The notes under the pieces were generated by a model, which made no database searches, was not told the DNA's origin, and saw nothing but the letters and a program-made list of their open reading frames with translations. A stretch of DNA of 50,514 bases from Desulfobulbaceae bacterium (GTDB lineage: Bacteria > Desulfobacterota > Desulfobulbia > Desulfobulbales > BM004): contig PKTW01000054.1 in NCBI GenBank assembly GCA_002868955.1, positions 1 to 50,514 on the forward strand, in the 5' to 3' direction. Position numbers and translations under genes: made by a program. Positions 1-50,514 of this stretch are shown here, one piece after another. Positions within the stretch are counted from its first letter, which is position 1. Every line of letters begins with the position of its first letter.

Positions 1-16
1 AAACCCTATTTGCCTT

Positions 17-1222
17 ATGCTTTTGTGCCTGCTTGGAGTCCTGCTGCTGACTGAAACGAGAGCAGCCTCCATTTGCGACACTGAGGAAACTGTGGTTTTT
101 TTCGGTAATGGTATAAAAACAGCAGAAAAAAAAGCTTACGACGCAAGGAATGTAATTAAACAACGGTTGAAAGAACAACTGCCGCCTGAAGAATTTGAGG
201 TCCTGGCATTCGATGTCGCATTCAATGGGACGCACGGCCTGCCCCTTGACCTGCTTGAATCCACCGTTCAGGTTCTGGCCGGCAATACAAGCAGGTTTTG
301 GCGTCTTTTCTGGGGGCTTGAAATCATGCCCGACTGGTTTGCTGACAAATTCATTCTCCTGGCAGGCGCGCTTGACAGGAGTGCTTTGGTGACCACAGAC
401 AGCTTGAAGGAACATGTCACCACCTATAAAACAAAGATCGCTGAAGGCAAGAAAGTGCTCCTTGTGGCACATTCGCAGGGAAGCCTGTTCGGAAACCAGG
501 CATACAGCCTGTTGAACTACCGCGAGCAGCAAAGCTTCGGCATGGTGTCAGTTGCCAACATCGACAACAGTGTCCTTGGTGCAGACGCCCCCTACACTTC
601 ACTGAATACCGACAAGGTCATATTGGCGCTTATTGCCGTCCAGATAGCGCTTCCTTCCAAACCCATGGCGCCAAATACCGAAAACCTGGCCGCTGAATCG
701 GCAGATTCCCTGGGCCACTCTTTTATCCAGTCCTACATGACAGAAGGCAGCAACAGTGAGGCCAGGATCACGCAACAGGTCATTGCAGCGCTGGACAGTC
801 TTGCCACACCGCAGCCGATTGTTGAATCAGGCGTCATTACCGTTTCTCTTACCTGGGGCTCTGCACCCGATGTTGATCTGCATGTTTATGAACCCAACGG
901 CATACAGGTATACTGGTACAATCTCCAGGGGTATTCAGGCACCCTTGACCGTGATGACCGGACCGGGCACGGCCCGGAACACTACAATGTACCCTCGTGT
1001 GATACGCTTGCGCGGGGAGTCTATCATGTTGCCCTGGATTACTACAAGGGAGACGCACCTGAAGTGGCAACAGTCCAGATCGAGGCCGGTTTACTTGTCC
1101 GGACATTTGAAATTCCCATGTCATCCGAATATTACGGCAGCCCCGATTCTCCCGAGTTAATCGCCAATATCTGGGTGAAAGGCGGCGAGAACGGCGGCTA
1201 CGATTTCGAAATCTACGAATAA
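17..1222 (+). CDS. Exported protein with alpha/beta-hydrolase-like N-terminal domain and YfaP/DUF2135-like C-terminal domain (true start may lie upstream of the window)
   Basis: Hydrophobic signal-like N-terminus; nucleophile-elbow motif VAHSQG; C-terminal 'ITVSLTW..DVDLHVYEP..GTLDRDD..GHGPEHY' resembles YfaP/DUF2135. The frame is open back to the window edge. Confidence 0.6.
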   Translation: MLLCLLGVLLLTETRAASICDTEETVVFFGNGIKTAEKKAYDARNVIKQRLKEQLPPEEFEVLAFDVAFNGTHGLPLDLLESTVQVLAGNTSRFWRLFWGLEIMPDWFADKFILLAGALDRSALVTTDSLKEHVTTYKTKIAEGKKVLLVAHSQGSLFGNQAYSLLNYREQQSFGMVSVANIDNSVLGADAPYTSLNTDKVILALIAVQIALPSKPMAPNTENLAAESADSLGHSFIQSYMTEGSNSEARITQQVIAALDSLATPQPIVESGVITVSLTWGSAPDVDLHVYEPNGIQVYWYNLQGYSGTLDRDDRTGHGPEHYNVPSCDTLARGVYHVALDYYKGDAPEVATVQIEAGLLVRTFEIPMSSEYYGSPDSPELIANIWVKGGENGGYDFEIYE

Positions 1223-1247
1223 TATTACGCCGACACACTCTAGTCCC

Positions 1248-1290
1248 AAAGCCTCTCAGTAGATGGTACATTGCTGGGAGGCTTTCTGTT
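1248..1290 (+). terminator. Probable rho-independent terminator
   Basis: AAAGCCTCTCAG...CTGGGAGGCTTT stem ending in TTTCTGTT, about 25 nt after the stop at 1222. Confidence 0.55.
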
Positions 1291-1487
1291 GCAGGGCAAC
1301 GACACACAATTTCGCTTTAATGACTGCAATAAAAATAGTATACACTATTATTATTGGACTCATCCAGAATCCTTAGTGCTGTACTTGCTCCCTACGTAGT
1401 TGATTTAGTTAATAAATATAATTTGTTATTCACGTAATAATACCGTGTCAGCATATTGACCGGCACAAGGCAAAAAGAGCGAAAACC

Positions 1488-2969
1488 ATGAACGAACAGC
1501 TGAGTTTTGTTATTGGCGCAGACAACAACATTCCTGTTGAGCAGTTGACTAAAATGAGTAACCGGCATGGCCTTATCGCCGGTGCAACGGGTACCGGCAA
1601 AACAATCACCCTGCAGATCCTGGCCGAGAGTTTTTCCCGGCTCGGGGTGCCTGTTTTCGCTGCCGATGTCAAAGGCGACCTTTCCGGAATTGCGGCTGCA
1701 GGCAAACCCCATCCGAAAATCGAGGAAAGACTCCAGAAAATCCCCCTGGGGGAATACGTCCAGCGGGCTTACCCCACCGTTTTCTGGGACATTTTCGGGC
1801 AAAAGGGCCACCCCATCCGCTCAACCATTTCAGAAATGGGACCGCTGCTGCTGTCAAACCTCCTTGACCTGAATGACACGCAATCCGGGCTGATGTACAG
1901 CTGTTTCAAGATTGCCGATGATGACGGGCTGCTGCTGCTGGATCTGAAGGATCTGCGGGCGCTGCTGGCATGGATGGGTAACAATGCCAACGAATTGCGC
2001 GGTGAGTACGGTAATATTACCGGGGCAAGCATCGGGGCCATACAGCGCAAGCTCCTGATACTGGAAGAACAGGGTGCGGAACATTTCTTCAGCGAACCGG
2101 CGGTTCAACTTTCCGACCTCATGCAGACGGATTTTTCCGGCAACGGCGTAATCAGCATTATGGATGTCTCGACCCTGGTCTCAGAATCCCCCCGGGTGTA
2201 TGCGACGTTTCTCCTGTGGCTGCTTTCAGAACTCTTCGAACAGCTGCCGGAGGTTGGCGACCCGGATAAACCCAAGCTCGTGTTCTTCTTTGACGAAGCA
2301 CACATTCTCTTTGACCAGGCGCCAAAACCGCTTATTGAAAAAATTGAACATGTTGTCCGGCTTATCCGCTCAAAAGGGGTGGGGATTTATTTTATTACGC
2401 AAAGCCCGCTTGATATACCCGAAGATGTCCTGGGGCAGCTCGGACTCAAGATCCAGCATGCCCTGCGGGCCTTTACCCCTAAAGACCGGCAGGTTATCAA
2501 AAGCGTGGCCCGTTCATTCCGCAGCAATGAACAGTTTGATTCCGAAACAGTTCTCACCGAACTTGGTATCGGTGAAGCCCTGGTTTCAACCCTTGATGCC
2601 AAGGGCAGCCCCAGGCCTGTCCAGCGAACCCTGGTCCGCCCGCCTGAATCCCGCATAGGCCCTCTTACAGATGATGAAAGAACAGAGCGCCTCAATAAGT
2701 CGCCGTTCCGGGGGCGCTACGATGCGGTTGTTGACCGTGAATCCGCTTACGAACTGCTGAAAAAACGCGCCAAGGAACTGCAGGTCCGGCAGGATGCCGA
2801 GATGCGCTTGAAAGCAGAACAAGAAGCACAGGCAAAACCAGCCAGGGGCAGGAAAAAACAGTCCATTGGCGACGCCTTTATGAAAAGCACGGCACGGTCC
2901 ATTGGCAGCTATGTCGGGCGCCAGATAATCCGGGGAGTCCTTGGGTCAATATTTGGCGGTAAACGTTAA
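1488..2969 (+). CDS. DUF853/YjgR family HerA-like P-loop ATPase
   Basis: NRHGLIAGATGTGKT Walker A; DVKGDLSG; FFFDEAH Walker B; RLIRSKGVG; QHALRAF; C-terminal 'GRQIIRGVLGS'. Confidence 0.9.
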   Translation: MNEQLSFVIGADNNIPVEQLTKMSNRHGLIAGATGTGKTITLQILAESFSRLGVPVFAADVKGDLSGIAAAGKPHPKIEERLQKIPLGEYVQRAYPTVFWDIFGQKGHPIRSTISEMGPLLLSNLLDLNDTQSGLMYSCFKIADDDGLLLLDLKDLRALLAWMGNNANELRGEYGNITGASIGAIQRKLLILEEQGAEHFFSEPAVQLSDLMQTDFSGNGVISIMDVSTLVSESPRVYATFLLWLLSELFEQLPEVGDPDKPKLVFFFDEAHILFDQAPKPLIEKIEHVVRLIRSKGVGIYFITQSPLDIPEDVLGQLGLKIQHALRAFTPKDRQVIKSVARSFRSNEQFDSETVLTELGIGEALVSTLDAKGSPRPVQRTLVRPPESRIGPLTDDERTERLNKSPFRGRYDAVVDRESAYELLKKRAKELQVRQDAEMRLKAEQEAQAKPARGRKKQSIGDAFMKSTARSIGSYVGRQIIRGVLGSIFGGKR

Positions 2970-2992
2970 TGCAATCCTCCAGGAAAACAGCC

Positions 2993-3907
2993 ATGAACCC
3001 TTTTCAAAAAATGACATGTATTTTGCGCAGATCTCTGCATTTCCTTATCTTTTCCCGCTATTTGGTGCTGTATACAACCCTGGGACTGTCTGCCTTCTTT
3101 ATGCTGACAGGCTGCGCACAGGAACCCGGCGGCCCGCTCTTCAAGGTGTCGGACGCGTCATACAAATCTATTACTGATGCAGTGTTTGAGACTATCAGTT
3201 CCCAGGTATTTTTCGTCGGTGAGCACCACGACAATCCCCACCACCACGTAAACCAGCTGGAGTTGATACGGGAAATACATGAGAAGGGAGAAAAACCCCT
3301 GGCCATCGGGCTGGAAATGTTTGAAACCGGATACCAGGCGCACCTCGACCAATGGGTTGCCGGCAAGCTGGCTGTAGAAGAATTTGTGAAGATCTATTAT
3401 GAAAACTGGGACCAGGCATGGATATTGTACCGTGATATCTTTCTCTATGCCCGGGAGCATCAGATCCCTCTCCTCGGCTTGAATGTTCCCCGGAAAGTGG
3501 TGCGAAAGGTGGCACAAAAGGGATTTGGCTCCCTGACACCTGCCGATATGCAGGAACTTCCGCAGGGTGTTACCTGTGATGTTACCCCGCCATATGAAAA
3601 CTTCATCAAGCGTGTCTTCGGATGGCATGGCAAAAAAAATGGCTCATTCACCAACTTCTGTGAAGCGCAGGTCCTGTGGGATACCGGCATGGCCATAAAT
3701 CTTTTGAAATTCCATGATCAGAATCCCGGCACAAAATTAGTGGTCCTGGCCGGGGACGGACATGCCTGGAAACCGGGCATTCCCCGACAGATATCACTGC
3801 GCAAAGATCTACCCATGGTAGTTTTTCTTCCCGAGACGGCAAAACTGCATCGCAAAAATGTTGCGCAGACGGATACTGACTATCTCTGGCTGCTAACGTT
3901 TATGTAA
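2993..3907 (+). CDS. ChaN family (haem-uptake/Tiki superfamily) lipoprotein; alternative start at 2969
   Basis: Lipobox LTGC; VGEHHDNPHHH; IGLEMF; AQVLWD; AGDGH. Confidence 0.8.
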   Translation: MNPFQKMTCILRRSLHFLIFSRYLVLYTTLGLSAFFMLTGCAQEPGGPLFKVSDASYKSITDAVFETISSQVFFVGEHHDNPHHHVNQLELIREIHEKGEKPLAIGLEMFETGYQAHLDQWVAGKLAVEEFVKIYYENWDQAWILYRDIFLYAREHQIPLLGLNVPRKVVRKVAQKGFGSLTPADMQELPQGVTCDVTPPYENFIKRVFGWHGKKNGSFTNFCEAQVLWDTGMAINLLKFHDQNPGTKLVVLAGDGHAWKPGIPRQISLRKDLPMVVFLPETAKLHRKNVAQTDTDYLWLLTFM

Positions 3908-3957
3908 TGTCCTGAAGCGCAGAATGGCCATGAGGCAGGTTGCATGGCCGCAAATCA

Positions 3958-5652
3958 TTATGCTTTTTTCTGGATTTTCGCCCAGGCATCCCGCAGGGTG
4001 ACGCTCCTGTTGAACACGAGCCTGCCCTCTGTGCAGTCATGCCTGTCAGCACAAAAATATCCCAGCCGTTCAAACTGATAAATGCTTTCCGGTTGTGCAT
4101 CTGCAAGGTTGGGTTCAAGTTGGCAGCCGCTGAGTATCTCAAGGGATTCCGAGTTGATATATGTCGTGAAGTCTTCACCCTCTTCCGCCGCGGCAGGGTT
4201 TTCCCTCGTAAAAAGATGGCTGTAGAGCCTCACCTCTGCTGGTAATGAATGCTGGGCGGAAACCCAGTGGAGCGTGGCCTTAACCTTGCGGCCGTCAGGA
4301 GCATTGCCGCCCCGGGTTGCAGGATCATAGGTGCATCGGAGCTCCAGGATCTCCCCTGTCACGTCATCTTTTTTTATACCGGTGCACGTAATAAAATATC
4401 CGTAGCGTAAACGCACCTCCCGGCCGGGAGCAAGACGAAAGAACTTCTTGAACGGCTCTTCCATAAAATCATCCTGCTCAATATAAAGCTCCCGCGCAAA
4501 GGGTACTTTGCGGCTGCCGGCAGCAGGATCCTCAGGATTATTGACCGCGTCGAGCTCTTCCACCTGCCCTTCCGGGTAGTTTTCCAGCACAACTTTAAGT
4601 GGTTTCAAGACAGCCATGACCCGTGGCGCCCTTTTATTGAGATCTTCCCGCAAACAGTGCTCGAGCAGTGCCATATCCACCGTACTGTCTTTCTTTGCCA
4701 CACCGATCCGCTCACAGAAATCACGGATCGCTTCCGGTGTAAAACCGCGGCGGCGCAAGCCGGATATGGTCGGCAGCCTGGGATCATCCCAGTCCTGGAC
4801 ATGCCCTTCTGACACCAGGCGCACCAGTTTGCGCTTGCTCATAATGGTGTAGGTGAGATTAAGGCGGGCAAACTCAATCTGCTGTGGATGGCAGGCAAGT
4901 TCCAGTTCATCAATAAACCAGTCATACAGCGGCCGGTGGTCCTCGAATTCCAGCGTGCAGATTGAATGGGTGATTCCTTCAATGGAGTCGGACTGGCCAT
5001 GGGCAAAATCATACATGGGATAAATGCACCAGGCGTCTCCCGTTCTGTGGTGGCTGGCATGCAGGATACGGTACATTACCGGATCACGCATATTGAGGTT
5101 CCCGGATGCCATGTTAATTTTTGCCCGCAGAACATGGGTTCCATCGGTAAACTCTCCTGCCTTCATGCGTGCAAAAAGATCGAGGTTTTCCGCCACGCTT
5201 CTCTGGCGATAAGGGCTTTCGCGGCCGGCCTGGGTCAGGGTGCCCCTGTACTCCCTGATCTCTTCAGCGCTTAAGCTGTCGACATAGGCCCTGCCTTTCT
5301 TGATCAGGAATAGGGCAAATTCATAGAACTTTTCAAAATAATCCGAGGCAAAGTAAAGCCGCTCCTGCCAGTCAAACCCGAGCCAGCGCACATCCTCCTT
5401 GATCGAATCGATGTATTGCTGTTCTTCTTTTGTTGGATTGGTGTCATCAAAACGCAGGTTGCATACCCCGTTAAAGTCCTGTGCCAGTCCAAAATTAAGG
5501 CAGATGGACTTGGCATGGCCGATATGCAGATAACCGTTGGGTTCCGGCGGGAAACGGGTCATGACCCTGCCGTCATTCTTATTGGCCCTGATATCTGCGG
5601 AAACGATGGCTGCAATAAAATTGGCCGCCGGTCCTTTCTCTTGTGCCTTCAT
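3958..5652 (-). CDS. glnS: Glutamine--tRNA ligase
   Basis: [15 protein letters not shown]; LRFDDTNP; HSICTLEF; MSKRKL; QFERLGYF. Start placed at MKAQEK because the longer ORF overlaps ribD. Confidence 0.97.
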
Positions 5653-5665
5653 GGGTAATTTACTC

Positions 5666-6778
5666 TTATATGGTATTGAAAAACCTGCCTTCAAGGAGAA
5701 CATCTTCCCCGTAACGGCGGGTTTTGATTAATTTGAACTGCGGCAGGCGGTTCGCCTTTTTTTTGGCGGAAAACGTTGCCAGGGGCACTCCCTGCCCGCC
5801 TATAAATGTCGGCGCTACAAACAATAAGAGCTGATCCACCAGGCCGGACTCCAGGAAAGAGCCGTGCACCCTGCTCCCGCCTTCAACAAGAAGACTGGTT
5901 ATCCCGGCTTGTCCAAGAACTGCCAACAGCGCCTTGAGGTCAAGTTCACCCCTGCATGCTAGAGGGACTGTTTTAATAACCGCGCCTGCAGCTGCAAGTC
6001 TGCTGCGTCTTTTCCTGTCAGCCCCCCTGGTGCAGAAAATCCATGTCTGGGCCGCTGAGTCCTGCTGCAGCATTGTAGCCGCTGCCGGCAAACGCAACTC
6101 TGCATCAAGAACCACCCGCAGCGGATCCCGTCCCCCTGCAGATCCATGCAAACGGGCAGCCAGGGAGGGATCATCCGTTAAAGCTGTGTTTATCCCCACC
6201 AGTATCGCATCAACCTGATTGCGCAGGACATGAACGCGGCGCCACGATTGCTTGCCGGTTATTCTGGTAGACTGCCCCGGAAGTGCTGCAATCCTGCCGT
6301 CAATACTCATGCCGGCCTTCATTATCACCCAGGGATTGCCTGTGGTTGAATGCTTGATGAACGGCAGGTTTATTTCACGACACTCCATCTCCAGGATCCC
6401 GGAGGAAACCGTCAGTCCCTGCGATGAAAGGTAACGGGCGCCGCCGCCGGCAACCCCCGGGTTGGGGTCAAGCATGCCGATTACCACCCGGGAAATTCCG
6501 GCCCGCAAGACCGCCTCGACGCAGGGAGGGGTGCGGCCCGTATGGTTACAGGGTTCGAGGGTTACATACAGGGTTGCATCTTTTGCTTTTCTGCCGGCAG
6601 CCTGCAGGGCATGAATTTCTGCATGGGGGGTCCCGGCTTTTTTATGATAGCCTCTGCCCGCCACCTTATTGTTCTTGACTACAACTGCCCCGACGCAGGG
6701 GTTGGGTGAGGTTCTGCCCATTCCCTTTTTTGCCTCCTGCAGGGCCAGACGCATGTAATTGCTGTCAATATCAATCAC
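5666..6778 (-). CDS. ribD: Riboflavin biosynthesis deaminase/reductase RibD
   Basis: TSPNPCVG; PHAE; [14 protein letters not shown]; LLVEGG. Confidence 0.96.
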
Positions 6779-6779
6779 G

Positions 6780-7241
6780 CTATTCCTTCCTGGTATCCAG
6801 CAGCCCTTTCAGTTCATCCATGAACTCATTAATATCCTTGAACTGCCTGTACACGGATGCAAACCTGACATACGCAACCTCGTCAAGCTTTGCCAGACCC
6901 TCCATCATTTTTTCCCCGATCCACTGGGTCGGCACTTCGCGTTCCCCCATATCCTGGAGTTCTCTTTCCAGAGAATCCACAAATTCATCAATATTCTCCA
7001 TGCTTACCGGCCTTTTCTCACAGGCTTTTTTCAAGCCCGCGACAACCTTGTAACGGTCATAGGCTTCCCGCCGCCCGTCTTTCTTGATGAGCATGGGCAT
7101 CATGACCTCCAGCCGTTCATAGGTGGTAAACCGCTGTTCACATGATTCACAGGACCTGCGCCGGCGGATAATGGTATTTTCCTTGTTCAGCCTGGAATCA
7201 ACCACCTTGTTTTCAAGATGACCGCAATATGGACATTTCAT
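6780..7241 (-). CDS. nrdR: Transcriptional repressor NrdR
   Basis: MKCPYC..VVDSR..IRRRRSC..C..RFTTYE zinc ribbon; ATP cone; [10 protein letters not shown]. Confidence 0.97.
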
Positions 7242-7335
7242 GATGTTTTTCCCTTGTGTGTTCCTGCTCGGTTTGCCTGATTATAATAACGAAAGGCAAC
7301 TTTTGGGCTATGCCAGCCTGATCTGCTGTATCGGT

Positions 7336-7788
7336 TCAACCAAATTTTTTCGGGACAATACCTGCTTCAGCAAGCATATCAGAGGCAAGAGAATCGGAAT
7401 AGCCTTCCTTGTAATAAATATCAACGATGCCGGCATTTATAAGCATCTTGGTACAGATCGAGCAGGGCATGTTGGTGCAGTAGAGGGTTGCCCCCTGAAT
7501 ATTGACGCCGTGGATGGCCGCCTGGATAATGGCATTTTGTTCGGCATGCAGCCCGCGGCACAACTCGTGGCGTTCGCCGGAAGGGATACCCATCTGCTCA
7601 CGCAGGCAGCCCACATCCAGGCAATGATTTATCCTGGCTGGAGCCCCGTTGTACCCGGTGGTCATTATCCGTTTGTCCCTGACGAGAATAGCACCCACTT
7701 GCCGCCGCAAACAGGTGGAACGCTGGGCCACAAGCTCTGTTATGCCCATAAAGTATTCATCCCAGGAAGGGCGTGTCACTTTTTTCAT
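7336..7788 (-). CDS. Deoxycytidylate deaminase family protein (ComEB-like)
   Basis: RPSWDEYFM; [11 protein letters not shown]; TGYNG; HAEQNA; PCSIC. Confidence 0.92.
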
Positions 7789-7871
7789 TGTTTTGTATAA
7801 CGTATTTATGTTTGGCTGCAGTAAGGCGACAGGAAACTGCCAATTGCTTTACTCTGCCTGTATAAAACAGG

Positions 7872-9128
7872 CTATACGTCGTCAGCGTAGAGATGAGGAT
7901 AGAGCGGGAACCTTTCACACAGTTCCCTCACCTCGGAGCGGATCTTTTTTATTTCCTGCGCATCCCTGCGGTTCAATATCGCCCTGTTCATCCACTCAGC
8001 GATCTGTTCCATGTCACGTTCGATCAGACCGCGGCTGGTTACTGCCGGGGTCCCTATCCTGATGCCACCTGTGACGAAACGGCTTTGCGTATCAAATGGA
8101 AAGGCATTCTTATTGACTGTCAGTCCCGCGGACTCCAGGGTCTCTTCAGCATCTTTGCCGGTTATATCCTTGTTGGTCAGGTCCACGAGCAGCAAGTGGT
8201 TATCAGAACCGCCGGACACCAGCTTGAAACCATGACGGACCAAGGCTTCTCCCAGGGCCCGGGAATTTTTTACCACCTGTTGCTGATAAAGCACAAATTC
8301 CCGGGACATTGCCTCCTTGAAGCTCACTGCCTTGGCGGCAATGACATGCATCAGGGGGCCGCCCTGGATCCCGGGGAATATCTTGGAGTTCAAGCTTTTG
8401 CCATACTCCTCTTTCGCCAGGATCAGTCCTCCTCTGGGGCCGCGCATAGTTTTGTGTGTTGTGGTTGTAACATAATCTGCATAGGGCACCGGCGAGGGAT
8501 GCACCCCTGCTGCTACCAGGCCGGCGATATGAGCCATATCCACCATGAAAAGCGCGTCAATCTGATCGGCGATTAGCCTGAAGGCCTCAAAATCAATAAG
8601 TCGGGGATAGGCACTGGCACCTGCCACAATCATTCTAGGCCTGTGTTCATGGGCTACACGCTCAACTTCCTCCATGTTGATCGTACCCGTTTTCTTTTCA
8701 ACACCGTATGAGATAAAGTTGAAGAGCTGGCCTGAAAAGTTGACAGGGCTGCCATGGGTAAGGTGCCCGCCATGGGCCAGGTCCATGCCCAGAACCTTAT
8801 CACCGGGATTCAATGCCGCAAAATAGACAGCCATGTTCGCCTGGCTGCCGGAATGAGCCTGAACATTTGCGTATTCGGCCTGAAACAGTTCCTTGGCCCT
8901 GTCAATGGCCAGGTTTTCGACAGCGTCTGCATAATCACAGCCGCCATAATAGCGTTTACTGGGGTAGCCTTCGGCATACTTGTTGGTGAAAATTGAGCCC
9001 TGGGCTTCAAGTACTGCTTCGCTGACGATATTTTCCGAGGCAATGAGTTCGAGATAGTAGCGCTGGCGCTCCAATTCGTTCTTTATGGTGTTGTAGACTT
9101 CGGGATCTTGGTTTTTCAGAGTTGACAT
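7872..9128 (-). CDS. glyA: Serine hydroxymethyltransferase
   Basis: LIASEN; NKYAEGYP; GGHLTHG; [14 protein letters not shown] (PLP lysine). Confidence 0.98.
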
Positions 9129-9180
9129 TGTTGCTATGGACTCAGATTATTGTAAGTAATTGTAATGGGCTCGCCTATCC

Positions 9181-9603
9181 TTAAAACATATCAATCCGCC
9201 GCTGATGCCTGCCGCCGGCAAATTCAGAGGTCATCCAGGTCCGCACTATTTCCGCTGCCAGCCCCGGGCCGATTACCCTTGCCCCCAGACAGAGAATATT
9301 TGCATCATTGTGCTCCCGGCTCATCTTGGCGGAAAACATCTCATTGCAGAGGGCTGCCCTGATTCCGTGTATACGATTTGCAGCCATGGACATGCCGATG
9401 CCTGTCCCGCAAATAAGGATACCGCACTCGCATCCCCCTTCCTTTACCAGAGTACTCACAGATCTGGCAAAATTCGGATAGTCAACGGAATCAGTCGAGT
9501 TGCACCCCTGGTCGTCAACTGCGTGCCCCAGTTCGGTGAGCACCGCGACCACGGTTTTTTTCAAGTCGATCCCACCATGATCACAACCAATGGCTACCTT
9601 CAC
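9181..9603 (-). CDS. rpiB: Ribose-5-phosphate isomerase B
   Basis: GCDHGG; DYP; ICGTGIGMS; SREHNDAN; GGRHQRR; GTG start with GAGG RBS. Confidence 0.96.
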   Translation of the reverse strand: MKVAIGCDHGGIDLKKTVVAVLTELGHAVDDQGCNSTDSVDYPNFARSVSTLVKEGGCECGILICGTGIGMSMAANRIHGIRAALCNEMFSAKMSREHNDANILCLGARVIGPGLAAEIVRTWMTSEFAGGRHQRRIDMF

Positions 9604-9630
9604 GTTGTCACCTCAACAATAAAACAGGCG

Positions 9631-10872
9631 TTATTCTTCAAATTTCTTCATGACGAGGACTGCATTCGTGCCGCCAAAACCGAATGAATTAGAAAGAGCA
9701 GCCCTGATAAGGGTCTCTCTTGCCGTGTTAGGCACATAATCCAGATCACATTCCGGCTCAGGGTTTTCCAGGTTTATTGTCGGAGGAATAATCTGGTCCT
9801 TGATGGAGAGGGCCAAAAATACCGACTCAATTCCCCCGGCCCCACCAAGCATGTGACCGGTCATGGATTTTGTGGAACTGACGGCCAGTTTATATGCATG
9901 CCCGCCAAAGACGGTTTTTATTGCCCGGGTTTCCACCACATCGTTTAACGGAGTCGAGGTACCATGGGCGTTGATATAGTCAATATCCTCCGGAGTGCAC
10001 CCCGCGTCATCCAGGGCCATGCGCATGCACCGTACCGCACCGTCACCATCCTCCGGCGGCGCCGCCATGTGATACCCGTCCCCGGAAAGACCGAAGCCTA
10101 CGATCTCGGCAAGTATCCGAGCTCCGCGCCGTTGCGCGTGTTCAAGCTCTTCCAGGATCAGCATGCCGCCACCCTCGGAGATGATAAAACCGTCCCTGTC
10201 TCTGTCAAACGGCCTGCATGCCTTTTCCGGGTTTTCATTTTGCCTGGAAAGGGCTTTCATGGCGTTAAAACCGCCAACAGCAAGCGGACAGACCGTTGAT
10301 TCACTGCCGCCGGTAATGGCAGCGTCACAATCACCGCGGCTTATTGAACGGAAGGCTTCGCCCACCGCATGGGTTCCGGCAGCACAGGCTGTAGTCACCG
10401 AAAGATTTGGGCCCTTGGCGCCATACACGATGGAAATCTGGCCTGCACTCATGTTTGATATGACCATGGGAATGAAAAAAGGGGTGATCTTGCGGGGCCC
10501 CCTTTCCAGGGAGATCTTGTGGTACTTTTCAATGGTCTGCAGACCGCCGATACCATTCCCGGTAAAAACACCAACACGATTCGCATTGGCAGCATCAATG
10601 GTCAAAGCGGCTTCGTGCAGGGCCATGCCTGCCGTTGCCACCGCGTACTGCACAAAAAGATCAAGATGCCGCGCCAGTTTGGGCTCGATAAAATCTTCCG
10701 CGTTAAAATCCTTGACCTCAGCTGCAATTTTGACGCTGTAATCAGTGGTGTCAAAGCGTGTAATAAGGCCAATCCCGCTTTTTCCTGCACACAAATTGTG
10801 CCAGGTCTTTTCAGTTCCGGTGCCCAACGGGGTGACCAGACCGGTGCCTGTCACTACTACCCTGCGTTTCAT
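9631..10872 (-). CDS. fabF: 3-oxoacyl-ACP synthase II
   Basis: RRVVVTG; TACAAG (catalytic Cys); NAHGTST; GHMLGGAG; SNSFGFGG. Confidence 0.97.
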   Translation of the reverse strand: MKRRVVVTGTGLVTPLGTGTEKTWHNLCAGKSGIGLITRFDTTDYSVKIAAEVKDFNAEDFIEPKLARHLDLFVQYAVATAGMALHEAALTIDAANANRVGVFTGNGIGGLQTIEKYHKISLERGPRKITPFFIPMVISNMSAGQISIVYGAKGPNLSVTTACAAGTHAVGEAFRSISRGDCDAAITGGSESTVCPLAVGGFNAMKALSRQNENPEKACRPFDRDRDGFIISEGGGMLILEELEHAQRRGARILAEIVGFGLSGDGYHMAAPPEDGDGAVRCMRMALDDAGCTPEDIDYINAHGTSTPLNDVVETRAIKTVFGGHAYKLAVSSTKSMTGHMLGGAGGIESVFLALSIKDQIIPPTINLENPEPECDLDYVPNTARETLIRAALSNSFGFGGTNAVLVMKKFEE

Positions 10873-10999
10873 TCGTTTTCACCCATCAGAATTATATCCT
10901 GTATTCTGCCTTGGCCGGAAACGCCGTAAAAAAAAGCGGCTGACCATAAAATGTTATACCTTCGAGGCTAAGTCTTCAGGCCGCATACAGAGAGGGATC

Positions 11000-11230
11000 T
11001 TATGAAACTTTACTTACGTGATCTATGGCATGCTGGACCGTGGTGATTTTCTCGGCCACTTCATCAGGAATTTCAATACCGAAAGCTTCTTCCATTGCCA
11101 TGATAAGTTCAACAAGGTCCAGGGAATCTGCGCCAAGATCATCAACAAAAGAAGCGCCCGGCACCACCTTGTCCTTATCAACACTCAACTGCTCAACAAT
11201 GATATCAATCACTTTTTCTTCTGCCGACAT
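11000..11230 (-). CDS. acpP: Acyl carrier protein
   Basis: [12 protein letters not shown] phosphopantetheinylation motif; AAGGAG RBS before the ATG at 11230. Confidence 0.97.
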
Positions 11231-11347
11231 GTTCAAATCTCCTTAAGTAGTTGTTGTCTCATTAGTGATTATATATAAAGCATATCTGCTCAAATCAACA
11301 AATAAAACTTAGTATAATTTTTGTAAAGGATTGCGACGCGCACAATC

Positions 11348-12094
11348 TCATCCCATAAACATTCCGCCGTTGACATGAATGGCCTGTCCGGTGATGTACC
11401 TGGCATCATCGGACGCCAGATAGGTCACGGCAGCGGCAATATCTTCAGGCTTGCCGAGGCTGCCAAGGGGTATTTCTGCAAGGATTTTTTCCCTGACTGC
11501 TTCCGGCAGCTCACTGGTCATATCCGTATCAATGTACCCCGGTGCCACACAGTTCACAGTGATGGCGCGGGATGCCAATTCTCTGGCGCTTGAGCGGGTA
11601 AGCCCTACCAGCCCGGCTTTGGCCGCCGAATAATTCGCCTGGCCGGCATTGCCTGCAAAGCCGACAACCGAGGTGATGATAATTATCCGGCCCCACCGCT
11701 GTTTCATCATGGGCCTGCACCCGGCCTTGATGCAGTTGAAGGCGCCTTTCAGGTTAACTGCCATGACCTCGTCCCAGGCTTCTTCTTTCATTGTTGCGAT
11801 GAGACCATCCCTGGTGATCCCGGCATTGCAGACCAGGATGTCTATCCTGCCGCATTCGGCGCTTATCTGCTTAAAAGCTTCCTGCACCTCAGCGCTCTTT
11901 GCCACATCAAATTTGAGTACGACACATTCACTCCCCAGGGCTTCAACTTGCGCCTTGGTCTCTTCCGCAGCTTGCGGCCGGCTGACATAGTTTATTACCA
12001 CCCTGGCCCCCATTTTAGCAAGACGCAAACAGATGGCACGACCAATTCCTCTGCTGCCGCCGGTGACAACCGCTACTTTCCCAGCCAGACTCAT
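11348..12094 (-). CDS. fabG: 3-oxoacyl-ACP reductase
   Basis: TGGSRGIG; NAGITRD; NYSAAKAG; VAPGYIDTDM; fab cluster context. Confidence 0.96.
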   Translation of the reverse strand: MSLAGKVAVVTGGSRGIGRAICLRLAKMGARVVINYVSRPQAAEETKAQVEALGSECVVLKFDVAKSAEVQEAFKQISAECGRIDILVCNAGITRDGLIATMKEEAWDEVMAVNLKGAFNCIKAGCRPMMKQRWGRIIIITSVVGFAGNAGQANYSAAKAGLVGLTRSSARELASRAITVNCVAPGYIDTDMTSELPEAVREKILAEIPLGSLGKPEDIAAAVTYLASDDARYITGQAIHVNGGMFMG

Positions 12095-13284
12095 TATCCC
12101 TTTTTCTCCTTGATCTTTTCTATCAATTTCGGCACTACCTCAAACAGGTCGCCCACTATGCCATAGGTGGCAACGTCAAAAATAGGGGCATGGGGGTCCT
12201 TGTTGATAGCCACAATGGTCTCTGAAGACTGCATCCCGACCACGTGCTGGATAGCCCCTGAAATACCGCAGGCAATATACAGTTTCGGGTTGACGGTTTT
12301 TCCTGTCTGCCCGACCTGGTGAGGATATTGGATCCATGCAGAATCAACCGCGGCCCGCGAAGCTCCTACTGCCCCGCCTACAGCGTCGGCCAGCTGCCGT
12401 ATAAGCTCAAAGCCTTTTTCATTATCCAGGCCGCGGCCTCCTGCAACAATAATATCACCCTCGGTGATATTGACCTGGTCCTGCTCCTCCAGGACATTGC
12501 GCAATACCCTGACCCTGGATTGCAGACGTTCAGCTTGCGGCCGGTAATCAATAATGTCTCCCCGCCTGTCAGGATCAGGTGTTGTGGTTTTCATGACCCG
12601 CGGTCTGACAGTTGCCATTTGCGGCCTGGTATAGGGACATTCTATTGTGGCCATTATATTGCCCCCAAAGGCCGGCCTCGTCTGCAGCAAAACGCCGTCT
12701 TCAGGCCTGATTGCCAGCTGGGTGCAGTCTGCAGTAAGACCGGTTGCCAAAGCAGTTGCGACCAGAGGGATAAATGAACGGCCAATGGCCGTGGCGCCGG
12801 CCAGGACGATTTCAGGCTTATGCTCCCGAATGACATCCTCCAGGATATTGCCGTATATTTCGTCCGTAAAGAATTCCAGGGCCGGATCATCAACCCGATA
12901 GACAAGATCAGCACCATACGACACGAGATCTTCGGCCGCCCCGTCCATAGCGGAACCGAGAAGAACAGCGCTCAAGGGTACTTTCTGCTGGTCAGCAAGC
13001 TGGCGCCCGATGCCAAGCAGCTCAAAGGATACCGGTGCCACTTTGCCATGCCGATATTCCGCATATATCATAATACCTGACCATTCGGCCAGGTCTGCCT
13101 GCGCAGTTTTCGCCGTGGCCTCAATACTCAGGGCCCCCGCTTCACAACTGTCAACACAGGATCCGCAGAGTGTGCACTTCTCATTGACCACGGCGACACC
13201 GTCAACAACCTTAATGGCCTCAAAAGTGCAAACCTCTTCGCAGACGCCACAGCCTATGCAGGTTTCTATATCAATTCGCAGCAT
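12094..13284 (-). CDS. etfA: Electron transfer flavoprotein alpha subunit with N-terminal 2x[4Fe-4S] ferredoxin domain (CarE-like)
   Basis: CIGCGVCEEVC and CTLCGSCVDSC; GLTADC; TRPAFGGN; QVGQTGK; GISGAIQH; stop overlaps the fabG start (TAATG). Confidence 0.93.
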   Translation of the reverse strand: MLRIDIETCIGCGVCEEVCTFEAIKVVDGVAVVNEKCTLCGSCVDSCEAGALSIEATAKTAQADLAEWSGIMIYAEYRHGKVAPVSFELLGIGRQLADQQKVPLSAVLLGSAMDGAAEDLVSYGADLVYRVDDPALEFFTDEIYGNILEDVIREHKPEIVLAGATAIGRSFIPLVATALATGLTADCTQLAIRPEDGVLLQTRPAFGGNIMATIECPYTRPQMATVRPRVMKTTTPDPDRRGDIIDYRPQAERLQSRVRVLRNVLEEQDQVNITEGDIIVAGGRGLDNEKGFELIRQLADAVGGAVGASRAAVDSAWIQYPHQVGQTGKTVNPKLYIACGISGAIQHVVGMQSSETIVAINKDPHAPIFDVATYGIVGDLFEVVPKLIEKIKEKKG

Positions 13285-13286
13285 AA

Positions 13287-14066
13287 TTAAAGATACGGTT
13301 CAAGTTTATGCACCAGCTGTTCAACCTGCTCATCAACAGTCCCGTGCAGCATTGCCCTTTGACCCTTGAATTCAGGCGAAAAGACCTTTACCACCTGGGT
13401 CGTGGAACCGGGAAGGCCGATGCTGTCAGGATCGGCCCCGATATCTTCAGCATTCAGGGTTTTAATGCTCAAACTTTTTGCCTTCATCTTTCCCTTCAAC
13501 GAGGGGACCCGCGGCTCATTTATTTCTTTAACCACGGTGAGCAGGCCCGGCAGCGGGATTTCTACTTCATCGTAACCGTCATCCATCAAGCGCTGCAGAG
13601 ACAAAACGCCCCTTTCAAAACCGGTTATTTTCCTGACATAACTGACATACGGGATATCCAAACGCTTGGCCAAGCCGGGGCCAACCTGGGCCGTATCCCC
13701 GTCAATGGCCTGTTTGCCGCAGACAATCAGATCAAAGGGGCCATTCTTCATAATGGCCTTGCCCAGGGTATAGGTAGTGGCCCAGGTATCGGCACCTGCA
13801 AAAGCACGGTCGGAAACAAGAACCGCGGCGTCTGCCCCGCAGGCAACAGCCTCCCGCAGAACAGTCTCTGCCTGTGGCGGGCCCATACTGACAACAGTTA
13901 CCGTGCCGCCATGCTGCTCTTTGAGGCGTACAGCCTCCTCCAGCGCATGCCGGTCAAAGGGGTTCATGATGGACTCCACCCCTTCCCGTGCCATGGTGTT
14001 GGTCTTGGGGTCCAGACGGACATCTTTGGCGTCAGGGACCTGTTTTATGCAAACAATAATGTTCAT
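13287..14066 (-). CDS. etfB: Electron transfer flavoprotein beta subunit
   Basis: IIVCIKQVPD; NPFD; SMGP; FAGADTWAT; GKQAIDGDTAQVG; INEPR. Confidence 0.95.
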   Translation of the reverse strand: MNIIVCIKQVPDAKDVRLDPKTNTMAREGVESIMNPFDRHALEEAVRLKEQHGGTVTVVSMGPPQAETVLREAVACGADAAVLVSDRAFAGADTWATTYTLGKAIMKNGPFDLIVCGKQAIDGDTAQVGPGLAKRLDIPYVSYVRKITGFERGVLSLQRLMDDGYDEVEIPLPGLLTVVKEINEPRVPSLKGKMKAKSLSIKTLNAEDIGADPDSIGLPGSTTQVVKVFSPEFKGQRAMLHGTVDEQVEQLVHKLEPYL

Positions 14067-14121
14067 GGGGTGCTTTTAATAAATTTAACGTTGCTTGTGA
14101 ACTGTGGATATTTCCTTGCGG

Positions 14122-15279
14122 TCAGATTTTTTTAGTATATTCCTTGTTGAGCTCCTGGCCTATGACATTTCTCTGGATTTGGTTTGTCCCTTCATATATC
14201 TGGAGTATTTTTGCATCACGCATCATTTTCTCCACGGGATATTCGCGCATATAGCCATAACCCCCAAGAACCTGGACCGCATTGGTGGTGACTTTCATTG
14301 CCATGTCGGTGGCAAAAACCTTACACATGGATGAGGCTTTAGACATATCTTTCGGATGGGCGGCTATATGCTTGGCGGCAGCATAAACCAGGGCCCTGGA
14401 TGCCTCAACCTCCATCGCCATATCAGCCAGCATATGCTGGATCGCCTGAAATGAGATAATCGGCTTACCGAATTGGACCCGTTGTTTAGCATATGTTACC
14501 GCTTCATCGAGTGCTGCCTGCCCTAATCCCACGCCCAGAATCGCAATTCCCGGGCGGGACAGATCCAGCGTTTTCATGACTGTTATAAATCCCATACCCT
14601 CACGCCCGATTAAGCGATCCTTGGGAATACGACAGTTCTTGAAAATCAATTCACAGGTGGCGGAAGCCCGGATACCCATTTTCTTTTCTTTTGGTCCACA
14701 GGAAAATCCCGGGTCAGTGTCTTCAACCACAAACATGGAAGCGCCGCGCGCGCCCTTGCTCCTGTCGGTAATGGCAACTACTGAATAAATTTGTGCTTCA
14801 CCGGCATTGGTTATCCACTGCTTGGTACCGTTCAGCACCCATTCGTCACCATCGGGTACAGCCGTGGTCTGGATTCCTGATGCATCACTGCCGGCATTTG
14901 CTTCGGTGAGGGCAAAAGCGGCTTTCTTTTTCCCACTTGCAACATCCGGCATATATTTTTGTTTCATTTCTTCGCTACCGGACAATAATATTGGATAAGC
15001 CCCCAGGGCACTGGCAGCAAAGCTTGTCGCAATTGCTACACAGCCACGCCCGAATTGTTCCAATGCCAGTACTATTTCAAAACAGCCGCCTCCGTATCCA
15101 CCATATTCTTCCGGGATGTAAAGACCAAAAAGATCTGCCTGGGCAATATCGTTAAGTATTTCTGTGGCAAACTCTTCTTTTTCATCGAGCTCTGCCCGTA
15201 CTGGTATAATTTTATCATCCGCTATCTGCCGGGCAATATCGACGATCATCTGTTGTTCTTCGGTTAAAAAATAGTCCAC
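14122..15279 (-). CDS. Acyl-CoA dehydrogenase (butyryl-CoA dehydrogenase/CarC-like)
   Basis: FALTEANAGSDA; NGTKQWITN; KMGIRAS; RVQFGKPI; GGYGY; QIYEGTNQIQ with catalytic Glu; GTG start with AAGGGG RBS. Confidence 0.93.
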   Translation of the reverse strand: MDYFLTEEQQMIVDIARQIADDKIIPVRAELDEKEEFATEILNDIAQADLFGLYIPEEYGGYGGGCFEIVLALEQFGRGCVAIATSFAASALGAYPILLSGSEEMKQKYMPDVASGKKKAAFALTEANAGSDASGIQTTAVPDGDEWVLNGTKQWITNAGEAQIYSVVAITDRSKGARGASMFVVEDTDPGFSCGPKEKKMGIRASATCELIFKNCRIPKDRLIGREGMGFITVMKTLDLSRPGIAILGVGLGQAALDEAVTYAKQRVQFGKPIISFQAIQHMLADMAMEVEASRALVYAAAKHIAAHPKDMSKASSMCKVFATDMAMKVTTNAVQVLGGYGYMREYPVEKMMRDAKILQIYEGTNQIQRNVIGQELNKEYTKKI

Positions 15280-15511
15280 GATTATCCCCTTGGTTTTCAG
15301 TATTCCCTAAATTTGATACATCCGTGAAAGTCTCACCGGGCAGCTACAGGGCCTCATAAATTAATGTGGTACAGGTGAAAACCGGTCCGTCGAATGTTTT
15401 CTGCGCGACCGACAATATTTTGAAATTCAGAAATAACAAAGTTTTATACTCTGTTCTCTACCCTGCAGGCAAGCTCAAAACAAATATATTTCTGCAGAAT
15501 CATCAAATGGG

Positions 15512-16516
15512 CTACCAGCGCCAGAGCACCACTCCCCACGTAAAACCTCCGCCAAATACGCTGAATAACAGGAGGTCTCCTTTTTGCAGCCGTCCTTCAC
15601 GGTTGGCCTCATCAAGGGCTGCGGGAAGACTGGCTGCAGATGAGTTACCATACTTTTGAATGGTGGTATAGACCTTTTTAAAGGGCAGGTTGACCCGTTC
15701 GGCCAGGCTCTTGAGAATCCTGATATTGGCCTGGTGCGGAATGAGAAGGCTGACGTCATCCAGCGTGATCCCTTCCCGCTCGAGCAGATTTTCAACAGCA
15801 TTTCCCATTTCACGTACAGCATGTTTAAAAACATCCTTTCCGACCATGTTGAATGCCGAACCATCACAAAATTTGTTGCGCTCTGGAACGGCACCATAAT
15901 CTACAGCAGGGCAGTAACGGCGTGGCGCAGCATCCAGCGACAGCAGTTGCCAAAGACGCCCATCACTGTAAAGCTGGCTGGCAAGCATACCTGCATCGCT
16001 TTTACTGCCTGAAACGACACAGGCACCGGCACCATCCCCGAAAAGAACACAGGTATTACGGTCCTGCCAGTCTACCCGGGATGAAAGTGTCTCCGCTCCT
16101 ATCACCAGGATTTTCATGTCAGGAGCATTCTTTAAATACCTGTCTGCAATCTCCAGGGCATAGACAAAACCGGAACAGGCTGCACTGACATCAAAGGCAA
16201 AGGCGGTCTCAGCACCGATTTCCTTCTGGACAAGGCAGGCACACGAGGGCATTACCATTTCGGCAGTGATGGTGCCCACAATTATCATGTCCAGTTCCAG
16301 GGCGGTAATACCAGCCATCTCCATGGCACTGATGGCAGCCCGGGTTGCCATTTTTGACGTCTCTTCACCGGGGCCGGCTATTCTTCTGCTCCTGATACCT
16401 GTACGGGTGGTTATCCATTCATCACTGGTCCTGACGATCTTTTCCAGTTCCTTGTTGGTCAGAATGTACTTTGGCAGATATGAACCTGTGCCGATAATAG
16501 TTGCCCTACCGGTCAT
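15512..16516 (-). CDS. fabH: 3-oxoacyl-ACP synthase III
   Basis: TSDEWITTRTGI; Cys-His-Asn triad in AACSGF, PHQAN, GNSSAAS; FGDGAGA; FGGGFTWG. Confidence 0.96.
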   Translation of the reverse strand: MTGRATIIGTGSYLPKYILTNKELEKIVRTSDEWITTRTGIRSRRIAGPGEETSKMATRAAISAMEMAGITALELDMIIVGTITAEMVMPSCACLVQKEIGAETAFAFDVSAACSGFVYALEIADRYLKNAPDMKILVIGAETLSSRVDWQDRNTCVLFGDGAGACVVSGSKSDAGMLASQLYSDGRLWQLLSLDAAPRRYCPAVDYGAVPERNKFCDGSAFNMVGKDVFKHAVREMGNAVENLLEREGITLDDVSLLIPHQANIRILKSLAERVNLPFKKVYTTIQKYGNSSAASLPAALDEANREGRLQKGDLLLFSVFGGGFTWGVVLWRW

Positions 16517-17574
16517 GCATCTTCTCCCGGCCCTATGACTGCAGCGGTCTCCTTCGGCTCTGTCTGAGCAGACCTCTGGTCAGACTCGGAAAGAAGCTGA
16601 AGTATATGGTAGTTTACTTTGCTGCGGATCATTTCTGCGGCTACCTTTATGGCATTCTTAATGGCTTTGGCATTGGAACGGCCATGGCAGACAATTCCCG
16701 TACCGTTTATACCCAGCAAGGGGGCACCCCCGTATTCAGCGTAATCAACCCTTTTGCCGAAGTTGCCAAAGGCCTTTTTAGCCAGCAGATATCCCATTTT
16801 CGCCATAAAACTCTTTGACATTTCAATGCGCAGCATGGAAATAATTGCTTCAGCCAGGCCCTCGCTCACTTTCAAACAGACATTGCCGACAAAACCGTCA
16901 CAGACAATAACGTCAACATTACCCTGGAAAATATCCCGGCCTTCAACATTACCGATAAAATTAAGTGAACTCTTCCGAAAGAGTTCGTGGGCGCTCTTGA
17001 CCAGGACATTTCCCTTGCCTCCCTCTTCTCCAATGCTGAGCAGGCCGATGCTTGGCCTTTTGATCCGGAAGAGGTTGTCTGAAAATGCTGCACCCATAAC
17101 GCCAAACTGGAACAAATGCTGTGGGCGGCAGTCGACATTTGCCCCCACATCCATCATAACAAGGGGCTTTTTCAGAGTTGGGAATGCGTTTGCAATACCG
17201 GGCCTTGATATGTTTTCCAGACGGCCCAGTGACCTGATGGCTGAGGCCAGGGTAGCGCCGGAATTCCCTGCGCTGACAACAGCATCAGCTTCACCTTTCT
17301 TGACGCAGGCAAATGCTTTTACTATGGATGAGTCCTTCTTTTTCCGTATAGCTTCAAAAGGCGGCTCATCCATGGAAACTGTTTGTGAAGCATGAATGAC
17401 ATGCAACCTGGAGGGGGGCAAGGACTGCTTCTGTAATACTCTGTTGAGAATATTTTCATCACCGATGAGTACTACATTCAGGTCAGACTCCTCAACAGCC
17501 TGTATCGCCCCGGCAACCATCTCGTCCGGGCCCAGCTCGCCACCCATGGCATCCAGGGCAATACGCAATGTCAC
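16513..17574 (-). CDS. plsX: Phosphate acyltransferase PlsX
   Basis: IALDAMGG; SAGNSGA; DVGAN; IGEEGGKG; CDGFVGN; GGAPLLG; HGRS. Confidence 0.96.
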   Translation of the reverse strand: MTLRIALDAMGGELGPDEMVAGAIQAVEESDLNVVLIGDENILNRVLQKQSLPPSRLHVIHASQTVSMDEPPFEAIRKKKDSSIVKAFACVKKGEADAVVSAGNSGATLASAIRSLGRLENISRPGIANAFPTLKKPLVMMDVGANVDCRPQHLFQFGVMGAAFSDNLFRIKRPSIGLLSIGEEGGKGNVLVKSAHELFRKSSLNFIGNVEGRDIFQGNVDVIVCDGFVGNVCLKVSEGLAEAIISMLRIEMSKSFMAKMGYLLAKKAFGNFGKRVDYAEYGGAPLLGINGTGIVCHGRSNAKAIKNAIKVAAEMIRSKVNYHILQLLSESDQRSAQTEPKETAAVIGPGEDA

Positions 17575-17577
17575 GTT

Positions 17578-17766
17578 TTACTCCATTTCTTCTTCAAGCT
17601 TGATTACGGTTCTATCCTTGTAGGTGCCGCAGCCGCCGCATAGCCTGTGCGAGAGCTTCGGCTCTCCGCATTTGGGGCAGCTTGAGACAGACGCAGGAGT
17701 TAACGAATCATGGGATCGTCTTTTCCTTGTTCTTGAATGGGAATGTCTACGTTTGGGTAAAGCCAC
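17578..17766 (-). CDS. rpmF: 50S ribosomal protein L32
   Basis: MALPKRRHS..R..KRRSH; CPKC and CGGC zinc ligands; GGAGG RBS. Confidence 0.96.
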   Translation of the reverse strand: MALPKRRHSHSRTRKRRSHDSLTPASVSSCPKCGEPKLSHRLCGGCGTYKDRTVIKLEEEME

Positions 17767-17877
17767 TTTCTAACCTCCGAATATATATATAATTTTCTTT
17801 TACAGTATAATTTATGAAGAACTAAAAATTTCTTCCAAAAAATCTGCTTTGTAATTGCCCAATACTAAACAGCGGAG

Positions 17878-17905
17878 ACTATAAAAAATTATCTATGGTT
17901 GTCAA
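17878..17905 (-). promoter_or_regulatory. Putative sigma70 promoter of the rpmF-plsX-fab operon
   Basis: Minus strand TTGACA-16 nt-TATAGT, about 110 nt upstream of rpmF. Confidence 0.5.
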
Positions 17906-18001
17906 GTCAATTTTCCGGTTGAAGCGCTCTTTATTACAACTCATAGGGCTTTTTATCCCCCACATCATTTATCACATCCAACCGGGTTGTAAAAATCAGT
18001 A

Positions 18002-18511
18002 TCACAAACAGCGGCACGGCTCTGTCCTCATGTTCCGCAGCCAACTCAAAATAGCCAGTATAATAAAGAAATTAGCGGAAAAGAGGCTGTATTGTCCTGC
18101 CATTCCTGCCATATTTGAGAACTTTTCAATTACATACCCGAGGGGATAACTGACTATTATGGAAGAAAGGGCAAGATACCCAATGGTATGTGCGAAAAAC
18201 AACAAAAAAGCTGTCAGGAGTTTTCCCACATGAAAAAACATGTTCTCCTTCAAGCGTCCAAGCGCTCGTTCCGCAACCAGAAGAACATAGCCTAACAGCG
18301 CTCCCGGCAGGAGGGTCCAGAGAACCAGGAAGGAGTCCACTTCATGGAAATACGAAAAAAGCAGGGAGATTGCAGCAGTTATAAATAAATATGCCAATAC
18401 CATTACGGTTACGGCATAAGCACCTGGCCTTAAGGGCTGACCGTCAAAAATCCTGGCCTTTGACACCCGGCGAAATCTGCTTCTTTTTTTCCCTATGCCT
18501 TCTGTATACAT
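18002..18511 (-). CDS. Hypothetical integral membrane protein
   Basis: 169-aa ORF with a basic N-terminus and 4-5 hydrophobic segments; no family recognised. Confidence 0.55.
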   Translation of the reverse strand: MYTEGIGKKRSRFRRVSKARIFDGQPLRPGAYAVTVMVLAYLFITAAISLLFSYFHEVDSFLVLWTLLPGALLGYVLLVAERALGRLKENMFFHVGKLLTAFLLFFAHTIGYLALSSIIVSYPLGYVIEKFSNMAGMAGQYSLFSANFFIILAILSWLRNMRTEPCRCL

Positions 18512-18705
18512 TGCAATAATATTTATCGGTAATGACTGCTTTTCCGGCTTTTATTTCCCGGGCAGCATTTTTATGACATATCGGATTGTCACAGGGAAGC
18601 AGTGTTTCTGGAACAAATCACACCATTGCAAGACCTGTCTGTCTCTGTCGTGATCCGTGATAGGATGGATACGTTTTCTTTTGGGGTTTACCAATAACGG
18701 CTGCG

Positions 18706-19197
18706 TCAAAGCAATTCAGAAATGCGTTCGCCCGCCTTTCTTAATCTTTTATTCATGATATACAGCATGCGCTTCAAAATTTTGATGGCAAGTGTGGGAT
18801 TTTTTGCAATAAGCTCCTCCATCTTCCGGACTGAGAGGGTAAGAAGCCTGCTTGGTTCGACGGCTATAACGTCATTAGAGCGGGGCCCACTGTCTAGAAA
18901 AGCCCCCTCTCCGACCATGGCACCTTTTTCAAGAATAGCGATGATTATATTTTTATCCCAATATTCTGTTTTGTTTTTAACAACCAGTTTGCCTTCAATT
19001 AAAAAGCCCACGTAATCATCGGCGCTAACCCCCTCCTTGAATACAACAGCATCTGCCGGCCACTCCCGCAGTTCGAGATAGGAGCACAATTCTTCCGTCT
19101 CCGCGGCGGAAAGAAAGCTGAAGGCCTGCCTGATATCTTCTGAACGTGCATCACAACAGGCACACTTGATGGAATTTAAGGAGTTGATGGAATTCAT
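18706..19197 (-). CDS. Stand-alone cyclic nucleotide-binding domain protein (no HTH)
   Basis: VFKEG; FLIEGKLVV; phosphate-binding cassette GEGAFLDSGPRSNDV; C-helix; ends before any DNA-binding domain. Confidence 0.85.
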   Translation of the reverse strand: MNSINSLNSIKCACCDARSEDIRQAFSFLSAAETEELCSYLELREWPADAVVFKEGVSADDYVGFLIEGKLVVKNKTEYWDKNIIIAILEKGAMVGEGAFLDSGPRSNDVIAVEPSRLLTLSVRKMEELIAKNPTLAIKILKRMLYIMNKRLRKAGERISELL

Positions 19198-19206
19198 GCT
19201 GACAGA

Positions 19207-19866
19207 CTAGTTTGATGCTTCCGGTTTTTCAAGCTGCTTTGAGATCTTTTCCACCAGGCCGGCAAACTGCTCCTTCCGGATAATGGAATCAAAATCCCTG
19301 CGATAATTGACAATGAGGCTGACATTTTCGATCTTTAAATCATTTATCAGCCATTTACCCTTATTTTTCGCCAACCTGTAAACAATCGGGATCTCCAGAT
19401 CCTTGTCAATAATAGCAGTATACACCATGGCTTTATCGCCTTTTACAAGCTGTTTCTTGTAAACAACTTTCTGGTTGTTGTAGGAATCGATCTTGCCGAT
19501 ATACCGCTGTTCTACAAGAGTGGTGAACAGGCCGACAAACGTATCCTTTTCTTCAGGGGTCAGGGTGTTCCAGCTCTGCCCCAGAGAACTCCTGGCCATT
19601 TCCCTGAAATCAAACATATCGGCAACTATGTTGAGAACAAGTTGATGCCGTTCGTCTTTTTTTTCAGGCCCCTTCAACTCAGCAGACTGTAAAATTTTCA
19701 AAATATCATCGACTGCTACCTGCAACTGGTCCATGGGTTTTTCTGTTGCAGACGCAGACCCCCCTGTAGCAATCGTAAAAACAGACACGGTCAGCAGCAG
19801 AACAACAAGCAGAATTATCGATTGTAACATACTTTTGCGCATCACTACCATACCCTTTCCTTTCAA
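19207..19866 (-). CDS. mlaC: MlaC/Ttg2D periplasmic phospholipid-binding protein
   Basis: Signal peptide; FDFREMARSSLG..W; W.INDLKIENVSLIVNYRRDF; mla context. Confidence 0.9.
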   Translation of the reverse strand: MKGKGMVVMRKSMLQSIILLVVLLLTVSVFTIATGGSASATEKPMDQLQVAVDDILKILQSAELKGPEKKDERHQLVLNIVADMFDFREMARSSLGQSWNTLTPEEKDTFVGLFTTLVEQRYIGKIDSYNNQKVVYKKQLVKGDKAMVYTAIIDKDLEIPIVYRLAKNKGKWLINDLKIENVSLIVNYRRDFDSIIRKEQFAGLVEKISKQLEKPEASN

Positions 19867-19886
19867 TATTTATTTCAAGAAGAACT

Positions 19887-20693
19887 CTATTTGTTTTCTA
19901 TTAGACCTTTTCTATACTGCTGATAGGCATCTTTAACCGCTGCATAGGGATCAAGCGCCGTTTCGGTAAACAATTCATAATCACCAAGGGTAAGTGCGGT
20001 ATAGTTTACCCTTTCTAAAGTCCAGGCACCAATGGTCACTTCCCAGCCAGCATCAAGCAGAATTATAGGATGCACAAATGCGTCACCAAACATTCCCAGG
20101 GAATCCCTGAAATTTGAGGGGCCCAGGAACGGCCAGTTGATATAAAACAGGCCTCCTGCTCCGTAATGGGCAAGGGTCTGGCCGAAATCCTCGTCTGAAG
20201 AATGCAGATCCAGAACATCCCTGGCAAAATCACCGAGGCCGATTATGCCGACTGTAGAGTTAAGGGCAAATCGCACCACCTCCTCGGATGAATCTCTGAC
20301 TCTGCCCTGCAGCAGGCAATTGACCGCCCTGGCAGGCGCCCGCAGGTTATCATAGAAGTTTCTGATACTAATCTGCAGTTCTTCCGCAAAGAAACCTGCA
20401 TAGACCCTGGCAACCGGTTTCAATACCCAGTAATAAAGCTTGTCATTGAAATGAAAAAAGAAACGGTTGAGGGGTTCCAGGGGATCGGCAATAGTATCCG
20501 TTGATTCCCACTCATTTTCCCAATTCTCCTCCCAGGCGTCATCCTCTGAACCATCGGCGCCTGCAGCCTGAACAGATAGAGGAACAGCCTCCGCAGCAGC
20601 AGAAAAATCTGCTGCGTCACCAGCCCACACATGGCTTGTCGTGATCAACAGGGATACAATACATCCCGCCTGGAGAATAAAGCTTCTTTTCAT
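19887..20693 (-). CDS. mlaA: MlaA/VacJ family protein
   Basis: DPLEPLNR..FHFND; RFALNSTVGIIG; EDFGQTL; PFLGPSNFRD; DPY..VKDAY.Q. Confidence 0.92.
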   Translation of the reverse strand: MKRSFILQAGCIVSLLITTSHVWAGDAADFSAAAEAVPLSVQAAGADGSEDDAWEENWENEWESTDTIADPLEPLNRFFFHFNDKLYYWVLKPVARVYAGFFAEELQISIRNFYDNLRAPARAVNCLLQGRVRDSSEEVVRFALNSTVGIIGLGDFARDVLDLHSSDEDFGQTLAHYGAGGLFYINWPFLGPSNFRDSLGMFGDAFVHPIILLDAGWEVTIGAWTLERVNYTALTLGDYELFTETALDPYAAVKDAYQQYRKGLIENK

Positions 20694-20761
20694 GGTTAGT
20701 TAATGTGAAACCATCACTCTGGCTGACGCTGCATGGCTTGAACAAAACAGGCAACAATTAA

Positions 20762-21211
20762 TTACTCGGCCTTAAAAATATACTTGCTTACAAGTGCCTC
20801 AAAATCTATGGAGGATTGCGTATCAAAAATTCCTTCACCATCTGCAAGCATTTCCTCATCGGCCCCCTGGATGATTTTAATATACTTATCCCCGATAAGC
20901 CCCTGGGTCCTGATGGAGGCAATGGCATCCGCACTGATATTGACTTCCGATTTGATGAGCATTTCAACCCTGGCAAGACCCTGCTCACCAAGTTCAATTT
21001 TTCCGACCTTGCCGACACCCACCCCTGCTATCTCAACAACTGCCCCGACTTTAAGGCCGGAGACATTATCAAATTCAGCCTCCAATCTGTAGTTTTTCTC
21101 CAAATCAAAAATAGAGAACTCCCCCATCTGCAGTGAAAGGTAGCCAAAGGCCAGAAACCCGGCAAGCATGAACAGCCCAACGATTATTTCCGTATTAATA
21201 TTCTTCATCAT
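20762..21211 (-). CDS. mlaD: MlaD (MCE domain protein)
   Basis: EIIVGLF; FDNVSGLKVGA.V.IAGV.VG.V; IRTQGLIGDKYI. Confidence 0.93.
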   Translation of the reverse strand: MMKNINTEIIVGLFMLAGFLAFGYLSLQMGEFSIFDLEKNYRLEAEFDNVSGLKVGAVVEIAGVGVGKVGKIELGEQGLARVEMLIKSEVNISADAIASIRTQGLIGDKYIKIIQGADEEMLADGEGIFDTQSSIDFEALVSKYIFKAE

Positions 21212-21993
21212 TCATTTTCCAGTCTGCTTTGATAAATATGCCCCATGGTCATTTGAACAAAGTCTTGTATTATTGGATCATTACTCCTTTGAATATCTTC
21301 GGAGTTGTTGAAAACCTTGGCCATGCCCTCATGCATAACCACCACCTGGTCGGCAAGGTTAAATATCTTGGGAATATCATGGCTGACGATCACTGAGGTA
21401 TATTTCATTTCTTGCTGTATCTTGTGAAATAATCTGTAGATCTCCAGTGACCGGGCCGGATCAAGGCCGGTCGTCGGCTCATCAAACAGCATGATCTTGG
21501 GCTGGAGCTGCAGCGCCCGGGCCAAACCTACCCTTTTCTGCATACCGCCGCTGAGCTGAGCCGGAAATTTATCTTCATGTCCGCTAAGACCGAACTGCGC
21601 CAGTGATGCCATGACCCGTTTGTGAATTTCATCAGCCGGAAGCTTCGTTTTTTCCTGCAGCGGCAGTGCCACATTCCCATATACCGTCATGGAGTCAAAA
21701 AGGGCCACCCCCTGGAACAAAACGCCGAAATTCGAACGCACCTCATTAAGCTCCCTGGATCTCATGGTGGTGATATCTTTGCCCTCAATAAGAATTTTGC
21801 CGGTGTCCGGTTTCATCAGGCCAAGTATAAGTTTGATCGCCACACTTTTACCCTGGCCGCTTGCTCCCCCGATAACCGTTGTCATCCCTGAATTTATGCT
21901 GAAATCAACTCCCTTTAAAACCCTTTGCACCGTGCCATTTGCACTGGTGAAAGACTTATGGACATCGACGAATTGAATAATTGCACCGTTCAT
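21208..21993 (-). CDS. mlaF: MlaF ABC ATPase
   Basis: GASGQGKS; FQGVALFDS; LSGGMQKRVGLARAL; FDEPTTGLDP; SHD. Confidence 0.92.
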   Translation of the reverse strand: MNGAIIQFVDVHKSFTSANGTVQRVLKGVDFSINSGMTTVIGGASGQGKSVAIKLILGLMKPDTGKILIEGKDITTMRSRELNEVRSNFGVLFQGVALFDSMTVYGNVALPLQEKTKLPADEIHKRVMASLAQFGLSGHEDKFPAQLSGGMQKRVGLARALQLQPKIMLFDEPTTGLDPARSLEIYRLFHKIQQEMKYTSVIVSHDIPKIFNLADQVVVMHEGMAKVFNNSEDIQRSNDPIIQDFVQMTMGHIYQSRLENE

Positions 21994-22787
21994 AGCAGCA
22001 TAGCCGTCAATAAATAATCCCAGAGCAGGACGGTAATTGATGAAAGCACAACTGCTTGTGTGGTTACCCTGCTGACACTTTCTGCCCCAAAACCGGTAGA
22101 GCGTATTTTGAGCAACAGAAACCCTCTGCCTGTGCAGATCCAGACAATAATAACAGCAAAAACAAAGGACTTGATTATACCCAGGTTGATATCCTTGTTA
22201 AGCACACTCTGTTCCATGCCGGAAAAAAAGGCTCCAGGATTTACCCCGAGAAGCTTGACGCCGGTCAAATATCCGCCATAGATTCCAACAACATTAAACA
22301 ACAAAGTAAGGAGTGGAACAGCAACAAGGGTTGCCAGGAACTTGGGCGCGATAAGGAACCTGTACGGGTTTATGGCCATACATTCCAGGGCATCTATCTG
22401 CTGTGATATACGCATAATACCTAATTCAGCGCACATGGCTGATCCGGCCCGGCCCGTTACCATAAGGGCTGTCAGTACCGGACCAAGTTCCCGGATAAGA
22501 CTTAATGCCACGGCGGAACCAAGGGCTCCCTCCGACCCGACTTTACTGAGGGTGTAATATCCCTGCACCCCTAAAACCATGCCGGTAAAGGCTGCTGTAA
22601 AAAAAATAACAACAAAGGAATGGGCGCCGATAACCTTAATTTCTTTCAGTAGAGCCCGAAAACGGAAAGGCGCCCTGAAAATGCCGCTGAGTGACTGTAA
22701 TAAAAACAACCCCATGCCGCCCAGATCATAAAAATAATACAAGGTGTTACGACCGAGGATTTCTATCTGTTTCAAAACGATTTGCAT
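21990..22787 (-). CDS. mlaE: MlaE ABC permease
   Basis: RELGPVLTALMVTGRAGSA..AELG.MRI.QQIDAL. Confidence 0.93.
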   Translation of the reverse strand: MQIVLKQIEILGRNTLYYFYDLGGMGLFLLQSLSGIFRAPFRFRALLKEIKVIGAHSFVVIFFTAAFTGMVLGVQGYYTLSKVGSEGALGSAVALSLIRELGPVLTALMVTGRAGSAMCAELGIMRISQQIDALECMAINPYRFLIAPKFLATLVAVPLLTLLFNVVGIYGGYLTGVKLLGVNPGAFFSGMEQSVLNKDINLGIIKSFVFAVIIVWICTGRGFLLLKIRSTGFGAESVSRVTTQAVVLSSITVLLWDYLLTAMLL

Positions 22788-23161
22788 ACAGTTTTTGCTT
22801 CACACTCCCGGGTTATTTTATAAAACCAGGTTTTATATATTCAATTCGATTATGGGGTCAAGTTTCTATGCTTATTTTTACGCAATCTTTACCGTTACTT
22901 TATAACTCTTTAATAGAGTCCTGCTATACTCATGCAAGGTCCAAATATTTTATTATACATAGTTGCATGAATTTCATGAACAAGAAATATATTTTTTTGC
23001 AAAACCCCTATCGTCCGGATGATTCAAAATTAATTGTACTTTGGGCTCATATCTTGTAATTTCAGGGCATGAAATTTAAATTAATAAATCATTCTTAGGT
23101 AATTTAACTAGTTGTTTTTTTTTCCTTTGCAAGTCAAACCAGAACCTGACCGGAGTATTGC

Positions 23162-23494
23162 ATGGATACATATTATCATCCCAAGGATTTACCAAAATTT
23201 GCTGAAATGAGTGAAGGTGCCCCTGAACTCGCCGAAAAATTTTTTGACTATTATTCTGCCGTATTTGCTGAAGGGGAGCTGACCCAAAGGGAAAAATCAC
23301 TTATCGCCCTGGCCGTGGCTCATGCGGTCCAGTGTCCGTATTGCATAGATGCGTACACGCAGGATTGTCTGGAAAAAGGCTCAAACGTCAATGAAATGAC
23401 CGAGGCAATTCATGTCGCCACAGCAATCCGGGGCGGCGCCTCGCTGGTGCATGGCGTCCAGATGCGAAACGTTGCCGACAAAATATCACTGTAA
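23162..23494 (+). CDS. AhpD/CMD-family peroxidase-like protein (arsenosugar biosynthesis-associated type)
   Basis: MDTYY.PKDL.KF; LTQREKSLIALAVAHAVQCPYCIDAY; AIRGGASLVHGVQM; adjacent to an ArsS-type gene. Confidence 0.88.
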   Translation: MDTYYHPKDLPKFAEMSEGAPELAEKFFDYYSAVFAEGELTQREKSLIALAVAHAVQCPYCIDAYTQDCLEKGSNVNEMTEAIHVATAIRGGASLVHGVQMRNVADKISL

Positions 23495-23502
23495 ACTTTT
23501 GT

Positions 23503-24516
23503 GTGATGAAGCAGTTACACGCAGTTAATAACCTGGGCAGCAACCTCTATCAGGTGCCGAACCTGGAAACATTCAGGAATAATCTAGCCAATCACGGCAT
23601 AGACCTTACCAGGAAAAAATGCACCACGCTACAGGTCAATGTGGGGCAACTCTGCAACCAGAGTTGCAGGCACTGCCACCTTGATGCCGGACCCTTACGC
23701 AAGGAGATCATGAATGAAAACACTGCCTCTGAAGTCATAAAGCTGGCTGGCAGGTTTCGCTTTGAAATGATAGACATCACAGGCGGTGCGCCGGAAATGA
23801 ATCCGCACATTACAACGCTCGTCAGCAAACTTGCACCCCTGACCAATACCCTGATACTGCGTTCAAACCTGACAGCCATTGCGGCAGAAAAACAAAATGG
23901 CCTTCTTGAGCTTTTAGCCGGGAAAAGGGTTGCTATAATAGCCTCCCTGCCCTCCTTAAATGAGGCCCAGTCAGAATCACAACGGGGGGAAAACACTTTT
24001 GCACCCTCCATCAGGGCACTCAGAAAACTGAACGCACTTGGTTACGGCCTTCCGGATTCAGACCTGGAGCTGAACCTGGTGTGTAATCCGACAGGTGCGT
24101 TTCTCCCTTCATCCCAGGAGCAGGTTGAAAAACGTTTTCGCCAGATGCTTGCCCGTAAATGGGGTATATTGTTCAACAATCTTTACGTTTTTGCCAATGT
24201 TCCCCTTGGCCGGTTTCTTACCTGGCTGGAAGACTCAGACAACCTTGAGAGCTATATCCTGAAACTGGCGGCGCACTTCAACCCCTGCACCCTGGAGGGC
24301 TTAATGTGCCGTTCACTTATTTCCGTATCCTGGGACGGCTATCTCTTTGATTGTGACTTTAATCAATCCCTGCAGCTGTATATGGGGAACAGGCGGAAAC
24401 ATGTCTCCGAACTGCAGGGTCTGCCGGGGCCGGGTGATACTATAGCAGTATCCGAGCACTGTTATACCTGCACCGCCGGGTCAGGGTTTACCTGAGGCGG
24501 CGCCATCAGTGCCTGA
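23503..24516 (+). CDS. arsS: ArsS-family radical SAM/DUF3641 protein, probably a selenoprotein (TGA 24493-24495 = Sec; true stop 24514-24516)
   Basis: TLQVNVGQLCNQSCRHCH; DITGGAPE; RSNLT; LMCR..ISV.WDG..FDCDFN; HCYTCTAGSGFT-U-GGAISA matches the family's CTAGxGSSCGG tail. Confidence 0.85.
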
Positions 24517-24529
24517 GGTCCAGGCCGCT
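24493..24529 (+). promoter_or_regulatory. Putative bacterial SECIS element
   Basis: TGA followed by an AGT-GCCTG[AGGTC]CAGGC-C-GCT hairpin with a G-containing apical loop about 21-25 nt after the TGA. Confidence 0.7.
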
Positions 24530-24574
24530 TACCTGCAAAATTACATTTGCTCGAGCCGCAGCTCTGAAACAAAA

Positions 24575-25327
24575 ATGGTCCGTGAATTTACAAATATCCA
24601 GCAGGCGAGCAGTGCAGCTGTTGCTTATATTGTCGATCTTGCCGGATCTGCAGTAAGGGATAAGGGGTTCTTCACTCTCGTCCTGGCTGGAGGCTCAACA
24701 CCAAGGCAGACGTATGAACTATTGAGTGCAGCTGCCAATGCCGAACAGATGCCATGGCAGCAATGCCATTTTTTCTGGGGTGATGAACGGTGGCTGCCTG
24801 CAAACCACCCGGAAAGCAATTTCTGCATGGCAGACAAAGCTCTGCTTTCCAGAGTCCCTATCCCTGCCCATAATATTCACCGGATAACAACCGGCCACAA
24901 AAATCCTGAAACCGGTGCCGAGTTGTATGAAAGACACCTGCGTGACTTTTTTCACTTGCAGGGCCGGGCGGGGATGAAAAGCAATGTTAAAGACATGGCC
25001 ATTCCGAGTTTTGACTTGGTACTCCTGGGAATGGGCACAGATGGGCATACGGCCTCCCTCTTTCCGGGCTCGAGTCTCCTGGAAGAAAAAAAGAAATGGG
25101 TTGCCGCTGTACCGGAAGGCGTTGGTTCACCTCCGGTTGCACGCATAACGCTTACCCTGCCGCTTCTCAACGGGGCAGAAAACGTTATTTTTCTAACCTC
25201 AGGAAGCAGGAAAAGGGCAATACTCGATACCATTCTTACACGGCCTGAAGAAGCGGTAGAACTCTACCCTGCCGCCCGTATCAAGCCGGCCGGCAACCTT
25301 GTATGGCTGGCATCCGCAGAAGGCTGA
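24575..25327 (+). CDS. pgl: 6-phosphogluconolactonase
   Basis: LAGGSTP; FWGDER; SNF; FDLVLLGMGTDGHTASLFP; RITLTLP; PAARI. Confidence 0.93.
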   Translation: MVREFTNIQQASSAAVAYIVDLAGSAVRDKGFFTLVLAGGSTPRQTYELLSAAANAEQMPWQQCHFFWGDERWLPANHPESNFCMADKALLSRVPIPAHNIHRITTGHKNPETGAELYERHLRDFFHLQGRAGMKSNVKDMAIPSFDLVLLGMGTDGHTASLFPGSSLLEEKKKWVAAVPEGVGSPPVARITLTLPLLNGAENVIFLTSGSRKRAILDTILTRPEEAVELYPAARIKPAGNLVWLASAEG

Positions 25328-25338
25328 AACAGAAAACG

Positions 25339-25947
25339 CTAGAGGCTTTTTATGGCTTCACTGACAGGCAGACCGTTGGGAGCCAGGGCGTTAGGATTGA
25401 TCGCAAGCAGCTCTTCCCAAACCTTCACCGCACCCTCCCGGTCATTCATGTCGTAGCGCAGGACAATTCCCTTGTTGAAGCGTGACTGTTCATGCCTGGG
25501 GTCCACCGCAATAGCCCGGTCAAATGTAGCCAGCGCTTTATCGGGCTGACCGTTGCGGCGGTACATAACACCCAGATCTGTCAGAACATTGGGATCGTCC
25601 GGCCTCAGTTCAAGGGATTTCTCATAGGCCCGTATGGCCTTGGCAGGGTTATTGGTATCAAAATAAACATGGCCTAACCGTGTCCAGGCGTCTACATTTG
25701 TCGGGTTAGTTGCCACCTCCTGCTCCAGTCGCAAAATATCGCTGGCCTGCTCGCGTGTAAGGCCGGAAGCCTGCTGTTGTTGCGGCTGCGGCGGAGCAGA
25801 TGTAGTCTGGACGCTGCCGGTCGGGCCGGATTGCAGGGCGCTGTAAAAAACTCCACCCAAAAACCCTATAACCAGGGCAATAAGGGCAACAATAAGCATG
25901 GTTTCTTTTTTCACAAAGTTGCCTTCCGGGCTTTTCTGCTTTGCCAT
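25339..25947 (-). CDS. Membrane-anchored tetratricopeptide repeat protein
   Basis: N-terminal TM segment; Q/P linker; TPR repeats (AWTRLGHVYF, VLTDLGVMY, SRFNKGIV). Confidence 0.85.
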   Translation of the reverse strand: MAKQKSPEGNFVKKETMLIVALIALVIGFLGGVFYSALQSGPTGSVQTTSAPPQPQQQQASGLTREQASDILRLEQEVATNPTNVDAWTRLGHVYFDTNNPAKAIRAYEKSLELRPDDPNVLTDLGVMYRRNGQPDKALATFDRAIAVDPRHEQSRFNKGIVLRYDMNDREGAVKVWEELLAINPNALAPNGLPVSEAIKSL

Positions 25948-26329
25948 AAATCCTCCAATTCATAAAAGCGTTTATCTATAAGGATCTCGCCGAGCCTGCT
26001 ATTCAAATTTTATTAGGGAATCAACCCGGCAGAGTATACATTCTCTTGTGCCAGCGTTACAAGCTATGTCTTCTAAGTTTAGAAGAAACGTAGACTAAAA
26101 CTGATAATACATGTGCCGTCACCAGACAAGTCGGGAAAAATTCTTATCAGCAGGAAACTCTCTTCCGGTTTTCCCGCAAAGTTCAGTTTTTTAAAAAAAA
26201 CCTTTCCTCGCAAATTCCTGCCTGAGGTTCCTTATCAGGAAGCTTGTCCTATAAACCAGCAAGCAAAAGAAAACTGGTACCGCAAGAAGTCGATTGTCAT
26301 CCCTGTGCAATGTTTGTATAAATAATTTA

Positions 26330-26731
26330 ATGCGTAACATTGTTGAGAAATCGTTGATCCATAAAACCGTGCTGGTCCTTATTGCCTTCCTCCTGGTAGC
26401 TGGCAGCCCCAGCAATGCAAGTAATTCCGGCCCTGAAATTATGGAACTGAAAAGTCCGGCCGGGAATAAAGCCGCCCGATTCCCCCATAAAAAACACCAG
26501 GACAGTTTTGCATGTAAAGAATGCCACCACACCAGGGCTGAAGACTCCGTGCAATCTCCTTATGTGGAAGGCATGCAGATCAAGAAGTGTATCGGCTGCC
26601 ACAATGCTGACGACATGAGCAATCCGCAACTCAACAGTTTCAAACTGGCTGCCCACGGGCTATGCAAAGAGTGCCATAAGCAAAACAGAAATGCAGCCCC
26701 AACAAAATGTTCCGGGTGCCACATCAAATAA
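26330..26731 (+). CDS. Tetraheme class III cytochrome c (cytochrome c3 family)
   Basis: Signal peptide; FPHKKH; four CxxCH motifs (CKECH, CIGCH, CKECH, CSGCH); AAH distal ligand. Confidence 0.9.
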   Translation: MRNIVEKSLIHKTVLVLIAFLLVAGSPSNASNSGPEIMELKSPAGNKAARFPHKKHQDSFACKECHHTRAEDSVQSPYVEGMQIKKCIGCHNADDMSNPQLNSFKLAAHGLCKECHKQNRNAAPTKCSGCHIK

Positions 26732-26781
26732 CAGGGATTAATTATCCTTTATCCTGTTTGCCCCAAAAAAGTTTTGTGATC

Positions 26782-28872
26782 CTATTTAACCGCCGGCTGC
26801 ATCTTGGAAAAATCTCCAACCCTGAGGAACAGCCCTGAAATTGCGGTCAGCAGGTTAAGCCTGTTTTTCTGCAAAGCCGCATCATCAGTCATGACCATAA
26901 CCTCGTCAAAGAATTGATCCACCGGTTCTTTCATGCGCAGGATGATATCGAGTGCCTTGCCGTACTCCTTCGCCTGCAGGAATTTATTGGTCTCCTCCTG
27001 CACTCTTTCAAAGGCCTCATAGAGGCTGCGTTCAGCTCCGTCCTGCAGGAGTCCCCTGTCAACCTCTGCCCCGTCGTGCCCCTTTATGATATTCATAACG
27101 CGCTTAAAGGCTGCTGCCAGAACTGTAAAAGATGGTTGCTCGCGTATTGCTGACAGTGCATCTATCTTGGCACGACAATCAACCACGTTATCAAATGCAA
27201 CAGACGTCACTGCCTCTACAGCAGAACCGGGAACTCCGCGCCCGATAAGGTCGTTGACAAACCTGCCCTTGATAAAATCAATAATCATGGTCTTTACTGC
27301 TGTTTTCTCCCCGGTCAGCTTGTCCTCATAAAGTGCCAAAGCCGCATCAACTGTATCCGACAATGACAGCAGGAAACCATGTGATTCTATGATGTGCAGA
27401 AGCCCCAAAGCCAGCCTTCTGAGACCGAACGGGTCAGTGGTTCCGGTGGGCACCTGATTGATGCCAAAGCACCCTGTTATGGTATCAAGCCGATCGGCCA
27501 TTCCCACCAGGGCACCTGGTATTTGTGCCGGCAGATTTCCTCCTGCCCTGATCGGCAAATAATGCTCCAGTATTGCAATTGCCACCTCCGGAGGTTCATT
27601 ATCCAGCAGGGCATAATCCCTGCCCATGACACCCTGCAGTGAGGGAAATTCATTCACCATGGCAGTAAGCAGGTCAGCCTTGGCAAGAACAGCAGCCCTT
27701 TCTGCCATTGTTTCATATTCCGGAGCAAGTTCTTGCGCCAGAATGGAGGCCAACTTGGCAACCCTTCCGGTTTTCTCAAGCATAGTACCAAGCTTTGCCT
27801 GAAAAATGAGCCCGGAAAGATCCGTGACCCGGTCAGCAAGCTTTCTGCTCCTGTCAGCCTTAAAGAAGAAAAAGGCATCCTCAAGACGGGCCCGCAAAAC
27901 CCGCTGGTGTCCTTCGGCTGCCAGTTTCTCATCTGGAACACGGGTGTTATTGACAGCCACAAAATTTGCTAATAATCTGCCCGCCGCGTCTGTAACGCAA
28001 AAATACTTCTGATGTTCGCGCATGGCAGTGATAAGAACATCGTCAGGAAGTTCAAGGAAACGTTCTTCAAAGGTTCCGCAGACCCCGTTAGGGTATTCCA
28101 CCAGGTTGGTTACCGTGTCAATGAGCTCCTCGTCTTGCAGTATTATAGCCCCCTCCGTCCCGCTTCTTGCAGCGGCTGCCCGCTTGATCTCAAGAATAAC
28201 GGACTGGCGCCGCTCATCCAGATCAACCAGGACATGGTTTTGACGCAGGACATCGACATAGTGGGCAAAATCCTTCACCTCTATGGCTTCAGCAGGAGCC
28301 ATGAAACGATGCCCCCTTGTTGATGTACCGCTTGTGATGTCACCTATCTGCACATCAATTTTCCTGCCCTCGTAAAGCACCAGCAGCCAATGGATAGGCC
28401 GGACAAATGAGGTTTCTCCCGCACCCCAGCGCATTGATTTCGGGAACGTCAGATCCGCAATAAGACCCTGCAGGATTTGCGGCAGGAGGTTCTCAGTCTT
28501 TTCTCCTTTGTTTTGCCTGACAAGCATGACATACTCGCCTTTCGGCGTGTTGACAATCTTCAGGTCTTCAACTTCAGCACCTTTGGAGCGTGCAAAGCCG
28601 GCAGCAGCCTTTGTCGGATTGTTTGCAGCATCAAAGGCAGCAGTTTTGGCTGGGCCTAAAAACTCCTCCTCACGATCCGGTTGCTTCGATACCAGACCTT
28701 TCACGCAGATAGCAAGTCGCCTCGGGGTGCCCGCCGTATGGATCGTATCATAATGCAAACCCTGCTCGGCCAATTTTGCGGCCATGGCCTTTTGCATATT
28801 CACCAGGGCAGGGACAATAAATCCGGCTGGAATCTCTTCAGAGCCAATTTCAAGGAGTAACTCGTTGTGCAT
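26782..28872 (-). CDS. glyS: Glycine--tRNA ligase beta subunit
   Basis: LLLEIGSEEIP; TPRRLA; FPKSMRWG; FVRPIHWL; RARLEDA.FF; EFPSLQG.MG; DPFGLRR; NRL. Confidence 0.96.
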   Translation of the reverse strand: MHNELLLEIGSEEIPAGFIVPALVNMQKAMAAKLAEQGLHYDTIHTAGTPRRLAICVKGLVSKQPDREEEFLGPAKTAAFDAANNPTKAAAGFARSKGAEVEDLKIVNTPKGEYVMLVRQNKGEKTENLLPQILQGLIADLTFPKSMRWGAGETSFVRPIHWLLVLYEGRKIDVQIGDITSGTSTRGHRFMAPAEAIEVKDFAHYVDVLRQNHVLVDLDERRQSVILEIKRAAAARSGTEGAIILQDEELIDTVTNLVEYPNGVCGTFEERFLELPDDVLITAMREHQKYFCVTDAAGRLLANFVAVNNTRVPDEKLAAEGHQRVLRARLEDAFFFFKADRSRKLADRVTDLSGLIFQAKLGTMLEKTGRVAKLASILAQELAPEYETMAERAAVLAKADLLTAMVNEFPSLQGVMGRDYALLDNEPPEVAIAILEHYLPIRAGGNLPAQIPGALVGMADRLDTITGCFGINQVPTGTTDPFGLRRLALGLLHIIESHGFLLSLSDTVDAALALYEDKLTGEKTAVKTMIIDFIKGRFVNDLIGRGVPGSAVEAVTSVAFDNVVDCRAKIDALSAIREQPSFTVLAAAFKRVMNIIKGHDGAEVDRGLLQDGAERSLYEAFERVQEETNKFLQAKEYGKALDIILRMKEPVDQFFDEVMVMTDDAALQKNRLNLLTAISGLFLRVGDFSKMQPAVK

Positions 28873-28939
28873 AGTCTTTTTTAACTTATTTTTAATGGTT
28901 GCGTTGCTTCATTCTGCAAAATAACAGCAAACCTCTGGT

Positions 28940-29725
28940 TCAGCCCGTTGATAGCTGTTCCTGGGGCCCGTCCAAAACAGCAAATGTTTTAAAGCCTTCA
29001 CACAGGTTTTCAACTGTTACGGAAAAACGGGAAATATCTTTATTGCCGGAAAATTTTCTTCCCAGGGCTTTGGTAATTTCTTCCACCGATAATATTGATT
29101 TTGCCGAAAATTGATCTGTTGGAGGAGAGCTTTCACTGTTCTGCTGTTCAGTAATGGAACGGTTTTGCCCTATTACCTCCTCAACCATCTGGATGACGTC
29201 TTCAATCCATATAAAATTACGGTACTGGATACTTATAACAGCGTTGCCCCAAAGTCCCGGAGAACGCGGGAGCCCTGCGCCGTTCTGCATAGGCAACGGC
29301 ACCGCAATAGGGACGCTGATCTGCAGGACAAGTTCATATTTGTCCTCAAGCAACCCCTGCATCTTGCATTGATATTCGCCAATACCAATAGCATTGGCGT
29401 GGGATATTTTCTGCTTAACAAAATATGGAAACTCTATTTCTAGGTGCGCGGATTCTGCCTCCAGCCTGGTCTTCATCTCTTCCAGGATCAGCCTCAGATT
29501 CTTGATATCAAACTCGCCATGGAACTGGTTCAGGATCTCAATGAAACGGCTCATGTGAGTGCCTTTGAACCGGTGCGGCAGGTTGACAAACATGTTGAAA
29601 TTCGCCACAGTCCGCTGCAGCTTCTTGGCCTTATCGAGGACCATGACCGGATAGGTGATATCCTTGACCCCCACCTTCTGTATATTAATGCGGCGATGGT
29701 CTCGCTGGCTTTGGATATCCTTCAT
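28940..29725 (-). CDS. GTP cyclohydrolase IB (FolE2)-like protein lacking catalytic motifs
   Basis: The N-half is clearly FolE2 (MKDIQ, I.KVGVK, KGTHMSRF, IWIED), but the CPCS, HNQR, LKRxDE and ESIH motifs are absent. Confidence 0.8.
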   Translation of the reverse strand: MKDIQSQRDHRRINIQKVGVKDITYPVMVLDKAKKLQRTVANFNMFVNLPHRFKGTHMSRFIEILNQFHGEFDIKNLRLILEEMKTRLEAESAHLEIEFPYFVKQKISHANAIGIGEYQCKMQGLLEDKYELVLQISVPIAVPLPMQNGAGLPRSPGLWGNAVISIQYRNFIWIEDVIQMVEEVIGQNRSITEQQNSESSPPTDQFSAKSILSVEEITKALGRKFSGNKDISRFSVTVENLCEGFKTFAVLDGPQEQLSTG

Positions 29726-29766
29726 GGCAGAGATCGGATTACAGTGGTCGGAAAAAAGAATTCACA

Positions 29767-30120
29767 TTATTTGGCGAGATAGCGGCGGACAGCTTCCTTC
29801 AATTCTCCCATGTCGGAAGACTTGACAATATATTCATCAGATGCCCATGCTCCCAGATCCTGCTTATACTCATGGTATGCAGTGCTCAGAATTACAGGCA
29901 GAGTCGGATTAATTTCCTTCATCTGGCGCAGGACCTCAATGCCGTTCATATCGGGCATGTTTATATCCAGAATTACCAGGTCTGGAGAAATCAGTCTAAA
30001 TTTTTCCAGGGCATCTGTCCCGCTGAGTGCCGAATGAACTTCATACCCTTCTTCTTCAAACTCTTCACGGTATAAAAGATGGATACTCTCCTCGTCATCA
30101 ACAAGCAGGATTTTTTTCAT
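29767..30120 (-). CDS. Single-domain response regulator (receiver only)
   Basis: ILLVDDE; LVILDINMP; STAY; YIVKS. Confidence 0.92.
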   Translation of the reverse strand: MKKILLVDDEESIHLLYREEFEEEGYEVHSALSGTDALEKFRLISPDLVILDINMPDMNGIEVLRQMKEINPTLPVILSTAYHEYKQDLGAWASDEYIVKSSDMGELKEAVRRYLAK

Positions 30121-30253
30121 CGTTTGCCTCAGCGCACTAGTAATAAATAAAATCACACCGGCTTGTTCAGCATATCTTCCGGCTCGGACTCTCTATATTA
30201 AGCTCTACTAAAAATTTTACCAAACAACAAATTCTCCCGGGTGGATCTGACCA

Positions 30254-31261
30254 CTATTTTTTTTCGAAAGCCTCTCTCATATAAACTGCCGCATCTTCAG
30301 GAGGCATGGGGTTGATGTAGAATCCAGACCCCCATTCAAAACCGGCTGTAGTCGTCAACTTCGGACGTATCTCGAAATGCCAGTGGTAATAATCCAGCGG
30401 CTCCGAGTGCAACGGTGCTCCATGCAGTACAAAGTTATAGGGCACATCCGGGATACAGGCGTCAAGCCGCTTCATGGTTTCTGAAAATATTTCCGCCAGT
30501 GCAATAAATGATACATCCTCTGTTGCTATATATGAAGAAGAATGTTTTTTGGGAAGAATCCACATCTCGAAAGGCGAACGGGGAGCAAAGGGCATGACCG
30601 TGACAAAACGGTCATTTTCACATACGACCCGTATCTTTTCTCGGAGTTCCTGGCGGATAATATCGCAAAAGATACACCGTTCCTTGTATTTATAATACGA
30701 AAGGCTGCCGTCGAGTTCAGAGACAATCATGCGGGGCAGGATCGGCAAGGCAATCAATTGCGAATGAGAATGCTCAAGCGAGGCTCCGGCAACTTTGCCG
30801 CTGTTTTTGAAAACCATGACATATTTAAAGCGCGGGTCGCGGCCCAGGTCAACCAATCGATCCCGAAAGGCCCAGAAAATATAAAGCAGCCGCTCCGGAG
30901 AAAGGTTTATGAATGTATCTCCGTGTTTTGGACTTTCTATGACTACTTCGTGGGCCCCGATACCGTTCATTTTATCGTAGATCCCTAATCCTTCCTTGTT
31001 GAGATCTCCTTCTATGACCAGAGCGGGATATTTGTTAGGTACAACCCTGATTTCCCAGCCCGGGGAATTAGGCGGATGGGACGGGTTGCGCCCGTAGGCT
31101 AATACTTCTGCTGGAGTTGTATTCTCATTGCCTGGACAGAGAGGGCAAAAGCCTCCCTTGACTATCTGTTCCTGTATAACAAAATCTGTAGGACGTCTGC
31201 TTCGCTCCTTCGCAATGATTATCCAGCGGCCGAGGATGGGATCCTTACGTAATTCTGGCAT
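30254..31261 (-). CDS. galT: GalT-family nucleotidyltransferase
   Basis: MPELRKDP; CPLCPGNE; VPNKYPAL; G.HEVVIESP.H; GASLEHSHSQ; AGFEWGSG. Confidence 0.88.
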   Translation of the reverse strand: MPELRKDPILGRWIIIAKERSRRPTDFVIQEQIVKGGFCPLCPGNENTTPAEVLAYGRNPSHPPNSPGWEIRVVPNKYPALVIEGDLNKEGLGIYDKMNGIGAHEVVIESPKHGDTFINLSPERLLYIFWAFRDRLVDLGRDPRFKYVMVFKNSGKVAGASLEHSHSQLIALPILPRMIVSELDGSLSYYKYKERCIFCDIIRQELREKIRVVCENDRFVTVMPFAPRSPFEMWILPKKHSSSYIATEDVSFIALAEIFSETMKRLDACIPDVPYNFVLHGAPLHSEPLDYYHWHFEIRPKLTTTAGFEWGSGFYINPMPPEDAAVYMREAFEKK

Positions 31262-31267
31262 ATTTTT

Positions 31268-31633
31268 TTACGGCTGGGCATGTTCTTTTTCGTGCTGTTC
31301 CTGTGCGGTCTTGCACTTAACACACAGTGTAGTGACCGGTCGGGCCTCGAGGCGTTTGATGGAAATTTCCTCGTCACAGCTTTCACATATTCCATATGAT
31401 CCGTTTTCGATTCTTTCAAGCGCTTCCTTGATCTTGGCAAGTAACTTTCTTTCACGATCCCGGATGCGCAGCTCAAAATTGCGATTAGATTCTGCCGTGG
31501 CCCTGTCTGCAGGATCAGGATAATTATCTGCCTGGTCAGTCATCTCCAACAGCGTTTTTTCAGCTTCGTTCAATATGTCCTGGCTCATAGCCTCAAGTTT
31601 GGCTTTGAAGTGAGTCTGTTGTTTTTTGTTCAT
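31268..31633 (-). CDS. dksA: RNA polymerase-binding protein DksA
   Basis: DPADRA acidic tip; RDRERKL..KI; YGICESC; RLEARP..TLCVKCK. Confidence 0.95.
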   Translation of the reverse strand: MNKKQQTHFKAKLEAMSQDILNEAEKTLLEMTDQADNYPDPADRATAESNRNFELRIRDRERKLLAKIKEALERIENGSYGICESCDEEISIKRLEARPVTTLCVKCKTAQEQHEKEHAQP

Positions 31634-31897
31634 AGTTCCTGCTCCAGTTTCGTTCTGTAAATATCCTTTTCAACTACGCACAATTAAAAAAATGAACTCT
31701 ATTCCTTAATACGATATTATATAAAATGGACTACTTTACCAGCCGCATTATGAAGGAGTGGAATATTATTGATTTGGCTGTCTTTGTCAACTGCTTTACT
31801 CATATCCTCAACTGTTAAGGCAAATTCAGGGACAGATTCAAGCCTTGTATTGCCTTGCCGGTTCAGCCAGCAGACAGGTCCGCTGGCGAAAAATTCC

Positions 31898-33028
31898 CTA
31901 TTCTGCCTTGCGGCCAAGGTGCAATAATTTCTTCAGCAGTCCTTCTTCGTTGCCCTTTTGTTTTTCTCTTTCCAGCGCACCGAATTCCTGCAGGAGTTCC
32001 TTCTGCCTTTTTGTCAGCTTCTTTGGAGTAACAACCTTGACTTCGACGACCATATCGCCGCGGCCATTACCTCGTAAGTGAGGCACCCCTTCATTTTCCA
32101 GGGTGAATCTCTGGCCGCTCTGGGTTGCTTTCGCAATCTTCAGTTTCTTTGTTCCGTGGATTGTCGGAACTTCCAGGTTGCAGCCAAGAGCAGCCTGGTC
32201 AAAGTCCACGGGGTACTGGCAATAAATCAAATCCCCCTGGCGCTGAAAAAAATCGTGCGGCTCAACATGTATTATAACATAAAGATCACCGGCCGGCCCG
32301 CCTTTACGACCGCCTTCCCCTGTCCCCCGTAAGCGCATCTTGGCACCGGTATCAACCCCGGCTGGTATTTTCAGGGCGACCTTTTTCTTGCTTTTAACCA
32401 GCCCGATACCATCGCAGTCAGCGCAGGGGTCTTTGATCACTTCCCCTTCACCTCGACACTGTGGACAGGTGGTGCTCATCCTGAAAAAGCCCTGGGCCCT
32501 GACCACCTGCCCCCTGCCATTGCAGGCGGAACAGGTTACCGGCTTGTACCCAGGACGCAACCCTGTTCCTTCACAGGTCCAGCAGGTATCCGGCCTTTCT
32601 ATCTCGATATCCTTGGAAATACCATGCACTGCTTCCATAAATGATATGGACAGGTCGTAGCGCAGGTCGGCCCCCCGCATCGGGCCCTGCCTTGAGCGCC
32701 GTGTATCGGCCCTGCCAAACCCGAAGATGTCTCCAAAAATATCACCGAAACTGGAAAATATATCCTCGAAGTCAGGTCCCTGGTACCCCCTGCTCTTCAG
32801 GCCTTCATGGCCATAGGTATCGTATATCTGGCGTTTACTGCTGTCGCTGAGAACCTCATAAGCCTCGGTAGACTGCTTGAACTTCTCTTCTGCTTCCTTG
32901 TCTCCGGGGTTGCGGTCCGGATGGAACTGCATCGCCAGCTTCCGGTAGACCTTTTTTATGTCCTCAGGAGAGGCCGTCCTTGAGAGGCCGAGCATCTCGT
33001 AATAATCAAGCTCCATGGTGTAAGTCAA
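31898..33028 (-). CDS. dnaJ: Chaperone DnaJ (alternative ATG start at 33016)
   Basis: J domain with HPD; DIF motifs; four CxxCxGxG repeats; IPAGVD; GDLYV. Confidence 0.96.
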
Positions 33029-33312
33029 GCGGCCTCCTGGGCTTTTTGCTTGGCTGCAGCATCATTTTCTGCCGCATCAGCCGCTGCATCTTCAACTCCA
33101 CGCTTGGGCAGATCAAGGATATTATCAAATGTAACAGAGCCGGCGGCAATTTCCCGCAGGGCCATGACAACCTCCTTATTCTTCCTGGCCGGGATCAATA
33201 AGGGAGACCCTTGCCTTCTTTGCTTGACCCGCTCCACCGCCAGATGCACTAGGCTGAAACGATTGTCATCACCAATTTTTTCCAAGCAGTCTTCGACTGT
33301 GATACGTGCCAT
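33025..33312 (-). CDS. rpoZ: RNA polymerase omega subunit
   Basis: [17 protein letters not shown]; NK.VV.ALREIA; GAGGAGG RBS. Confidence 0.94.
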
Positions 33313-33438
33313 AGGGTGTAACCTCCTCATATAAAACAACAGGTTCAGAGTGTCCGTCTTAAAAACTTGTAGAATATAATCATTTCAAGGAAATTCGCAA
33401 AGTTTATTTGCGAATGAAAGGAACGAACAGCTTGCCGC

Positions 33439-34737
<1,299 letters not shown>

Positions 34738-34825
34738 TTATATTCTCCTCAATGCTGAACCCAGAAAAAAATACATGATATATGAGTATGCAAAAAAATA
34801 CAGCGAAAAATTTTAAGCGCCAGCA

Positions 34826-34854
34826 ACCATAGTCAAAGGTTTCTCAAAAGTCAA
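34826..34854 (-). promoter_or_regulatory. Putative sigma70 promoter of purA
   Basis: Minus strand TTGACT-17 nt-TATGGT. Confidence 0.45.
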
Positions 34855-34883
34855 TCGGGCCTCTTCAGGATATTGACAGATTC

Positions 34884-34912
34884 TTGACACCCACTATTAA
34901 ATACCGTAGATT
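34884..34912 (+). promoter_or_regulatory. Putative sigma70 promoter of tatBC
   Basis: TTGACA-17 nt-TAGATT. Confidence 0.5.
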
Positions 34913-35099
34913 GCGGACTATATTTATCGATGATTTACTGTTGTCTTCATATGATTAAATAAAGCCCTTGCGTCTGCTGCAGGATTATAACATTACTGTT
35001 CGGCCGGCCGCCTTTCACTTGCAGGCGGAATCTATGGGGGAAGATGATATGAAATTGACTTCTGCAACCCTTTACTTCACTCCAAGGTGATCACGTTTT

Positions 35100-35486
35100 A
35101 TGTTTGGTATCGGATTTCCGGAACTGATCCTTATCATGGCTGTGGCGCTGATTGTAGTCGGCCCGGAAAAGCTGCCCGAGCTGGCCAAGGCCCTGGGCAA
35201 GGGTATTGTTGAGCTGAAAAAAGCGGCTTCCAGCCTGAAGGAAAGTTTCGAAGATGAAAATGAAGACCATGCAGCCGGGGGCCAGCAGGATAGCGACCAG
35301 CATCCAAACAAACTGCTGGAGGCATACAACAGCCTGCCGGAAGATGCCATGCCGGATAAACCCGACGCAACACTATCCAAAGAAACAGGGACAGATGCAG
35401 GACATGTTGCTGCATCTGAAGAGATCAGTCCCACCGCATCTGCAGAAACAGCCACCGAAAGCAAGGAAGACAAGAGTAACGCATGA
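35100..35486 (+). CDS. tatB: Twin-arginine translocase TatB (TatA/B family)
   Basis: MFGIGFPEL..I..VALIVVGPEKLPE; long acidic tail; precedes tatC. Confidence 0.85.
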   Translation: MFGIGFPELILIMAVALIVVGPEKLPELAKALGKGIVELKKAASSLKESFEDENEDHAAGGQQDSDQHPNKLLEAYNSLPEDAMPDKPDATLSKETGTDAGHVAASEEISPTASAETATESKEDKSNA

Positions 35487-36232
35487 TCACAACCTCGGCC
35501 CATCTTGAAGAATTGCGCCAGCGGCTGCTCGTTTCGTTTGCAGCAATATTCCTCTTTGCGGCGCTTTGCTATATTTTCGCTGAGCAGATTGCCCGGTTTT
35601 TCATGATCCCCCTCTTTCTTGCCTCACCGAACCTGATCAAGCTCGTCTATACCAACCTGACAGAGGCCTTTATCACGTACCTCAAGCTCTCTCTGCTCCT
35701 GGGCATCATTTTCAGCATTCCGGTCCTGCTTTATGAACTGTGGATGTTTGCTGCGCCGGGGCTGCATGCCGGTGAGAAAAAAACCGTCCTCACCGTAGTT
35801 TTCTGGGCCACCCTCCTCTTTGCTGCAGGGGCTGGCTTTGCCTTTTTTGTGGTCCTGCCCCGGGCCCTGCATTTTTTTATGGGTTTTGCCGGCCCGCAAC
35901 TGACACCGCTGCCAAAGCTTTCGGGCTATCTCACGTTTGTAGCCCGCACCTCTCTTGCCTTCGGACTGGCTTTCGAAATTCCCTTCCTAATGGTTGCTGC
36001 GGCTAAAATCGGCTGGGTCACGCGCAATTATTTTTCAACGAAACGCAAATACTTTTATCCGGCCATCCTGCTGCTCTCAGTTCTTCTCGCTGCAGGCGAT
36101 ATCATGGCCGCGATTCTTCTCTGTCTGCCGCTTTTTGCCCTGTATGAGTCAGGCATTCTTATCATCAAGCTTTTCACCGGAAAACCCGAAAACAAGGATG
36201 CACTGTCCAGTGACCCGGATGACAATGATTAA
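35483..36232 (+). CDS. tatC: Twin-arginine translocase TatC
   Basis: HLEELRQRL; EAF.TYLK; LYELW.F.APGL; FGLAFEIP; LYE. Confidence 0.93.
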   Translation: MITTSAHLEELRQRLLVSFAAIFLFAALCYIFAEQIARFFMIPLFLASPNLIKLVYTNLTEAFITYLKLSLLLGIIFSIPVLLYELWMFAAPGLHAGEKKTVLTVVFWATLLFAAGAGFAFFVVLPRALHFFMGFAGPQLTPLPKLSGYLTFVARTSLAFGLAFEIPFLMVAAAKIGWVTRNYFSTKRKYFYPAILLLSVLLAAGDIMAAILLCLPLFALYESGILIIKLFTGKPENKDALSSDPDDND

Positions 36233-36241
36233 TTATTTCAC

Positions 36242-36466
36242 ATGAAAAAGGAAGATCACTCTATAGATTACCGCAACGATACATTAGGGGCGGTCCGAGA
36301 CATCAGGAAACGTCTTAAAATGGCCAGGGCTGGTCATGTCATAAACTTTGTGTGCAACGATGCGCAGATAATCAGGCTCCTGCGCGAGATTACATACAGT
36401 GAAGGCGTGATCATACACCAGGAAACCACTGCCGATGGTGTATATATAACTATCCGCAAAACCTGA
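36242..36466 (+). CDS. TusA/SirA-like small protein lacking the CPxP motif
   Basis: 74 aa; pattern 'IDYR...KRLKM.AGHVINF..ND...YITIRKT' resembles the TusA fold. Confidence 0.5.
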   Translation: MKKEDHSIDYRNDTLGAVRDIRKRLKMARAGHVINFVCNDAQIIRLLREITYSEGVIIHQETTADGVYITIRKT

Positions 36467-36557
36467 AAAAACCAGTTGAGCAACACCCTTTCTTGCCTGT
36501 TTAACCTACCCCTGCATCATTTTCCTGAGCTTTCCTCTATTCTTCAAGCCAAAAAAA

Positions 36558-37376
36558 TTACAGTATGTATTTTTTTGAAATCCCCAGTTCCTGCATAACC
36601 TGGGTGGCTGTCTCCTCTATAGATTTCCCGGCCGAGGAGACAATGGGGATATGGGACTTCATGTAGATCTGTTCTGCCTGCTTCAATTCTTCGATACAGG
36701 TGGAAAGCCTGGCATACTTGCTGCCCTGATAGCGTTTTTCGCGCGCGCTATGCAACTGTTCCGGTGAGGTTGTCAGTGCAACGACGCGGCTTAAATTCTG
36801 CCGGATTATCTCGGGCAGCCTATAGGAGTTAAGATATTCCGAGGTAAACGGGAAATTGGCGGATTTAAGACCCATCTGGGTTGCCAGAAAAACAGAGACC
36901 GGTGTTTTACCTGAGCGGGAAACCCCCACCAATATGATATCGGCCTCATCGTATTCACTGACCTTGGTCCCATCGTCATGGGCCAGGCAGTAATGGATAG
37001 CTTCGACCCTTTTATTCATGGTCACATCACTTGGATGACGGGCAAAACCGGGCTCCCGCACAGCATCGGTTTCCAGGCACGTTTCCAAGCGCTCCATAAA
37101 CAATCCATAGGCTTCGAAATATTCCACTTCCGGTGAATCAAAAACAGCACGCACCTCCGGATCAAGGATAGTACTGAAGATTATCGGCCTGCGGCCACCG
37201 GAGCGCTTCATAATATGGGCCATTGTCTTTTGGGCCTCAGCTACGGTTCTGATAAAAGAAAATTTCTCTTCATTGAAATTTACTTGCGGAAACTGGCAGA
37301 TGAGGGCCTGGCCCAGATTGGTTGCCAGGATCCCGGTACTGTCTGAGATATAATAAACATCCTTTGAACTCCACAT
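36558..37376 (-). CDS. PEP synthase/pyruvate dikinase regulatory kinase-pyrophosphorylase (DUF299)
   Basis: ISDSTG..A; RVEAIHY.LAHDDG; ADIILVGVSRSGKTP; KSIEETA. Confidence 0.9.
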   Translation of the reverse strand: MWSSKDVYYISDSTGILATNLGQALICQFPQVNFNEEKFSFIRTVAEAQKTMAHIMKRSGGRRPIIFSTILDPEVRAVFDSPEVEYFEAYGLFMERLETCLETDAVREPGFARHPSDVTMNKRVEAIHYCLAHDDGTKVSEYDEADIILVGVSRSGKTPVSVFLATQMGLKSANFPFTSEYLNSYRLPEIIRQNLSRVVALTTSPEQLHSAREKRYQGSKYARLSTCIEELKQAEQIYMKSHIPIVSSAGKSIEETATQVMQELGISKKYIL

Positions 37377-37406
37377 GTTCCATGACTCCTTTCAAGGCTG
37401 CACTTA

Positions 37407-38141
37407 TTATTCTTTTGCGCCCACTGCGGCCAGGTATACAACAGATTCCTCCTCGCCATCAAGCCCGAACAGACTGTTTAACTGATCATCGTAAAATGCT
37501 GCCACCGGGCAGGCACCAAGCGCCAGTCCTTCTGCAGCCAGCAGCAGATTCTGACAGATATGACCTGCATCCATCATGACGTAACGCAAACCCCGGTGAC
37601 CGTACTTGGAAAAATTCCTGCGCAGAATGGCTGACCAGACAAAAACCACCCCGGCCTTGGCCATAAAATTCTGCCCCAGGGCAGCCTCTGCCACCCTTTT
37701 CCCTGCAAAACCGTCGATTATCCTCTCCAGGCCAAAATCTGCCGGTTGAAAATGATAAAGACCCGGGGGTAATGATTCGACATTCTGTATTGAAAGATAG
37801 GTCTCCACCGGGTAGAGCGCCCCTGCCGACGGTGCAGTCCTGAAAAAAAAGTTGCCGGCCCGGCCGCTTATCCCCTGGCTGGCCCAAAGCAGCATGGCAA
37901 TGTTCTCCATACTGAGGGGAATATCAGTGTAGCGCCTGCATGAGCGCCTAGACTGCAAGGCCTCATGCAGGCTTTTATCCATCTCCCAGTCAGTCGGCAG
38001 CTTTATTTTTTCAGCTTCAGCATACTGTTTATAAGGCTGCGCAGGTGTAATATCCAAACGGGGCTTATGCCACAGGGTCTGCGCGTCGAATTTTGTTTCC
38101 TGCAGATAACGGAAGCCCAGAGAATTTTTCAGATCATCCAT
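37407..38141 (-). CDS. SagB/ThcOx-type nitroreductase-family flavoprotein
   Basis: RRSCRRY; LLWASQG; RTAPSAGALYP; KYGHRGLRY..MDAGH..QN; AAFYD. Confidence 0.88.
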   Translation of the reverse strand: MDDLKNSLGFRYLQETKFDAQTLWHKPRLDITPAQPYKQYAEAEKIKLPTDWEMDKSLHEALQSRRSCRRYTDIPLSMENIAMLLWASQGISGRAGNFFFRTAPSAGALYPVETYLSIQNVESLPPGLYHFQPADFGLERIIDGFAGKRVAEAALGQNFMAKAGVVFVWSAILRRNFSKYGHRGLRYVMMDAGHICQNLLLAAEGLALGACPVAAFYDDQLNSLFGLDGEEESVVYLAAVGAKE

Positions 38142-38315
38142 GCTATAACCTTTCAGTCTCGAGTTAACACCTGCCCTTTTTGATTCGTTTTTGGGCAAGC
38201 AAAAATGAATTGATAGATAAATATGACATTATAATAACTCCCCCAAATTTAGCTGAATACATGATTATAATTCTAGGACTATAAGCTAAGCAAATGAATA
38301 ATTGGTTTAATATTA

Positions 38316-39434
38316 TCAGGAATTACTGCCAGTAAAAGCAGCACGGCACTCTTCAATAACCGCCCTGATCCCCTCTTCCTGCTCTTCAATACTTTCAACC
38401 AGTTTAAACTGCACCATGGCCCGCTCCAGGTTCTGGTCCCGGCGGCTGACCTTGAAATATTCATTGCCCTTCAGAAAATCCGTGTAGAACCGGAGTCCCA
38501 GTTCAAAGGGTATGAGTCTGATGGCATCAAAAAGAAAATTACAATCGCTGCCTGTCAAAGCCTCCCTGGCTGCCCCGGTATAGCCGCTTAAAACCGCTCC
38601 ACAGCGCTCAAGATCGAAACGGACAGCAGAAAAATCAGCAACCTCCTCTCCCGCCGAGTTGCAGCTGGAACGCAAACAGTCGCCGATATCATACAGCACC
38701 AGGCCGGGCATCACAGTATCCAGATCTATAATGCTGACAGCATGGCCCGTGCTCCGGTTTACCATGATGTTGTTGATCTTGGGATCACCGTGTATGACAC
38801 GCACCCTGAGCAGATTTTCTCTGCGTCCATTCTCCAGCACCGGGGCCCACCTCTTTCTATCCTCAACAAACTGTTGACAGAATCTGCCGGCTTCGCCGCT
38901 CTTATTGCTCCATGCTAAAACTTCATCATACTGTTTAAGGTAGTGCTCGATATTATGAAACTCGGGCAGGGTGGTATGCAGAAGTCCTGGTTTCAGGTCG
39001 CTCAGCAGCCAGTGAAAGATGCCCAGGGCCCGCCCCACCTCCCCGGCATCATGCAGGCAGGAAATCTGTTCAAGGGGGCTTGCCCCCCGGATAAAACGTA
39101 AGGCCCTCCAGAAGGCTCCATGCGCATCAACAAAGAAATCCCTGCCATCCCTGGCGGGCATAACTTCAAGCACCTGCCAGCCGGCATCAATTGAGCTGCC
39201 GCTGACTGTCCTCCGCTTCTGCATATGTGCGCAAACAAGCCGCAGGTTGTGCATGACTGCTGCAGGCTTAGTAAAAACCTGTGTATTGATGCACTGCAGG
39301 ATAAAGCAGTCTGCCCCGTTGCCCAGTTTTACCAGGTAGGTATCATGGATGATGCCGTGACCAAATGCCTCGACCCCGGCAATTGTTTCTGCATGGCTGA
39401 TAAAATTTTCAGCAGCCGCAATGACTGTATTCAT
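38316..39434 (-). CDS. Aminoglycoside phosphotransferase-family kinase (N-acetylhexosamine kinase-like)
   Basis: GHGIIHDTY; LQ.IN..VF; HGDPKINN; IDLDTV.PG; DIGDCLRS; ELGLRFYTD...YFK. Confidence 0.85.
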   Translation of the reverse strand: MNTVIAAAENFISHAETIAGVEAFGHGIIHDTYLVKLGNGADCFILQCINTQVFTKPAAVMHNLRLVCAHMQKRRTVSGSSIDAGWQVLEVMPARDGRDFFVDAHGAFWRALRFIRGASPLEQISCLHDAGEVGRALGIFHWLLSDLKPGLLHTTLPEFHNIEHYLKQYDEVLAWSNKSGEAGRFCQQFVEDRKRWAPVLENGRRENLLRVRVIHGDPKINNIMVNRSTGHAVSIIDLDTVMPGLVLYDIGDCLRSSCNSAGEEVADFSAVRFDLERCGAVLSGYTGAAREALTGSDCNFLFDAIRLIPFELGLRFYTDFLKGNEYFKVSRRDQNLERAMVQFKLVESIEEQEEGIRAVIEECRAAFTGSNS

Positions 39435-39682
39435 TTTAAGAGCCCGGCTGCCTCGTTGAGTTCTGCAAGGACATTCTTTTCATTCACGTTGTGCATCATT
39501 GCACTTTGCCTGATTGATTCAGTCGCCTGGCCCGGGCAGGAAAAACAGGCTGCCCCGTAATACTTCTTAAACACCATTTCCGAGCTTTCAGCCATACCCA
39601 TCCAGGCCCCAAGACCTGCAGCCAGAGAAAAATAAACTGAGGAAGCCAGCACAAACCCTTTTGTATATCTGTCCAATTCCAC
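39431..39682 (-). CDS. Short chimeric-looking ORF: one TM helix fused to a partial DUF1858-like CxxC domain (possible deletion remnant)
   Basis: N-terminal TM helix; C-half 'VFKKYYG..CFSCPG..TESI..SAMMHNV....LAELN' resembles DUF1858 without its N-terminal helices. Confidence 0.55.
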   Translation of the reverse strand: MELDRYTKGFVLASSVYFSLAAGLGAWMGMAESSEMVFKKYYGAACFSCPGQATESIRQSAMMHNVNEKNVLAELNEAAGLLK

Positions 39683-39822
39683 TCTTCCTTCATTTACGCA
39701 TTTGCTCTTGCATGATTATGGTGTAAATGATTTGATAGTTTTTTCTTTACATTGGTACTGTGTAGTATTGCAACTTTTGTTTCCGCTGCACCTGAAATAT
39801 TCGCAAATCAAGAACCACCTGA

Positions 39823-40344
39823 ATGAATAATCCCGAAAAATATATGCGAGAAGCCCTGCTGGAAGCCAGGGAAGCCCTTATTACAGGGGAATTTCCGGTG
39901 GGCTGCGTCATGGTGTATGAAGATGAAATTGTTAGCAGGGGAAGGAGGATCAACTCCAGGGCTCCTGACGAAAATGAACTGGACCATGCGGAAATTATGG
40001 CACTGCGAAAACTTTTTGCGCAGCATCCGCAGATCGAGCGCTCCGGAATCGCTGTCTATTCCACCATGGAACCCTGCCTCATGTGCTTTGCAACCCTGCT
40101 TTTAAACAATATCCGCACATTCGTATACGCATACGAGGACGTCATGGGCGGCGGCACCGGCCTCGACCTCAGCAAACTAACTCCTCTGTACAGGGAAATG
40201 TCAGTTGCCATAACACCCCATGTCCTGCGTCTGGAAAGTATGGAACTTTTCAGAACCTTTTTTGCTGACCGGGACAATACATATTGGCAGGACAGCCCTC
40301 TGGCCCGCTATACCCTTGAGCAAATTGCAGCGGAGAAAGAATAA
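39823..40344 (+). CDS. TadA-like nucleoside deaminase
   Basis: YMREAL.EA; GEFPVGCV; HAE; STMEPCLMC. Confidence 0.88.
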   Translation: MNNPEKYMREALLEAREALITGEFPVGCVMVYEDEIVSRGRRINSRAPDENELDHAEIMALRKLFAQHPQIERSGIAVYSTMEPCLMCFATLLLNNIRTFVYAYEDVMGGGTGLDLSKLTPLYREMSVAITPHVLRLESMELFRTFFADRDNTYWQDSPLARYTLEQIAAEKE

Positions 40345-41354
40345 TGAGTCTGCCGCATGCAAAGACCGTGGGATTCAAGCGCGGAGAAAGAAATGTCTTT
40401 TTTCATATTCTGACCGCGTGCAACCTCTCATGCCGCCACTGCTATATCAACCCCAAAGAGCAGGGTACAGAAACCGTATCAAGAGAAAACCTGGAAAAAT
40501 GGCTTAAGCTCTTCCAGGATGAAAGCAAAGAGACCAATGTTATCTTTCTGGGCGGTGAACCAACCATGCATCCGGATCTTCCCCATGCTGTCCGTTTTGC
40601 CAGAAAACTGGGGTACTCCTCTGTTACTGTTGATACAAACGGTTTCCTTTTCCATGATTTCCTGACGAACGTCAAAACTTCAGACCTTGATTTTTTAAGT
40701 TTCAGTCTGGACGGCCCCACCCCTGAAATAAATGATATGCTCCGCGGGGACGGTGTTTTTCAAACCTGTACGACAAACCTGCGGTCTGCTGTTGCTTCAG
40801 GTTTCAACGTCAGTCTGATCTACACGGTGAGCAGGTACAATATTGATCACCTGCACAAGATGGCCCCCCTGCTCGCCGCGTGGGGAGTTAAACGCTTCTT
40901 TATCCAGGTTATCGGCATCAGGGGCAAAACCGCAATACGCGATGCGGAAAAATGGCAACTCACCCCGGCAGAATGGCTGGCAAAGATTCCCGGGGTGGCC
41001 GCTGATGCCGCGGCACTGGGAATAACCGTGATCTTTCCAAAGGTGTTTCTGGAGCCAGGAGAAAAATTTGAATGCGCCGGCCGTGTGGCGGAAAATTACT
41101 TCATTTTTCCAAATGGCAGGGTTTATCAGTGCCCTTTATGCGAGGATTACCCTGTAAACGGGTTCAGGATTGCTGAAAACCAGCTCATCGCCAACACCGG
41201 TATGACAGAGACCAAACTCTTCAGCCTCGATATTCCTGAAGGCTGCGTCATCAACAAGCTCCTGCAGCCGGAAAATCTCAGCTATGATGCGGCAGGACAA
41301 CCACTGTATAAAATCTCCTGCTGCCTGCTCAAGCAGGAGTTAAAGGGAAGATAA
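40344..41354 (+). CDS. Radical SAM protein with Cys-rich C-terminal domain
   Basis: CNLSCRHC; FLGGEPT; DTNG; FSLDG; further Cys in ECAG, QCPLC, GCV, SCC. Confidence 0.9.
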   Translation: MSLPHAKTVGFKRGERNVFFHILTACNLSCRHCYINPKEQGTETVSRENLEKWLKLFQDESKETNVIFLGGEPTMHPDLPHAVRFARKLGYSSVTVDTNGFLFHDFLTNVKTSDLDFLSFSLDGPTPEINDMLRGDGVFQTCTTNLRSAVASGFNVSLIYTVSRYNIDHLHKMAPLLAAWGVKRFFIQVIGIRGKTAIRDAEKWQLTPAEWLAKIPGVAADAAALGITVIFPKVFLEPGEKFECAGRVAENYFIFPNGRVYQCPLCEDYPVNGFRIAENQLIANTGMTETKLFSLDIPEGCVINKLLQPENLSYDAAGQPLYKISCCLLKQELKGR

Positions 41355-41363
41355 CAAAAAGCT

Positions 41364-41567
41364 TCAACCCGTTTTCTTTGATCTTTTTTTCTTTTCCGCT
41401 CCTACGCCATCCCCTCCCTTGCTCTCGCTCTCCAAGCGGTAGCCTGTACCGGCACACTCTTCGCATTCCTCTGTTGAAAGGAGGAACCTGCTGGCCCCTT
41501 TAAAAAAACTGAGCTGGCCGATACCGCCGCAGAAATCGCATATTGTCTTCTGTTCTTTTTTTGCCAT
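41364..41567 (-). CDS. Small protein with two DnaJ-type CxxCxGxG zinc-finger motifs
   Basis: CDFCGGIG and CEECAGTG; basic tail. Confidence 0.7.
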   Translation of the reverse strand: MAKKEQKTICDFCGGIGQLSFFKGASRFLLSTEECEECAGTGYRLESESKGGDGVGAEKKKRSKKTG

Positions 41568-41801
41568 GCCCCAATTTTACACGAGTTTAAATTTTTTCCC
41601 AGTTTCTGTGGTTCTCATCTTCGCGCCAGCATACGCAGTCTCATTTTTACTTTATGCCAGGAAATCTGCCTGATGAAGGGCAGAATTTACATTTTTATAA
41701 TTTTGCCTGTTAAATAAGCCATTGAGTCTGGTATGATGAAAACAATCCAAAATCAATGGCTTTTCTTGTATCAGTCCTTTTTACATGCTAATCAAACAAC
41801 C

Positions 41802-42305
41802 ATGAACCCTCGCGACGAACTCGTCCTGATAGTTGATAATGACAATAACGAAACAGGCAGTGCACCCAGGCATGAAATGCGGGCCGGGGGGCTGCCGCAT
41901 CGCGCCTGTTATATCCTGGTTTTCAACAGCCGCGGAGAGCTTTTTGTCCAGAAACGCACCATGTGTAAAGACATCTACCCCGGCTATTATGATGTTGCTG
42001 CCGGGGGCGTGGTGCTTGCCGGGGAGAGTTACGACGAGTCAGCCGGGCGTGAACTCCGGGAGGAGCTGGGCATAAAAGACACTGCCCTCACATGCCTTTT
42101 CACCTTTTTCTACCAGGAGAGTAAAAACCGGGTTTGGGGCAGGGTCTTTTCCTGCATGCATGATGGAGAATTACACTTGCAGGCAGAAGAGGTTGAAAGC
42201 GGATTCTTTGCTGATCCCGCGGATGTACTTGCCTTAAGTAAGAAGGAACCGTTTACCCCGGACGGAATTTATGTACTGAAAAGATACTTGCGGGAAAAAG
42301 GATAA
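41802..42305 (+). CDS. NUDIX hydrolase (YfcD/IDI-like)
   Basis: HRACYILVFN; QKRT..KD.YPG; Nudix box GGVVLAGESYDESAGRELREELGI; FTPDG. Confidence 0.9.
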   Translation: MNPRDELVLIVDNDNNETGSAPRHEMRAGGLPHRACYILVFNSRGELFVQKRTMCKDIYPGYYDVAAGGVVLAGESYDESAGRELREELGIKDTALTCLFTFFYQESKNRVWGRVFSCMHDGELHLQAEEVESGFFADPADVLALSKKEPFTPDGIYVLKRYLREKG

Positions 42306-42337
42306 CAGTCGGACTCAAAAAATCGAGGGGTTTTAGT

Positions 42338-42374
42338 ATTGAAAATTTCAGATTTTCTACCTAAAATTTTCAAT
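42338..42374. terminator. AT-rich inverted repeat between convergent genes (possible bidirectional terminator)
   Basis: ATTGAAAATTT (42338-42348) and AAATTTTCAAT (42364-42374). Confidence 0.35.
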
Positions 42375-42415
42375 CTTCAATTTCTCAAATCTTCAATGAT
42401 TGCTGATTGTTCATC

Positions 42416-43420
42416 CTAACTCTTGTTCCGCAACAACTCCTTATATGCCTCGGTAAGCCTGACAAAAGTATCATGTTCCCCGCCCTTATCGGGATGAACT
42501 TCATGTGCTTTCTGCCGGAATAACTTAGTCAGTTCACTTTTTTTCATTGCTTTCAGATCTTCTTCAGTCACACCGAATATTTCCACAATTTCTGTTATGG
42601 CAATCTTTGTCTGCCGAGACGGTGCACTGTAAAAGCGTTTCGAATTAATAAAATTCTGCAGGTACTCATCCCAGGCAGATCCACCGTCAAACTCGTAATC
42701 AAAAAACATGACCGCATAGCGCACAAGATAGTCATGCAGTTCGTCTCTTTCAGCAAAACCGGCCCAGAAAAGCTCATCCCCGTGCAGTCGGCAAAGATCC
42801 TTTATAAAATACCTGCCCAGCTCATCCTGGTCCAGTGCCTGCGGTATCGAGCGGGCCGGTGATGCCCTGAAGTAGCGCTGCAGATCGAATATCACGTAAA
42901 CGTACTGCTTATACTCCCTGGGCTGCAGGCTTTTTTCAAGCTGCAGGATATACTGCTCTATCTCGTCCCTCGATTTATTCAGCAGACCTTTAAAATATCT
43001 AAGCGGCAGGCTCCCTACCTTGCGTTGATCCACAACGCCGCAGCGTAGATAATACATGCGCCGCCTGTCAAAAACCTGAACCTGCTGTTCAGCGAGATTT
43101 TTTTTCTTTATATTCTGGCTTCTTCGCCTGCCGCGGCAATGAAAAGGCTCGATCTTCTGCCTGATCTCCTTCCTGATAAAGCGCCAGAACAGTTCCTCAA
43201 GATCGCATATGTCATGCTCAACTCCTTGAGCAGCAAGCTGTTTGCAGATAGACTCTTGGATATAAAAAGCATTCCCGCCGGGATACACTATGTAGTCCCA
43301 GGGTGTCCGGCCCAGGTCAAAAAGATCTCGGCTCTGCCAGCAATCGGTATCAGGGTTATACAGGGAGTCCCTGATACTATAATTTTTTCTGCCCTGTATG
43401 GTTTGTTCTGCCAGATACAC
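42416..43420 (-). CDS. Protein with C-terminal J domain (class C J-protein)
   Basis: C-terminal 'LTKLFRQKAHEVHPDKGG...FVRLTEAYKEL'; unrecognised N-terminal region; GTG start. Confidence 0.8.
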   Translation of the reverse strand: MYLAEQTIQGRKNYSIRDSLYNPDTDCWQSRDLFDLGRTPWDYIVYPGGNAFYIQESICKQLAAQGVEHDICDLEELFWRFIRKEIRQKIEPFHCRGRRRSQNIKKKNLAEQQVQVFDRRRMYYLRCGVVDQRKVGSLPLRYFKGLLNKSRDEIEQYILQLEKSLQPREYKQYVYVIFDLQRYFRASPARSIPQALDQDELGRYFIKDLCRLHGDELFWAGFAERDELHDYLVRYAVMFFDYEFDGGSAWDEYLQNFINSKRFYSAPSRQTKIAITEIVEIFGVTEEDLKAMKKSELTKLFRQKAHEVHPDKGGEHDTFVRLTEAYKELLRNKS

Positions 43421-43610
43421 TTCCCTTGTGCCCTTCAGTATTAAATTGTATATTTTGCCGGCTGCGGTTCCAGATTGACAAAGGCTCTATTTACTAATTA
43501 TAAGACAGAATCCTGAATCCGTGGCTGAAAAATTGCTATCATCCGGCCTCTTCCCGTTTTGTCATCAAGTTGCAGGCTTTTGACTATACAATGCAGATAC
43601 CCCTGACTAA

Positions 43611-43811
43611 ATGAAAAAGGAAGACCTGATAATATTGATTATCGCCCTGCTGCTGCTTGGAGGCATGCTTGTCACCATCTTTTTGGGTGGTGAGAAAAGC
43701 CGCCACGGGGTTGGCGGGCTGCTTGATGAAAAACCGGGGCAAAAAATATTGCTGCAAAAAAAAGCCAGATTTGATTTAGGTCAAAGGCAGGACCTACCAG
43801 GCAAGGTATGA
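43611..43811 (+). CDS. Small single-pass membrane protein
   Basis: 66 aa; N-terminal TM helix; ends 7 nt before the polyferredoxin gene. Confidence 0.5.
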   Translation: MKKEDLIILIIALLLLGGMLVTIFLGGEKSRHGVGGLLDEKPGQKILLQKKARFDLGQRQDLPGKV

Positions 43812-43818
43812 TGGCCTC

Positions 43819-44841
43819 ATGAAACAGAGCCCTGCATCATACGTGGATCTCATCCGCCCCAAATGGATCAGGCTGTTAAGAACTCTTGTCCAGGCAGGGT
43901 TCACCCTTTTCTGCCTATATGCAGGATACCGCTTCTATCTCTTCTATCTATGGGGTACGGGCCAGACATCAACCTACGTGCCAAGGCCGCCTTCCGTAGA
44001 GGCTTTTCTACCGATCAGTGCACTGGTCGGGTTAAAAAGGCTTATTGTAAGCGGCCAGTATGACATGATCCACCCGGCCGGCCTTACCATCTTTCTGGCT
44101 GCCTTGTGTATCGGACTGCTGCTGCGCAAGGGGTTTTGCGGCTGGATCTGCCCGGTTGGTTTTACTTCCAACCTGGCGGAAAAAGCCGGCAAAAAGCTGA
44201 AAATCCTCTGGCAACCCCCTGTCTGGCTCGATCTGCCGCTCTTATCGCTGAAATACCTGCTGCTTTTTTTCTTCCTGTATCTCATCGCCTGGAAAATGAC
44301 CCTGAAACAGATCGAATCTTTTCATACCTCACCCTACAACCTGGCAGTGGATGCCAAAATGCTGCTCTTCTTTCTCAGCCCTTCAGGACTCTCTGCCGCT
44401 ATCATGCTCTTCCTTGTAGCTATCTCGTTTTTTGTCCGCAATTTCTGGTGCCGTTATCTCTGCCCCTACGGCGCCTTGCTCGGCCTTCTTGCCCTTGCCA
44501 GCCCTTTCCAGATAAAGCGCGACAGCAACACCTGCATCGACTGCAAAAAATGCGAGAAAACCTGCCCGGCCTCCATCAGGATCACGACAAAAAATACCGT
44601 ACGCACAGGTGAATGCATCGGCTGCACCGAATGTGTCTCGGTCTGTCCTGTAGAAGACTGTATGACGCTTGCATTACCACGCCGCAGGAAGAATTCGATC
44701 CTGCTTCTGCCGGCCGGGGTACTCGGTCTTTATCTTCTTTTTTATGGCGTGTCTCTTTTAACAGGGCACTGGTATTCAGAAGTTCCTCCAGAGATCATGA
44801 AAAAATTTTATAGTATCATTACAGAGCTTCCCCATCCCTGA
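43819..44841 (+). CDS. Membrane polyferredoxin (YccM/NapH-like 4Fe-4S binding protein)
   Basis: RPPSVEAFLPI; FCGWICP; WCRYLCPYG; CIDCKKCEKTCP; CIGCTECVSVCP; multiple TM segments. Confidence 0.88.
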   Translation: MKQSPASYVDLIRPKWIRLLRTLVQAGFTLFCLYAGYRFYLFYLWGTGQTSTYVPRPPSVEAFLPISALVGLKRLIVSGQYDMIHPAGLTIFLAALCIGLLLRKGFCGWICPVGFTSNLAEKAGKKLKILWQPPVWLDLPLLSLKYLLLFFFLYLIAWKMTLKQIESFHTSPYNLAVDAKMLLFFLSPSGLSAAIMLFLVAISFFVRNFWCRYLCPYGALLGLLALASPFQIKRDSNTCIDCKKCEKTCPASIRITTKNTVRTGECIGCTECVSVCPVEDCMTLALPRRRKNSILLLPAGVLGLYLLFYGVSLLTGHWYSEVPPEIMKKFYSIITELPHP

Positions 44842-45089
44842 GATCCGGTGCCTTTTTCTTTTCACCAAAAACCTATAATTTATACCCGGACAGGCTGGCA
44901 AAAATTCTCCCGGCCAACAAGATAGCAGGCGCAAATCGCACCAAAAATGCGTCAACACTGCGCACCGATTCACCAGACTCTGATTTGATAAAATAGATTC
45001 AATGAACAACGATAACACTGCTCTTCTTATTGTGGCAAGCCATCATCAAAAGGTTCGTATCTTCTTCTGTAGATTTTAGGTAGGCCACG

Positions 45090-45731
45090 TTACTTTCCTT
45101 CGACACTCTGTTTAACAGGCTTTACATTTGCCGCCTTCGTTTTAGGCGCGATCTTTACTTCTTTGAGAGCTTCCTTGGTTTGGGAAATCTGCACGTCAAC
45201 CATGGCCCCTCTGGATATAGAGATATATTCTTTATAAAATATCTCCCCTTTCCCGCTGGAATTTGCCCCTATCTCGATATCATTGCCCTCAAGTTTTCCA
45301 TTAAATTCACCGTCAATAAATATTCTACCCACTGCCTTTATTTCTCCACCATTGAACTTGCCGGATATTTTCACATCCTTCCCTGCGGTAATGTTTCCAC
45401 CACGCAGTTCACCCTCAATATCAACACTGCCTTCTTTTGTTTCTATATTTCCCTTGCAGACTCCTTTTATTAGGATGTTTGAGTTTTCCATTGAAGTTAT
45501 ATTACCTTCAACGTCACCGCTCAATTCCAAATCACAGGTAACATTAATATCTCCGGTCAGCTTGCTGCCTTTTAAGATTTTGTTCACATTTGAACTTCTG
45601 ACAGCTGTTTCCGACGGTCTCACAGGAACATCTTTCGGCACATCTTCCATCAGTTTGTTTTTTTCATGCTCTTTATTCTTGTTGCCGGTTGTTTTAATTT
45701 GTTCTGCGTATAAGCTCCTTTTATTAAACAT
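45090..45731 (-). CDS. Bactofilin (polymer-forming cytoskeletal) family protein with extended beta-helix
   Basis: ILKGSKLTGDI..DLELSGDVEGNI; repeated V.I.G...G.I turns; GEIFY..ISISRGA. Confidence 0.8.
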   Translation of the reverse strand: MFNKRSLYAEQIKTTGNKNKEHEKNKLMEDVPKDVPVRPSETAVRSSNVNKILKGSKLTGDINVTCDLELSGDVEGNITSMENSNILIKGVCKGNIETKEGSVDIEGELRGGNITAGKDVKISGKFNGGEIKAVGRIFIDGEFNGKLEGNDIEIGANSSGKGEIFYKEYISISRGAMVDVQISQTKEALKEVKIAPKTKAANVKPVKQSVEGK

Positions 45732-45893
45732 TCTGCCCCCCCATCTTAATAGTAGGTGATAGTGATAAATAATTGCTTTTCAGGCCCGCACTGAAAATCG
45801 AAGCAGCCATACAAAATCGGCCTGAATCCTTTTTATATAAAAATATGAAATTGAAGTATATTGAATATTATCTTCAGTATTTGGGAATGATTA

Positions 45894-45928
45894 TATATTG
45901 AATACTTGTTGCCGCAGTATTCAATATA
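45894..45928. repeat. Perfect 13-bp inverted repeat with 9-nt spacer
   Basis: TATATTGAATACT (45894-45906) and AGTATTCAATATA (45916-45928); an extra TATATTGAATA copy at 45857-45867. Confidence 0.75.
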
Positions 45929-46021
45929 ACGATAAACTAATCCGCAGGCCCAAATCCTACCTAAAAGTCCCGCAGGTCTTCCAGTCGGTTATATGTTGGG
46001 TTATCTCTTAATTTTTTTGAC

Positions 46022-46408
46022 TCAATGGATTAATTCGTCTGTAAATCTGTCACGACCGGCCCAAAAAGGACATTTGGGACAACTTTCTCCCAATGGGTAG
46101 TCAATATCTTCTTCGTGTGGGCAACCAAGTATTTTATTGGTGATAGCCACAGAACGAGCACCTTGCACAGTTATAAATTCTTTTATTTCATTTAATATTT
46201 TTACATCCCGCCTAATGTCTTTGTCTGAAAACCATTTTTTCATTGTTGTGGGTTCTTTTTCACTCTCACTCATCATGATTCCAACCGCCACCTTTGTTGC
46301 TATCTTGTTGTCTGCTCCATAGAATGCAATTGTTGCAACAGGATAGCCACGAAAACCAGCCTTTACCTTTTTTTCTAACGGACTCTTAAATTTTAGTTTG
46401 ATGCCCAT
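46022..46408 (-). CDS. Hypothetical protein with C-terminal Cys/His cluster
   Basis: GFRGYPVATIAFYG; GCPHEE.IDYP.G..CPKCPFW.GRDR; AT-rich coding. Confidence 0.75.
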   Translation of the reverse strand: MGIKLKFKSPLEKKVKAGFRGYPVATIAFYGADNKIATKVAVGIMMSESEKEPTTMKKWFSDKDIRRDVKILNEIKEFITVQGARSVAITNKILGCPHEEDIDYPLGESCPKCPFWAGRDRFTDELIH

Positions 46409-46543
46409 ATGAGATGCCTTTTATTTTTGTGGTTGGCTAATCTGTTTTAAACATCATCAATTATCTTTATTCAGCAGTTATTTTGAATTCCAAGAAGCAT
46501 GCGACCTATAAAAGGAGAAAGGAATTCATTAAGTATAATAGGC

Positions 46544-46984
46544 TCAAAGTCTCCCCCCAAAATCACGACCATAATCCTGGCAGGCTTTCCTGCCTTCCTC
46601 TGATTTTATCATACTCTCCTTCAGGCCGAATGGACCTAAATCGGTCATCCTCATCTTGTAGACGTGCTCCATAGTGTCAAAAATTATGCCCGGTGATTCG
46701 CCGCTGTGCGTATAAGAACCAAAAGCACCACCCAGTTTGCCGGCAAGGTTGCCCTTTTGGGCTAAAAAAAGAAACGTTTTAAAGTTCTCTGTGATATCCT
46801 TATGATATGTTGGACAACCAAAGATAAAACCGTCATAACCATCCAGATCCTTTTCACTTTTGATCTCGGATATTTTTTTAACATCAACGTTATTCCCGCT
46901 GATACGAATACCTTCAGCAAGATATTTAGCCATCTCCTCAGTACTGCCTGTGCGGCTATAGTATCCGATCAGTACGTTTTTCAT
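46544..46984 (-). CDS. Flavodoxin domain protein
   Basis: YYSRTGSTEEMA FMN phosphate loop; FGCPTY; GAFGSY; AAGGAGG RBS before the ATG at 46984. Confidence 0.9.
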   Translation of the reverse strand: MKNVLIGYYSRTGSTEEMAKYLAEGIRISGNNVDVKKISEIKSEKDLDGYDGFIFGCPTYHKDITENFKTFLFLAQKGNLAGKLGGAFGSYTHSGESPGIIFDTMEHVYKMRMTDLGPFGLKESMIKSEEGRKACQDYGRDFGGRL

Positions 46985-47207
46985 GGTGGTATCCTCCTTC
47001 GGTGTTTTTTTCATATAAGGCAATTTAACACTTTATCAATGCACACAACATTTTTCGGCATGAACACAGTATAGTTGCTTGCCACAATGTTGACTATAAA
47101 ATGAAAAATTACCAGTTAAGAAGTGCACTGGCAATAATAACTTCTTTGGATGGTACTGTTAGTATTGATTCAGCAGGTATTGTTAGTTTCAAACAAAAAG
47201 TAGGTTG

Positions 47208-47226
47208 TATAATCATTATCATTTTT
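47208..47226 (-). promoter_or_regulatory. Fur-box-like site upstream of the flavodoxin gene
   Basis: Minus strand AAAAATGATAATGATTATA matches 15/19 of GATAATGATAATCATTATC. Confidence 0.4.
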
Positions 47227-47404
47227 GTTCCACATTCCTTCCCACCGTGTTAACTGCCGGTGCCCTTAAGCATAATCAACATTGCCGGCGGATTTCTTGA
47301 TGTTTGGGCATGGCGGATCCAATTGGCCAAACAGTATACAATTTGACTGGTTGCTGCCCCTCAATACCAATTTTTCCTGCGCCAGTTTTGCTTATGCAAA
47401 AAAA

Positions 47405-48382
47405 CTAAAGCCACTTTTTTTTCTTGAAAAACCATATCTGAAAACTGACAACTCCCACAAGCAATATTACAAATACCGAGAATCCCAGTTTGCTGTCCGC
47501 TCCAGGAATACCGCCGACATTTATGCCAAGGAGGCCGGTCAGAAAACCCAACGGCAGAAAAATGGCGGCAACAATGGAGAGGATGTACATCTTGTTGTTC
47601 ATCTGTTCTGACAGGCTGTTGATCAATTGCTCCTGGGTAACAGCGGCCCGGTCACGTGCTTCATCAAGGTCCTCAATATGGCGGGTCAACTGGTCGTATA
47701 CCTCCCGCAGCCTTATCCTGTCGCTTTCGTCCAGCCAGGTGATCTTTTCAGTCAGCAATCTTGACAGGGCTTCACGCTGCGGCGAAAGGTAGCGCCTGAG
47801 GCTGATAGCCTGCCTCCGCAGGGCCGCGAGTTCGGTACGGAGCTGGCGGCTTTCTGATGTCAGTACCTGGTCTTCAACATCAGCAACAGCATCCTCAAGG
47901 TCGTCAATGACATGCCGCATACGCTCCATCATTCTTCCTGCTAATTGCACCAGAAAATCACTCAGCGATTCAGGGCCTATCCCCTGCTCTAATGCAGCCC
48001 GAATATCTGATATAGAAAGAATTTTGCGTTTACGTGTGCTGATAATACGGTCCGTTTCAAACCAGATCCTGATCCCCACCATGTCTTCGGGATCAGCTCC
48101 CGGGTTCAGGTTGACGCCGCGCAGCCCGAGTAGCAAGCCTTCCTGAAAAGATGTGCAGCGCGGCCTGGAGTCTTCTTCTATCAGGGCATCACTTATTACC
48201 TCTTCCAAACCGCTTTTACCAAACAGCCATTCCTGCACGTTTTGGCTGCTGTAATCGAAGTGAATCCAGAGAAGACCCTGATCCGGCTGCCAGGAGTCTA
48301 TTCCATCCCAGCCAATCTGTCTGCCGCCTCCTTTTTTGTCCAGGATATATGCCGCTATAAGCCCGTCATTAGTTAGTTCCAT
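47405..48382 (-). CDS. zntB: ZntB/CorA family divalent metal transporter
   Basis: LWIH; SRPR; LRGVNLNPG; LRRYLSPQR; FLPLGFLTGLLGINVGGIP (GIN signature). Confidence 0.88.
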   Translation of the reverse strand: MELTNDGLIAAYILDKKGGGRQIGWDGIDSWQPDQGLLWIHFDYSSQNVQEWLFGKSGLEEVISDALIEEDSRPRCTSFQEGLLLGLRGVNLNPGADPEDMVGIRIWFETDRIISTRKRKILSISDIRAALEQGIGPESLSDFLVQLAGRMMERMRHVIDDLEDAVADVEDQVLTSESRQLRTELAALRRQAISLRRYLSPQREALSRLLTEKITWLDESDRIRLREVYDQLTRHIEDLDEARDRAAVTQEQLINSLSEQMNNKMYILSIVAAIFLPLGFLTGLLGINVGGIPGADSKLGFSVFVILLVGVVSFQIWFFKKKKWL

Positions 48383-48395
48383 GAGCCAGTGCCCT

Positions 48396-49283
48396 TTATT
48401 TGATTTTTGTCAGACCTGTAAACGCTTCTGTCACAGGAGGATCAAAATGGATATCAACCTGGTTGAAGGCGATTGTAATATCGGCTTCTATGAAAGCAAA
48501 CCATATTGCCTTGCGCAGGTCAGACATGTAAAGCCTCTGCTTCCAGGGATCATCAACGTTGACATAGACACCGAAGATCACTGCAGAATCACCAAAGTCC
48601 TGCAGGAGAACCCTGGGCTCTGGTTGCGGCAGGCGCCAGGAGGCTTTATGAGCTGTAGCCTCCAGCACCTCGATAACTTTTTTCATGTCCGATTCATACG
48701 CGACGCCGACTTCGACACCCAGGCGGAATTCATTATCACGCAGGGTATAATTTTTGATCGTTGTCTGGGCGAATATCGAGTTGGGCATGATAAGCTCTTC
48801 TTCACGCCATGTCCGTACAATGGTTGTCCTGATACCCATGTCGACAACTCTTACGACATTTCCTTCTACTTCTAAAATATCGCCGGGTTTTATGGTGCGT
48901 TCTATCAGCAGGATAATTCCAGACACAAAATTCTGGACAATATTCTGCATGGCAAAACCGATGGCAATGGCGAACACGGCGCCGGCTGCAAAAAGGGCAC
49001 TTATATTGATGCCGATGGTCTGCAGCCCGATACCGAAACCGATGATAATCACGGTATAGTGAATAAGGCGTAAAATCGCAGCAAGCGTTCCCTCCTGTTT
49101 CTTGAATTTGTGGGCCAGGGTTCTTTTCAGGGTACGCTGCAGAATAAATGAAACAGAGGCGGCAAAGGAGATTACAACTAAGAATATAATAAGTGAAAGG
49201 AGAGTGACCTCTGTGCCGGAGAGCTTAAAAAGGGGCTCTGAAATTAATTTTGCAATATTTTTAACAAAATTATCAAAATTCAA
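48396..49283 (-). CDS. Small-conductance mechanosensitive channel (MscS family)
   Basis: IGFAMQNIVQNFVSGIILL.ER.IKPGD; MGIRTT; PNS; GVAYESD; FGDSA; TTG start. Confidence 0.9.
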   Translation of the reverse strand: MNFDNFVKNIAKLISEPLFKLSGTEVTLLSLIIFLVVISFAASVSFILQRTLKRTLAHKFKKQEGTLAAILRLIHYTVIIIGFGIGLQTIGINISALFAAGAVFAIAIGFAMQNIVQNFVSGIILLIERTIKPGDILEVEGNVVRVVDMGIRTTIVRTWREEELIMPNSIFAQTTIKNYTLRDNEFRLGVEVGVAYESDMKKVIEVLEATAHKASWRLPQPEPRVLLQDFGDSAVIFGVYVNVDDPWKQRLYMSDLRKAIWFAFIEADITIAFNQVDIHFDPPVTEAFTGLTKIK

Positions 49284-49741
49284 CGTCCACCTCGCAGTTT
49301 AATTAAGAGGAATCAGCCAGAAATATGTAACGAATAAAAACTCTTATGAACTTACTATGATTTTCGTAAAACATTCAATAATAAAACAGTGCATGCTCCC
49401 CTCCTTCCGACCACGAAAAACTGCAGGCACTGGCATAACAACCGGAATATTATCTCACGCAGCCAAAATTATTTTTGCCGGCAGAAATTGAATCTTCCCG
49501 CAACAGTAAACACTCACACAGTGAAACCCTATAGCTTTGGATATGTTGCCCATATTCAAAGCAAGGAAATTGTTTTTTTATCATTTTTCCTGTAAGTATA
49601 AATACCCATCTGTCGTAATAACAATTTTTCAGTTGTAATCTGGTTGCAATTAAAGGTAGAAAAACCAGGTAACATGTTATTGAACTGCAAATTGCAGGGT
49701 AATGTTCAAGGCATAATTTTTCGACAATTCGAGGAGGAGAT

Positions 49742-50514
49742 ATGAAAAGAACACTGAATGGTATTGTATGGGGACTTATCGCTGTTATGCTTCTTTCTGC
49801 CAACGCCTGGAGTTTTGGGCGCAAGACGGTTGTAAAGGTCGGCATCAATGCCCCGATAACCGGTGATATTCCCAAGGTTGGCGAAGGCACAAAATATGCG
49901 GCTCAGATGTGGCTGGAAGATATCGAGAAAGCAGGCGGCATTGAAATCGGCGGCCAAAAATATCCCGTTGAACTGGTTATTGAAGACAACGAGGCCAAGG
50001 CCGAGTCAGCGGTAAAGGCTAACACCAAGATGATCACCGAGGACGAGGTACTTGTCATTGTAGGACCCCAGTCATCAAAACAGGCGGTGCCGGCAGGTGA
50101 TGTTTGCAACAATTACGAGACCCCGATGATCACCCCCTGGTCGACAAATCCCGACACAACCAAGGACCGTCCTTTTGTCTTCAGGGGCTGTTTTCTTGAC
50201 CCTTTCCAGGGCCCGGTTCTGGCCAATTTCATCACCGAAGAATTTGGCTTTACCAAGGCAGCAGTCCTCTATGATGTGGCCAGCGATTACCCCAAGGGGC
50301 TTGCCGAATTTTTCAAACAGGCCTGGGAAAAAATCCATGGTTCAGGCTCTGTGGTTGCCTTTGAAAGTTTCACCACCAAGGACACCGATTTCAGCTCGCA
50401 GTTAAGCAAGATAAACAAATCCGGAGCCCAGGTACTCTTTACACCACAGTACTATAACGAGGTGGCCCTGATCGTTAAGCAGGCCCACGAACTTGGCTGG
50501 ACAGGTCCCATAGT
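49742..50514 (+). CDS. Branched-chain amino acid ABC transporter substrate-binding protein (LivJ/K-like), cut by the window end and absent from the ORF track
   Basis: GAGGAGG RBS; hand translation gives MKRTLNGIVWGLIAVMLLSANAWS..KVGINAPITG..GPQSS..STNPDTT..FRGCFLDPFQG..DTDFSSQL with no stop before the end. Confidence 0.9.
   Translation, partial: MKRTLNGIVWGLIAVMLLSANAWSFGRKTVVKVGINAPITGDIPKVGEGTKYAAQMWLEDIEKAGGIEIGGQKYPVELVIEDNEAKAESAVKANTKMITEDEVLVIVGPQSSKQAVPAGDVCNNYETPMITPWSTNPDTTKDRPFVFRGCFLDPFQGPVLANFITEEFGFTKAAVLYDVASDYPKGLAEFFKQAWEKIHGSGSVVAFESFTTKDTDFSSQLSKINKSGAQVLFTPQYYNEVALIVKQAHELGWTGPI

What the first reader, a model, noticed from the sequence alone, without database searches (positions are those of the whole stretch)
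11348..16516. Bifurcating-type acyl-CoA dehydrogenase/EtfAB module in the fabD slot of the fatty-acid synthesis operon
Seen: the order is rpmF-plsX-fabH-ACAD-etfB-etfA-fabG-acpP-fabF on one strand. etfB and etfA are 2 nt apart, and the etfA stop overlaps the fabG start (TAATG, 12092-12096). No fabD and no enoyl-ACP reductase gene (fabI/K/L/V) is present in the window. Known: the canonical cluster has fabD between fabH and fabG. ACAD-etfB-etfA with a ferredoxin-fused EtfA matches the architecture of Acetobacterium CarCDE, which, like clostridial Bcd-EtfAB, reduces enoyl-CoA with NADH while co-reducing ferredoxin. Inference: this complex could be a non-canonical, ferredoxin-coupled enoyl-ACP (or enoyl-CoA) reductase for membrane lipid synthesis, or it could supply short or branched acyl-CoA primers to FabH. 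Either role would link FASII to flavin-based electron bifurcation, which I do not know to have been described.
Basis: partly seen in the sequence, partly recalled or inferred. Interest (0 to 1): 0.85.

Follow-up and report, generated by a model that had tools for sequence, protein, structure and literature searches.

The report
Flavoprotein reductase inside fatty-acid synthesis operon
An acyl-CoA-dehydrogenase-type flavoenzyme and its electron-transfer flavoprotein sit inside the fatty-acid synthesis operon of this sulfate-reducer-related bacterium and of most of its phylum, and they may be a previously unrecognised kind of the enzyme that finishes each round of fatty-acid elongation.

Summary
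The minus strand reads rpmF-plsX-fabH-ACAD-etfB-etfA(ferredoxin-fused)-fabG-acpP-fabF-rpiB, with a TAATG etfA/fabG overlap. It is not a quirk of one genome. All 80 Desulfobulbales loci have it, and the ACAD ortholog lies in the fab cluster in 43 of 44 sampled families of the phylum. etfBA follows it in 30 of those 43; in some families fabD follows it. So it is an extra operon member, not a fabD replacement. The ACAD is as conserved as AcpP. In this genome it is the only ACAD and the only Etf, and no crotonase, 3-hydroxyacyl-CoA dehydrogenase or thiolase was found. That leaves no CoA pathway for it to serve. In 400 genomes of the phylum the ortholog (202) and FabI (64) co-occur in only 4. One family of the window's own order lacks ACAD-etfBA at exactly this place and has FabI instead. 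Many carriers showed no FabI, FabL or FabV, and their only FabK-like protein is a FabX homolog. Best reading (about 0.5): an Etf-dependent, probably bifurcating, enoyl-ACP reductase of FASII. Caveats: this genome also has FabL, about a third of carriers have FabK-like genes, relatives are not independent, and there is no biochemistry.

The parts
17878..17905 (-). sigma-70-like promoter match upstream of rpmF (TTGACA-16-TATAGT, 11 of 12)
   Evidence: a consensus match only
17578..17766 (-). rpmF (ribosomal protein L32), first gene of the conserved cluster
   Evidence: TIGR01031, 77.6 bits
16513..17574 (-). plsX phosphate acyltransferase; overlaps fabH by 4 nt
   Evidence: TIGR00182, 367 bits, over cut-off
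15512..16516 (-). fabH beta-ketoacyl-ACP synthase III
   Evidence: NF006829, 413 bits, over cut-off
15280..15511 (.). 232-nt spacer between fabH and the ACAD; no Rfam match
   Evidence: about 15-30 nt in many relatives
14122..15279 (-). acyl-CoA-dehydrogenase-family flavoenzyme (385 aa, GTG start). The catalytic Glu363 in YEGT is invariant in 60 orthologs. Proposed enoyl-ACP reductase subunit.
13287..14066 (-). etfB, small Etf subunit of the bifurcating clade
   Evidence: CarD 256 bits; non-bifurcating Etf-beta 68-102 bits
12094..13284 (-). etfA, large Etf subunit with an N-terminal 2x[4Fe-4S] ferredoxin domain (two CxxCxxCxxxC motifs in residues 9-47). Its stop overlaps the fabG start (TAATG).
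11348..12094 (-). fabG 3-oxoacyl-ACP reductase
   Evidence: TIGR01830, 343 bits, over cut-off
11000..11236 (-). acpP acyl carrier protein
   Evidence: NF002149, 112 bits, over cut-off
9631..10872 (-). fabF beta-ketoacyl-ACP synthase II
   Evidence: TIGR03150, 645 bits, over cut-off
9181..9603 (-). rpiB, conserved last gene of the cluster across the phylum

Best explanation
The ACAD, together with EtfB and the ferredoxin-fused EtfA, is a dedicated part of type II fatty-acid synthesis: an enoyl-ACP reductase built on the butyryl-CoA dehydrogenase/Etf design.

Inferred mechanism. NADH reduces the bifurcating FAD of EtfB. One electron path runs through the EtfA FAD to the ACAD FAD, which reduces the trans-2-enoyl thioester made by FabZ. 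The other path reduces ferredoxin, with the two [4Fe-4S] clusters of EtfA as the likely outlet. Each elongation round would then save part of the free energy of enoyl reduction as reduced ferredoxin.

Shown here: gene identities, the architecture, conservation of the operon position across the phylum, near-exclusive distribution with FabI, and the lack of CoA-pathway partner enzymes in this genome.

Inferred only: that the substrate is enoyl-ACP, the direction of the reaction, the use of NADH and the reduction of ferredoxin.

In this genome the function may be shared with FabL.
For: 1. Position.
- The order rpmF-plsX-fabH-ACAD-etfB-etfA-fabG-acpP-fabF-rpiB is kept in all 80 Desulfobulbales loci as far as each contig reaches. 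These loci were found through EtfA.
- Flanks were fetched for 45 ortholog loci from 44 families. In 43 families the ACAD lies inside the rpmF/plsX...fabG/acpP/fabF cluster.
- etfA and fabG are translationally coupled.

2. Constraint. Median identity to the window's proteins over those 43 families: ACAD 69%, AcpP 68%, FabF 62%, FabG 55%, FabH 52%, PlsX 49%. Sixty orthologs share 77% mean column identity and an invariant catalytic Glu.

3. No other job in this genome (93% complete).
- It has one ACAD, one EtfA and one EtfB (tblastn, E <= 1e-5).
- It has no ECH_1 hit, no 3HCDH hit over the cut-off and no Thiolase_C hit. The controls rang in 12-14 of 14 genomes.
- FabZ is present.

4. Complementary distribution.
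- Of 400 genomes of the phylum, 202 have the ortholog (best E <= 1e-130) and 64 have FabI (NF005717, E <= 1e-60).
- Both occur in 3 by score, and in 4 after inspection of G400.
- G353 belongs to the window's own order and is 99% complete. It has rpmF-plsX-fabH-fabG-acpP-fabF-rpiB with no ACAD or etf, and it has FabI (285.6 bits).

5. A vacant ENR role.
- Of 100 carriers among the first 200 genomes, 48 showed no FabI, no FabL over the cut-off, no FabV and no FabK-like match at 1e-35. Without family f34 the count is 42 of 94.
- Five such genomes were inspected. In all five the only sizeable NMO-family protein is a FabX homolog. For G106 it scores 268 bits against 7e1q over the full length and keeps the 4Fe-4S cysteines; FabK scores 72 bits. 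The extra SDR in these genomes is generic.

6. Machinery that fits. The best solved relatives are the bifurcating C. difficile Bcd (5ol2_C; 395 bits for the protein, 489 for the clade profile) and CarDE (419 and 256 bits). Non-bifurcating Etfs score 68-173 bits.

7. Etf availability. An EtfA homolog is present in 179 of 201 genomes. That includes carriers whose cluster lacks etf: family f16 has a ferredoxin-fused copy elsewhere, 50-52% identical.

8. Expression, weak. Contigs of RNA libraries from 4 studies cover the cluster and bridge the acpP/fabG, etfA/etfB, etfB/ACAD and fabH/plsX junctions.

9. Outside hint. In S. fumaroxidans, which cannot grow on butyrate or crotonate, the Bcd-like Sfum_1371 was abundant under all conditions (PMC5947623, passages). 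That it is orthologous to this ACAD is my recollection; I did not verify it.
Against: - No biochemical or genetic test exists. Enoyl-ACP as substrate is inferred from context only.
- This genome has a FabL over NCBI's curated cut-off (366.8 against 328 bits) and a FabI-like SDR (168 bits) next to a KAS III-like gene. The ACAD is therefore not needed here to explain enoyl reduction.
- FabL also co-occurs with the ortholog in 5 of 6 genomes of family f23 and 2 of 5 of f2.
- 33 of 100 carriers have FabK-like proteins at E <= 1e-60, some above 300 bits. Four genomes have both FabI and the ortholog.
- About 16-22 of 100 non-carriers also showed none of the four ENR families. 'None found' is thus partly a limit of detection.
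- Related genomes are not independent. The exclusion with FabI may rest on a handful of events. The cut-offs (1e-130; FabI at 237 bits or E <= 1e-60) were chosen after seeing the score distributions.
- 12 of 43 families have the ACAD in the cluster without adjacent etf genes, and several cluster EtfAs lack the ferredoxin domain. Coupling to ferredoxin is therefore not universal.
- The nearest solved enzymes are short-chain Bcds. An ENR must accept C4 to C16-18, and this was not examined.
- All known ACAD-type reductases of this design act on CoA esters.
Confidence: 0.5

Rival explanations
1. The module works on ACP-bound acyl chains within FASII but is not the elongation-cycle reductase. For example, it could be an acyl-ACP dehydrogenase (confurcating, driven by reduced ferredoxin) that makes a trans-2 or cis-3 enoyl intermediate for unsaturated or otherwise modified fatty acids.
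For: The operon position and conservation are as for the main reading. No FabA was found in this genome. ACAD-family enzymes that act on carrier-protein-bound substrates exist; the PDB titles seen were prolyl-ACP dehydrogenase 4irn and prolyl-PCP dehydrogenase 6af6. The co-occurrence with FabL and FabK-like proteins in part of the carriers would be unproblematic.
Against: The genomes already carry a FabX homolog, the known acyl-ACP dehydrogenase/isomerase for anaerobic unsaturated fatty acids. This genome's copy keeps the four cluster cysteines aligned to FabX C300/C304/C308/C320 (PMC8626469, passages). This reading does not predict the near-exclusion with FabI or the FabI swap in G353. It also leaves about half of the carriers without a recognised ENR.
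Confidence: 0.12
2. It is an ordinary CoA-level Bcd/EtfAB (or CarCDE/AcrABC-like) reductase. It makes butyryl- or other short acyl-CoA primers for FabH, or it serves redox balancing, and it merely shares the operon.
For: The best family and structure matches are CoA-dependent enzymes: AcrC 421.5 bits, C. difficile Bcd 395 bits. The gene lies directly downstream of fabH in this genome.
Against: All NCBIfam equivalog scores are far below their cut-offs (AcrC 421.5 against 640). No crotonase, 3-hydroxyacyl-CoA dehydrogenase or thiolase was found in this 93% complete genome to supply an enoyl-CoA. fabH is absent from the cluster in 23 of the 43 families that keep the ACAD (found in 20 of 43). The anti-correlation with FabI is not explained.
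Confidence: 0.15
3. Conserved neighbourhood without a functional link. An ancestral insertion of an energy-metabolism ACAD-Etf module was frozen in a highly expressed operon, and its substrate is unrelated to lipids.
For: Genes outside FASII (rpmF, rpiB) are also conserved members of the same cluster. Family f34 keeps ACAD-etfBA outside the cluster.
Against: The ACAD stays while its neighbours vary (fabH present or not, etfBA present or not, fabD or fabZ inserted). It is under stronger constraint than most fab genes. It is lost exactly where FabI is present.
Confidence: 0.1

Closest known systems
Clostridial butyryl-CoA dehydrogenase/EtfAB complex (PDB 5ol2, C. difficile; first described in C. 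kluyveri)
   Same: The ACAD core has the same catalytic YEG glutamate. The clade profile scores 489 bits against 5ol2_C, and EtfA and EtfB score 306 and 228 bits against 5ol2_A and 5ol2_B. The gene order ACAD-etfB-etfA is the same. The presumed chemistry is the same: reduction of a trans-2-enoyl thioester by NADH through Etf, with co-reduction of ferredoxin.
   Different: The module is embedded in the FASII operon instead of a crotonase/Hbd/thiolase butyrate operon. Those partner genes were not found in this genome. EtfA carries a ferredoxin domain. The proposed substrate is ACP-bound and of all chain lengths.
Acetobacterium woodii caffeyl-CoA reductase CarCDE (PDB 6fah)
   Same: It is the best solved match for both Etf subunits. 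CarE scores 419 bits, aligned 4-391 against 5-391 and including the N-terminal 2x[4Fe-4S] domain. CarD scores 256 bits.
   Different: CarC scores lower (320 bits) than Bcd for the ACAD. The Car system belongs to a phenylacrylate respiration operon. Here the neighbours are fabH and fabG.
Classical enoyl-ACP reductases FabI/FabL/FabV (SDR) and FabK (FMN TIM barrel)
   Same: The proposed reaction and pathway step are the same, as is the residence in fab gene clusters. The distribution is complementary to FabI.
   Different: The protein family is unrelated (ACAD fold, FAD). The enzyme needs a separate two-subunit electron carrier. Enoyl reduction would be coupled to ferredoxin reduction rather than being a simple NAD(P)H-dependent step.
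Helicobacter pylori FabX (PDB 7e1q)
   Same: It is a flavoenzyme that carries out ACAD-like alpha,beta redox chemistry on acyl-ACP within FASII, and it depends on an iron-sulfur cluster (PMC8626469, passages).
   Different: FabX belongs to the NMO family and runs in the oxidising direction for unsaturated fatty acids. A FabX homolog is encoded separately in this genome (G000 contig C5) and in 5 of 5 carriers inspected.

Membership tests
Acyl-CoA dehydrogenase superfamily | N-terminal, middle and C-terminal ACAD domains, with the catalytic glutamate in the C-terminal YEG motif | tested here: met
   PF02771, PF02770 and PF00441 all score over their cut-offs. ...ILQIYEGTNQIQR... is present. E363 is invariant in 60 orthologs.
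Electron-bifurcating Bcd/Car-type ACAD-EtfAB complexes | EtfA and EtfB belong to the bifurcating clade (second FAD in EtfB instead of AMP) | tested here: inconclusive
   The evidence is by score only. Bifurcating Etfs score 296-419 bits (EtfA) and 208-256 bits (EtfB); non-bifurcating ones score 136-173 and 68-102 bits. The published sequence motifs could not be read, because Garcia Costas 2017 is not held.
Electron-bifurcating Bcd/Car-type ACAD-EtfAB complexes | N-terminal 2x[4Fe-4S] ferredoxin domain on EtfA, as in CarE | tested here: met
   Fer4 Pfam hits cover residues 3-57. Two CxxCxxCxxxC motifs are present. The alignment to CarE starts at residue 4. The domain is not universal: several orthologous cluster EtfAs match only from residues 48-65 on.
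Electron-bifurcating Bcd/Car-type ACAD-EtfAB complexes | NADH-dependent reduction of an enoyl-CoA coupled to reduction of ferredoxin | not testable with these tools
   This needs an enzyme assay.
Acryloyl-CoA reductase AcrABC (best NCBIfam names) | Scores over the curated equivalog cut-offs | tested here: not met
   AcrC 421.5 against 640, AcrB 243.5 against 475, AcrA 357.2 against 600.
Carrier-protein-dependent ACAD homologs (MbtN, RedW/PigA) | Scores over the curated cut-offs | tested here: not met
   MbtN 69 against 700, RedW 245 against 650, PigA 237 against 500.
FASII enoyl-ACP reductase (functional class) | Membership in a known ENR protein family (FabI, FabL, FabV, FabK) | tested here: not met
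   The ACAD and Etf subunits match only ACAD and ETF families. If the protein is an ENR, it is of a new family.
FASII enoyl-ACP reductase (functional class) | Conserved residence in the fab operon and a distribution complementary to known ENRs | tested here: met
   43 of 44 families have the ACAD in the cluster. The ortholog and FabI co-occur in 4 of 400 genomes. The pattern is only partial for FabK-like proteins (33 of 100 carriers) and FabL.
FASII enoyl-ACP reductase (functional class) | Catalyses the reduction of trans-2-enoyl-ACP | not testable with these tools
   No assay was possible.

The most novel reading that the evidence does not exclude
Most Desulfobacterota (Thermodesulfobacteriota) make their membrane fatty acids with an ACAD/Etf enoyl-ACP reductase in place of FabI, FabK, FabL or FabV. 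Through flavin-based electron bifurcation, every elongation cycle then also reduces ferredoxin. Lipid synthesis in these energy-limited anaerobes would be partly energy-conserving, and a new structural class of ENR, naturally insensitive to FabI inhibitors, would exist.
Probability: 0.35. Interest if true: 0.92.

Novelty: new variant of a known kind. Interest (0 to 1): 0.8.

Why it matters
Enoyl-ACP reductase is the rate-controlling and best-studied drug-target step of bacterial fatty-acid synthesis. The known isozymes belong to two folds: SDR (FabI, FabL, FabV) and the FMN TIM barrel (FabK). This statement is from my own knowledge.

An ACAD/Etf-type enzyme would add a third, three-subunit class. 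It would also be the first link between FASII and flavin-based electron bifurcation. My literature searches found no such description.

It would fill the missing ENR step in metabolic reconstructions of many sulfate reducers, syntrophs and cable bacteria. It would give a housekeeping explanation for the 'Bcd/Etf' proteins seen in organisms that do not use butyrate. It would also change the estimated energy and redox cost of lipid synthesis in anaerobes that live near the thermodynamic limit.

Tried and rejected
- A complex prediction of two ACAD copies with AcpP, each given as an alignment (A1, A2), returned 'no answer' (score 0.00, mark 0.32). It counts neither for nor against binding.
- A FabV search with Pfam PF12241 in the own genome found nothing, but its control rang nowhere, so it is uninformative. 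I replaced it with NF010177, which found one true FabV in 201 genomes and none in G000.
- I first read the NMO-family protein on C5 as 'FabK-like'. I dropped that reading after it aligned to FabX with the four cluster cysteines kept.
- I considered and set aside the generic SDR of about 280 aa (own C7; G106, G139, G170, G154) as a hidden FabI. Its best names are glucose dehydrogenase, pteridine reductase and FabG, all below their cut-offs.
- An Rfam scan of 9000-18600 gave only a chance-level miRNA match. The 232-nt fabH-ACAD spacer remains unexplained.
- Parts of the cluster without listed RNA-library contigs (the fabG/etfA junction and the full fabH-ACAD spacer) are not evidence of anything.
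- Literature: six full-text searches found no paper describing an ACAD/Etf in a fab operon or as an ENR. Subscription journals and supplements are not covered. Two papers were not held: Garcia Costas 2017 and Pereira 2011. Supplementary proteome tables that may list these proteins, for example for S. fumaroxidans or cable bacteria, could not be seen.
- I could not test whether Sfum_1371 is the ortholog.
- I did not examine chain-length capacity or an ACP-docking surface of the ACAD, because no model coordinates are available to scripts.

Full report
**What is there.**
On the minus strand of the window lie ten genes in a row:
- rpmF (17578-17766)
- plsX (16513-17574)
- fabH (15512-16516)
- an acyl-CoA-dehydrogenase-family gene, here called the ACAD (14122-15279)
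- etfB (13287-14066)
- etfA (12094-13284)
- fabG (11348-12094)
- acpP (11000-11236)
- fabF (9631-10872)
- rpiB (9181-9603)

The fab genes pass NCBI's curated cut-offs. etfB and etfA are 2 nt apart. The etfA stop and the fabG start share TAATG. plsX and fabH overlap by 4 nt. A 232-nt spacer separates fabH from the ACAD. A strong sigma-70-like site lies upstream of rpmF.

**What the three proteins are.**
- The ACAD has the three ACAD domains and the catalytic glutamate in YEGT. Its best solved relative is the Bcd of the bifurcating C. difficile Bcd-EtfAB complex (5ol2_C, 395 bits).
- A profile of 60 orthologs scores 489 bits against that Bcd, about 420 against medium-chain ACADs and about 402 against CarC.
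- EtfA has an N-terminal domain with two CxxCxxCxxxC motifs. It matches CarE of the A. woodii caffeyl-CoA reductase over its whole length (419 bits).
- EtfB matches CarD (256 bits).
- Non-bifurcating Etfs score only 136-173 bits (EtfA) and 68-102 bits (EtfB).
- No NCBIfam equivalog cut-off is reached; for example AcrC scores 421.5 against 640.

In design this is a Bcd/CarCDE-type module. By score it is a member of none of the named enzyme families.

**The rest of this genome.**
The genome is G000: 2.66 Mb, 189 contigs, 93% complete.
- fabD exists on another contig, between lspA and ffh.
- A FabL passes the curated cut-off (366.8 against 328 bits). A FabI-like SDR (168 bits, below its cut-offs) lies next to a KAS III-like gene.
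- No FabV was found.
- The NMO-family protein that first looked FabK-like (178 bits against a cut-off of 453) aligns to H. pylori FabX. It keeps four cysteines at the positions of FabX C300, C304, C308 and C320. In FabX that 4Fe-4S domain replaces the NAD(P)H motif of FabK, and the enzyme is an acyl-ACP dehydrogenase/isomerase for unsaturated fatty acids (PMC8626469, passages read).
- The operon ACAD and Etf are the only ACAD, EtfA and EtfB in the genome (tblastn).
- No crotonase-family hit, no 3-hydroxyacyl-CoA dehydrogenase over the cut-off and no thiolase C-domain was found, although the controls rang in 12-14 of 14 reference genomes.
- FabZ is present and FabA is not.

I therefore find no CoA-level pathway that could feed a butyryl-CoA dehydrogenase or use its product. 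The enoyl thioester that this genome demonstrably makes is FabZ's enoyl-ACP.

**How widespread the arrangement is.**
- A scan with EtfA returned 80 loci (the best 80 of 165 confirmed), all from Desulfobulbales by their record titles: Desulfobulbus, Desulfocapsa, Desulfopila, Desulfurivibrionaceae, Electrothrix, Electronema. Every one shows the same gene order as far as its contig reaches. The ACAD was found in 74 loci, fabH in 72 and fabG in 78.
- A search with the ACAD in 400 further genomes of the phylum gave a bimodal score distribution, with peaks near 1e-100 and 1e-170 and a trough at 1e-120 to 1e-140. 202 genomes lie in the high mode.
- I fetched the flanks of the high-mode gene in 45 genomes of 44 families. 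In 43 families it lies in the rpmF/plsX...fabG/acpP/fabF/rpiB cluster.
- The exception is family f34: small closed genomes, 54-55% identity. There ACAD-etfB-etfA stands apart from the cluster.
- The neighbours vary. etfBA follows the ACAD in 30 of the 43 families, does not in 12, and one contig ends too early to tell.
- In six of the families without etf, a FabD that passes its cut-off follows the ACAD. One family has ACAD-etfB-etfA-fabD-fabG, and one has ACAD-fabZ.
- fabH precedes the ACAD in only 20 of 43 families.

The ACAD is thus a constant extra member of the operon. It is not a replacement for fabD and not an appendage of fabH.

It is also the most constrained gene of the cluster. Median identity to the window's proteins over the 43 families is 69% for the ACAD. 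The other values are AcpP 68, FabF 62, EtfB 56, EtfA 55, FabG 55, L32 54, FabH 52 and PlsX 49.

**Distribution against the known enoyl-ACP reductases.**
FabI:
- FabI (NF005717, E <= 1e-60; the model rings in 7 FabI-bearing control genomes from several phyla) is present in 64 of the 400 genomes.
- Only 3 of those 64 are in the high ACAD mode (G001 and G396 of family f6, and G213). A fourth, G400, has the operon ACAD cut off by a contig end.
- The crude odds ratio is 0.03. Relatives are not independent, so no weight should be put on a P value.
- G353 is the most telling case. It belongs to the window's own order, is 99% complete and has no ACAD candidate at all. Its cluster reads rpmF-plsX-fabH-fabG-acpP-fabF-rpiB, with fabG 150 nt behind fabH, and it has a FabI (285.6 bits) elsewhere.

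FabL and FabV:
- FabL passes its cut-off in only 9 of 201 genomes: this one, five of family f23, two of f2 and one other.
- FabV was found in 1 of 201.

FabK-like proteins:
- FabK-like matches form a continuum.
- 33 of 100 carriers among the first 200 genomes have one at E <= 1e-60.
- 10 have only a weak one.
- 48 have none at 1e-35 and also no FabI, FabL or FabV. Without f34 that is 42 of 94.

Five carriers without a recognised ENR were inspected (G106 is closed; G139, G170, G077 and G154 are 99-100% complete):
- The only sizeable NMO-family protein scores 77-122 bits against the FabK model.
- For G106 it scores 268 bits against FabX over its whole length, with the cysteine motif kept.
- The only other adh_short_C2 proteins are FabG itself and generic SDRs.

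For comparison, about 16-22 of 100 non-carriers also showed none of the four families. The detection is therefore imperfect.

**Etf availability.**
An EtfA homolog occurs in 179 of 201 genomes. That includes carriers whose cluster lacks etf: family f16 has a ferredoxin-fused copy elsewhere, 50-52% identical. The FabI families f10, f27, f45, f52, f64, f70 and f72 have none. Some cluster EtfAs lack the ferredoxin domain.

**Expression.**
Thirteen runs on record as RNA hold at least part of the stretch. Contigs of four of them, from four studies of sediment and estuary samples, cover 27-30 of 30 bins of 9000-18600. Pieces bridge rpiB/fabF/acpP, acpP/fabG, etfA/etfB, etfB/ACAD and fabH/plsX. DNA can be present in such libraries, and a contig does not prove a single transcript, so this is only weak support.

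A proteome paper on S. fumaroxidans reports a Bcd-like protein (Sfum_1371) that was abundant under all conditions in an organism unable to use butyrate or crotonate (PMC5947623, passages). That this gene is the ortholog is my recollection and was not tested.

**Interpretation.**
The best-supported reading is that the ACAD with EtfBA is an enoyl-ACP reductase of FASII, built on the Bcd/Etf design and probably bifurcating (confidence about 0.5). Four points set it above its rivals:
- the position in the operon is constant across deep divergence while the neighbours change;
- the constraint on the protein equals that on AcpP;
- this genome has no other conceivable substrate pathway;
- the module is absent exactly where FabI is present, including within the window's own order.

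The unsaturated-fatty-acid alternative is weakened because a FabX homolog already fills that role. The primer-supply alternative is weakened by the missing CoA enzymes and by the families that lack fabH in the cluster.

Against the main reading:
- there is no biochemistry;
- this genome has FabL;
- about a third of carriers have FabK-like proteins;
- four genomes have both the ortholog and FabI;
- the score cut-offs were chosen after the fact;
- the genomes are phylogenetically dependent;
- the nearest solved enzymes are short-chain Bcds, so chain-length capacity is an open problem.

**Novelty.**
Six full-text searches found no description of an ACAD/Etf in a fab operon or acting as an ENR. 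Coverage excludes most subscription journals and all supplements. The machinery is a known kind. Its pathway context and its proposed ACP substrate would be new.

Noticed in passing
L082:5369-6921 (Ca. Electronema aureum) and L064:5556-6687 (Ca. Electrothrix laxa): In nine cable-bacteria loci (L060, L064, L070, L077, L079, L080, L082, L087, L092) etfB and etfA are 0.6-2.5 kb apart. The gap was looked at in two. It holds toxin-antitoxin or defence-type genes: MazE + PIN_3 + AbiJ_NTD4 in L082, and BrnT + an Mrr_cat protein in L064. They sit inside the fab operon, and the content differs between the two genera.
   Followed up: partly
G000 contig C5:12306-13211 (L002:1477-2451, minus strand), outside the window: A 324-aa NMO-family protein lies between pcnB and hisS. 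It has the cysteines C257, C261, C265 and C270 aligned to the [4Fe-4S] ligands of H. pylori FabX. It is a candidate anaerobic route to unsaturated fatty acids in a genome without FabA. Similar proteins (E 1e-53 to 1e-55 against the FabK model) occur in all 6 genomes of the order among the first 200 sampled.
   Followed up: partly
G000 contig C46:11800-13700 (L094:3828-5686), outside the window: A FabI-like SDR (168 bits, below all FabI cut-offs) lies directly upstream of a KAS III-like gene and near an alpha/beta hydrolase, kdsA and pyrG. This may be a separate small acyl-chain pathway. FabI-like proteins of similar score are present in all 5 f2 genomes sampled.
   Followed up: partly
G000 contig C166:390-6223, outside the window: A second set of FabF-like (33% identical to FabF), FabG-like (276 bits, below cut-off) and FabZ-like (105 bits) genes sits on one contig.
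   Followed up: no
G000 contig C167:24713-25465, outside the window: FabL (over its cut-off) stands alone between a DUF362 gene and a photolyase-like gene. In the phylum sample it is patchy: 9 of 201 genomes, mostly one family. This suggests lateral acquisition.
   Followed up: partly
window 15280-15511: The 232-nt non-coding spacer between fabH and the ACAD is about 120-230 nt in the closest relatives but only about 15-30 nt in many Desulfobulbaceae. It has no Rfam match and no convincing promoter.
   Followed up: partly
L120:4940-5680 (family f14): An LmtA-like lipid A Kdo2 1-phosphate O-methyltransferase homolog (233.6 bits, below the cut-off of 325) is inserted between etfB and etfA.
   Followed up: no
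L138, L139 (family f34, closed genomes of 1.6-1.8 Mb): ACAD-etfB-etfA (54-55% identical ACAD) lies outside the rpmF-plsX cluster. In one genome it is next to a divergently transcribed fabF-like gene. These genomes have a single ACAD and showed no FabI, FabK, FabL or FabV.
   Followed up: partly
window 9181-9603 and all related loci: rpiB is a conserved last gene of the rpmF...fabF cluster across the phylum. It was found in 34 of 43 family loci and in 67 of 80 Desulfobulbales loci.
   Followed up: no
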